A stretch of DNA of 35,850 nucleotides from Acidimicrobiia bacterium (GTDB taxonomy: Bacteria > Actinomycetota > Acidimicrobiia > Spongiisociales > ZC4RG35). Below are positions 1 to 35,850 of the stretch, piece by piece. Position numbers and translations under genes: made by a program. The notes beneath the pieces are model-generated. The model was given only the letters and a program-made list of their open reading frames with translations. It made no database searches and had not been told where the DNA came from. The stretch spans positions 1 to 35,850 of the forward strand of contig JAZFTT010000234.1 of the NCBI GenBank assembly GCA_036446835.1, given 5' to 3'. How positions within the stretch are numbered: the first letter of the stretch is position 1; each line of letters opens with the position of its first letter.

Positions 1-601
1 GGGGCTCGAGACGATTGGCGACCGATCGGGACAACAGACGAGCAAGCAACGCCGACAACAGGCCGATCCCCACAATGATCAACAGCATTCCCCCGAACTG
101 ATCGGCCAGTCGGACTATCGGTGCCTCGCGGGCGAGCGCCACGAGCAAGGTGACATCAGTGTTCCGAACCGAGATCTCAGTTGGTGTGATCACCACAAGC
201 TCTCCAGTGCTCGACCGGGTGAACTGGGTGCCCGAATCCAAAGTGTCCTGATCGAGATCGACGCGGTGGAACAGGTCACTGGAGAATCGCGGATCCCCGT
301 TCGCCGGGATCACCGCGAAGGCGATATCTGAGCCTCCGGCCGCGCGCCGGATTCGACCCAATAACGGTCCCACCTGCTCGCCCTGAAGCAGTCGAAAAAG
401 CTCCTGAGCCGCTCCGGGTCTTCGCTCGACGCGCTCGAGCGTGTCTTCGATGATGGCCACCGCCTCCCGCGACGATTGCGCCATCTCGCGGTAGGTAGCT
501 TCGACCGCCGCCCTTTGCGACGCGAACGCCGAGCCGGCGAGGACGAGAAGCCCGGTGACCGCGGCGACGCCCGCGATGGTCCAGAAAAGACGACGACGCA
601 T
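1..601 (-). CDS. Sensor histidine kinase, N-terminal part (runs off the window start)
   Basis: Not in the ORF track; read by hand. ATG at 601 overlaps the response-regulator stop (TAATG). Translation MRRRLFWTIAGVAAVTGLLVLAGSAFA...GGMLLIIVGIGLLSALLARLLSRSVANRLEP shows two TM helices around an extracytoplasmic domain, then the start of a HAMP-like linker. The kinase domain is outside the window. Confidence 0.8.
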   Translation of the reverse strand, partial: MRRRLFWTIAGVAAVTGLLVLAGSAFASQRAAVEATYREMAQSSREAVAIIEDTLERVERRPGAAQELFRLLQGEQVGPLLGRIRRAAGGSDIAFAVIPANGDPRFSSDLFHRVDLDQDTLDSGTQFTRSSTGELVVITPTEISVRNTDVTLLVALAREAPIVRLADQFGGMLLIIVGIGLLSALLARLLSRSVANRLEP

Positions 602-1278
602 TACCGGCCCAACCGGTAACCGACGCCCCAAACCGTCTCTATGGGGATTCCTTCGATCTTCTTGCGGAGCTGTCTGATGTGGACGTCCACCGTCCGGGTC
701 TCACCAAAGTACTCGTAGCCCCACACCCCCTCGAGGATCTGACCTCGGCTCATCGCCAGACCAGCGTTTTCTGCGAGAAACCAGAGCAGGTCGAACTCCT
801 TCGCGGTCGGCTCGACAACCACGGAAGCGGGTGTGGTCACGGTCCGCTTGCCGCCATCTATCTCATAACCGTCGATGTCGAGGAGACGTGGCTTGGCCGG
901 CGGTTCCTCGGAGCGACGCAACACGGCCTTCACCCGAGCCATCAGCTCGCGGGGGGAGAATGGTTTGGTGATGTAGTCGTCGGCGCCCATCTCCAAGCCC
1001 AACACCTTGTCCACTTCGGAGTCTCGTGCGGTCAGCATCAGGACCGGCGTTTGAGAGAACTCTCTGATCCTCCGACATGTCTCGATCCCGTCGATTCCCG
1101 GCAGGTTTATGTCGAGCAGGATGGCCGAGACCGGTCGGATCCGCAGCCGCTCGATCGCCTCTTCTCCCGTGAGAGCATGCAAGAACCGATATCCGTCTCG
1201 TTCGAAGAACCCTCGAAGCATGTCGGCGATGGCGTCGTCGTCTTCGACGAGCAGAACCGATCTGGTGGGACCTGACAT
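601..1278 (-). CDS. OmpR/PhoB-family DNA-binding response regulator
   Basis: Receiver motifs LLVEDD, LLDINLPG (phospho-Asp), MLTAR, GADDYITKPF; winged-helix C-terminus RTVDVHIRQLRKKI...ETVWGVGY. Confidence 0.96.
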   Translation of the reverse strand: MSGPTRSVLLVEDDDAIADMLRGFFERDGYRFLHALTGEEAIERLRIRPVSAILLDINLPGIDGIETCRRIREFSQTPVLMLTARDSEVDKVLGLEMGADDYITKPFSPRELMARVKAVLRRSEEPPAKPRLLDIDGYEIDGGKRTVTTPASVVVEPTAKEFDLLWFLAENAGLAMSRGQILEGVWGYEYFGETRTVDVHIRQLRKKIEGIPIETVWGVGYRLGR

Positions 1279-1291
1279 ACCCCACAGTCTG

Positions 1292-1319
1292 CCTTCACAT
1301 TTGTAAAGAGCCGGTGAAC
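1292..1319 (-). promoter_or_regulatory. Candidate OmpR-family direct-repeat operator upstream of the response regulator
   Basis: Minus strand reads GTTCAC-cggct-CTTTAC (11-bp period, 1319-1303), followed by CAGACT 7 nt before the ATG. Confidence 0.4.
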
Positions 1320-2146
1320 TATGTCTGAGGTTTCGGAGGGATTTCTCGAATCACCGCGTCGAGCCCAGCAACTGACACCGGGTCCCCCGGCGCCAGTTCG
1401 CGTCTCACCAGGGCAAGCCCGATTGAGTTGGCAACCGATGTCAGCGTGCCGACCTTCTTGTCGCCGGCCTCCAACGGTGCTCCGGGTTCTGCACCGGCGC
1501 CCTCGATCTCGATGATGCGGAGATGCCGGTTGACGTGGCCGCGGCTGTCGATGCGAGCCACCAGCTCCTGTCCCAAATAGCAGCCCTTGGCGAAGTCAAC
1601 CGTCGACCCGACGAGACCCGACTCCTGGGGAATCGTCTTCACATCGACGTCAACTCCCCAGCGTGGTTCTCCTGCGATAATGCGAAGCGACTCGTATTCT
1701 CCGGAGTCGCCCTCTTCCAGATCGGGAAGATCCCCTCCCACCAGGGTCCTCCGAACTCCGGGCCAGGAGATGTCGGCTTCCAGACCATCGTCGGACAGGG
1801 ACCAGGTTCCGGACTCGACATCAGTTTCTCCAACCACGACTGCCAAAGGCATCTCGGATTGTTCGATGGCGACGTCGACCCTGATCCGATAGCGGCCGAG
1901 CGTCGTGACCAACTCCTCGCCACGCCCCTGGTCGGTGATCAACCCCACTTCGTCATCACCGCGGAGGACCCAGAGAATGTGATCGAGTTTTCCCTGGGGG
2001 CCGAGAAGAAGCGAACGGCTCACCCGGCCAGGCTGCATGCCGGCGATCTCCTGACTGATGAGGTCGTTGAGAAACCGGATCGTGTCGGCGCCCCGAAACC
2101 AGATGAGGTCAGGTATCTCGGGGGCGAGCCATGGTGAGTGCGTCAC
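1319..2146 (-). CDS. ygfZ: YgfZ/GcvT-like folate-binding protein (Fe-S cluster/tRNA modification helper)
   Basis: Signature KGCYLGQE(LVAR); N-terminal G.D..RFLNDLISQ. Confidence 0.9.
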   Translation of the reverse strand: MTHSPWLAPEIPDLIWFRGADTIRFLNDLISQEIAGMQPGRVSRSLLLGPQGKLDHILWVLRGDDEVGLITDQGRGEELVTTLGRYRIRVDVAIEQSEMPLAVVVGETDVESGTWSLSDDGLEADISWPGVRRTLVGGDLPDLEEGDSGEYESLRIIAGEPRWGVDVDVKTIPQESGLVGSTVDFAKGCYLGQELVARIDSRGHVNRHLRIIEIEGAGAEPGAPLEAGDKKVGTLTSVANSIGLALVRRELAPGDPVSVAGLDAVIREIPPKPQT

Positions 2147-2147
2147 T

Positions 2148-2918
2148 TCAAACGGAGGCTAGGTCCTCCAGGAAGGGAACGGCGTCAAAGATCTGGACGA
2201 ACCATGCGGAGAGGTCTCCGAGACGCCCGGTGAGCATCACCACACCGAACAGGGCCAGGAAGACACCCGACGCGATGTTGATCGGCTTCAGATATGGCTT
2301 GAGCCGGCCAAAGAACTTGAACATGCCCAGCCCGGCCAGGAGGAACGGAACACCGAGACCGAGCGAGTAGGTGACCAGCAGGAGTACACCCCGCCCGAGA
2401 GTGTCCTGGGTTGCGGCAGTGGCCAGGATGACGGTGAGCACCGGTCCGATACACGGCGTCCACCCGAATCCGAAGGCGACACCCATCACCGGCGGGGCCC
2501 ACTTGCCCAGCTTCGAAGGTCTCACCTGGACCCTCTTGTCCTGGCTCATCACTGAGAGAAATCCGCGGTTGGTGATTGCCATCGCAACCATCAGGATCCC
2601 AAAGGCAATGATCACCAAACCAGAAATCCGGGTGAACGTGTTGATGTTCTGTCTCAGGAAGGTCCCGAAAAAGGTCGCCCCGGCGCCAAGGGCGGCGAAC
2701 ACCACGGTGAACCCGGCGATGAACATGAGAATGACCCGGGTCATCCGAAGTGAAGACACATCACCGGTTTCCAGTTGTGCCGCCGAATAGCCCGACATCA
2801 TCGACAGATAGCCGGGCAGCAGGGGAAGCACGCACGGAGAGATAAACGAGATGATCCCAGCTCCAAAAGCAATCAGAAGCTGAATCAGATAGGTCGCTTC
2901 ACCAACACCTTCAAACAT
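2148..2918 (-). CDS. ccdA: Cytochrome c biogenesis protein CcdA (DsbD transmembrane-like)
   Basis: Two redox Cys motifs SFISPCVLPLLPGY and FGWTPCIGP; about 6 TM helices. Start shortened to ATG 2918 (MFEGVGE), because the longer ORF overlaps the divergent MFS gene. Confidence 0.92.
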   Translation of the reverse strand: MFEGVGEATYLIQLLIAFGAGIISFISPCVLPLLPGYLSMMSGYSAAQLETGDVSSLRMTRVILMFIAGFTVVFAALGAGATFFGTFLRQNINTFTRISGLVIIAFGILMVAMAITNRGFLSVMSQDKRVQVRPSKLGKWAPPVMGVAFGFGWTPCIGPVLTVILATAATQDTLGRGVLLLVTYSLGLGVPFLLAGLGMFKFFGRLKPYLKPINIASGVFLALFGVVMLTGRLGDLSAWFVQIFDAVPFLEDLASV

Positions 2919-2981
2919 CGTGATCCTGACAACGGGTCGACACACCGCAATGTTCCCACACCCGAGGTATACGCTCGTTAA

Positions 2982-4226
2982 ATGCACCGGGCCATTCGTC
3001 GGGTTCTTGACCCTCTTCTGCCCGTTGAGCATTTCACGCGGAACGACCGCCGTATCGTCTTCGTAATATGGGTGGCCGGGGTTGTCCAGGGGTTTGCCCA
3101 GTCACAGGCAAGCGCTTCCCTGCCGTTCACCAGGGCCGGACTCGGTCTGTCCGAGGGGGAGATGAGTCTTCTTCTCGGGATCGCCCGACTGACAGCTTTT
3201 GCTGCCCTGCCCCTCGGTTGGCTGGGTGATCACCGTGGACGAAGAAAGCCTTTCCTTTGGGCGATGACCCTGATCGTCGTCGGCGGATCGTTAGCCGGTT
3301 TGGTGAGCGAGGCGTGGCAGTTCGGGCTCTCTCACGCGGTGTTGCGCACTGGGACCGCCGCCGTTTCCGGACTCGCCATAGTTCTCCTTGCCGAGAGCAC
3401 CAGCCTGCGGATCAGGGCATATGCCATCTCCTTCTATGGCGCCGCAGTCTCGTTCGGCAGCGGTATGGCACTGATGGCGCTGCCACTCGCCGACGGTGGC
3501 GGTGAGGCGTGGCGGATACCACACCTCCTCACCGGCCTCGGGTTTCTCCTGTTGCCATTTCTCGTCAAGAACGTCCCGGAAAGCCATATATACCTGGAAC
3601 AGCCCGAAGGCGGCCACTGGCGTGAACTGGTCCGCGGCGACTGGGCATCCCGGTTCTGGATAGTCATCGGCATCGGATTCCTGGCATCGGCTTTCGGGGC
3701 TGTCGGTGCGGCGTTCTCAACGGAACGGCTGATCAATCAGGTGGGCTTGAGCACCGGCAACACCGTTGTCATCCTCCTTGTCGGAGGGACCCTCGGCGGT
3801 GTCGGCTTCTTCGTCGGCGGTCATCTGGCGGACGCATGGGGGCGTCGGAGCACGTCGGTGATGAGTCTTCTGATGGCGTTGGCAGGCGGGATAACCCTCT
3901 ACTCGGTGACCTCGGTCCCTCTCATCCTTCTGGCAGTGATGATCTCGGCCTTCGGGACGTTCGCTTTCGTACCTGCCGCGGGATCGCACCGGGCCGAACT
4001 CTTCCCGACAACCCTTCGGTCGAGCGCCAACACCGCGGCGGCCAACTTCGCCCTTGCCGGGTCGGCATTCGGTCTGATAATCGGCATCTACACGATCGAT
4101 ACCTTCGGACTCACCAATACGATCATGATTCTCGGCATCGGGGTCGCCCTCGCTGCCGGGCTGACCCTGCTACTGCCGGAGACACGAGGTCAGGATCTGA
4201 CCGCAATCTCAGCCGACCGCCGATAG
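2982..4226 (+). CDS. Major facilitator superfamily transporter
   Basis: About 12 hydrophobic segments; motif A twice (GWLGDHRGRRK, GHLADAWGRR); AELFPT..R and LPETRG sugar/anion-porter-like motifs. Confidence 0.92.
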   Translation: MHRAIRRVLDPLLPVEHFTRNDRRIVFVIWVAGVVQGFAQSQASASLPFTRAGLGLSEGEMSLLLGIARLTAFAALPLGWLGDHRGRRKPFLWAMTLIVVGGSLAGLVSEAWQFGLSHAVLRTGTAAVSGLAIVLLAESTSLRIRAYAISFYGAAVSFGSGMALMALPLADGGGEAWRIPHLLTGLGFLLLPFLVKNVPESHIYLEQPEGGHWRELVRGDWASRFWIVIGIGFLASAFGAVGAAFSTERLINQVGLSTGNTVVILLVGGTLGGVGFFVGGHLADAWGRRSTSVMSLLMALAGGITLYSVTSVPLILLAVMISAFGTFAFVPAAGSHRAELFPTTLRSSANTAAANFALAGSAFGLIIGIYTIDTFGLTNTIMILGIGVALAAGLTLLLPETRGQDLTAISADRR

Positions 4227-5497
4227 GTCAGGACGAAGACCACGCCGCGGACAACCATCATCGCCCCAAGCGCCCACCACACGCCGGTGAGACTGTCCCC
4301 CATAGGGGTGAAGACCATCAGACCGATCCCGGCAACTGCCCCTGCCCCAGTCGATATCACCATCGTTCCAAAGGCGAGCAATCCGAGAAAGATTCCGTCA
4401 GCAACAAACACCAGGGCGGCGACCGGTTCCATTGCAGCGGCGATGCCGCCAGCCTCGATAGTGAGATCTGCCACCTCGGGAGCACTCGCCAGCAGGGCAA
4501 GACCGTATCGGCCCACAGCGACGAACACCGCCAGGGCCACACCTGCGACGACACCCCACGCCGCCAGCCGTTTGGAGAGAGCATGCAGAGGGCCGAGCTC
4601 ACCCTGACCTGCCGTCTCCCCCACCATCGCCTGGGCCGCGATCGCGAAGGAGTCGGCCAGCATCGCCGAAAGCAGAAAGAGCTGGGCCACCAACTGATGA
4701 GCCGCTATTACCTCGGCGCCCTGACGGGTGGCTGTTGAAGCAGCGACCGTGAAAGCTGCAAGGAGCAGTCCGGTCCTCATTGTCAGTAGTGCTCCGTTTC
4801 GGCCGAGGGCAAGCAGAGACGGGAGGGCCTCTTTGAAGTTCCTCGGCCGGGACGCCATCCGCCGCGACCGGATCAGCCCGAGAAACCACACCGCCCCCAG
4901 GTATTGGGCGATGACGGTGGCCACAGCCGCCCCTTCGAGACCCAGCCCCAACGTGAAGATCAGCAGAGGATCGAGGACGAGATTGAGACCGTTCACGCCG
5001 GCTGCGACCACAAGTGGCGTTCGGGTGTCCATGTGGCCGCGAAACGCACCGTGGCCGGTGGTGACGATCAGAACCGCCGGCGTGGCAAGCGCCCGGATTC
5101 TCAGATAGCTGACGGCAGGCTCGGCAACATCAGGAGTCGCTCCCATCAATTCGACGAGCAGCGGAGCAGCCACCAACACGACCAGGGTCACCATCACACC
5201 GAGTCCCACCGCCAGGAGAAGGGCGTCTCCGACCCACCGCCTCGCCTCGTCTCGTCGGCCCCTGCCAAGCGCCCTGGCGACGAATGGCGTGGTCACATAG
5301 GCCAGAAAGTTGAAGGCGAAGAATGCGAAGCCGAGAATTGCCGTGTCGACACCCAGCGCCGCCAGTTCGGTGGTGCCCAACTGCGCCACGAACGCGGTGT
5401 CGGCCAGAGTCAGAAGTGGATCGATTGCCAGGGCGCCCAACGCCGGAATCGCCAGACCGAGAATCGCCCTGTCGGTCTTGCTGAGACGTAGCGTCAC
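4190..5497 (-). CDS. MATE family efflux transporter (DinF-like)
   Basis: LAIPALGALAIDPLLTLADTAFVAQLG N-terminus, RGHMDTRTP, NLVLDPLLIF..GLGLEGAAVAT; 12 TM. The GTG start overlaps the nth stop (GTGA). Confidence 0.93.
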   Translation of the reverse strand: MTLRLSKTDRAILGLAIPALGALAIDPLLTLADTAFVAQLGTTELAALGVDTAILGFAFFAFNFLAYVTTPFVARALGRGRRDEARRWVGDALLLAVGLGVMVTLVVLVAAPLLVELMGATPDVAEPAVSYLRIRALATPAVLIVTTGHGAFRGHMDTRTPLVVAAGVNGLNLVLDPLLIFTLGLGLEGAAVATVIAQYLGAVWFLGLIRSRRMASRPRNFKEALPSLLALGRNGALLTMRTGLLLAAFTVAASTATRQGAEVIAAHQLVAQLFLLSAMLADSFAIAAQAMVGETAGQGELGPLHALSKRLAAWGVVAGVALAVFVAVGRYGLALLASAPEVADLTIEAGGIAAAMEPVAALVFVADGIFLGLLAFGTMVISTGAGAVAGIGLMVFTPMGDSLTGVWWALGAMMVVRGVVFVLTYRRSAEIAVRS

Positions 5498-6186
5498 AAT
5501 GTGCTCTTACCTGCCGCCTCGAATCGTTCGGGCCACTCACAGAACTTGAACAACTCACACGATCCGCATTTGGGACGTCGGGCGTCGCACACGTCACGAC
5601 CGAATTGGATGAATCGCATCGAGAGACCGGACCAGGTGCGTGTCGGGTAGAGGGCCTTGAGGTCTTTTTCGATCCTCTCCGGGTTGGTCTCGTCAGTTAG
5701 GCCGAGACGGCCGGCCACCCTCTTGACATGAGTATCGACGGCGATCGCCGGCACATCCCAAAACTCGGCGAGCACCACCGAGGCAGTCTTGCGGCCAACA
5801 CCCCTCAGCTTCACCAGCTCCTCGATGTCCGCCGGCACCTCCCCGTCGTAGAGGTCTTCGAGATCCTGGGCCAGCTTGATGATCGACCTGGTCTTCTGTC
5901 GATAGAAGCCAGTCGAATACACAATCTCCTCCACGTCTTCTGGTCTGGCGTCTGCCAGCTCGGCGGTGCTCGAATAACGCTGAAAGAGCACAGGAGCAAC
6001 CTTGTTGACGTTCTCATCCGTGGTTTGGGCAGATAACACCGTCACCACCAACAGCTGCCACGCGTTCTCATAGTCCAAAGCGGTACGGCTCTCCGGATAT
6101 CGCTCGAGGAGTCTGTTGAAGACCGACCGAGCCCTGCCTCGCTCGGCGCGTGTTGGTGTCGTTCCGTCTGACCTGGCTCCTGGCAT
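5494..6186 (-). CDS. nth: Endonuclease III (DNA glycosylase/AP lyase)
   Basis: LLVVTVLSAQTTD, HhH motif LRGVGRKTA, VDTHV, 4Fe-4S motif C-x6-C-x2-C-x5-C (CDARRPKCGSCELFKFC). Start set at ATG 6186 because TACGAT lies 7 nt upstream; 6195 is an alternative. Confidence 0.95.
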   Translation of the reverse strand: MPGARSDGTTPTRAERGRARSVFNRLLERYPESRTALDYENAWQLLVVTVLSAQTTDENVNKVAPVLFQRYSSTAELADARPEDVEEIVYSTGFYRQKTRSIIKLAQDLEDLYDGEVPADIEELVKLRGVGRKTASVVLAEFWDVPAIAVDTHVKRVAGRLGLTDETNPERIEKDLKALYPTRTWSGLSMRFIQFGRDVCDARRPKCGSCELFKFCEWPERFEAAGKSTL

Positions 6187-6225
6187 GACGGTCATCGTAT
6201 TGGCTGGACGTAGGCCGCCCCCACC

Positions 6226-6275
6226 CGAACCTGAGGTTGTTACGCCCGTATATGGGCGTAACAACCTCAGGTTCG
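6226..6275. repeat. 50-bp near-perfect palindrome (22-bp perfect arms), REP/MITE-like or bidirectional hairpin
   Basis: CGAACCTGAGGTTGTTACGCCC (6226-6247) - GTATAT - GGGCGTAACAACCTCAGGTTCG (6254-6275); the arms are exact reverse complements. Confidence 0.9.
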
Positions 6276-6278
6276 TGG

Positions 6279-6551
6279 TTAGCGGGTGGTTTGTTGCGAA
6301 TCGTTCTGAAGACGACGGGCCAACCTCATCAGGAGCCGAATACCCAAAACCGAGGTGGCGAGGGCCAAGGTCAGGAGCACGGCGAGCTCTGCTGCCGTCG
6401 AGTAGGGGCTGTCACACGCCTCCAACCCGCTCGGGCACAACCCATATCCGGTGCCACCGTCAAGGAGGTCGACCAGGACGAGGATGGGGACGGCCGCGAT
6501 GACAACGGCCGTCGCAGAAAGTAGCAACGCACCAAGACGTATCAGGATCAC
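6279..6551 (-). CDS. Small hypothetical membrane protein (2 TM with a Cys-pair loop)
   Basis: Two hydrophobic helices flanking GGTGYGLCPSGLEACDSPYS, then a basic tail; fills the gap between nth and thyX. Start uncertain (GTG 6551, GTG 6557 or TTG 6581). Confidence 0.7.
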   Translation of the reverse strand: MILIRLGALLLSATAVVIAAVPILVLVDLLDGGTGYGLCPSGLEACDSPYSTAAELAVLLTLALATSVLGIRLLMRLARRLQNDSQQTTR

Positions 6552-6596
6552 AGCCACAACAACGAGACGGTAACCGGACAACGTTCCAGGGCGGCG

Positions 6597-6602
6597 TACA
6601 AT
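6597..6602 (+). promoter_or_regulatory. -10 element of a probable leaderless thyX promoter
   Basis: TACAAT 8 nt upstream of the GTG start; no Shine-Dalgarno between them. Confidence 0.6.
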
Positions 6603-6610
6603 CGCTCGCC

Positions 6611-8236
6611 GTGCCGGTGTACTACTCAGAGCCATTCACCGAAGACGAAACCGCTGTCCTGGGACGCTTCTTCACCAACACCGACCGCCCGGTGTTCGGG
6701 CTGATCAACCTGCCAGAGGTGGTCAAGGGTGCTCTGTTCGCAAGATACTCACGATCGCCAAAATCCCTCCGCCGGCTCTTTCTCGACGAGTTCGTCTCGG
6801 ACCCTGACACCGGGATCGAAGCGCTCGCTCGCAATCTCGACGATGACCCGAGGGTGGCCACCAAGAAGGCGGAGCAGCTCTTCACCCGGGTCTTCTTCGA
6901 CTACGGGGACGACTCGGTCGCCCAACTAGGAGGTGCTCACCTCGCTTGCGAACAGGCTTCGAACCTCCTCACCAAGGTCCTCGAATGGGGGCGTCTCGCC
7001 GCCTATCTGGAACAGTCCACGCGCTACATCAAGTACGACGTCAGGCTCGGCGTTCGCTATCGATACCTCGTACCCGACGAGATAGCGGCGTCCCCGTTTG
7101 CCGATCGCTATCTCGTCCATATGGAGCACGTGTTCGAGACATACTCGCGGATGGTGGCCCGAATGACCTCGGTGTTCGAGAAGCAGCACCCGCGAGCAGA
7201 CGATGACCCCAAGTGGATGTGGAATGCCACGATACGAGCCAAGGCCTGCGACACGATTCGGGGCCTTCTTCCGATTTCTACGCTCTCCAACCTCGGCATC
7301 TACGCAACCGGGCAGGCCTATGAGATGAGTCTCGTCCGGATGCAGGCCAACCCCCTGGCAGAGGTTCGTGAATATGCCGGCATGATGCTCACCGAGCTTC
7401 GCCAGATCATTCCCGCATTTCTGACCCGGGTCGACCTTGCCGAGCGCGGTGTCCGGTGGTCGAGCTATTTGGAGAAAGTCCGTCTCGACCTGGAAGAAGA
7501 GGGCGAGGATCTGGGGGCACCCGACGACCCCGGCCAGTCGGTCACGCTCACCGACTGGGACCCCGAGGCGGAGACGAAGATCGCGGCAGCCGCTCTCTAC
7601 GCCGTGTCGGAACTGCCCGACGCCAAACTCCAGGAGCTGGCACGTGAGATGAGCTCGGCACAGAAGGCGGAAATCGTGGCCGCAATGGTCGGCGATCGAG
7701 CCAACCGCAGGCACAAACCCGGACGTGCCATGGAGAGGTCGACTTATCGCTTCGACGTCAAATGCGACATTGGCGCCTTCCGTGACCTTCAGCGGCATCG
7801 ACTCATGACACTGGAGTGGCAGCGATACTCGACACGGCTCGGCTACGACATCCCCGATGACGTGGCAAGCCATGGTCTCGAGCCAGAGTGGTCGGCTCTG
7901 ATGGACACCTCGGGTGAGTTCTACGAGGACGTCAGGGCAGACTTGGGCCGGGACATTGCCCAATACGTGGTGCCCTTCGCCTACAACGTCCGTTTCGTCA
8001 TGGAGATGAACCCCCGTCAGGCATTTCATCTCATCGAGCTCCGCAGTCAGCCCGCGGGCCATTCGGCGTACAGGACGGTCGCCCATCAGATGCATCGGGC
8101 AATCCGAGACGTCGCCGGCCACCGACTGATCGCCGATTCGATGAAGTACGTCGACTACACCGACGTCGACCTGGAACGGCTCGATGGCGCGCGTCGGGCA
8201 CAGAAGAAACGAGACGAGGCCGCTCAACCGTCCTGA
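6611..8236 (+). CDS. thyX: FAD-dependent thymidylate synthase, long tandem-domain form
   Basis: 541 aa, about twice a single ThyX. N-half has YGDDSVAQL, YLEQSTRY, CDTIRGLLP; C-half has FRDLQRHR, AQYVVP, HLIELRS...GH. Confidence 0.9.
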   Translation: MPVYYSEPFTEDETAVLGRFFTNTDRPVFGLINLPEVVKGALFARYSRSPKSLRRLFLDEFVSDPDTGIEALARNLDDDPRVATKKAEQLFTRVFFDYGDDSVAQLGGAHLACEQASNLLTKVLEWGRLAAYLEQSTRYIKYDVRLGVRYRYLVPDEIAASPFADRYLVHMEHVFETYSRMVARMTSVFEKQHPRADDDPKWMWNATIRAKACDTIRGLLPISTLSNLGIYATGQAYEMSLVRMQANPLAEVREYAGMMLTELRQIIPAFLTRVDLAERGVRWSSYLEKVRLDLEEEGEDLGAPDDPGQSVTLTDWDPEAETKIAAAALYAVSELPDAKLQELAREMSSAQKAEIVAAMVGDRANRRHKPGRAMERSTYRFDVKCDIGAFRDLQRHRLMTLEWQRYSTRLGYDIPDDVASHGLEPEWSALMDTSGEFYEDVRADLGRDIAQYVVPFAYNVRFVMEMNPRQAFHLIELRSQPAGHSAYRTVAHQMHRAIRDVAGHRLIADSMKYVDYTDVDLERLDGARRAQKKRDEAAQPS

Positions 8237-8250
8237 CCCTCCGAGCGTGT

Positions 8251-8277
8251 CGGTGAGATCGCCCCAATCTCAGACCG
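8251..8277 (+). terminator. Possible hairpin downstream of thyX
   Basis: CGGTGAGAT...ATCTCA(GA)CCG stem with a 2-nt bulge, 15 nt after the thyX stop; no U-tract. Confidence 0.25.
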
Positions 8278-8294
8278 GGTATATCGTTCGGCTC

Positions 8295-8513
8295 ATGGCC
8301 GATTTCGACGTTGATGCGATGATCAAGCGGTTTGGTGACCGGGCAACGGTCGTCAAAGACAGACCGCTGCCCCCGGTCGCCGGTGCAGAACGACAGAAGT
8401 TCATCGAGCAGGCACAGACCGACTACACCGACTACGCCCTCATCGCCGGCTCCAGCTGGTCGGTTGAAGACAACAAACTCGTTCTGAGGATCCAGCTGGG
8501 CTCCCAAGACTGA
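8295..8513 (+). CDS. Small hypothetical protein (72 aa)
   Basis: MADFDVDAMIKRFGDRATVVKDRPLPPVAGAERQKFIEQ...LVLRIQLG; host-like codon use; TATCGT 7 nt upstream of ATG 8295; 11 bp from the next gene. Confidence 0.8.
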   Translation: MADFDVDAMIKRFGDRATVVKDRPLPPVAGAERQKFIEQAQTDYTDYALIAGSSWSVEDNKLVLRIQLGSQD

Positions 8514-8524
8514 CCGGCCATCCG

Positions 8525-9370
8525 ATGCTCGACAAGAGGCTCGTCATCGTCTCCGGCAAAGGCGGAGTGGGCAAGTCCGCCGTCGCCGCCGGGTTGGCCC
8601 TCCTCGCCCAGCGCAACGGGCTGAGGGTTCTCGCCGTCGAGATGGGCTCGGCCGGAGGATTGTCAACGCACTTTTCCGTCGGTCCCCTGGAGTTCGAGCC
8701 GCGTGAGGTCCGCCCTGGGCTCCACGCCATGCACATCGTGCGTAGCGAGGCGCTGCTCGAGTATCTCTCCATTCAGCTGCGTCTCCCCGGCATAGGGCGC
8801 TTCGGGGCGGTAGCACGCGCCTTTGATGCCCTGGCTACGGCGGCGCCGGCGATCAGGGAAATCATCACTATCGGGAAGATCCTCTGGGAGGTGAGAGAAG
8901 ACCGCTGGGACCTCGTTGTTGCCGACGCCCCTCCCACCGGGCAGATCGGCTCCTATCTTCGAGCCCCGCTCAGCATCTCCGAACTAGTGCCGACCGGAAG
9001 GATACGTGCCCAATCCGAGTGGATGACAACCACACTTGGAGACCCCGATATGACTCAGTTGGTCATCGTCACACTCCCCGAGGAGTTGCCAAGCACCGAA
9101 ACATTGGAGACCATGCGCTGGCTCGAGGACAACCAAATCGTCCCGCCACCCTTGGTCATATCCAACCGGGTGCTGTCAGAACTCGAGGACAAGCCATCGC
9201 CAGAAGGCGTGGTCGGAGAGATCGCCGATCTCCACAGGTCGCTCTGGTCCGAACAACAGCACTGGCTGGGCAAAGTGCCGCCCGATCTGACTCTGCCCTA
9301 CATGTTTGGCCTCTTCACACCGGGCGAGGTAGCTGCGCGCATAAGCGATGAGCTCGAGGCCTTCACATGA
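8525..9370 (+). CDS. ArsA/Get3-family ATPase, subunit A (Rv3679/BagA-like)
   Basis: Deviant Walker A SGKGGVGKS, Walker B/switch II DLVVADAPPTG, VTLPEELP, V.SNR. Confidence 0.88.
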   Translation: MLDKRLVIVSGKGGVGKSAVAAGLALLAQRNGLRVLAVEMGSAGGLSTHFSVGPLEFEPREVRPGLHAMHIVRSEALLEYLSIQLRLPGIGRFGAVARAFDALATAAPAIREIITIGKILWEVREDRWDLVVADAPPTGQIGSYLRAPLSISELVPTGRIRAQSEWMTTTLGDPDMTQLVIVTLPEELPSTETLETMRWLEDNQIVPPPLVISNRVLSELEDKPSPEGVVGEIADLHRSLWSEQQHWLGKVPPDLTLPYMFGLFTPGEVAARISDELEAFT

Positions 9371-10401
9371 CAAAGACCATCCTCATCACCGGGGCTGGAG
9401 GTGTCGGCAAGACCACGATCGCCGCGGCTATCGGTGTTACCGCGGCCCGAGAGGGTCTCCGCACCCTCGTGGTCACAGTCGATCCCGCCCGGCGCCTGGC
9501 CTCAGCTATGGGGATAGCCCATCTTGGCGATGAGCCCACTCCCCACGTCGACGAGCCACTCCTGTGGGCGGCCATGCTCGACGCATCCGCGTCGTGGAGG
9601 GCCGTAGCCATGCGTCACGCTGATCCGGACGTTGCAACACGACTTGCCGACAACGAGTTCTTCCAGGCGGCCTCGGAGCACTTCCCTGCCTCTCAGTCAT
9701 ACGCAGCGGCCGACCAGGCAGCGACCTTCGTTCAGGCTCGTGCGTGGGATCTCGTCGTAGTCGACACGCCGCCGTCCGGGGGAGGCATTGATTTTTTCGC
9801 GGCACCGGCGCAAATGGCCGATCTCGTCGGCGGAAGGCTTCTGCGCTGGATCACCGGAGGCCCACTGCCAGGGCGCAAGCTCCTCTACAACCGAGCCGCC
9901 CGGCCGATGCTCCGTGTTGCCGACTCGATCCTTGGTTCGGACCTTCTCGAAAGAGTGGCCGAGTTCCTTGTCGACCTGCGGACGACTTATGACGGCGTGG
10001 CACGCCGGGGACGAGAGATCGAGAAGGTCATGCGGGAGTCGTCGATAGTCGTCATCACCACCGCTGATCCGGCACCGGTCAGTGAAGCGGTCAAGTTCTA
10101 CCGAGAATTGCCGGGACTTGCCTCTGCCCCCAAAGTGGTCATCTTCAATCGGGCACTCCCCGATGCCTGGGCCAACCCGTCGATACCACCCGAGACATCG
10201 GCCGAGTTGCGCCACGTCGCCCAGCTCTGGGGATCAGAAACCCTTCGACAGCGAGATGCGAGAGAGGAGTTCTCCGCACGCTACGGAGCAACTGTTGCCA
10301 CGGTCCCGCTGTCGGATAAGCCGCTCACCGACCTCGACGGCCTCGCCGGCCTCATGAGCCAAGGCTTTGGAATCCCTTGGGAGCAAATCGGAGTCGAATG
10401 A
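9367..10401 (+). CDS. ArsA/Get3-family ATPase, subunit B (Rv3680/BagB-like)
   Basis: Walker A TGAGGVGKTT, switch I TVDPARRLA, DLVVVDTPP, IFNR; ATGA overlap with the upstream paralog. Confidence 0.88.
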   Translation: MTKTILITGAGGVGKTTIAAAIGVTAAREGLRTLVVTVDPARRLASAMGIAHLGDEPTPHVDEPLLWAAMLDASASWRAVAMRHADPDVATRLADNEFFQAASEHFPASQSYAAADQAATFVQARAWDLVVVDTPPSGGGIDFFAAPAQMADLVGGRLLRWITGGPLPGRKLLYNRAARPMLRVADSILGSDLLERVAEFLVDLRTTYDGVARRGREIEKVMRESSIVVITTADPAPVSEAVKFYRELPGLASAPKVVIFNRALPDAWANPSIPPETSAELRHVAQLWGSETLRQRDAREEFSARYGATVATVPLSDKPLTDLDGLAGLMSQGFGIPWEQIGVE

Positions 10402-10419
10402 GACGCATAAACTCTGCCC

Positions 10420-11193
10420 ATGCGTAACGCTGCCGCCTTCTTCGACCTCGACCGAACGCTGATATCGGGAGCCGCTGCCTTTCCGGTCGGTATTGAGGCC
10501 TGGCGACAGGGGATTGCATCCAACACCGACATCGCCAAATGGGGAATCGCAGCCCTCAGCTTCAAACTGCTCGGCGACAAGAACGATGCGTCTTCAGACG
10601 ATCTCAAAGCCGACTTCCTCAGCAAGATCGCGGGTTCCCCGGCCAACACATTGGATGCGCTGGCGACTGCTGTGCTTCCCCGTCTGACCGACAAAGTGCG
10701 GCCGGAGTCACGCAAGCTGGTTTCGATGCATCACGGGGAGGGACGCGACACGTGGATCGTCTCGGCCAGTCCTCAAGGTTTGGTTGAGCCACTTGCCATC
10801 TCCCTGGGCATGACGGGAGCGATCGGAACCAGAAGCGAGGTAGTCGACGGCAAGTACACCGGAAACCTCGACGGCCCGTTCGTCTATGGCGCCGGCAAGG
10901 TGCAGGCAATCGAGCAACTGTCCTCCGAGCGCGGGTACGACCCCCAGCTCTGTTATGCCTACTCGGACTCGATCTCAGATCTTCCCATGATGGAACACGT
11001 AGGTCACCCGGTCGCGGTAAATCCTGACTCCCAGCTTCTCTCCATCTCACGGGAACGGGGCTGGCCGGTTGTCATTTTCGCCCGCAAGACCAAAAGAGTC
11101 ATTGCCTTCGGTGGCGCCGGCATCGGAACTGTGGTGACCTCGCTTCTTGCCTACCTGATCGGCCGACGACACGGGCGGTCCAACGCCCTCTAG
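10420..11193 (+). CDS. HAD-IB (SerB-like) hydrolase with C-terminal membrane anchor
   Basis: Motif I FFDLDRTL, motif II IVSAS, motif III K (GAGK), motif IV YSDSISDLP, AVNPD; hydrophobic tail VIAFGGAGIGTVVTSLLAYLIG-RRH. Confidence 0.92.
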   Translation: MRNAAAFFDLDRTLISGAAAFPVGIEAWRQGIASNTDIAKWGIAALSFKLLGDKNDASSDDLKADFLSKIAGSPANTLDALATAVLPRLTDKVRPESRKLVSMHHGEGRDTWIVSASPQGLVEPLAISLGMTGAIGTRSEVVDGKYTGNLDGPFVYGAGKVQAIEQLSSERGYDPQLCYAYSDSISDLPMMEHVGHPVAVNPDSQLLSISRERGWPVVIFARKTKRVIAFGGAGIGTVVTSLLAYLIGRRHGRSNAL

Positions 11194-14100
11194 AGAATCG
11201 CTCTCGGGCCCAGCAGCTCCTTCAGCTCGGCAAACAGCGCCGATCGCGGTTCCACTTTGTGAGCGTCGCTGAGTCTGAGAACCTTGGTATCCCCGTTGTC
11301 GGTCATGTGCAGATACACCGAGGCCGATCCGGGATGGTTTTTCAGGATGGTCTTGAGACTGTCGACGATCTCGGGCGTGAGACGGGCAGCCTGGATCGTG
11401 AGACGAACCGTAGAGTCATCCCTGATCTCGAGTTCCTTCAACTCCCGCGCCACAACCTTCACCTCATCGCCGCGATGATCGAGGTTGCCCGAGACCACGA
11501 GAACGGCGTCCTCGACGATGAGAGGGCCATAATCGTGGACGGTCTTCGGAAACGCGATGCACTCGACCGAGCCCTCGAGGTCTTCCAACTGGAAGAAGAG
11601 CATCGGATCCCCTTTCTTGGTCCACCGCCGGGTGATCGAGCCGACAATCCCACCAACCGAAAGCGATGATCGATCGGTCAGGTCGCCAAGCTCGGCGATC
11701 GAGGTGGAGGTGGCTGCTGCAAGAGCGGCCCCCAACGACAGCAGTGGGTGGTCCGAAACGTATAGCCCCAGCATCTCCTTCTCGAAGGCGAGACGGGTCT
11801 TTTGCGGCCATGCCAGGTCGGGCACATCGATGTTGGTCTCCTCCTGGGACTCATCGTTTCCCGCAAACAATGAGTACTGGCCCATCTCCTCGTTGCGACG
11901 CCGCTCCACTGTGGCGTCGAGAATTTGGCCGTGAACCAGTGTCAGTCCTTTACGAGTGTCACCGCTCCCATCAAACGCACCGGCCTTGATCAGCGACTCG
12001 ATCGACCTCTTGTTGAGGACCGAGGTGTCGACACGATTGACAAAGTCCATGAAGGACTCGAAAGGCTGCTCCTCACGGGCCTCGACGATCTTCTCGACGG
12101 CGCCCTCGCCGACGTTCCTGACAGCAGAGAGACCAAACCGGATCCGCCCTTCGTGGACGGTGAAGTCGGACTCCGACTCGTTTACATCGGGGACCAGCAC
12201 CTCGATCCCCATCTGCCGACACTCGTTGAGGTAAACGGCCGTGCGGTCCTTGTTGGTCTTGGTGGCCGTGAGCAAGGCGGCCAGATACTCAGATGGGTAA
12301 TGGGCCTTGAGATAGGCGGTCTGATAGGCAACCAATCCGTAACCCGCGCTATGACTCCTGTTGAAGCCGTAACCGGCGAAGTGCTCGATGAGTTTGAAGA
12401 TCTCACGACCGGTCTCCTCGGGGAACCCCTGATCGACCGTGCCGGTCACGAACTTCTCTTCTTCGGCCACCATCACCGATTTGATCTTCTTGCCCATCGC
12501 CCGTCTCAGCTCATCGGCATCGGCCATCGAGTAGCCGGCGATCTCCTGGGCGACCATCATCACCTGCTCCTGGTACACCATGATCTGATAGGTGTCGGCC
12601 AGCTTGTCCGTGAGGACGGGATGAAGCTCCTCGATTTCGGCCCGCCCGTTCTTTCGGTCGGCGTAGAGGTTGTGCATGTTGGCGCCCATCGGTCCCGGTC
12701 GGTACAGGGCAACAAGTGCGATCACGTCGTTGAAGCTGTCCGGTTTCAGGGATCGGATTAGAGCACGCATCGCCGTGCCCTCCATCTGGAAGACCCCGAT
12801 GGTGTCACCCGACTGAAGCAGTTCGAAAGTCGCCGGATCGTCCAGTGGGACATTGTCGATATCGACGATCTCGCCGGTCGTCCGCTCGACCAGTTCGAGA
12901 CACCGCTCGATGATCGATAGGTTGCGCAAGCCCAGAAAATCCATCTTGAGAAGACCGAGATCCTCGACCCCGTGCATCTCGAACTGGGTGACCATCTCTG
13001 CGTCCTCACCCTTACGCTGGACGGGGACGATGCTCGTCAGTGGCTCGGGAGCGATCACGACGGCGGCAGCGTGAATCGAGTCCTGGCGGCGCAACCCTTC
13101 GAGACCACGGGCGGCGTCAACGACCTCCTTGGCCGCCGGGTCCGCCTCATACATCTCCCGCAGCCCGTGGGCGTTGGCGTACCAGTCCTTGATCTCGGAC
13201 GCCGCACCAGACGATGGCGGGGACAGAGCCTGTTCGAGGGTGGCGTCCTTCCCGAGAATCGACGGTGGCATCGCCTTGGCCAGCCGGTCCCCCATCGAAT
13301 AGGGATGGCCGAGGACACGCGCCGCATCCCGAAGGGCCTGCTTGCCCTTGATGGTGGCAAACGTGATTATCTGAGCCACACGATCGCTGCCGTACTTTTC
13401 GGCCGCGTAGCGGATCATCTCTCCCCGATAGCGTTCGTCGAAGTCCATGTCGATATCCGGCATCGACTTACGACCGGGATTGAGAAAGCGCTCAAAAATA
13501 AGCCCATGAACAAGAGGGTCGATGGCCGTGATACCCAGGCAGTACGAGACGATCGACCCCGCAGCCGATCCTCGACCGGGTCCGACACGGATCTTGTTCT
13601 CGCGGGCATGGCGAATCAGATCCCAGACGATCAGGAAGTAGGCGGGAAAGCCCATCTCCTCGATGATCTTGAGCTCGTGCTCGACCCGTTCCAAGACTTC
13701 GGCGCCCGGCTCGGCGCCGTACCTCTCCCGGGTCCCCTGCTCGACCAGCCGACGCAGATAGGTCAGCTCGGTCTCACCCTCGGGCACCGAGAATTGCGGG
13801 AGGAGAATCTTCCCGAACTCGATTTCGACGTTGGCCCGCTCGGCAATCCACAAGGTGTTATCGCAGGCCTTGGGAAACTCATCGTCGGGAAACAGACGGC
13901 GCATCTCGTCCGCCGACTTGAGATAGTGCTCCGACCCCTCAAACCTGAGTCGACCGGGCTCGTTTCGCAGCGACCCGGTCTGAATGCAGAGGAGCACGTC
14001 GTGGGCGTCGTGCTCCTCCCGTCGGGTGTAATGGGCGTCATTGGTCGCCAGGAGTGGGGCACCGATCCGGTCGGCGATCTTCAGAAGGTCGCCCATGATG

Positions 14101-14687
14101 CGTTGCTGGGCTTCGATCCCGTGGTCCTGAAGCTCGATGAAGAAATTGTCCCTGCCGAAAACGTCCTGAAAGCGGCCCGCCGCCGCCACCGCCGCCTCGA
14201 GGTCTCGGGAGTTTGCCTTGTTCCCCTCCTCGCTGACAGCGTCGGGAGCCAGGAGCTGGGGCACAAGCCCACCGAGACAACCGGAGGTGGCGATGATCCC
14301 CTCGGAGTGTTCTGCCAGGAGCTCGATGTCCATCCGGGGCTTGTAGTAATACCCGTCGAGAAACGCCTTCGACGACAGTTGGAGCAGGTTGCGATAACCA
14401 ACCTCGTTCTCGGCCAGAAGATTCATGTGGTAGCGGCGGTTGTCGGCGCCGACCGGACGATCCCTGCGTGAGCCTTCGGTGTAATAGGCCTCTATTCCGA
14501 TGATTGGCTTGATGCCTGCCTTGTTGGCGGCCTTGACGAAATCGACCACACCGTAGAGATTCCCGTGATCGGTTATTGCGATGGCAGGCTGGTCATCCGC
14601 GGCCGCTGCTTCGACGACATCGGTGATTCTCGCCGCACCGTCAAGTAGTGAGTATTCGGTGTGCAGATGGAGATGGGCAAAGGACAC
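11190..14687 (-). CDS. dnaE: DNA polymerase III alpha subunit (DnaE1 type)
   Basis: PHP domain HLHLHTEYSLLDG/TDHG/NDAHY, GPGRGSAAGS, catalytic PDIDMDF, KMDFLGL, FAGYGFNRSH, clamp motif QYSLF, OB fold; normal length, no intein seen. Confidence 0.98.
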   Translation of the reverse strand: MSFAHLHLHTEYSLLDGAARITDVVEAAAADDQPAIAITDHGNLYGVVDFVKAANKAGIKPIIGIEAYYTEGSRRDRPVGADNRRYHMNLLAENEVGYRNLLQLSSKAFLDGYYYKPRMDIELLAEHSEGIIATSGCLGGLVPQLLAPDAVSEEGNKANSRDLEAAVAAAGRFQDVFGRDNFFIELQDHGIEAQQRIMGDLLKIADRIGAPLLATNDAHYTRREEHDAHDVLLCIQTGSLRNEPGRLRFEGSEHYLKSADEMRRLFPDDEFPKACDNTLWIAERANVEIEFGKILLPQFSVPEGETELTYLRRLVEQGTRERYGAEPGAEVLERVEHELKIIEEMGFPAYFLIVWDLIRHARENKIRVGPGRGSAAGSIVSYCLGITAIDPLVHGLIFERFLNPGRKSMPDIDMDFDERYRGEMIRYAAEKYGSDRVAQIITFATIKGKQALRDAARVLGHPYSMGDRLAKAMPPSILGKDATLEQALSPPSSGAASEIKDWYANAHGLREMYEADPAAKEVVDAARGLEGLRRQDSIHAAAVVIAPEPLTSIVPVQRKGEDAEMVTQFEMHGVEDLGLLKMDFLGLRNLSIIERCLELVERTTGEIVDIDNVPLDDPATFELLQSGDTIGVFQMEGTAMRALIRSLKPDSFNDVIALVALYRPGPMGANMHNLYADRKNGRAEIEELHPVLTDKLADTYQIMVYQEQVMMVAQEIAGYSMADADELRRAMGKKIKSVMVAEEEKFVTGTVDQGFPEETGREIFKLIEHFAGYGFNRSHSAGYGLVAYQTAYLKAHYPSEYLAALLTATKTNKDRTAVYLNECRQMGIEVLVPDVNESESDFTVHEGRIRFGLSAVRNVGEGAVEKIVEAREEQPFESFMDFVNRVDTSVLNKRSIESLIKAGAFDGSGDTRKGLTLVHGQILDATVERRRNEEMGQYSLFAGNDESQEETNIDVPDLAWPQKTRLAFEKEMLGLYVSDHPLLSLGAALAAATSTSIAELGDLTDRSSLSVGGIVGSITRRWTKKGDPMLFFQLEDLEGSVECIAFPKTVHDYGPLIVEDAVLVVSGNLDHRGDEVKVVARELKELEIRDDSTVRLTIQAARLTPEIVDSLKTILKNHPGSASVYLHMTDNGDTKVLRLSDAHKVEPRSALFAELKELLGPRAIL

Positions 14688-14701
14688 TGTTTATCAGACC
14701 G

Positions 14702-14721
14702 GACTTACACGGGTGTAGTTC
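14702..14721. promoter_or_regulatory. Palindromic operator candidate upstream of dnaE
   Basis: GA-ct-TACAC-gg-GTGTA-gt-TC, 15-34 bp upstream of the dnaE GTG. Confidence 0.45.
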
Positions 14722-14769
14722 TGGGAATCTAGTGGTGTGCTTCCCAAAAAGCTACGCGGGCCGCGGACT

Positions 14770-15597
14770 TCAGATCATCACGGAGAGAGCGGCCGCGATC
14801 GCGATCGCCACACCGGTGAGGGTGCGCAGGACCTCTATATTGGGGCCACGGAGCCGGGACCAGATCTCACCGATGACCATTCCGGCGATCAACCCGCCTA
14901 GATGAGCCTGCCACGCGATGTTGGGCACCAGAAACGGAATCGCCGCGTTGATCAGAAGGAGAACGCCTATCTGGCGAAGCATCGCCCGGCCCTGCATCGT
15001 GTTGCGACGATGCATCGCCCAACTCAGCCAAATGCCAAACAGGCCGAAAATGGCGCCCGACGCTCCAACAGCAACATCGAGCGGATCGCCGAGATAGAAG
15101 GCAAAGGCTCCTCCGACTCCGGCCGATGCCAGAAAGAGGCTGACGAAAGGCCACGTGCCGACTCCACGTTCGATTTGGGGCCCGAGCACCCAGAGCGCCC
15201 ACATGTTGAACAGGATGTGGGTGATCGAGGCGTGAAGCAGGATCGGCGTGAAGATCCGCCACCACTCTCCGGCGGCGACGGCCAAGTTCCATTGTGCAAG
15301 GGCCTCGAATATGGAGCCGCCCGAACGCCCGAACCCGGTGAGGACGAAGAACGCCACCGCCAGTCCGATGAATGTCTTGGTTACGGGTGCTCCACTGGCA
15401 CGAGAGGCTCGAGCTCCGGTGGGGATGATCTTCTGTGTGCCCTCCGAGCGCACGCACTCGGGGCACCGCTGTCCAACCGAGGCATCGATGGAGCAGGCGG
15501 CACAGATCGGCCGGTCACATCGACTGCATTTGAGGAGTGTGTGGCGATCGGGGTGGCGATAACAGGCCTGAGCGGCGGTGGTGGGATCCTGTGTCAC
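14770..15597 (-). CDS. Rhomboid-family intramembrane serine protease with N-terminal B-box-like zinc finger
   Basis: CYRHP...CSRCDRPIC..C...GQRCPEC; WR motif, HILFNM, catalytic GASG, AWQAHLGG. Confidence 0.95.
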   Translation of the reverse strand: MTQDPTTAAQACYRHPDRHTLLKCSRCDRPICAACSIDASVGQRCPECVRSEGTQKIIPTGARASRASGAPVTKTFIGLAVAFFVLTGFGRSGGSIFEALAQWNLAVAAGEWWRIFTPILLHASITHILFNMWALWVLGPQIERGVGTWPFVSLFLASAGVGGAFAFYLGDPLDVAVGASGAIFGLFGIWLSWAMHRRNTMQGRAMLRQIGVLLLINAAIPFLVPNIAWQAHLGGLIAGMVIGEIWSRLRGPNIEVLRTLTGVAIAIAAALSVMI

Positions 15598-15624
15598 CGA
15601 ACTGACGGTATCCGACCCAACGGT

Positions 15625-16545
15625 TTATCCGGTGCCATGTTGATCGAGTGAGTTGAGCACCGCACGGAGATCCGACGGCAGCGGCGAGTCGACACCGACA
15701 GGCTCACCGGTGATGGGGTGATCGAACTCGACGCGGGAGGCATGGAGGAATGTTCGAGGAGAGATCACCTTAGGGGTCTTGGCGCCATAGATCTTGTCTC
15801 CGATGACCGGGTGGTCAACTGCCAAAAAATGCACCCTGATCTGATGTGTCCGCCCGGTCTCGAGCCGGACCGTCAGCAGAGAACACCCAAACTCAGGGTA
15901 TTCACGATCGACCTCGTAATGCGTGGTCGCACTCTTGCCGCCCTGCACAACGGCACGGCGCATCGGTCGGTTCGGATCACGGCCGATCGGAGCCTCGATT
16001 GTCCCCGTTGGCGCATCGAAGCGACCCTGAACCAGGCAGATGTACACCCTGGTGATCTCCCTGCGTTTCAACTGGCCAACAAGATTCTCGTAACCAAGGG
16101 TGGTCCGAGCCACGATGAGAGCGCCAGAGGTGTCTTTGTCGAGCCTGTGCACCAGACCCCAGCGGTCAACAGATCCAACGCCTTCGATCTCGGGATACCG
16201 GTAGAGAAGACCCGCCGCCAGCGTTCCCCGACTGCGCCCCGCACCGGGGTGAACGACCACACCGACAGGTTTGTCCACAACTATCACCGTGTCGTCCTCG
16301 TACAGAACGTCAAACTCCACTTCTTCTGCTTCCAGTCCAACGGCCTCCTCGGGAGTCGGCGTGGTGATCGAGGACCCTTCAGTCACCCGATCGGCTGGTC
16401 TGGCCGGCGCTCCGTCGATGAAAACACCGTCGTCGATCAGGTGACGAGCCTGAGCCCGACTCACCCCCAGCATGGTTGCAAGCACCTTGTCGACGCGGGT
16501 GCCATCGAACTCGGACGGAACCTCGAGTGTTATCTCGTTCGCCAT
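15625..16545 (-). CDS. rluD: RluA/RluD-family 23S rRNA pseudouridine synthase
   Basis: N-terminal S4 domain (RVDKVLA..SRAQA), VHRLDKDTSG, GRTHQIRVH, LHA; start trimmed to ATG 16545 (MANEI). Confidence 0.93.
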   Translation of the reverse strand: MANEITLEVPSEFDGTRVDKVLATMLGVSRAQARHLIDDGVFIDGAPARPADRVTEGSSITTPTPEEAVGLEAEEVEFDVLYEDDTVIVVDKPVGVVVHPGAGRSRGTLAAGLLYRYPEIEGVGSVDRWGLVHRLDKDTSGALIVARTTLGYENLVGQLKRREITRVYICLVQGRFDAPTGTIEAPIGRDPNRPMRRAVVQGGKSATTHYEVDREYPEFGCSLLTVRLETGRTHQIRVHFLAVDHPVIGDKIYGAKTPKVISPRTFLHASRVEFDHPITGEPVGVDSPLPSDLRAVLNSLDQHGTG

Positions 16546-16985
16546 GCGTGTATGAGTAGCAGCCCGACGGCAATGGTGACCGAAGCGTCTGCGATGTTGA
16601 AGGTGGGGATCCACCACATAGCTACCCAATCGATGACCTTCCCGTCGAGAAACCCCTCACCCCGGAACACGCGGTCCATCAAGTTTCCGACAGCCCCTCC
16701 CAGCACCAACGCCAGTGCGACCAACTCCAGAAGAGGTCGCTCGACTCGGATCGACCAGACAACGAATGCGGACACGACGATGGCTGCCACCCCCAAGAAC
16801 GGCCCGGCATTTTGGAACAACGAGAACGCGGCTCCCGGGTTCTCGGTGAATGTGAAGGTGAGGAATCCGGGGATGACCTCCACGGGAGAGTCGGCAAAGT
16901 GCACCGACGCATATCTCTTGGTGGCCAGGTCTGCCACCACTACGGCCAGGGCTATGCCCAATGCGGCCGTATGGCGCCTGATCAA
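16530..16985 (-). CDS. lspA: Lipoprotein signal peptidase II
   Basis: DLATK, NPGAAFS, GAVGNLMDR, VIDW, FNIAD; TTG start at 16985 overlapping the upstream stop (TTGA). Confidence 0.95.
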   Translation of the reverse strand: MIRRHTAALGIALAVVVADLATKRYASVHFADSPVEVIPGFLTFTFTENPGAAFSLFQNAGPFLGVAAIVVSAFVVWSIRVERPLLELVALALVLGGAVGNLMDRVFRGEGFLDGKVIDWVAMWWIPTFNIADASVTIAVGLLLIHAWRTR

Positions 16986-17356
16986 TTGAGCTTGGCGGCG
17001 CACTCGACGCACTGCGTCGAATAAGGCAAGACGCCGAGACGCTCGAGTGGAATGGCCGCGCCACAGCTTTCGCAGATCCCGTATTTTCCGGTCTTGATCC
17101 GGGCCAGGGCGTGATCCACCTTGCCGATGAGATCGAGTGTGTTCTGCTCGATCGATAGCTCTTTGGCATACTCGAGCTTCATCGAACTGGCCTCGGCATT
17201 ACCCGGGTCGGGGCTTCTGTCCGATGAGCTCTCCGTCAGTCGGGCCACCTCGAGCTCGCGCTCATACTCTTCCACAAGGCCCTCGAGACGCGTCTTCTCG
17301 TCCTCCAGACGCTTCCTGAAGCGATCGACTGTGGATTTCGCGAGTTTTCGTGCCAC
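16982..17356 (-). CDS. TraR/DksA-family C4 zinc-finger protein
   Basis: Coiled coil followed by ALARI..GKYGICESCG..IP.ERL...P....CVEC; strong SD AAGGAG before GTG. Confidence 0.92.
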   Translation of the reverse strand: MARKLAKSTVDRFRKRLEDEKTRLEGLVEEYERELEVARLTESSSDRSPDPGNAEASSMKLEYAKELSIEQNTLDLIGKVDHALARIKTGKYGICESCGAAIPLERLGVLPYSTQCVECAAKLN

Positions 17357-17597
17357 GTTTCTCCTTCTAAAAGGGCGGAAACCCTAGCAACGTCGTCAAA
17401 CCAAGCCGAGTTTCCTCCGCACAGTCTCGGCATTGCCGTCGGCCACCTGAACACCTTGTGACGGTTCGACATTCCCCTAGTGCCCCGGCATCTCCTCACA
17501 CCGACACAGTAGATCCTGGGAGACAAGTGCGGTAGATGATCCCTTGGTCGCCACGCCTACCATCCCGCCCTCACCGATGTGGCCAATTGGAGATTGA

Positions 17598-20500
17598 GTG
17601 CCCCCCAAGAAGACGACGTTCACCCGAGTCGAGCCCTCGGTTCGCTTCCCGGATCTCGAACAAGACATTCTCAGACTCTGGCGCGAAACCGACGCCTTCG
17701 CCGAGTCTGTGAGAAGACGCCCGGAGAGCAACGAGTACGTGTTCTACGACGGACCCCCTTTTCCGACAGGCAGCCCCCACTACGGGAACCTCCTTGCCGG
17801 AGTCATCAAAGACATGGTCCCCCGCTACTGGACGATGCGTGGATATCGGGTAGAGAGGCGTTTTGGTTGGGACACCCACGGGCTGCCAATCGAGATGGAA
17901 GTCGAGAAGCGGCTCGGCATTTCCGGTCCCACCGAGATCAACCAATACGGTGTAGCCCGCTTCAACGAAGCATGCCGATTCGAGGTGCAGACCAACACCG
18001 AAACGTGGGAAACGCTGACGGAACGCATCGGCCGGTGGGTCGACTTCGAGGACGCCTACACCACTATGGATCCCGAGTTCATGGAAACCGTGTGGTGGGT
18101 TTTCTCCCAGCTCTGGAACAAGGGTCTCGTCTACCGCGACTTCAAGGTCCTCCCCTACTCGTGGGGCGCCACCACTCCTCTCTCCAACTTCGAGGCCAAC
18201 CTCGACTACCGCGACACCGAAGACCCGTCTATCACGGTGCGTCTTCAAGTCCTCGACGGGAACGACAGAGTCCATACCGGCGACTATCTGTTGATCTGGA
18301 CGACAACGCCATGGACCCTTCCCGGCAATCTCGCAATAGCCGTCGGTCTGGACCATGACTACGTCCGGGTCTCTCACGAAGGTGACCACTACTGGATCGC
18401 CGCCGAGAGAGCGTCATCAGAATTTGGCGAAGAGGCTCACATCGTGGGCACCTCACTTGGTCGGGATCTCCTCGGGATCTCATACGACCCACCTTTCGAC
18501 TATTTCGGTGAGGAACGTGACAGGGGCGCTTTCCGCATAATCGAATCGGACGATGTCACTGTTGACGAGGGGACCGGCCTGGTTCACATGGCGCCGGCAT
18601 ACGGCGAGGCCGACTTCCTGGCTCTCCAGAACGCCGGACTCAACAACCTCGTCGATCCGGTCGATCCCGAAGGGAGGTTCGACAACGACGTGCCGGATGT
18701 GGCCGGTCAGAACATCAAGGAAGCAGACTCCACCCTGATCCGACTCCTCGAAGAATCCAACAAGCTCGTCAGGTCCGAGCGCATCACTCACTCCTATCCG
18801 TTCTGCTATCGGACCGGCACTCCTCTCATCTACAAGGCGATTCCGACCTGGTTCGTCGCTGTAGAGCAATTCCGGGACCGCATGGTGGAATTGAACGACA
18901 CGATCCATTGGGTTCCCGACCATGTCGGAAGTCGCCGTTTCGGGAACTGGTTGTCCGGCGCCAGGGACTGGGCAATCAGCCGCAACAGGTACTGGGGCTC
19001 TTGCATCCCGATCTGGGAATGCGACGGTTGTGACGAACAAGTGGCAGTGGGATCTCTCGACGAGTTGGAGAGCCTTTCGGGTGAACGCCCCGGTGACCTC
19101 CACAAGCACATCCTCGATGAGATCCATTGGGACTGCGCAACCTGTGACGGTGTGATGACCCGGGTGCCCGAGGTCCTCGACTGCTGGTTCGAGTCCGGCT
19201 CGATGCCTTACGGAAAGCTTCATTACCCGTTCGAGAACAAGGAGCGCTTCGAGGCCACTTTTCCCGCTCAGTTCATCGCAGAAGGCCTCGACCAGACCAG
19301 AGGTTGGTTCTACACCCTGATCGTCCTGTCAACTGCTCTCTTCGATCGACCGGCGTTCGAAAACTGCGTCGTCAACGGAATGATTCTCGCTGAGGACGGC
19401 CGCAAGATGTCGAAGAGCTTGAAGAACTACGCCGATCCTTCCGAGATCCTCGACGAGCTGGGCGCCGATGCTCTGAGGGCGTTCTTGATCAACTCGCCCG
19501 TTCTCCGAGCCGAACCCCTCCGGTTTTCCAAAGACGGTGTTGCCGGAGTGGTGCGAACCGTTCTCCTCCCGATGTGGAACACCTACAGCTTCTTCACCAC
19601 CTACGCAGAAGCAGACGGGATAACCATCGAGGATCTGATGTCGGCCCCACCGGCCGAGGACAGACCCGAGATGGACCGCTGGATACTTTCCGTGCTCCAG
19701 AGCCTCATCGAGGAGGTGAACACCCAGATGGAGGGCTATTACCTCTACAACGTGGTGCCACCGACACTCGGTCTCATCGATCATCTCACCAACTGGTATG
19801 TGCGCCGGTCCCGCCGTCGTTTCTGGCGCTCCCGGGGCGAGAGTGGGGAGGGTGACGCCGACAAGCTCGCCGCCTTCGCCACCCTTTACGAGGTGCTCAC
19901 CACGTTCAGCGAGGTTCTCGCTCCTGTTCTGCCATTTATCACGGAGCACATCTATCAGGACCTGGTGGCCCGTCACCACTCTGACGCCCCGTCGAGCGTT
20001 CATCACCGGGACTTCCCCATGGCTGATGAATCACTCATCGATCGAGAGCTGGAAACAGCAATGGCCCATGTGCGGGAGGTCGTGCGGCTCGGACGCAATC
20101 TGCGAAAGAAGGAAGGCCATCGGGTTCGCCAGCCACTATCACAACTCACCGTCCTGACCCGCGACCCCACCGTTGCCGGTGCCGTCGAAGCCCATGTCTC
20201 GGTGATAGCCGACGAGCTCAATGTGAAACAAGTAACAGTCAGTTCAGACGATGCCGCCTTCGTCCGCCTCTCGGCCAAAGCGAACTACCGCAAGCTAGGC
20301 CCGGTTCTCGGCTCCGAAATGACTGATGCGGCCACGGCGATCGCCGAACTCTCGGGAGACCAGATCGAAGACCTTCTCGACGGAGGATCAATCGAGCTCG
20401 CCGGTCTGGAGATCACCCTCGACGACATTTTCGTCGAGCGAACTCCGGTCCCCGGGACCAGCGTCGAATCCGGCCCGGAATTCGCATGCGCGCTGGACAC

Positions 20501-20789
20501 GACCATCACCAGAGACCTCAAACTCGAGGGGCTGGCTCGTGAGATCGTGAGCAAAGTCCAGAACATGCGTCGCGAGACGGGTCTACAGGTTTCTGATCGC
20601 ATCCTTTTGACCTGGCAGACAACCGACGGCGATGTTGTGGCGGCCCTCGATCAATATGGCGACCACATCACAAGTGAGGTTCTGGCCACCGAATTAGCGA
20701 GAGACAGGGACCTCGAGGCACCTGATATCGAGATCGACGGTTACACCATTCGTCTGGAGATAATCAGCGACGCGGGTGGTCGCGAATAA
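17598..20789 (+). CDS. ileS: Isoleucine--tRNA ligase, type 2 (IleRS2)
   Basis: FYDGPPF, HIGH-like HYGN, GWDTHGLP, WTTTPWTLP, GTGLVH, DWAISRNRYWG, EGLDQTRGWF, KMSKS; long C-terminal extension without the type-1 zinc finger; SD GGAG. Confidence 0.97.
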   Translation: MPPKKTTFTRVEPSVRFPDLEQDILRLWRETDAFAESVRRRPESNEYVFYDGPPFPTGSPHYGNLLAGVIKDMVPRYWTMRGYRVERRFGWDTHGLPIEMEVEKRLGISGPTEINQYGVARFNEACRFEVQTNTETWETLTERIGRWVDFEDAYTTMDPEFMETVWWVFSQLWNKGLVYRDFKVLPYSWGATTPLSNFEANLDYRDTEDPSITVRLQVLDGNDRVHTGDYLLIWTTTPWTLPGNLAIAVGLDHDYVRVSHEGDHYWIAAERASSEFGEEAHIVGTSLGRDLLGISYDPPFDYFGEERDRGAFRIIESDDVTVDEGTGLVHMAPAYGEADFLALQNAGLNNLVDPVDPEGRFDNDVPDVAGQNIKEADSTLIRLLEESNKLVRSERITHSYPFCYRTGTPLIYKAIPTWFVAVEQFRDRMVELNDTIHWVPDHVGSRRFGNWLSGARDWAISRNRYWGSCIPIWECDGCDEQVAVGSLDELESLSGERPGDLHKHILDEIHWDCATCDGVMTRVPEVLDCWFESGSMPYGKLHYPFENKERFEATFPAQFIAEGLDQTRGWFYTLIVLSTALFDRPAFENCVVNGMILAEDGRKMSKSLKNYADPSEILDELGADALRAFLINSPVLRAEPLRFSKDGVAGVVRTVLLPMWNTYSFFTTYAEADGITIEDLMSAPPAEDRPEMDRWILSVLQSLIEEVNTQMEGYYLYNVVPPTLGLIDHLTNWYVRRSRRRFWRSRGESGEGDADKLAAFATLYEVLTTFSEVLAPVLPFITEHIYQDLVARHHSDAPSSVHHRDFPMADESLIDRELETAMAHVREVVRLGRNLRKKEGHRVRQPLSQLTVLTRDPTVAGAVEAHVSVIADELNVKQVTVSSDDAAFVRLSAKANYRKLGPVLGSEMTDAATAIAELSGDQIEDLLDGGSIELAGLEITLDDIFVERTPVPGTSVESGPEFACALDTTITRDLKLEGLAREIVSKVQNMRRETGLQVSDRILLTWQTTDGDVVAALDQYGDHITSEVLATELARDRDLEAPDIEIDGYTIRLEIISDAGGRE

Positions 20790-21081
20790 GAGCAGCTCTG
20801 AACGGATGAAGACTGGCGCCAAAAAGACCCTCGGTCAGGAACGGATCTTCCTCCATGAATCGGCGGGCGTCCTCTTCACTGTCCGCCTCGAGAACAACCA
20901 CCGAAGGCCCGATACCGTCGAGACTTCGACCAGCGAGAATGACGATTCCATCCTCCGTTGCCTGCGCAAGACGCTGATAGTGCTCGTCGCTAGCTCTCTC
21001 GTCCTTTTCTGACCAGGCGTCGGGATCTGTTAATAACTCGGGTCGGTCTCCGGGCAGAAACTGGTATATGAACTCAGGCAC
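20764..21081 (-). CDS. YciI-family protein
   Basis: 105 aa; H..RL...G...LAG, V.EADSEEDARRF.E.DPF pattern. Confidence 0.8.
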   Translation of the reverse strand: MPEFIYQFLPGDRPELLTDPDAWSEKDERASDEHYQRLAQATEDGIVILAGRSLDGIGPSVVVLEADSEEDARRFMEEDPFLTEGLFGASLHPFRAALIRDHPRR

Positions 21082-21083
21082 AG

Positions 21084-21713
21084 TCAGTCCCGGCGGTAGT
21101 TCTCCGCGGAGGAAGACTCGCCCGCAGAGTCGTCACCGGGCTCGGTGTCCTCGTCGTCTCCCTCCTCCTCGCCGGAGTCATCGTCAGCCGCATGAGAGCC
21201 GGTTGCTTCTGAGGAGTCCTCTTCGAGATCCTCGGAGTCGTCGAGATCCTGATCGGCCGTCTCGTGGCCACCGATAGCTTCGTCCATCTCATCCAGACGG
21301 TCGGCGACCTCAGTTGCCAGCACTGCGAGTTGATTGCGGACACTCCCGACATGGCGATCGAGATCGGCCATCTCCTCTTCGGCGGCCGCCCTCTTGGCGT
21401 CACGCTCGTCCGTCCACGAGTCGGCCTCGGATCGGGCATCTGCGAGGATCTGATCTGCCTCTGTGCGGGCACCCTCAATCATGGTGTCGGCCGCGGCCTG
21501 GGCAGTCATGAGGACGCGACCGATGACGCTCTCGTCTTCAATAGGCGTCGGGGCGGCCGATGGCTTGGCTGCCTTCGCTTCGGCGATTTGATCTTGAAGG
21601 TCACGAATCGTCGAAATGACGTCGTCGAGAAAGTCGTCAACCTCATCGAGGTCATAACCTCGAAGGGCTGTCGAGAAGGTCTTCTGCTCCACATCGGAGG
21701 GTGTCATCACCAT
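21084..21713 (-). CDS. divIVA: DivIVA/Wag31-domain protein
   Basis: MTPSDVEQKTFSTALRGYDLDEVDDFLD N-terminal domain, coiled coils, acidic tail; start trimmed to ATG 21713 (or 21707). Confidence 0.92.
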   Translation of the reverse strand: MVMTPSDVEQKTFSTALRGYDLDEVDDFLDDVISTIRDLQDQIAEAKAAKPSAAPTPIEDESVIGRVLMTAQAAADTMIEGARTEADQILADARSEADSWTDERDAKRAAAEEEMADLDRHVGSVRNQLAVLATEVADRLDEMDEAIGGHETADQDLDDSEDLEEDSSEATGSHAADDDSGEEEGDDEDTEPGDDSAGESSSAENYRRD

Positions 21714-21772
21714 TTTCCAAAGCCTTTCGCTCGGGGAACCAGGATAAGAACCGGAAATCTTAGTTCCAAGGA

Positions 21773-22033
21773 TCAGACCAACCGGCGGAGAAAGGAGAGC
21801 CCGATCAGAAGGATGATCGGCGACAGGTCGAGCGCCCCTCCGCCAATCCGAATCGGCGGAATCAGACGCCGTATCGGCAGTATCACCGGATAGATGATCC
21901 GATCGAGAAAGGTCTGGAGCCGGCCTACGGCATGCGCGGATGAGGCGGGTATCCATGACAGGATCACCCAGAGAAACACCGCGTAGAAATACAGAGTGAG
22001 AGCAAAGTCGATGATCTCCCGAATGAAGCTCAC
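21773..22033 (-). CDS. yggT: YggT/YlmG (SepG)-family membrane protein
   Basis: VILSW, P...PIRRLIPP.RIGG..LDLSP; position between sepF and divIVA. Confidence 0.93.
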   Translation of the reverse strand: MSFIREIIDFALTLYFYAVFLWVILSWIPASSAHAVGRLQTFLDRIIYPVILPIRRLIPPIRIGGGALDLSPIILLIGLSFLRRLV

Positions 22034-22036
22034 CGA

Positions 22037-22552
22037 TCAGTCGACATCGTCGAGCTCGTAAGCCCCCAGAGAAGCCAGACGTCGTTTTTCGTCTCGGCTC
22101 AGGGTCACCCGCGGCGGCAAAACCGCAACCAGACCATCCCCAACCCTCCGCATCGATCCATCGAGGGCATAGATCAGGCCGGAGGAAAAGTCGACAACCC
22201 GTCTGACGAGATCCTGATCGACCTGTCTCATGTCGAGCACGACCGGTGTGCGTTCACGAATTCTGTCGGCCAAAACCCGGGCATCGGCAAACTCCTCGAC
22301 GACCAGGATGTCCGACTGGATCTCGACGTGGCGAACCAAGGGACCACCGGCGACGGCAGACTCCGACCTGCCTTGCGGCCGCGTTGCTGCCCGCGACGTT
22401 GGTGGTGGTTCAACCCTCCGGCCCTCAGGAATCGACTCAACGCCATTTCGCCCGATGGCATTATCCGGCGTGGCGGCCATGACATCGACGTCGACCTCGT
22501 CCTCGTCGACGAGACCCAGATAGACAAGTGCTTTTGAGAACAGTGAGGACAT
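22037..22552 (-). CDS. sepF: Cell division protein SepF
   Basis: Amphipathic N-terminus MSSLFSKALVYLGL; C-domain FADA..LADRIR...PVVLDM...RRVVDFSSGL.YALDG. Confidence 0.94.
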   Translation of the reverse strand: MSSLFSKALVYLGLVDEDEVDVDVMAATPDNAIGRNGVESIPEGRRVEPPPTSRAATRPQGRSESAVAGGPLVRHVEIQSDILVVEEFADARVLADRIRERTPVVLDMRQVDQDLVRRVVDFSSGLIYALDGSMRRVGDGLVAVLPPRVTLSRDEKRRLASLGAYELDDVD

Positions 22553-22566
22553 CGATGTGGCTCCGG

Positions 22567-23220
22567 TCAATTACGAGGGCCAAAGATAGCCCGTCCTACT
22601 CGAATGATAGAAGCTCCCTCCTCAATGGCGACTTCGAAATCGTCGGTCATGCCCATGGAGAGCTCGACAACGGATGGATTCTGGACCGAGACACGATCTC
22701 GCAACTCCCTCAGCATCACAAAATACCGACGACTGGCCTCAGGCCGGTCGGGAATCGGTGGGATGGCCATGAGACCCCTGACATCGAGACCCAGACCACT
22801 CATCCACTCGACAAGCGAACCAGTTTCTTCGACTCCGGCGCCGAACTTCTGGCTCTCGTCCCCAACATTCACCTGAAGCAGAACCGGAGGAGGCACCCCC
22901 TGACCCTTGACCCATGCCAAGGCAAGGGAGCGGCGATCCATCGAATGGAGAAGATGGCTCATGGGCCGGACAACCCTGGTCTTGTTTGATTGGAGTGAGC
23001 CGACAAAATGCCAGCGGATATCGTCCGGAAGCAATGGCGCCTTCGTTGCCAGTTCCTGGGCGCGGTTCTCTCCGAAGTCGCGGTGACCTTGCCCGTAGAC
23101 ACTCATGATCTCCGTGACGGTCTTCGTTTTCGAAACAGCGACAACGGCGATCTCCCCGGGCTCGCGCCCCGATCGCGCCGCAGCATCCGATACCCGATTC
23201 ATCACCGACTGATAGCTCAC
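22567..23220 (-). CDS. yggS: PLP homeostasis protein YggS/YlmE
   Basis: VAVSKT (PLP lysine), FGENRAQE, WHFVG.LQSNK, GLMAIP, LSMGMTDDF..AIEEGA..IRVGRAIFG; GTG 23220 overlaps the pgeF stop. Confidence 0.95.
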   Translation of the reverse strand: MSYQSVMNRVSDAAARSGREPGEIAVVAVSKTKTVTEIMSVYGQGHRDFGENRAQELATKAPLLPDDIRWHFVGSLQSNKTRVVRPMSHLLHSMDRRSLALAWVKGQGVPPPVLLQVNVGDESQKFGAGVEETGSLVEWMSGLGLDVRGLMAIPPIPDRPEASRRYFVMLRELRDRVSVQNPSVVELSMGMTDDFEVAIEEGASIIRVGRAIFGPRN

Positions 23221-23843
23221 TGGTGAACCCACCCAACTGCTGCCAGACGATCGAGTTTGGCGTCCCTCCGGTGACTGAACCAACCGTCGTCGTGAAAGGT
23301 GCAGTCGTTGGAGACCCAGGTCTCGATTCCCTCGAGTTGGCGAAGAATCGAACCCGGGAGATCTACCGAGGTCGTGCGCCAGGTGGTAATCGCGCCGTCA
23401 TCAGGGAATTCACGCCTCACCTCGGCGCCCACTTCGAAGCAGCACGGTCCTATCCCGGGCCCAATGGAGGACCTGGTTGGAATGTGACCGTTTCGAACCA
23501 TCGCCGACCTCAGCTCGCCGACGACACCCGCCAGCGCGCCCCTCCATCCTACGTGAGCCACGCCGACCGCCCCCGGGGCGGTAATCACCACTGGAAAACA
23601 ATCTGCCGTGAAGACGGCCACCGGCAAGCCAGGCTCGGTTGTCCAGATTGCATCGGCGCTGCCGGCATCACCCGAGCCCGAGGCCCTCACCACGACCCTG
23701 CCATGAACTTGACGAACCGTGGCCCACGAATCCGAAACACCCATCCTCTCGCTGAGCGCGACTCGGGCGTCGATGTCGTTGCGGATGTCACCATCCGAGG
23801 CCTCACTGAAAGCTGCCCCGGACCACCGGGGCGGCACCATCAT
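23217..23843 (-). CDS. pgeF: PgeF/YfiH/YlmD family (peptidoglycan editing factor / purine nucleoside phosphorylase-like)
   Basis: [36 protein letters not shown]; directly after ftsZ. Confidence 0.92.
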
Positions 23844-24889
23844 CCCTGAACGAAACTCGGTATGTCGAGCATGTCATCTCCACTATCGACGGCGGACGAC
23901 ATCTGACTCGGTCTCGACGCCGCGGCCTTGTTCGGGCGGCGGCGGCCTTCGAACCCGGCGGCGATCACAGTGACCTTCATCTCCTCGGCGAGGTCATCGT
24001 CGATGATCGCCCCGAAGATGATGTCCGCCTCGGCGTCGGCATGATCTGCAACCACTCGAGCAGCCTCGGTTGCCTCGTGAAGGGTCATCGAGGACGGTCC
24101 CGAAACCGAGAGCAGAACGCCCTTGGCGCCGTCCATCGAATTCTCCAGCATCGGACTCGAGATGGCACGCTCAGCAGCCTGACTGGCCCGGTTCTCACCG
24201 GTGGCTCGACCGATGCCCATTACTGCCGAGCCGGCGTCGGACATGATGGTCCTCACATCGGCGAAATCGACGTTGATCAACCCTGGTGTGGTGATCAGGT
24301 CGGTGATACCGGTGACACCACTCATGAGGACCTCATCGGCGAGACGGAAGGTCTCCATTATCGGCGCCAGCGGGTCGCCCACGTCGAGAAGACGATCATT
24401 GGGGATGATGATGAGCGTATCGACGGCCTCCTTGAGTGCATCGATGCCCTGCTCGGCATAGACGGCACGGCGACGGCCCTCGAAGCCAAAGGGTCGGGTA
24501 ACGACACCGACGGTGAGGGCGCCCACCGATCGGGCAACCTCGGCGACGACCGGGGCGCCACCGGTCCCGGTTCCCCCTCCCTCGCCGGCTGTGATGAACA
24601 CCATGTCGGAGCCTTTGAGGGCGTCCTCCAACTCGGAGCGATGCTCCTCCGCCGCCGCCCGACCTATCTCGGGGTTTGCCCCCGCACCAAGACCGCGAGT
24701 CACGTCGCGTCCTATGTCCAGTTTCACGTCTGCATCACTCATCAGCAGTGCCTGGGCATCTGTGTTCAGTGCGATGAACTCCACACCGCGAACACCGGCC
24801 TCAACCATCCGGTTGACGGCGTTGACCCCACCGCCGCCTATGCCAACGACTTTGATGACGGCCAGATAACCGCCACTTGTATTGCTCAT
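23840..24889 (-). CDS. ftsZ: Cell division protein FtsZ
   Basis: [17 protein letters not shown], tubulin motif GGGTGTG, INVDFAD, C-terminal LDIPSF; GGAGG SD supports ATG 24889. Confidence 0.99.
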
Positions 24890-24919
24890 CGGTACTACCT
24901 CCATTTAGCCAAAGATTTG

Positions 24920-24999
24920 AACTCTGAAGTAGAGGTTTACCGTTAGACCGGCGCTAAGTAAACCCCCAATGCTTAAGGTTTTACTACAACCTTAAGGTT
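24920..24999. promoter_or_regulatory. AT-rich ftsQ-ftsZ intergenic region with three AAC...GTT inverted repeats (candidate regulator sites)
   Basis: AACTCTGAAGTAGAGGTT (24920-24937); AGTAAACC...GGTTTTACT (24957-24985); perfect AACCTTAAGGTT (24988-24999); CTTAAGGTT occurs twice. Confidence 0.55.
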
Positions 25000-25840
25000 C
25001 GGTGGTTTCGGTGGCCGGGTCACCCGAGTCCGACTGTTTCGCCTCGGCGCTCCCCTCACCGTCCAGATCCTCAGCTCCTTCTGGTGGGACGACCGGGAGG
25101 GCACCGGGTGGCTGAACCGCAGGATGTGTCGGTGCGATGAGAACCAGAATCGAATCCTCGGCTAGTGGCTCCTGGAGAAGAACGAAGAGACTCCTGGCTT
25201 TGGCAGCCATCTCGACCGGACGACCGAGACGAACCTGATAACCATCGACGATAGCCCACCATTCGCCATCTTCGACACGCATGGTCAAGTCGTGGTGCGC
25301 CGAGTCAGGGAGACTCGCCACGAACTCCGCCGCCCCACGGACGAAGAGTGAGCTCGCGGTATCGATGTCGTCGAGCCACGGCAGTCGGATCCAGGGCATG
25401 GTGTCGTCCGGTGAGCTTGGCCCCGGTACGGCAACCCCTTCGATGTCACGCCTGGCCCACCCACCGGCGGTTTGGAACCATGCGACAGGGACCCGTTCGT
25501 CGACACGGACGATCACCTCATCGGGCCATTGACGATGAACGCGGGCACTTCGAATCCACGGGTCCGACTCCAATGCCTGTTCCACCGCTCCAGGTTGCAG
25601 CATGATCATCGGCGTTCCTGCAACGACCCGATTCGCTGCCAGCGTCTCGTTGGCATGACTGGCGACGATCCCGACTGTTCGCACCTGACTGACGCTCAGC
25701 CAGGGCGAAAAGGCAAGCCAAACGAGACTCCCCAAGATGATCATCACCACCATGAACTTGAGCAGTCGTCCCACGTTGCGCTGAGCGGAGTCTTCGGCAA
25801 CGGCCTTGCGGCGTTCGAGAAGTCTCGGGTCCATCGTCAC
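24992..25840 (-). CDS. ftsQ: Cell division protein FtsQ/DivIB
   Basis: Basic N-terminus, single TM, FSPWLSV..V...G POTRA domain with PWI.SARV.RQWPD.V.V.V.ER.P; position before ftsZ. Confidence 0.9.
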   Translation of the reverse strand: MTMDPRLLERRKAVAEDSAQRNVGRLLKFMVVMIILGSLVWLAFSPWLSVSQVRTVGIVASHANETLAANRVVAGTPMIMLQPGAVEQALESDPWIRSARVHRQWPDEVIVRVDERVPVAWFQTAGGWARRDIEGVAVPGPSSPDDTMPWIRLPWLDDIDTASSLFVRGAAEFVASLPDSAHHDLTMRVEDGEWWAIVDGYQVRLGRPVEMAAKARSLFVLLQEPLAEDSILVLIAPTHPAVQPPGALPVVPPEGAEDLDGEGSAEAKQSDSGDPATETTEP

Positions 25841-26736
25841 TCCCTGAATCCCACGAATTGAATCTCCGGCTCCAGCATGGTGCCGCTGAGCTCGAAAACC
25901 CGGTCTTTGATCTCCTCGACGAGCACCCGCACATCCTCAGAGGTTGCTTCCGGGCCGGCAACGAAGAAATTGGCGTGTTTGTCGGATACCGCCACATCAC
26001 CGACACGGTGGCCCTTGAGGCCCAAAGAGTCGATCAGCTCCCCCGCCGAGATGTCAGATGGGTTCTTGAAGACGCTCCCTGCGTTGAGGGTCCCACCCGG
26101 TTGGTTGTCGCGTCGCCATCGTGTGATCTCACGAATCTTTCGACTGCCTTCCACAGCATCACCTCGATCTGTCTCGAATCCGGCATCAATGACCAGATCA
26201 TCCGGCCCCAGATTGGAGTGGCGGTATGACAACTCGAGGACGTCGGGACCGTCGGCACGGATCGTGCCGGTCCTCAGGTTGATTATCCGTGCCTCGACGA
26301 GCCGATCCCTGGTCTCGGAACCAAAACACCCGGCGTTCTGTCTGATCGCACCCCCGACCGAACCGGGGATGCCGACAAAGAACTCCAGGCCCCGGAGCCC
26401 CTGATCGACACAAGTCCGGGCCAGCCTGGGGAGCGGAACAGCCGAGCCTGCTGTGACTGTGGTTCCTTCGATGCGGGTTTCGGCAAAACCACCGCTGAGG
26501 TGTATTACCAGACCTCCAAAGCCGGCATCGGCAACCACCAGGTTGGACCCCCTACCCAACACCAGAAGTGGATGACTCGCCGTGACACCTGACGCTATCA
26601 ACTCCAGCAGCAACTCAATGTCGTCGATCTCCGCGAGATAACGGGCAGGCCCACCTGACTTGTAGGTGGTCAAAGGCCCCAATGGCACGTTCTCTGCCAC
26701 TTTGCCCTGCTCGATCAGATGCTCCAGCGGCGTCAT
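25837..26736 (-). CDS. murB: UDP-N-acetylenolpyruvoylglucosamine reductase
   Basis: TTYKSGGPA, LGRGSNLVV.D, GIPGSVGGA..QNAG, NAGSVFKNP, KHANF, LEPEI. Confidence 0.97.
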   Translation of the reverse strand: MTPLEHLIEQGKVAENVPLGPLTTYKSGGPARYLAEIDDIELLLELIASGVTASHPLLVLGRGSNLVVADAGFGGLVIHLSGGFAETRIEGTTVTAGSAVPLPRLARTCVDQGLRGLEFFVGIPGSVGGAIRQNAGCFGSETRDRLVEARIINLRTGTIRADGPDVLELSYRHSNLGPDDLVIDAGFETDRGDAVEGSRKIREITRWRRDNQPGGTLNAGSVFKNPSDISAGELIDSLGLKGHRVGDVAVSDKHANFFVAGPEATSEDVRVLVEEIKDRVFELSGTMLEPEIQFVGFRE

Positions 26737-28091
26737 TTCAGCGCACCGAGTCTCGAGGCAAATTCTGTGTGGAAAAGAGTGATGTCACCTGCCCCCATGG
26801 TGAGCACGAGGTCCCCGTTGCCGACCTTCAGCAGGAGAAAATCGGCGAGATCGGCGCGGTGGGGCACGTAGTAGACCTCGGCGCCGGCCAACTTGGCCGC
26901 GTCGGCAACCAGTTCTCCGGTCACACCGGGCACCGGCGCTTCCCTCGCTCCATAGACGTCGGTGACCACGACCACGTCAGCAGATGAGAGTGCGGCCCCG
27001 AATTCGTCGCTGAATCGCTCCGTCCTCGAGTACAGGTGAGGCTGAAACACGGCCCAGAGCCGGCCCTGGGTAACCCCGCCGGCTGCCTCGAGAGTGGCCC
27101 TGACCTCTGTCGGGTGATGGGCATAATCGTCGAACAGCACCACCCCGCCCACCGTGCCACGATGCTCCCAGCGCCGACCCACTCCACGAAATCCGGAAAG
27201 CCCACGTGCCATCGCCTCTAGATCGTGACCAAGCTCAGCGAGAAGCGCCAGTGCTCCTGCCGAGTTGAGGGCGACATGTCTCCCAGGATGAGGCAACTCG
27301 ACATCGACATTTCCGTCGGGACCGGCCAACCGAAAAGTGCTTCCGGATCCCTTCCTCTGGAGATCTTCGACTCTCCATGCGGCGTCGAGCGACTGGCCAT
27401 AGGTCAGCGTCCCGACACGTGAGGCAACTTCGGCTGCTCCCCTGTCGTCGACACAAGCCACAACCGGCCCGGACACCGACTCTGCCACCGAGACGAAGCT
27501 ATCGATCAGATCCTGGGTTGTTCCGAAGTGCTCGAGATGCTCGGCCTCCACGTTGGTGACAACAAGACCAACGAGATGAAGGCTCTCGAAAGTGCGGAAC
27601 GCCTCATCCGCCTCCAGAACCAGCACGTCGGAGGATCCAAAGTGACCGTTCGTCCCCGATTCGGCAAGATCGCCGCCGAGGACAAACGAGGGATCCAGGC
27701 CTATCGACTGGAGGGCGGTGATCATCAGCGCGGTGGTGGTCGTCTTTCCATGGGTCCCGGTTGCCCCGATCGTTGGCACCTCGGAGGTAAGTGCCTCCAG
27801 AAGTTGGGGACGGCGCCACGTCGGTATGCCTCCCTCGGCTGCGGCAGTCAGTTCCTCGTCGTAGTCCGGTATCGCCGAGGAAGCAACAACCAGATCGGCC
27901 GATGCAGCCACCTCCGGATGGTGACCGGTAAACACGGCAACGCCGATGCCGGCCAGGGCTTCGAGGGTGGCGCCACCACGGAGATCGGACCCTGACACGT
28001 CGTATCCCTGGGCCACCAGAACCTTGGCAAGTGCGCTCATCCCGGCGCCGCCGGCGCCCACGATGTGTATTCGCTTGTAGGGAATGCTCAT
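26733..28091 (-). CDS. murC: UDP-N-acetylmuramate--L-alanine ligase
   Basis: HIVGAGGAGMSALA, GTHGKTTTT, EADE, DDYAHHPTE, FQPHLYSRT, TMGAGDI. Confidence 0.97.
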   Translation of the reverse strand: MSIPYKRIHIVGAGGAGMSALAKVLVAQGYDVSGSDLRGGATLEALAGIGVAVFTGHHPEVAASADLVVASSAIPDYDEELTAAAEGGIPTWRRPQLLEALTSEVPTIGATGTHGKTTTTALMITALQSIGLDPSFVLGGDLAESGTNGHFGSSDVLVLEADEAFRTFESLHLVGLVVTNVEAEHLEHFGTTQDLIDSFVSVAESVSGPVVACVDDRGAAEVASRVGTLTYGQSLDAAWRVEDLQRKGSGSTFRLAGPDGNVDVELPHPGRHVALNSAGALALLAELGHDLEAMARGLSGFRGVGRRWEHRGTVGGVVLFDDYAHHPTEVRATLEAAGGVTQGRLWAVFQPHLYSRTERFSDEFGAALSSADVVVVTDVYGAREAPVPGVTGELVADAAKLAGAEVYYVPHRADLADFLLLKVGNGDLVLTMGAGDITLFHTEFASRLGALK

Positions 28092-29167
28092 CGAGCTGCC
28101 TCGATCATCGTCTTGGCGATCGTTGCGGCCGCATCGGGTTTCGCTGTTCGCAGGGCTGAATCGCGCATCACCTCGAGGGAATCATCGTTGAAGAGGACGC
28201 TCTTGACGACATCGGACAACAGACCAATCTCGGACTCCGACAGGGTGACGGCCGCTCCAGATTCCGTCAGATAGCGGGCATTGCCGATCTGATGACCGGT
28301 CGAGCCGAAAACACCCGGAACGAGAATCGAGGGGGTACCCGTCACAGTCAACTCGGCTACCGCTCCTCCGGCACGTGATACGACAAGATCGGAGATCGCA
28401 TAAAAGGTCTCCATCGACTCTTCGAACCCAACCCTCACCCACTGGACACCCGGAGCATGCGAGAGCGGTTGATGAGCCTCGAAGTTTCGAGCACCTGTCA
28501 GATGCACGACCGCCATCGGAGGCCCGTCCCAATCGGCCAACATCGTCGAGACGGCCTCGTTGATCGCGCCCGCTCCGAGCGACCCGCCGAAGATACCGAG
28601 CACCCGGACGCCCGGCTCGATGCCGTAGCGGCTCTGCGCTTGGGCTTTGAGCGCATTACGATCGAACGACCAGAAGGGCTCGCGAACCGGGTTGCCGACC
28701 CACTCGGCATCCGGCAGACCAGAGGTTTGCGGGAAAGAGCCAAACGTTCGGAGAGCCCAACGGGTAGCGATGCGGTTGGCCAGGCCGGCTTCGGCATTCT
28801 GCTCCGAAACCAGCAATGGTATCTTCGCCTTTCTTGCCGCCATGCCCGCCGGGATCGTGACATAGCCGCCCATTCCGAGCGCGACCAGCACCGGCTCTTC
28901 AACAATGGCGCGATGGATTCGGTTCTTTGCCTTGCGAACCATGTTCGGCAGGAGGAGATTCTTTGGCGTGAGAGACCGCTGAAGACCCCGAAGCTCCACC
29001 TGTAGAAACGGAAATCCCTCCTCGGGATAGATCTTGACAGCAAGCCGGTCGCCACCCACGAAAAGGATCTCATCCCTTGGGACCCCAAGATCAATCAACG
29101 CCTCCCCTACCGAGAGACCCGGGAAGATGTGACCTCCCGTGCCGGCAGCGGCGATGAGGAAGGTCAT
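28088..29167 (-). CDS. murG: Undecaprenyl-PP-MurNAc-pentapeptide GlcNAc transferase
   Basis: AGTGGHIFP, GMGGYV, EQN...GLAN, GNPVR, GGSLGA, SRAG, HQ..NA; start trimmed to ATG 29167 (ATGA overlap with ftsW). Confidence 0.96.
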   Translation of the reverse strand: MTFLIAAAGTGGHIFPGLSVGEALIDLGVPRDEILFVGGDRLAVKIYPEEGFPFLQVELRGLQRSLTPKNLLLPNMVRKAKNRIHRAIVEEPVLVALGMGGYVTIPAGMAARKAKIPLLVSEQNAEAGLANRIATRWALRTFGSFPQTSGLPDAEWVGNPVREPFWSFDRNALKAQAQSRYGIEPGVRVLGIFGGSLGAGAINEAVSTMLADWDGPPMAVVHLTGARNFEAHQPLSHAPGVQWVRVGFEESMETFYAISDLVVSRAGGAVAELTVTGTPSILVPGVFGSTGHQIGNARYLTESGAAVTLSESEIGLLSDVVKSVLFNDDSLEVMRDSALRTAKPDAAATIAKTMIEAAR

Positions 29168-30327
29168 GGCTTTCCATGGACACCGCTTTGAGCGATGTTC
29201 ACAAGCACACCGAGTGCCGCCATCGAAACCACCAGGGCAGTCGACCCGAAGGAAACGAATGGCAATGCGATCCCCGTGATCGGAACGACCCCCAGCACGC
29301 CACCAATGTTCACCAGGGCCTGGAACGAGAGCCACACGGTGATTCCCGCGGCGACCATTCGACCGAACGGGTCGGGAGCACGGGCCGCCACCAGCCAACC
29401 GGCAAGCCCGAGGACGACGAACAGGCCAAGCACCGTGAGACCACCGACCAGACCCGTTTCCTCTCCGATGATGGCAAAGATGAAATCGGTGTGTGCGTTG
29501 GGAAGATAGAACCATCGCGCCCGACTCGCTCCGAGGCCGACGCCAAACAGCCCTCCGTTGCCCAACGCGTAGTACCCCTGGATCACCTGGTACCCGTCGC
29601 CGGATGAATCGGCGTACGGATCGAGGAAGGCGGTTATGCGATCGGCCCTATACGTTTCGGAGAATGCAAGGAGGGTGGCAGCAAGAATCGCGGCAAGTCC
29701 GAGGACAAACACATACTTCATCGGTGCGTCGCTGGCCATTATCACAGCGAGTGCTGCCGCTCCGATAACGATGAGGGTCCCCAGATCGGGTTGCATGATG
29801 ACTGCCAACCCCACCAATCCCAGGGTCGCCACCACAGGGACGATGAAATGACTGAACTGGTGGAGCAACTTGGTTTTGCGCTCGAGGACGTAGGCCAGCA
29901 CAAACACGATGGACACCTTGGCCACCTCGGACGGCTGGAAACTCACGAACGGAAGCGTCAGCCATCTTGTGGCTCCATTGATCTCGGTCCCGACCAGAAG
30001 AACGGCAACGAGGAGTCCGAGCGTGACAAAGAAAAATGGTATCGCGATCCGGCGATAGAGCCGGTACGGGACACGGCTGGTGATGAGCAGGGCAAGGGTG
30101 CCAATCCCGACTCCAGCGAGCTGGCGCTTGAAGAAGAAGAGACTGTCCTCGGTCCTGTCGAGAGCAACGGCCGACGACGCCGACTGAGTGGCGCCGAGGC
30201 CAACTACCACAAGCACCACGACCACCACCAGAAGTGTCGTTGCCGCCCTGTTGTTGACCCTCGCCAGTTCTGCTCTGTCTCGCGCGGCGGCTCGCACCCT
30301 GGCTATGGACGTGACGTTGGCCGTCAT
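29164..30327 (-). CDS. ftsW: SEDS peptidoglycan glycosyltransferase FtsW
   Basis: GATRW, FQPSE.AK, QPDLGT, LPNAHTDFIFAIIGEE.G, P.TGI.LPFVSFG. Confidence 0.97.
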   Translation of the reverse strand: MTANVTSIARVRAAARDRAELARVNNRAATTLLVVVVVLVVVGLGATQSASSAVALDRTEDSLFFFKRQLAGVGIGTLALLITSRVPYRLYRRIAIPFFFVTLGLLVAVLLVGTEINGATRWLTLPFVSFQPSEVAKVSIVFVLAYVLERKTKLLHQFSHFIVPVVATLGLVGLAVIMQPDLGTLIVIGAAALAVIMASDAPMKYVFVLGLAAILAATLLAFSETYRADRITAFLDPYADSSGDGYQVIQGYYALGNGGLFGVGLGASRARWFYLPNAHTDFIFAIIGEETGLVGGLTVLGLFVVLGLAGWLVAARAPDPFGRMVAAGITVWLSFQALVNIGGVLGVVPITGIALPFVSFGSTALVVSMAALGVLVNIAQSGVHGKP

Positions 30328-31619
30328 TGCGAGAGGCTTCCCATTCTTTGAGTGACCAACTCGGCGAAGCGTTCGCCACGCGCGGCGTAGGAGTCGAACT
30401 GGTCAAAGCTGGCGCAGCCTGGAGCCAGAAGCACCGTGTCACCGCTCACGGCCACCTGGGCAGCCATCTCAACCGCTATGTCCATAGTTTTTGCAAGTCT
30501 CCCCCGTTCGTCGGCAGTGGCCACGAGCCCCGGTCCCGCCTCACCTATGCCAATGAGAACTCGAACCCTCGGCTCGGTGGCAATCGGTGTCAGATCCAGG
30601 CCTTTGGGCAGACCTCCTGCGATCAGGATCACCGAGTCGTGTGCACGAATCGAGGAGAGGGCAGCATGGGGATTTGTTGCCTTGGAGTCGTCGATCCACC
30701 GGATTCCATTCGCCTCGTGGACAAGAGAACGTCGATGCGGTCCGGGTGAGTATCCGGTGGCACCCTTCACTACTGCCTCCTCCGTGGCCCCGATCCGCAA
30801 AGCCAAGGCCGCCGCCGAGGCGAGATTGGCCAGATGACTCGGGTCCCGGGATGTCAACTCGGTGATATCGATCACGACTTCTCCAACAACGAGCGCTCCT
30901 TCATGCACCCCGCCGCCCCCAACGGGAAGATGGGTTCCGGAGATCGGGTACGTCTCCGACGGGGCCGCCATCGCAAGTTCGGTGGCTCCCCCGTCGTCGC
31001 AGTCATAGACCAGAAGGTCGCTACTGGTCTGATTGGCGTAGATGCGTGCCTTCGACGATCGGTAGCTGTATTCAGACCCATGCCAGTCGAGGTGATCGGT
31101 GGCAACATTGGTTATCGCCGCGGCCTGCGGATGGAACGACTCGGTGAACCTGAGTTGGAAGCTGGAGACCTCCACAACCAGAGCGTCATATCCGTCATCG
31201 GCGAAGTCAGACAGCGGTGTTCCGATATTGCCTGTGGCGGGAGCGTTGAGACCCGAGGCGTCCAGCATGGCCGCCGTCGCCTCGGTAACACTGGTCTTGC
31301 CGTTGGTTCCGGTGATCGCGATCACCGGAACCTGCAAATGACGCCACGCATACTCGATCTCGCTCCACACCGGGATGCCCCATTCGAGAGCCTCGACGAT
31401 CGGCATGGAGCGCTCAGAGAAGCCGGGGCTCGCAACCACGACGTCAACGCCGTTCAGAAGCACCGGGTCCCAACCTCCGTTGGCGATGGCGAACCCCTCC
31501 GCCAGAGCCAGCGGAGACGGCTTCTCGTCGTAGATGGTGACCGAAGCCCCCTTTCTCCGTGCGAGACGACTCACAGCCAGACCCGAGACCCCGGCACCGA
31601 GAACGAGCAACCGGCTCAC
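30324..31619 (-). CDS. murD: UDP-N-acetylmuramoyl-L-alanine--D-glutamate ligase
   Basis: VLGAGVSG, SPG, ITGTNGKTS, GNIG, VEVSSFQL, DHLDWH, DDSKATN, LLAPGCASFDQF; real start GTG 31619 overlapping the mraY stop. The 810-aa ORF is a spurious upstream extension. Confidence 0.96.
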   Translation of the reverse strand: MSRLLVLGAGVSGLAVSRLARRKGASVTIYDEKPSPLALAEGFAIANGGWDPVLLNGVDVVVASPGFSERSMPIVEALEWGIPVWSEIEYAWRHLQVPVIAITGTNGKTSVTEATAAMLDASGLNAPATGNIGTPLSDFADDGYDALVVEVSSFQLRFTESFHPQAAAITNVATDHLDWHGSEYSYRSSKARIYANQTSSDLLVYDCDDGGATELAMAAPSETYPISGTHLPVGGGGVHEGALVVGEVVIDITELTSRDPSHLANLASAAALALRIGATEEAVVKGATGYSPGPHRRSLVHEANGIRWIDDSKATNPHAALSSIRAHDSVILIAGGLPKGLDLTPIATEPRVRVLIGIGEAGPGLVATADERGRLAKTMDIAVEMAAQVAVSGDTVLLAPGCASFDQFDSYAARGERFAELVTQRMGSLSQ

Positions 31620-32665
31620 AGGAGATCCGAGAGTCGAAGGAAGTCCCCATAGAAGAACCCGAGACCCAGAGCTACGCCGATGCCGGTGAGAATCCAGAAT
31701 CGGATCACGACGGTGGTCTCTGGCCAACCACCAAGATCGAAGTGAAAGTGGAGCGGCGACATCCGGAAGATTCGTTTTCCGGTCAGCTTGAAACTGGCGA
31801 CCTGGAGTATCACTGACAGCACCTCTGCAACGTAGATCCCACCGAGGACAGCCAACAAAAGATGGGTGTTGGTGAGAAGAGCCAGGGCAGCGAGCAGTCC
31901 GCCCACGGCCTGGCTGCCGACATCGCCCATGAATACTTTCGCCGGAGGGGCGTTCCACCACAAAAACCCGAGCAGGGCCCCGAACATCGCAGATGAGACC
32001 ATGGCGAGCTCGAGCGGGTCGACGCCCGCATAGAAATTCGGATTCCTGAACTGCCAGAAGGCAATCACCGTGTACGACGCGATCACCAACGACGACGAAC
32101 CGGCGGCGAGACCGTCCATGCCGTCCGCCAGGTTCACCCCATTGGCCGCTCCCGTGAGCATCAAGAGCACCCAGATGAAGAAGAAGGGCCCGAGGTCGAT
32201 CCCGAGTGGTCGGACGAAGGAGATTTCGGTAACCACGCCGGCGAGCGATGCGCCCCATGCGAAGAGCGCAGCAATCACCAACTGCAAACCAAACTTCACC
32301 GACCTCGACAAACCGAGGCTTCGTTTCCTCTTGTATTTCGCCCAATCGTCGGCAAACCCGACAAGAGCCATCCCGGTCAAGGCAAACACCACCAACAACC
32401 CACCGGGGCTGAACGGTCTCATCTCGAGGCTGAAACCGGTATCGGGACTCCATATCCGAATGTGCGCCAGGAGCCATCCGAAGATCGCAGCGCTCACAAA
32501 AACCACCCCACCCATCGTTGGGGTGCCCTGCTTGTGCGCGTGACCCTTGATGTCCTCCTGGACAAACTGGCCAATCTCCCGCCTGCGTAGGAATCGAATC
32601 GCGTACGGCGTCCCGAATATCGACGCTGTCAGGCCCACGGCCCCAGCAATCAGAAGGGGAATCAC
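31616..32665 (-). CDS. mraY: Phospho-N-acetylmuramoyl-pentapeptide transferase
   Basis: H..KQGTPTMGG, GFADD, NGVNLADGMDGL, WWN.PPAKVFMGDVGS, RMSPLHFHF; start GTG 32665 (VIPLLIAG). Confidence 0.96.
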   Translation of the reverse strand: MIPLLIAGAVGLTASIFGTPYAIRFLRRREIGQFVQEDIKGHAHKQGTPTMGGVVFVSAAIFGWLLAHIRIWSPDTGFSLEMRPFSPGGLLVVFALTGMALVGFADDWAKYKRKRSLGLSRSVKFGLQLVIAALFAWGASLAGVVTEISFVRPLGIDLGPFFFIWVLLMLTGAANGVNLADGMDGLAAGSSSLVIASYTVIAFWQFRNPNFYAGVDPLELAMVSSAMFGALLGFLWWNAPPAKVFMGDVGSQAVGGLLAALALLTNTHLLLAVLGGIYVAEVLSVILQVASFKLTGKRIFRMSPLHFHFDLGGWPETTVVIRFWILTGIGVALGLGFFYGDFLRLSDLL

Positions 32666-32832
32666 TAGTGGCCCGCTCCGCAAGTACGCCGACGTTTCGA
32701 CGGGCAGATGACGCCTCTCCCGGCGTCCTCCGCCTCGACGCATCTCGCCGATGCACCTTCGTTGTGCGTCCTAGGGAGCGACGCCCCTGCCCCGCCCAAA
32801 CGCGCTACCGGACTTACGCAACAGACCACTAG
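32665..32832 (-). mobile_element. MITE-like non-autonomous inverted-repeat element (168 bp, CTAG-bounded), folding as a long hairpin on the minus strand
   Basis: Ends CTAGTGGCCCGCTCCGCAAGT and ACTTACGCAACAGACCACTAG are 16/21 inverted repeats. Pairing continues inward about 55 nt per arm. CTAG occurs at both ends; excision leaving one CTAG restores murE-TAG/GTG-mraY overlap. No transposase ORF. Confidence 0.75.
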
Positions 32833-34328
32833 TCCATGCTCCTTGAACCGGGGGCGGAATCGGCGGACATCCGACGACGGCTCAAAGCTTCGCGAGCTAC
32901 TTCGCGATCATCGAATGGTCTCATCTCGTCCGCGATTTCTTGGTGCGACTCGTGACCCCGACCAAGGATCAGAACGATGTCACCGTCGTCAGCCGCATTG
33001 ATCGCCTTCGAGATGGCAGACGAGCGATCCAGATCCAGAATCGACTCTGTTGAAGGGTCAAGACCGGACACGACAGCATCGGCGATTGCCTGAGGATCTT
33101 CGGAACGGGGATTGTCAGTTGTGACCACGGCCAGGTCTGCTCGTGAGACTGCCGAGCCCATCAAAGGCCGCTTCGCCTGATCTCGGTCCCCGCCCGCCCC
33201 GATCAGCGCGATCACACGGCGCCCTCCCAGAGCCCGTGCTGTCGCAATTGCCACCGAAATCCCCTCGGGGGTGTGGGCGTAGTCGACAATGACCCCGACC
33301 GAATCATTCCCAGAGACGACTTCGAATCTTCCTGGGACACCTTTGAGAGATTGGAGTCCGGCGACCACCTCGTCGAAGCCGATACCGGCAGCCAGACCGC
33401 AGGCTGCTCCCAGCACTGCATTGTCTACGTTGAAGAATCCCACAACGGGAACCATCAGCTCGGCGGAGCCCCATGGTGTGATCAGTCTCAGCGACGTACC
33501 CTGCGAGGTCGGCACAATGTCGGCGTGGCGGATCTCGCCATCCGATCCGACGCGTAGAACAGAGCCGTGGAACGTCCGAGCGATCTCCTCTCCGACCTCG
33601 TCGTCGACGTTGACGACAGCAGTTCCCACTTCGTACTCATCAAACAGCCTCCGTTTGGCGCTCCGGTAGCTCTCCATGTCACCGTGAAAGTCGAGATGAT
33701 CCTGAGAGAGGTTGGTAAACGCAGCCACGGCAAAACTCGTCGCCGCGACCCGGCCCAGAACGAGTGCATGAGACGAGACTTCCGCGGAGACCAGCTCGGT
33801 TCCGCTGTCGCGCATCCGTGCCAGCAGTCGCTGAAAATCCGATGCCTCGGGCGTGGTGTGAATCGATCTGACGCCTTTGTCGCCGATGCAGGTATGGATG
33901 GTGCCGATAAGACCGGTCGTCAGCCCTGCCGATGACGCGATCGATTCGATGTAGTGAGTGACTGTCGTCTTGCCATTCGTCCCGGTGACACCGATCACCT
34001 TCATCGTCCGGGACGGATCACCATGAACACGCGCGGCTAGCGGCCCCAGAGCGCTCCTTGTGTCCGGAACAACAATCTCCATGACGCTCGATCCGGTCGG
34101 ATGATCCACACAAACGGCCGGCGAGCCGGCTTCCACGGCTCTGGAAATGAAGCCATGTCCGTCGACGATGGCGCCTCGAACGGCCACGAAGAGGATGTCC
34201 TCTCCGGCCTGGCGGGAGTCGTGGGTGACATCAACGACCGAAACCTCGGTTTGTCCTGTTTCTGGTGACACAAGATGCCCACCCACCACATCAGCGAGTT
34301 GCTGCACGCTGCTAGCGCTGATAGCCAT
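32829..34328 (-). CDS. murE: UDP-N-acetylmuramoyl-L-alanyl-D-glutamate--2,6-diaminopimelate ligase
   Basis: HDSR, GVTGTNGKTT, TTPE, EVSSHAL, FTNLSQDHLDFH, VDYAHTP, DNPR (diaminopimelate-type motif), GRGHE..Q. Confidence 0.97.
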   Translation of the reverse strand: MAISASSVQQLADVVGGHLVSPETGQTEVSVVDVTHDSRQAGEDILFVAVRGAIVDGHGFISRAVEAGSPAVCVDHPTGSSVMEIVVPDTRSALGPLAARVHGDPSRTMKVIGVTGTNGKTTVTHYIESIASSAGLTTGLIGTIHTCIGDKGVRSIHTTPEASDFQRLLARMRDSGTELVSAEVSSHALVLGRVAATSFAVAAFTNLSQDHLDFHGDMESYRSAKRRLFDEYEVGTAVVNVDDEVGEEIARTFHGSVLRVGSDGEIRHADIVPTSQGTSLRLITPWGSAELMVPVVGFFNVDNAVLGAACGLAAGIGFDEVVAGLQSLKGVPGRFEVVSGNDSVGVIVDYAHTPEGISVAIATARALGGRRVIALIGAGGDRDQAKRPLMGSAVSRADLAVVTTDNPRSEDPQAIADAVVSGLDPSTESILDLDRSSAISKAINAADDGDIVLILGRGHESHQEIADEMRPFDDREVAREALSRRRMSADSAPGSRSMD

Positions 34329-35850
34329 CAGGGGTCACTCCGAGACGGTGCAAGGCTTGTTCCATCACCGAGGCAAAAACCGGTGCTGCGGACAATCCTC
34401 CCGTGCGGTAGTCAAACGAAGGCGCGTCGATGAGAACAGCGACAACGATCTTTGGATCGTTGATTGGCGCAATGCCCACGAACGAAGCTCTGGTCGTCTC
34501 CGTGTAGCGACCGTCGGCGCCAAGCTTGTTCGCCGTTCCCGTCTTCCCGCCGACCCGGTAGCCGTCGATGGCCGCCGCCGCCCCGGTACCTTTCTCGACC
34601 ACCGAAGCCAGCAACTCGCGCATGAGGAGCGCGGTGCCCGATGACACCACCCGTCTCGTTTGCATTCCAGCCACTTGCGTCTCTCCGTCTACGTCGGTCT
34701 TCGAGGACACCAGATGGGGAGTGATCCAGATGCCGTCATTCCCGATAGCGGCGTAGGCGGCAGCCATCTGGAGCGGTGTGACCGCGACCGAGTACCCGAT
34801 GGCGGCCGACGCCCAACAAGTCATGCATCCCGCCGCGAAGTTGAGGATTCCGGCAGCCTCGACGGTGTAGTCGATGCCCGTCTTGGCACCAAGCCCGAAG
34901 GCCTCGATGTATTGGATCAGACGGTCCTGACCGAGTCTCTGGGCGATCTTGATCGTCCCGATGTTCGACGACTTCGTGAAAATCTGAGCCACACTCATGT
35001 CCTCGGTGGCATGCTTCTTGAAATCGCGGTAACACCCAAATAGCTCGTCATCAGCGAAACGACAGGCGTCTTCTCTCAGTTCCAATTCGTAGGAGACTTG
35101 CGGGATGACAGTCCCGATCGACACCTCGCCTTCTTCGAGCGCCGCCGCCACCGTTATCAGTTTCTGGGTTGACCCCGGCTCATAGATTCCACGAACGGTG
35201 AAGTTGGAGAACGCTCTACACGAAACGGGATCCTCGGCATCATCACAGCGCGGATCCTGTGTTTGTCTGGTCACCGGATCGAAGACCGGGGCGCCAGCCA
35301 TGGCGAGTACCGCGCCGGTCTCCACTTCGAGGACCACAACCCAGCACGAGAGGGCATGGGTCTTCTCCAGGGCGAGGAGACATTCCTGTTGTGCCTGGTA
35401 CTGGAGAGGAAGGTCGATGGTCGTGTTCAGATCGACGCCGGGGATCGCAGGGACTATCTGGCTGAACCCCTGAGGGATGACACGTCCTTGAAGGTCCCTC
35501 TCGAACTCGGCTTTGCCGGGAGTGCCTGCCAACTCATCGTCATAGACCAGTTCGAGGCCCTCCTGGCCGTCGCCATCTATGTTGACGAACCCGGTGACAC
35601 GACTGGCCACGACGCCCGCCGGGTAGATCCGCGTCGGCTCAGGATGGGAGTAGACGCCGCGGATCTCGAGACCAAGAACCTCGTTGGCCACCACATCCTC
35701 GACCTGTCGCTTGATATAGACGAAGTCACGGTCGCTGGTGAGACGCTCGTAGAGAACATCGGTATCGGCCCCAAGCAGTCCCCCGATCTGTTGGGCAACC
35801 CACAACGGCTCCTCGATCTGATCGGGCACGGCAAAGATGCTCTGGGCTTG
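34312..35850 (-). CDS. ftsI: Class B penicillin-binding protein FtsI/PBP3 (N-terminus outside the window)
   Basis: R.YP, G.EGLE, TID..LQ pedestal motifs; transpeptidase motifs SxxK (EPGSTQK), SSN, KTG; frame open to the window end. Confidence 0.95.
   Translation of the reverse strand, partial: QAQSIFAVPDQIEEPLWVAQQIGGLLGADTDVLYERLTSDRDFVYIKRQVEDVVANEVLGLEIRGVYSHPEPTRIYPAGVVASRVTGFVNIDGDGQEGLELVYDDELAGTPGKAEFERDLQGRVIPQGFSQIVPAIPGVDLNTTIDLPLQYQAQQECLLALEKTHALSCWVVVLEVETGAVLAMAGAPVFDPVTRQTQDPRCDDAEDPVSCRAFSNFTVRGIYEPGSTQKLITVAAALEEGEVSIGTVIPQVSYELELREDACRFADDELFGCYRDFKKHATEDMSVAQIFTKSSNIGTIKIAQRLGQDRLIQYIEAFGLGAKTGIDYTVEAAGILNFAAGCMTCWASAAIGYSVAVTPLQMAAAYAAIGNDGIWITPHLVSSKTDVDGETQVAGMQTRRVVSSGTALLMRELLASVVEKGTGAAAAIDGYRVGGKTGTANKLGADGRYTETTRASFVGIAPINDPKIVVAVLIDAPSFDYRTGGLSAAPVFASVMEQALHRLGVTPDGYQR

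Follow-up and report, generated by a model that had tools for sequence, protein, structure and literature searches.

The window analyzed here, the whole 35,850-nt stretch of contig JAZFTT010000234.1, belongs to the metagenome-assembled genome (MAG) of an uncultured member of the Acidimicrobiia (G000, 81% complete) and carries an operon in which murE and mraY are neighbors (Table 1). From ftsI to ftsQ, murE/mraY is the only junction with a gap, as a sequence-only reading of this DNA had stated: ftsI and murE overlap, mraY and murD share GTGA, murB and ftsQ share 4 nt, and the murD/ftsW, ftsW/murG, murG/murC, and murC/murB junctions are ATGA overlaps. The interval between the murE stop and the mraY start is filled exactly by a 168-nt CTAG...CTAG unit (32665-32832, minus strand), whose terminal tetramers lie at 32832-32829 and 32668-32665 and whose final G also opens the mraY GTG. 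On the mRNA strand, murE ends in ...ATG GAC TAG (TAG, 32831-32829) and mraY begins with GTG (32665-32663), a start position kept in relatives. Both signals are present, and the earlier statement that both reading frames remain intact holds. An in-frame ATG at 32743, inside the unit, is an unlikely mraY start: it would add 26 residues, the extension is strongly basic, and no Shine-Dalgarno sequence lies upstream. A promoter and terminator scan found no promoter-like site in 32300-33200 and no terminator-like site within the element.

Table 1. Features of the murE/mraY junction, in coordinates of the window
Feature	Position	Strand	Basis
murE, UDP-MurNAc-tripeptide synthetase type Mur ligase, 499 aa	32829..34328	-	ORF; Pfam Mur_ligase, Mur_ligase_M, Mur_ligase_C
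Upstream TA copy of duplicated target; TA plus the element's first G is the murE TAG stop	32830..32831	-	Empty-site logic
MITE proper, 162 nt, GTGG...CCAC, sense relative to murE-mraY transcription	32668..32829	-	nhmmer and covariance-model boundaries 32665-32832, family alignment, fold
Basal helix 5' arm, left terminal inverted repeat CUAGUGGUCUGUU, includes murE stop codon	32820..32832	-	Fold
Family core block AGGACGCACAACGAAGG, conserved, mostly unpaired	32756..32772	-	Family alignment; exact-pattern scan
Second conserved core block GTCGAGGCGGAGGACGCCG	32721..32739	-	Family alignment
GGAG, Shine-Dalgarno-like, 10 nt 5' of mraY GTG, within stem	32676..32679	-	Fold, copy comparison
Basal helix 3' arm, right terminal inverted repeat AGCGGGCCACUAG, last base is G of mraY GTG	32665..32677	-	Fold
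Downstream TA copy of duplicated target	32666..32667	-	Sequence at both ends
mraY, 349 aa from GTG	31616..32665	-	ORF; MraY signature and Glycos_transf_4

The unit is one member of a dispersed repeat family, bearing out the proposal that it is a multicopy, nonautonomous inverted-repeat element. G000 contains 17 near-full-length copies, one of them cut by the end of contig C204, and 2 weaker or partial matches. With a covariance model of the family, 18 of 41 related genomes give matches, 14 to at least 67 apiece; all 8 genomes of the genus are among them. An exact-pattern scan places a 20-nt core in at least 114 stretches, nearly all from Acidimicrobiia MAGs. Family members are 165 to 172 nt long and lack a transposase gene; all subfamilies carry the terminal inverted repeats GTGGTCTG.../...CGGGCCAC, with covarying variants, and GAGGAC in the second core block is invariant in 16/16 copies of G000. 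Rfam gave no match at an E value of ≤1 over 32400-33100.

A candidate parent of this family is present in the congener G007, which encodes an intact insertion sequence (IS) of ~1.2 kb with a 392-aa transposase matching NCBIfam IS630 (262 bits, cutoff 100) and Pfam DDE_3. This IS is bounded by C-TA-GTGTCCTGTCCGG...CCGGACAGGACAC-TA-G, and one MITE subfamily (L094, L142) is identical to it in the terminal bases of both ends (16/16). An autonomous IS with matching ends had been anticipated from the sequence alone; the suggested IS5/IS701 parentage is not indicated, since the ends are identical to those of an IS630-family IS. The genome of G000, 81% complete, yielded neither a DDE_3 match nor a match to the G007 transposase protein, so mobilization in this lineage is something that we infer. 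Relatives of the G007-type transposase occur in 7/41 genomes, compared to 18/41 for the MITE. The MITE core resembles the G007 IS only in the terminal repeats, and the covariance model detected no MITE-like interior in that IS or in 13 transposase loci, indicating that the MITE is not a simple deletion derivative of that IS.

Copies of the family share a TA at both ends, and their empty sites have a single (C/A)TA(G/A), supporting the earlier view that an IS630-type element duplicated a TA within CTAG. CTAG forms the left tetramer of 8/15 own copies and 63/91 copies of relatives and the right tetramer of 7/15 and 55/91, respectively; the bases outside the TA vary among copies, as expected of target bases. 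At murE/mraY, the left tetramer of the G003 and G005 copies is ATAG and the right one CTAG, which fits a duplicated TA around an element with G...C ends and does not fit a duplication of 4 bp. A second site is polymorphic as well: the copy between fba and nhaA is filled only in G000, and G003, G005, and G002 carry a single (C/A)TA(G/A) there. Why, then, do so many copies lie next to stop codons? The stop of an open frame of at least 120 codons adjoins 8/15 copies in G000 and 48/91 in relatives. Terminal stops lie at the left end of the element 31 times and at the right end 32 times, at unrelated gene ends and in both orientations. CTAG is depleted ~5-fold in the G000 genome, and 444 of its 1,529 CTAG sites (29%) are already stops of such frames. 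These counts fit a CTAG preference combined with loss of intragenic insertions and require no special mechanism; the dedicated stop-codon targeting proposed earlier is therefore unneeded, and target scarcity accounts for the apparent attraction.

The history of the junction can be read from relatives. G000, G003, and G005 carry the element at this site; of 27 other loci examined, 24 are empty. In the proposed comparison of murE-mraY junctions, congeners have a GTGA overlap with nothing in between. This overlap, with its TGA stop, replaces the 1-nt TAGTG overlap once envisaged as the ancestral state, and the other operon junctions are likewise 4-nt RTGA overlaps; the empty sites of G001 and G006 read gaaCAGTGA, one substitution away from TAGTGA. 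The insertion was kept through the divergence of three species-level genomes. Each orthologous junction copy differs at 10/168 positions, similar to the flanks, and 5/5 changes at pairing positions of the outer stems (pairs 2-26) keep the pairing, the sole other outer change being at flank position 1. G007 lacks the element at this site though it nests within the filled clade, and its junction, GGGAG-GGTAGAGAA-GTGA, does not look like a cleanly empty site or like the footprint of a Tc1-type excision. Inspection by eye showed that the 9 bases GGTAGAGAA fit neither such a footprint nor a deletion between two GGAGC motifs.

Two other origins have to be weighed against an IS630-type insertion. The two terminal CTAG tetramers might be taken for a 4-bp duplication of the IS5/IS701 type, and a long hairpin-forming repeat with single-strand-specific pairing recalls REP/REPIN elements moved by a RAYT (Y1) transposase. 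However, the left ATAG and right CTAG of the G003 and G005 junction copies do not fit a 4-bp duplication, TA is duplicated, Y1_Tnp was found in 0/5 relatives searched (G000 not among them), and an IS with an IS630-family transposase has identical ends, making either variant very improbable. The unit might instead be a decayed murF remnant or a lineage-specific intergenic spacer: no murF lies between murE and mraY in G000, and in the more distant G027, G038, and G034 the murE C-terminal match is absent or ~1.3 kb from mraY. A murF remnant had been named in the earlier work among the findings that would refute it, but both variants are ruled out by the empty sites of congeners, where murE and mraY overlap by GTGA; the sequence belongs, over its full length, to a dispersed repeat family, and a Mur-ligase gene whose best match, below cutoff, is the murF model lies elsewhere, on C166. 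We give this reading practically no credence.

We conclude that the 162-nt sequence is a MITE of the IS630 family, with a probability of roughly 0.85 for its identity and insertion history together. In the proposed course of events, an IS630-family (Tc1/mariner-like) DDE transposase would have inserted it by cut and paste into a TA at the murE/mraY junction, duplicating the TA, in an ancestor shared by at least three species-level lineages. Because G is the first base of the element and C its last, the upstream TA and that G together make the murE TAG stop, and murE loses at most one residue. The downstream TA would be followed by the untouched mraY GTG, leaving both essential genes intact, with the 4-nt GTGA overlap presumably replaced by a 166-nt spacer. 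This provides a clean example of how the stop/start overlap of two essential genes can accept a TA-duplicating element with G...C ends unharmed, with the stop rebuilt and the start untouched.

The 168-nt unit is predicted to fold into one long hairpin of -103.5 kcal/mol (z = -5.9), and 0/200 shuffled sequences fold as well. Across the family, 91.8% of cells are paired, compared to ~40% for slid controls, and compensatory changes on both sides occur in 49/54 pairs; none of 500 shuffles reaches the observed values. The signal is strand specific: G·U/U·G cells number 629, compared to 82 for A·C/C·A (a ratio of 7.7 to 1), a minimum spanning tree contains 218 changes between Watson-Crick and G·U pairs but 54 between Watson-Crick and A·C, the sense strand folds 12 to 35 kcal/mol better in 16/16 own copies, and on one copy the covariance model scores 150 bits for the sense strand and 30 bits for the antisense strand. 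Orientation relative to host genes shows no bias, and the strand-specific signal holds whichever way the host gene runs. Selection may thus act on the hairpin of one strand only, regardless of the direction of the host gene, and the sense-strand hairpin, as RNA or single-stranded DNA, would matter for the element's own propagation.

Tolerance of G·U at 4 to 8 times that of A·C, covariation in 49/54 pairs, and conserved unpaired blocks form the basis for proposing that a 167-nt module with a strand-specific hairpin lets an IS630/Tc1-type element rely on a single-stranded structure (RNA or ssDNA) to spread or be controlled, a speculative proposal that is probably wrong. Transposition of IS630/Tc1 elements is described as a double-strand reaction in the excerpt of PMC2170065 consulted, so that a single-strand hairpin has no obvious role, and the literature excerpts covered describe no use of single-stranded structure in this superfamily. 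If real, the strand-specific covariation would suggest that elements of this superfamily, regarded as acting on duplex DNA alone, pass through a single-stranded stage or function as RNA. The hairpin geometry would also let such elements occupy overlapping stop/start junctions of essential operons, with stop and start adjacent at the stem base.

How is mraY translated from behind such a hairpin? The basal helix would pair the murE stop region with the GGAG/GTG region of mraY, and through this pairing the stop and start stay spatially adjacent in the mRNA. For its translation, mraY may still need ribosomes that open the basal helix on completing murE, or a cut in the hairpin. According to the earlier reading, the GGAG ~10 nt ahead of the GTG and the first base of that codon belong to the terminal stem; the basal stem does include both, apart from one G of the GGAG that bulges out unpaired. 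We inspected 80 copies of relatives and 16 of G000; at a spacing of 10 nt, GGAG was seen only in the junction copy (G000, G003, and G005) and in one copy with an identical tail in a named MAG record, and the GGAG of the junction may be a later adaptation. In equilibrium folding, a constraint mimicking a ribosome at the murE stop raises the predicted unpaired probability from GGAG to GTG from 0.14 to 0.15-0.22, and the start codon stays paired (unpaired, 0.01-0.04) through an alternative pairing with mraY coding sequence. The element may, as the earlier reading proposed, tune mraY translation. This constrained folding makes a weak case for a predicted coupling by unfolding, and retention of murE-mraY coupling, as a step taken alone, is a tentative suggestion of the fold to which we give somewhat less than even odds.

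The insertion could have been tolerated as a neutral passenger of no regulatory value, with mraY initiating independently at its GGAG/GTG as the hairpin breathes or after nuclease cleavage. Other copies lie at many unrelated gene ends in both orientations (31 terminal stops at the left end and 32 at the right), orthologous copies have diverged at about the pace of the DNA flanking them, and a simple unmasking model is weakly supported, all in line with such neutrality. However, a hairpin of -98 kcal/mol that hides the start codon and ribosome-binding site of an essential gene would be costly unless opened, the 10-nt GGAG spacing is limited to the junction copy and the one identical-tailed copy, and the insertion persisted while three species-level genomes diverged; we see neutrality as a serious possibility, short of an even chance. 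A different explanation takes the 167-nt unit to be primarily an RNA gene or module that spreads by means of IS630-type ends, its sense RNA being functional for the element or the host. The covarying pairs (49/54), the 7.7-to-1 excess of G·U over A·C, the conserved unpaired blocks with GAGGAC invariant in 16/16 copies, the 150 versus 30 bits of the covariance model on one copy, and a core unrelated to the IS interior would all suit a mobile RNA. Against it, no Rfam family matches, the copy studied has no promoter-like or terminator-like site, and the lack of orientation bias means that read-through would supply sense RNA from only about half of the copies, so we consider it rather unlikely. 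Whichever applies to its function, the IS630-family MITE turns the murE-hairpin-mraY layout into a natural test case for long-range translational coupling. Our literature searches found no description of this repeat family, no MITE from the Acidimicrobiia, and no MITE paired with translational coupling by a hairpin; we found none described before this first characterized MITE family with an identified IS630-family parent for a large, mostly uncultured class of actinobacteria.

Mycobacterial interspersed repetitive units (MIRUs) are repeats that likewise sit in operon junctions with overlapping stop and start codons and keep coupling, but they do so via small ORFs, without a hairpin, and are not IS630-type MITEs. 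The remaining comparisons draw on excerpts of three papers. RUP, a short noncoding MITE of Streptococcus pneumoniae, is mobilized by IS630-Spn1 and inserts at TA (PMC2229807); it resembles the Acidimicrobiia element in being short and noncoding, in having terminal repeats like those of an IS630-family IS, and in its TA insertion. RUP differs in its length (107 bp) and host phylum (Firmicutes) and has no sequence relation to the element, and the excerpt of PMC2229807 reports neither strand-specific covariation nor a conserved structured core for it. Transposition of ISY100 duplicates TA (PMC2170065), and IS630 prefers the TA in 5'-CTAG-3', according to the title of Tenzen and Ohtsubo 1991, cited in PMC2170065. 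TA duplication and CTAG preference thus link our family to ISY100 and to IS630 of Shigella sonnei, as does the NCBIfam IS630 match of the G007 transposase, but the element has no transposase, and its interior shows no relation to the single IS examined.

Of comparable size are bcr1 of the Bacillus cereus group and ERIC of enterobacteria, which are ~127 to 155 bp long and transcribed; bcr1 shows compensatory base changes that preserve an RNA structure, and ERIC is flanked by TA and can alter the stability of upstream mRNA (PMC3184786). The Acidimicrobiia element shares its size class with both, compensatory changes with bcr1, and TA flanks with ERIC. It differs from them in phylum and sequence, bcr1 has 5-bp direct repeats, and neither is tied to an identified parent IS in the excerpt of PMC3184786. 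Correia elements (NEMIS) of Neisseria, different in sequence and host, are hairpin MITEs cotranscribed with genes, and their RNA stem-loops are substrates of RNase III (PMC2229807). By analogy with these hairpin-forming MITEs, cutting by RNase III may be a route by which the mraY ribosome-binding site is freed.

The division and cell-wall (dcw) cluster on the minus strand of the window comprises ftsI-murE-mraY-murD-ftsW-murG-murC-murB-ftsQ, followed by ftsZ (ORFs and Pfam). By ORF coordinates, ftsI and murE overlap by 17 nt and the remaining junctions from ftsI to ftsQ are 4-nt RTGA overlaps, leaving murE/mraY as the sole non-overlapping one. Here a 168-nt unit bounded by CTAG separates the murE TAG from the mraY GTG, just as the sequence-only reading had described. 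In this genus murF is absent from the dcw cluster; across the genome containing the window, the murF model scores highest (167 bits, below the 288.6-bit cut-off) on a separate Mur-ligase gene located on a different contig (G000:C166:8598-9587, L208).

Features of the murE/mraY junction in the window
Feature	Position	Strand	Basis
murE 3' end, ATG GAC TAG	TAG 32831-32829	-	Sequence
168-nt unit between murE and mraY	CTAG 32832-32829 and CTAG 32668-32665	-	Sequence
GGAG, within the stem together with the G of the mraY GTG	GGAG 32679-32676	-	Predicted fold
mraY GTG start	32665	-	Sequence

The unit is one copy of a dispersed repeat. The genome containing it (G000, a MAG of 2.28 Mb, 267 contigs, 81% completeness, and 60% G+C) harbors 17 near-full-length copies and 2 weaker or partial matches (BLAST, then iterated nhmmer); the CTAG...CTAG ends are exactly the family boundaries (nhmmer), and most of these copies take the form C-TA-GTG...CAC-TA-G. 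With a covariance model trained on 16 copies, the family is detected in 18/41 related genomes, counting the unpublished G027, with patchy spread across the order; every one of the 8 genomes in the genus carries it, with matches per genome ranging from 14 to at least 67. Exact matching of the 20-nt core against species genomes yielded at least 114 stretches, nearly all in records titled as Acidimicrobiia or Actinomycetota MAGs, and a few under other labels. Element-bearing records L103, L108, L124, L157, and others are titled Boseongicola, Gammaproteobacteria, or Acidobacteria, which could reflect mislabelled bins or transfer. On contig G000:C124 (L042 370-400, minus strand), the left end of the element is duplicated over 30 nt (ATGGTCTGCCGCACAAATGGTGTGAGGGTG) immediately past a full copy, as a solo end fragment adjoining the TA. 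A patatin-like phospholipase ORF (G000:C67:4395-5282; L220 96-983) overlaps the right end of another copy by 45 nt before stopping, and its C-terminal tail may be supplied by that copy.

The identity of the family as an IS630-type MITE, with TA duplication within CTAG and a parent-type insertion sequence (IS) in a congener, is well supported, upholding and sharpening what had been proposed from the junction alone. The congener G007 carries an IS of ~1.2 kb whose 392-aa protein scores 262 bits against the NCBIfam model "IS630 family transposase" (cut-off, 100) and also matches Pfam DDE_3 and helix-turn-helix domains. Its ends read C-TA-GTGTCCTGTCCGG ... CCGGACAGGACAC-TA-G, and one MITE subfamily (copies L094 and L142) has the same 16 terminal bases at both ends. 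The termini of other subfamilies, that of the murE/mraY copy among them, are variants whose two ends change in concert, and the MITE interior shows no relation to the interior of this IS. Relatives of the G007 transposase occur in 7 of 41 genomes (counting the unpublished G027 and G038); the 81% complete G000 yields no match to DDE_3 or to the G007 transposase. One relative in G006 (G006:C37:22944-23981, L080; 45% identity) is broken by 6 in-frame TGA codons and may be a pseudogene, or something more unusual. Within the conserved core of the family alignment (window 32721-32772), AGGACGC is directly repeated (CAGGACGCAC and GGAGGACGCC). Both repeats resemble the terminal repeat at the right end of the parent IS, CAGGACAC, and could therefore serve as transposase-binding sites within the element. 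The core GACGCAC can alternatively fold onto the central hairpin, pairing with its 3' strand. Passages of PMC2170065 describe TA duplication by double-strand cut-and-paste for ISY100, and its reference list names an IS630 preference for TA in 5'-CTAG-3'.

The sequence-only reading further proposed that the element targets CTAG sites containing stop codons. CTAG is ~5-fold under-represented in G000 (1529 observed versus 8149 expected from base composition), and 444 of the 1529 sites (29%) supply the TAG stop of an open frame 120 or more codons long. Of the full-length copies that have sequence on both sides, 8/15 in G000 and 48/91 in its relatives adjoin such a stop; over both sets, left-end stops number 31 and right-end stops 32. 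No special targeting is needed: a CTAG preference, combined with the loss of insertions inside genes, suffices for this pattern. At the opposite end, 3/15 own and 12/91 relatives' copies additionally have, no more than 30 nt away, the start of a co-directional open frame (120 codons or longer), in several cases at CTAGTG (relatives' frames are known as open frames alone). Fifteen of 17 flanking open frames scanned in G000 match Pfam families and 2 do not; the real gene pairs are aldolase and NhaA, PP2C phosphatase and RodA/FtsW-type, aldehyde dehydrogenase and methyltransferase, HTH protein and PhoH, enoyl-CoA hydratase and sortase, and, convergently, DUF4097 and FtsH, and MFS transporter and patatin.

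The murE 3' end and mraY start were located in 30 loci. The site is filled in three (G000, G003, and G005), and the two genes are adjacent and element-free in 24. In the distant relatives G027, G038, and G034, the murE C-terminal match is missing or lies ~1.3 kb from mraY, and an intervening murF is suspected. Among the 16 of 24 adjacent junctions inspected, those within the genus read ...G[G/C]GAGCATGGAnnnGTGA, and those outside likewise lead directly to a start codon, GTG or ATG. The murE TGA overlaps the mraY GTG, with GGGAG 9 nt upstream, within the genus and among its closest relatives in the family, at odds with the TAGTG overlap previously assumed to be ancestral. The filled junction of G003 and G005 reads gaa-TA-G, the element, then C-TA-GTGA, implying gaaTAGTGA as the pre-insertion site, one substitution from the gaaCAGTGA of G001 and G006.

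All three filled copies belong to one unusual subtype, each differing at 10/168 positions, which points to one insertion, inherited afterwards. The empty G007 nests among the filled genomes in the flank tree, (((G000,G007)87,G003)54,G005)100, and in its junction, GGGAG-GGTAGAGAA-GTGA, 5 or 6 of the 9 bases depart from those of the remaining empty sites; either recombination or loss followed by repair may account for this. The fba/nhaA copy of G000 is a recent insertion, not found in G003, G005, or G002, which have a single (C/A)TA(G/A) in its place. This empty junction in G003 (G003:C185:3185-3265, L222) is apparently CTAGTG, with a putative TAG stop overlapping a putative GTG start, the same site type as the murE/mraY location. 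Another copy (G000:C81:3432-3602; L216 1333-1503) separates a PP2C phosphatase gene from a RodA/FtsW-family gene (pstP/rodA), adjoining the ATG of the latter, so that a second cell-wall operon is split by the family. G003 and G005 retain a 17-18-nt remnant of it, that of G003 ending in the MITE-end-like GGGGCACTAG.

Any effect of the element on mraY is putative regulation. In the predicted fold, positions 1-13 (C-UAG-UGGUCUGUU) pair with 156-168 (AGCGGGCCACUAG) as a basal helix, which would set the murE stop and mraY start side by side at the stem foot. Ribosomes unwind mRNA over about a dozen nucleotides in front of the P site, and one terminating at the murE UAG should melt part or most of this helix. 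When the ribosome-covered stretch was forced single-stranded in equilibrium folding, the GGAG-to-GTG unpaired probability rose only from 0.14 to 0.15-0.22, and the freed arm re-paired with mraY coding sequence; given these outcomes, the equilibrium test does not carry a model of unmasking by the ribosome. Kinetic effects or nuclease processing could also unmask the site. Of the copies inspected (80 distinct ones from relatives and 16 from G000), GGAG with 10-nt spacing is confined to the junction copy (G000, G003, and G005) and the identical-tailed L121 from a named MAG record, and another subfamily has AGGA within its terminal repeat; this hints that the GGAG may be an adaptation following insertion, though the numbers are small.

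The RNA fold of the 168-nt unit is a single long hairpin, branched at its tip (-103.5 kcal/mol; z = -5.9; 0/200 shuffles fold as well), and the unit matches no Rfam family. Across 98 copies aligned by covariance model (93 distinct; relatives and named MAG records), 91.8% of cells are paired versus 37-43% with partners slid, and 49/54 pairs have changes on both sides, values reached in 0/500 shuffles; the alignment is fitted to the model and hence tilted toward structure, although the margin is large. The alignment has 629 G·U/U·G versus 82 A·C/C·A cells (140 versus 18 in G000 copies), and 18 pair columns reach 10% G·U versus 3 for A·C. One-sided changes on a minimum spanning tree of 80 copies number 218 between Watson-Crick and G·U versus 54 to A·C (77 versus 18 on edges below 10% divergence), where neutral transitions on duplex DNA should yield 1:1. 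The sense strand folds better by 12-35 kcal/mol in 16/16 own copies, and one copy scores 150 bits sense versus 30 bits antisense with the covariance model. Selection through host mRNAs does not account for this asymmetry, since copies lie equally in both orientations relative to host genes; we infer an element-level single-strand form, RNA or ssDNA, behind the strand-specific structure.

Such strand-specific structural selection is the family's one unusual property. Among published elements, RUP is a MITE-type repeat mobilised at TA by IS630-Spn1 (PMC2229807), bcr1 is a transcribed repeat that shows compensatory changes (PMC3184786), and ERIC and Correia are TA-flanked hairpins active as RNA (PMC3184786; PMC2229807).

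Follow-up and report, generated by a model that had tools for sequence, protein, structure and literature searches.

A TA-flanked, non-coding 162-bp mobile repeat with a predicted one-strand fold between a Mur ligase gene and mraY of an Acidimicrobiia bacterium

The question of how ERIC- and Correia-type repeats move is decades old. ERIC is presumably the same repeat as the catalogued element MITEEc1_IS630. An entry of this name is given in the accessible part of a MITE catalogue (PMC11602168) and, according to the available text of a 2007 review, mobilisation of ERIC- or Correia-type repeats by a transposase had no experimental support at that time (PMC2229807). In the accessible portions of two reviews, the effects of ERIC are said to depend on orientation and Correia transcripts to be cleaved by RNase III (PMC2229807, PMC3049150), and the former also reports an IHF site in the long Correia element. 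For the IS630 family, the available text of one paper describes a purified transposase (ISY100) that acts alone on double-stranded ends, so that no need for a fold is known (PMC2170065), and, as far as the accessible part of another goes, IS630 is among the families with orientation bias in few or no chromosomes (PMC3971601). A literature search, outside which most subscription papers and supplements lay, found no description of the family analysed here, of a core shared with Correia and ERIC elements, or of replication-linked orientation of such repeats; the catalogue of PMC11602168 may hold sequences of this family.

The analysed window, i.e., the whole stretch of 35,850 nucleotides from an Acidimicrobiia bacterium (genome G000), contains a 162-bp non-coding and in all likelihood mobile repeat with TA on both sides, located between the stop of murE and the start of mraY on the minus strand of the dcw operon. 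The first-pass annotation had placed an element at 32665..32832; the element is real, and its body was corrected to 32668-32829 (minus strand), the limits being set by 16 full copies from the same genome; folding predicts a one-strand rod for it, and the model R1, built from 25 copies, matches it at 159 bits. The dinucleotides TA at 32830-32831 (upstream) and 32666-32667 (downstream, directly 5' of the mraY GTG) probably represent a target duplication. Read along the minus strand, the 5' arm (32775-32829), whose first ~20 nt correspond to an IS630-type terminal repeat as judged by matches to IS630 ends, is followed by the 5' strand of a conserved core (32757-32774, model positions 58-75) comprising an outer module and a tandem G·A zipper, by an apical helix with a variable loop (32737-32757, model positions 75-95, the helix being 96.3% paired), by the 3' strand of the core (32721-32737, model positions 95-111), and by the 3' arm (32668-32720). 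Both core strands were delimited by column counts and covariation, and the pairing of the two arms is indicated by folding and covariation.

The upstream neighbour on the minus strand (32829-34328; Pfam PF01225, PF08245, PF02875) encodes a Mur ligase, by size and position MurE, and the downstream neighbour is mraY (31616-32665, minus strand; PF00953 and PF10555, as well as the gene call), with its GTG start at 32663-32665. The TAG stop of the Mur ligase gene consists of the upstream TA and the first G of the element. A stop codon of a gene is made by an element end at 135 of 274 sites (63 sense, 72 antisense). From the penicillin-binding protein gene to mraY (window 32829-35829) there is only one Mur ligase gene, in an interval where both murE and murF are usual. 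Elsewhere in the window, a near-perfect 50-nt palindrome is located between two genes (6226-6275), and at least 10 more copies of 42-55 nt with 84-100% identity occur on other contigs of the same genome; this palindrome is a second, REP-like repeat family unrelated to the 162-bp element.

The 162-bp element is very probably a mobile repeat of the IS630 type. In addition to the full copies, which have a nearly fixed length of 159-167 nt, its genome contains one truncated copy and several fragments, and among 242 copies two were called inside a gene. The murE-mraY site is filled in G000 and in the congeners G003 and G005 and empty in G001, G002, G004, G006, and G007 (five of seven congeners); translation of the empty junctions places the TGA stop of the upstream gene in overlap with the GTG. 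TA flanks both ends here and in most copies, and four empty junctions show CG, CA, CT, or AA in that place; since the two bases before the GTG vary among empty sites, the TA duplication was deduced from the flanks. C precedes TA at 102 of 140 left ends and 81 of 123 right ends. Copies are 70-95% alike, indicating a slow turnover. Copies of ~55 nt that have lost the core and keep both ends were found in the same genome (C121:16457-16510, C259:2362-2416, and C202:4205-4259); the first two have one deletion junction in common at different sites, and the core may therefore be dispensable for moving.

As for the terminal repeats, 25 IS630 loci were examined, of which 19 gave an end pair, usable or partly usable in 16 cases. 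The ends of two of these elements (L482 and L488) agree with the family ends at 18-19 of 20 positions and those of four others (L197, L201, L478, and L479) at 17-18 of 20 on at least one end, while control CTAGTG sites in G000 mostly score 11-13 and the high scorers among them are largely the elements themselves. The IS630 end in L200 resembles the left end of the window's copy. The IS630 ends show no G-U polarity (38 vs 35), and the core was absent near the ends at all 19 loci with an end pair. IS630 elements, recognised by a DDE_3 match, were detected in 10 of 40 carrier genomes, among which neither G000 nor G063 is included. The element had been proposed as a candidate for an undescribed system; it is not free-standing, the ends being of IS630 type and the core words common to Correia and, in part, to ERIC elements.

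Folding with RNA energies gives -103.3 kcal/mol for the minus strand of the element (z -5.9), a value reached by none of 200 shuffles, and -69.1 kcal/mol for the plus strand (z -1.9), reached by 7 of 200; DNA energies yield -41.9 (z -3.0) for the minus and -28.9 (z -0.5) for the plus strand. The lower energy that the first-pass annotation expected for the minus strand is thus borne out, and the nested helices it listed are present in the predicted minus-strand structure. Its four wobble differences out of five in the terminal 21 bp appear, when read by hand off the fold, as four U-G pairs and one G·G, and its overall bias of about nine agrees with 10 G-U-type differences and one A-C-type difference in a structure-free alignment of the left and right arms. 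The direct repeat AGGACGC does occur on both core strands. The purine-rich strands flanking the apical helix had been taken as unpaired, which they probably are not: single Watson-Crick pairs alternate there with tandem G·A pairs and covary, and tandem G·A pairs are not scored by the folding programs. The first-pass annotation had recognised no named Rfam family in the element; none matched at gathering or E-value thresholds, and Rfam 15 gave no match in the window at the gathering threshold (best E 0.73, 18 bits vs 268 needed).

More evidence for the fold was obtained from an alignment of 101 copies with a mean identity of 62%. In this alignment, which was fitted to the model so that the pairing figures lean upward, 91.8% of cells are paired (35-43% in slid controls), and two-sided changes are found at 49 of 53 pairs, providing the covariation among copies that had been suggested as a check. 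The better-folding strand is identical in all 101 copies with RNA energies and in 100 with DNA energies. Differences between the arms are of the G-U type in 696 cases and of the A-C type in 116, and the former lead in 98 of 99 copies. The apical loops mostly have 3-6 nt and belong to no one type. The first-pass claim that a one-strand structure is under selection is supported by the pairing, the covarying pairs, and the constant strand, and it is very likely correct.

In the core, the two strands can be read as a zipper consisting of G61-C107, G62·A106, A63·G105, C64-G104, G65·A103, A67·G102, 68-101, 69·100, A70·G99, C71-G98, G72·A97, A73/74·G96, and G75-C95. Among the 101 copies, the pair 68-101 is chiefly C-G (53 copies) or G-C (46), the pair 69·100 G·A (63) or A·C (30), and the pair 63·105 A·G (87) or C·A (10). 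A tree from which the columns of these core pairs had been excluded shows 12, 12, and 6 changes at the three pairs, respectively, counts that may have been raised by recombination among the copies. Exchanges of G·A for A·C and of A·G for C·A are sheared-pair exchanges known from isostericity tables of RNA, and the G·A tandems are probably sheared pairs, given the covariation and these rules. Since the pattern through which many of the 101 copies had been collected leaves no freedom at positions 70-104, a second set of 102 copies, mostly found with the model, was read. Its steadiest parts are the outer module (CAAGG[A/C] facing [G/A]ACGC[A/C]G) and the inner CG·AG motif, and in G121, G305, and G279, which represent other subfamilies, Watson-Crick helices take the place of the middle of the zipper. 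The outer module was found with both its halves in 202 of 274 independent copies, and the 5' arm measures 53-56 nt in 47 of 49 strict pattern matches. The non-canonical internal core noted in the window's copy is therefore conserved and covarying, and, on the question of whether it occurs within different terminal repeats, the same core types were found with many end types. Kissing-loop/cruciform and kink-turn readings, weighed by eye, were dropped because the top covarying pairs fit the rod.

Several copies deviate from this layout. L074, L129, and L443 carry small additional hairpin-like inserts on the 3' side of the outer module or close to it, suggesting a tolerated branch point. Three copies of 181-183 nt (L439, L449, and L599), from two different phyla, have ~10 extra core pairs with an A-run facing a T-run. 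In L073 and L142, what seems to be a different GC-rich hairpin repeat, similar at both loci, stands in place of the element's right half, the exchange lying within the 3' core strand. The window's copy itself has T at 32773 (model position 59), within the outer module, where the family has A; this T creates a third CTAG inside the element, and the orthologue in G003 retains A.

The model R1 matched 11 of 120 other genomes of the class, 11 of 149 genomes of the phylum (including three unpublished genomes, which enter the tally only), and 14 of 101 genomes of the phylum of G159, whose record is titled Planctomycetota; 13 copies from this second phylum were read, and the outer-module pattern was present in 10. 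With the strict core pattern, 115 loci were recovered in 28 of the 64 parts into which the genome collection is divided; their titles are almost without exception Acidimicrobiia or Actinomycetota, which puts the host in Acidimicrobiia. A search with the core pattern over 401 Actinomycetota genomes found 13 with a match and added nothing on orientation. Two subfamily queries of a plasmid collection gave no match. Record titles were considered as evidence of cross-phylum spread, and several were rejected. At the 'Boseongicola' locus L070 and the 'Gammaproteobacteria' loci L066 and L105, the flanking proteins are 90-97% and 66-75% identical, respectively, to proteins of G000, and a draw from the class of the 'Burkholderiales' genome G166 brought up the Acidimicrobiia matches again; only the phylum draw of G159 gave a different set. 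Judging by flanking proteins or class draw, L070, L066, L105, and L129, titled Boseongicola, Gammaproteobacteria, or Burkholderiales, appear to be Acidimicrobiia.

The orientation of the copies relative to replication was analysed in G063, an assembly of two contigs that is 99% complete, with replichores taken from four-fold-site skew. On the first contig (15 copies), the copies lie on the plus strand at 42-305 kb, on the minus strand at 662-2002 kb, and again on the plus strand at 2404-2458 kb, and all six copies of the second contig are on the minus strand; the strand switches fall across dnaA (450 kb) and close to where the terminus is expected. In 21 of 21 copies, the folding strand is lagging-type, i.e., on the leading-strand template (run test p 0.003 on the first contig; the skew of its last segment is weak, z -1.1), and, for comparison with transcription, it is antisense in 9 of 11. 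The closed chromosome G165 has six of nine full copies of the lagging type, contigs of G000 with clear skew are divided 6 to 2, and per-locus skew calls assign 146 of 222 copies to this type, a noisy figure in which kin are not independent. Orientation is mixed at short range in G029, G073, and G159, the short deleted copies show an unclear strand pattern (two leading, one lagging), and the window's copy has the minority, leading-type orientation (z +6.3). Among known repeats, with replichores set from dnaA alone, ERIC copies are divided 7 to 7 in one E. coli chromosome and Correia copies 28 to 18 (p 0.18) in one N. gonorrhoeae chromosome. A 2.17-Mb record filed as a plasmid (NZ_CP119140.1) contains dnaA together with numerous Correia elements and appears to be a complete gonococcal chromosome. 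Overall, the orientation of the family tends to follow replication and not transcription, the bias being partial. It is opposite to that expected for a donor on the lagging-strand template and may therefore reflect loss rather than insertion; on the data, the bias may arise at insertion or by faster loss of copies whose folding strand is the lagging-strand template.

The reading preferred here, held tentatively at a probability of roughly 40%, is that the element is a gene-less, IS630-mobilised MITE whose one-strand fold, probably in single-stranded DNA at the replication fork, serves its own copying and not host mRNA. IS630 transposases supplied in trans would be the likely movers, and the rod of one strand would have been selected for the copying of the element, probably as single-stranded DNA exposed at forks. 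The core module, which keeps a constant spacing of ~53-56 nt to the ends, may bind a protein, be it a host factor or the transposase itself; it would remain the same as the arms adapt to different IS630 subfamilies. With a single folding strand, a copy would be safe as long as this strand is on the leading-strand template, and copies in the other orientation would arise less frequently or disappear sooner. The chief difficulties for this reading are the ability of ISY100 transposase to act alone on double-stranded ends, the short copies that lack the core, and the RNA-like share of G-U pairs; the scarcity of IS630 in the carrier genomes and the partial nature of the replication bias also speak against it.

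G-U pairs make up 14% of paired cells (693 of 4853), which looks like RNA and counts against a fold in single-stranded DNA. One alternative is that a folded RNA acts in mobilisation, either by binding the transposase or a host protein and bringing it to the element, or by being copied back into DNA and integrated at TA. The G-U pairs stand at fixed positions (76-94 in 91 of 101 copies), the swaps in the core correspond to the sheared-pair exchanges familiar from RNA, and the gap between the strands is wider with RNA than with DNA energies. However, no promoter-like site was found near the window's copy, and a reverse transcriptase domain, detected in 7 of 27 carriers vs 2 of 29 genomes without a family match (p 0.07), was not detected in G063 with its 21 copies, where orientation also tracks replication (21 of 21) better than transcription (9 of 11 antisense). 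An RNA route is considered unlikely.

As for a role in host mRNA, such as a processing site, a stabiliser, or a translational coupler, some features of the murE-mraY site speak in its favour. The window's copy is sense, i.e., its folding strand is the mRNA strand, and the repeat is kept in three species, where it differs from its orthologues by 5.6%, compared with 16-22% at four-fold sites. A GGAG at 32676-32679 in the 3' arm precedes the mraY start by 10 nt, and the two closest paralogues (L021 and L517) have GGAA instead. The predicted rod would bring the murE stop beside the mraY start and cover the GGAG, and a ribosome terminating there would presumably unpair the stem at its base. At this one site, the element might couple termination on murE to initiation on mraY. 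Involvement of RNase E with ERIC and of RNase III with Correia has been reported, and the orientation-dependent effects of the former and the RNase III cleavage described in PMC2229807 and PMC3049150 are in line with such a role. The family as a whole behaves otherwise. Genes around the copies were called with a codon model that reproduced the Pfam-confirmed dcw genes of the window, where it was validated. According to these calls, the copies between 135 co-directional gene pairs (from 274 independent sites) comprise 48 with a sense and 87 with an antisense folding strand (p 0.001), and the G-U content is ~7 per copy in every orientation. The first-pass annotation had tied the wobble bias to the mRNA strand, had considered a domesticated cis-regulator or an RNase III site, and had named random orientation relative to transcription as an observation that would speak against its reading; for the family, antisense copies being the commoner, these proposals find no support. 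In addition, the site is empty in five of seven congeners, and private changes are as frequent in the core (1.8%) as in the arms (2.0%). A host-kept mRNA element is therefore quite unlikely, and a local effect at murE-mraY alone would not explain the family.

The slow divergence of resident copies bears on the same question. Twelve flank-sharing pairs were collected, of which four were spurious and two repeated the murE-mraY site; at the six sites kept, divergence amounts to 0.09-0.42 of the third-position rate (~0.48 for intergenic DNA), whatever the orientation, which speaks against a function confined to mRNA. Resident copies diverge by 5.9% and ordinary intergenic DNA by 10.9% (p 0.03). 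This is not what pure selfish decay predicts and could result from constraint in place, gene conversion, or arm-to-arm correction.

Arm-to-arm correction is also part of an explanation without structural selection, in which template switching between the arms maintains the rod, strand-biased mutation yields the G-U excess, and the core is shared by ancestry only. Private changes do lean towards C>T and A>G on the transcribed strand, including core and unpaired sites (22:23 in sense vs 14:46 in antisense copies, p 0.008). Nevertheless, this skew is ~1.5-fold and flips with orientation, whereas the 6-fold polarity of the family does not flip. An early strong effect of orientation on private changes (14:2 vs 8:22) weakened once further copies were included (19:12 vs 27:39, p 0.08) and was set aside. 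Relative to the subfamily consensus, private stem transitions are almost even (85 to G-U and 73 to A-C, beside 136 transversions) while the standing differences are 696 vs 116, and the polarity is thus inherited from source copies. Copying between arms cannot account for an isolated covarying pair amid G·A tandems or for the change of A·G to C·A, and the module persists in the second phylum, in Correia, and in ERIC elements; the absence of structural selection is therefore distinctly improbable. An argument based on mismatch cleavage by NucS was dropped, no NucS match having been found in G000. It is very improbable that the core is a double-stranded DNA site, e.g., for a bending protein that joins the ends of a 160-bp element: the nearly fixed length and the IHF site reported for Correia in the available text of PMC2229807 fit such a site, which predicts neither covariation between the halves on one strand nor G-U polarity.

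A broader proposal goes beyond the preferred reading of an IS630-mobilised MITE folding at the fork. ERIC, Correia, and the present family might belong to a single superfamily of non-coding parasites, ancient and spread across phyla, whose members move as a folded single strand at the fork, with a universal internal-loop module recruiting the mover and interchangeable arms borrowing IS630 transposases. We regard this as speculative and rather doubtful; if true, a family of cut-and-paste DDE transposases would have a single-strand route, and the multiplication of ERIC and Correia repeats would be explained. The family offers test pieces, namely a module with compensatory variants, IS630 transposases with ends matching at 18-19 of 20 positions, and a prediction on fork direction. 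It also gives a caution: from G-U polarity and covariation in a repeat, an mRNA regulator cannot be concluded.

Compared with described systems, the family shares C-TA-G targets and matching ends with IS630/ISY100 elements, which differ in encoding a transposase, in lacking G-U polarity and the core, and in a published orientation bias that is weak or mixed in the accessible part of PMC3971601. REP/REPIN-RAYT and IS200/IS605 elements are similar in one-strand hairpin logic and slow turnover, and IS200/IS605 also in replication-linked orientation, as described in the available text of PMC3971601; the family differs from them in its IS630-type ends and target and in its lagging-type folding strand, and no Y1 transposase (PF01797) was matched in G000, which is 81% complete. 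RUP of Streptococcus pneumoniae and IS630-related MITEs likewise have TA targets and ends like those of co-occurring IS630 elements according to the accessible text of PMC2229807; unlike these, with RUP compared by description only, the family combines one core with the ends of many IS630 subfamilies, and with a G+C of 0.66 it lacks the A+T-richness described there for TA-targeting IS630-related MITEs. The module was not seen in four BOX-type loci.

The closest relations are found with ERIC and Correia, a likeness that was tested on sequences. ERIC (IRU, RU-1) of enterobacteria is a TA-ended rod. In E. coli, the better-folding strand is the same in all 10 copies, the differences between arms are G-U in 17 cases and A-C in none, and a relaxed outer-module pattern is present in 6 of the 10; it differs from the family in its length of 127 bp, short terminal repeats, another inner core, and the even orientation relative to replication (7 to 7). 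Correia/NEMIS elements, analysed as 11 distinct full-length copies whose identity as Neisseria was confirmed, are TA-flanked rods folding end to end. The pattern of core words was taken from the family consensus, which 43 of 101 members match exactly; with this pattern, all four words occur in order on one strand in 5 of the 11 Correia copies and in none of 20,000 shuffles. The five copies have a one-base spacer on each side, and four more copies of 155 or 106 nt deviate from the pattern at one base. Pair 63·105 is present in its C·A variant. On the other hand, Correia elements are AT-rich, have near-perfect terminal repeats, a weak strand gap (1-8 kcal/mol), and a shorter zipper. The model R1 scores them at only 11-19 bits and does not align their core, so that homology over the full length was not found and what Correia elements have in common with the present family is the module and not family membership.
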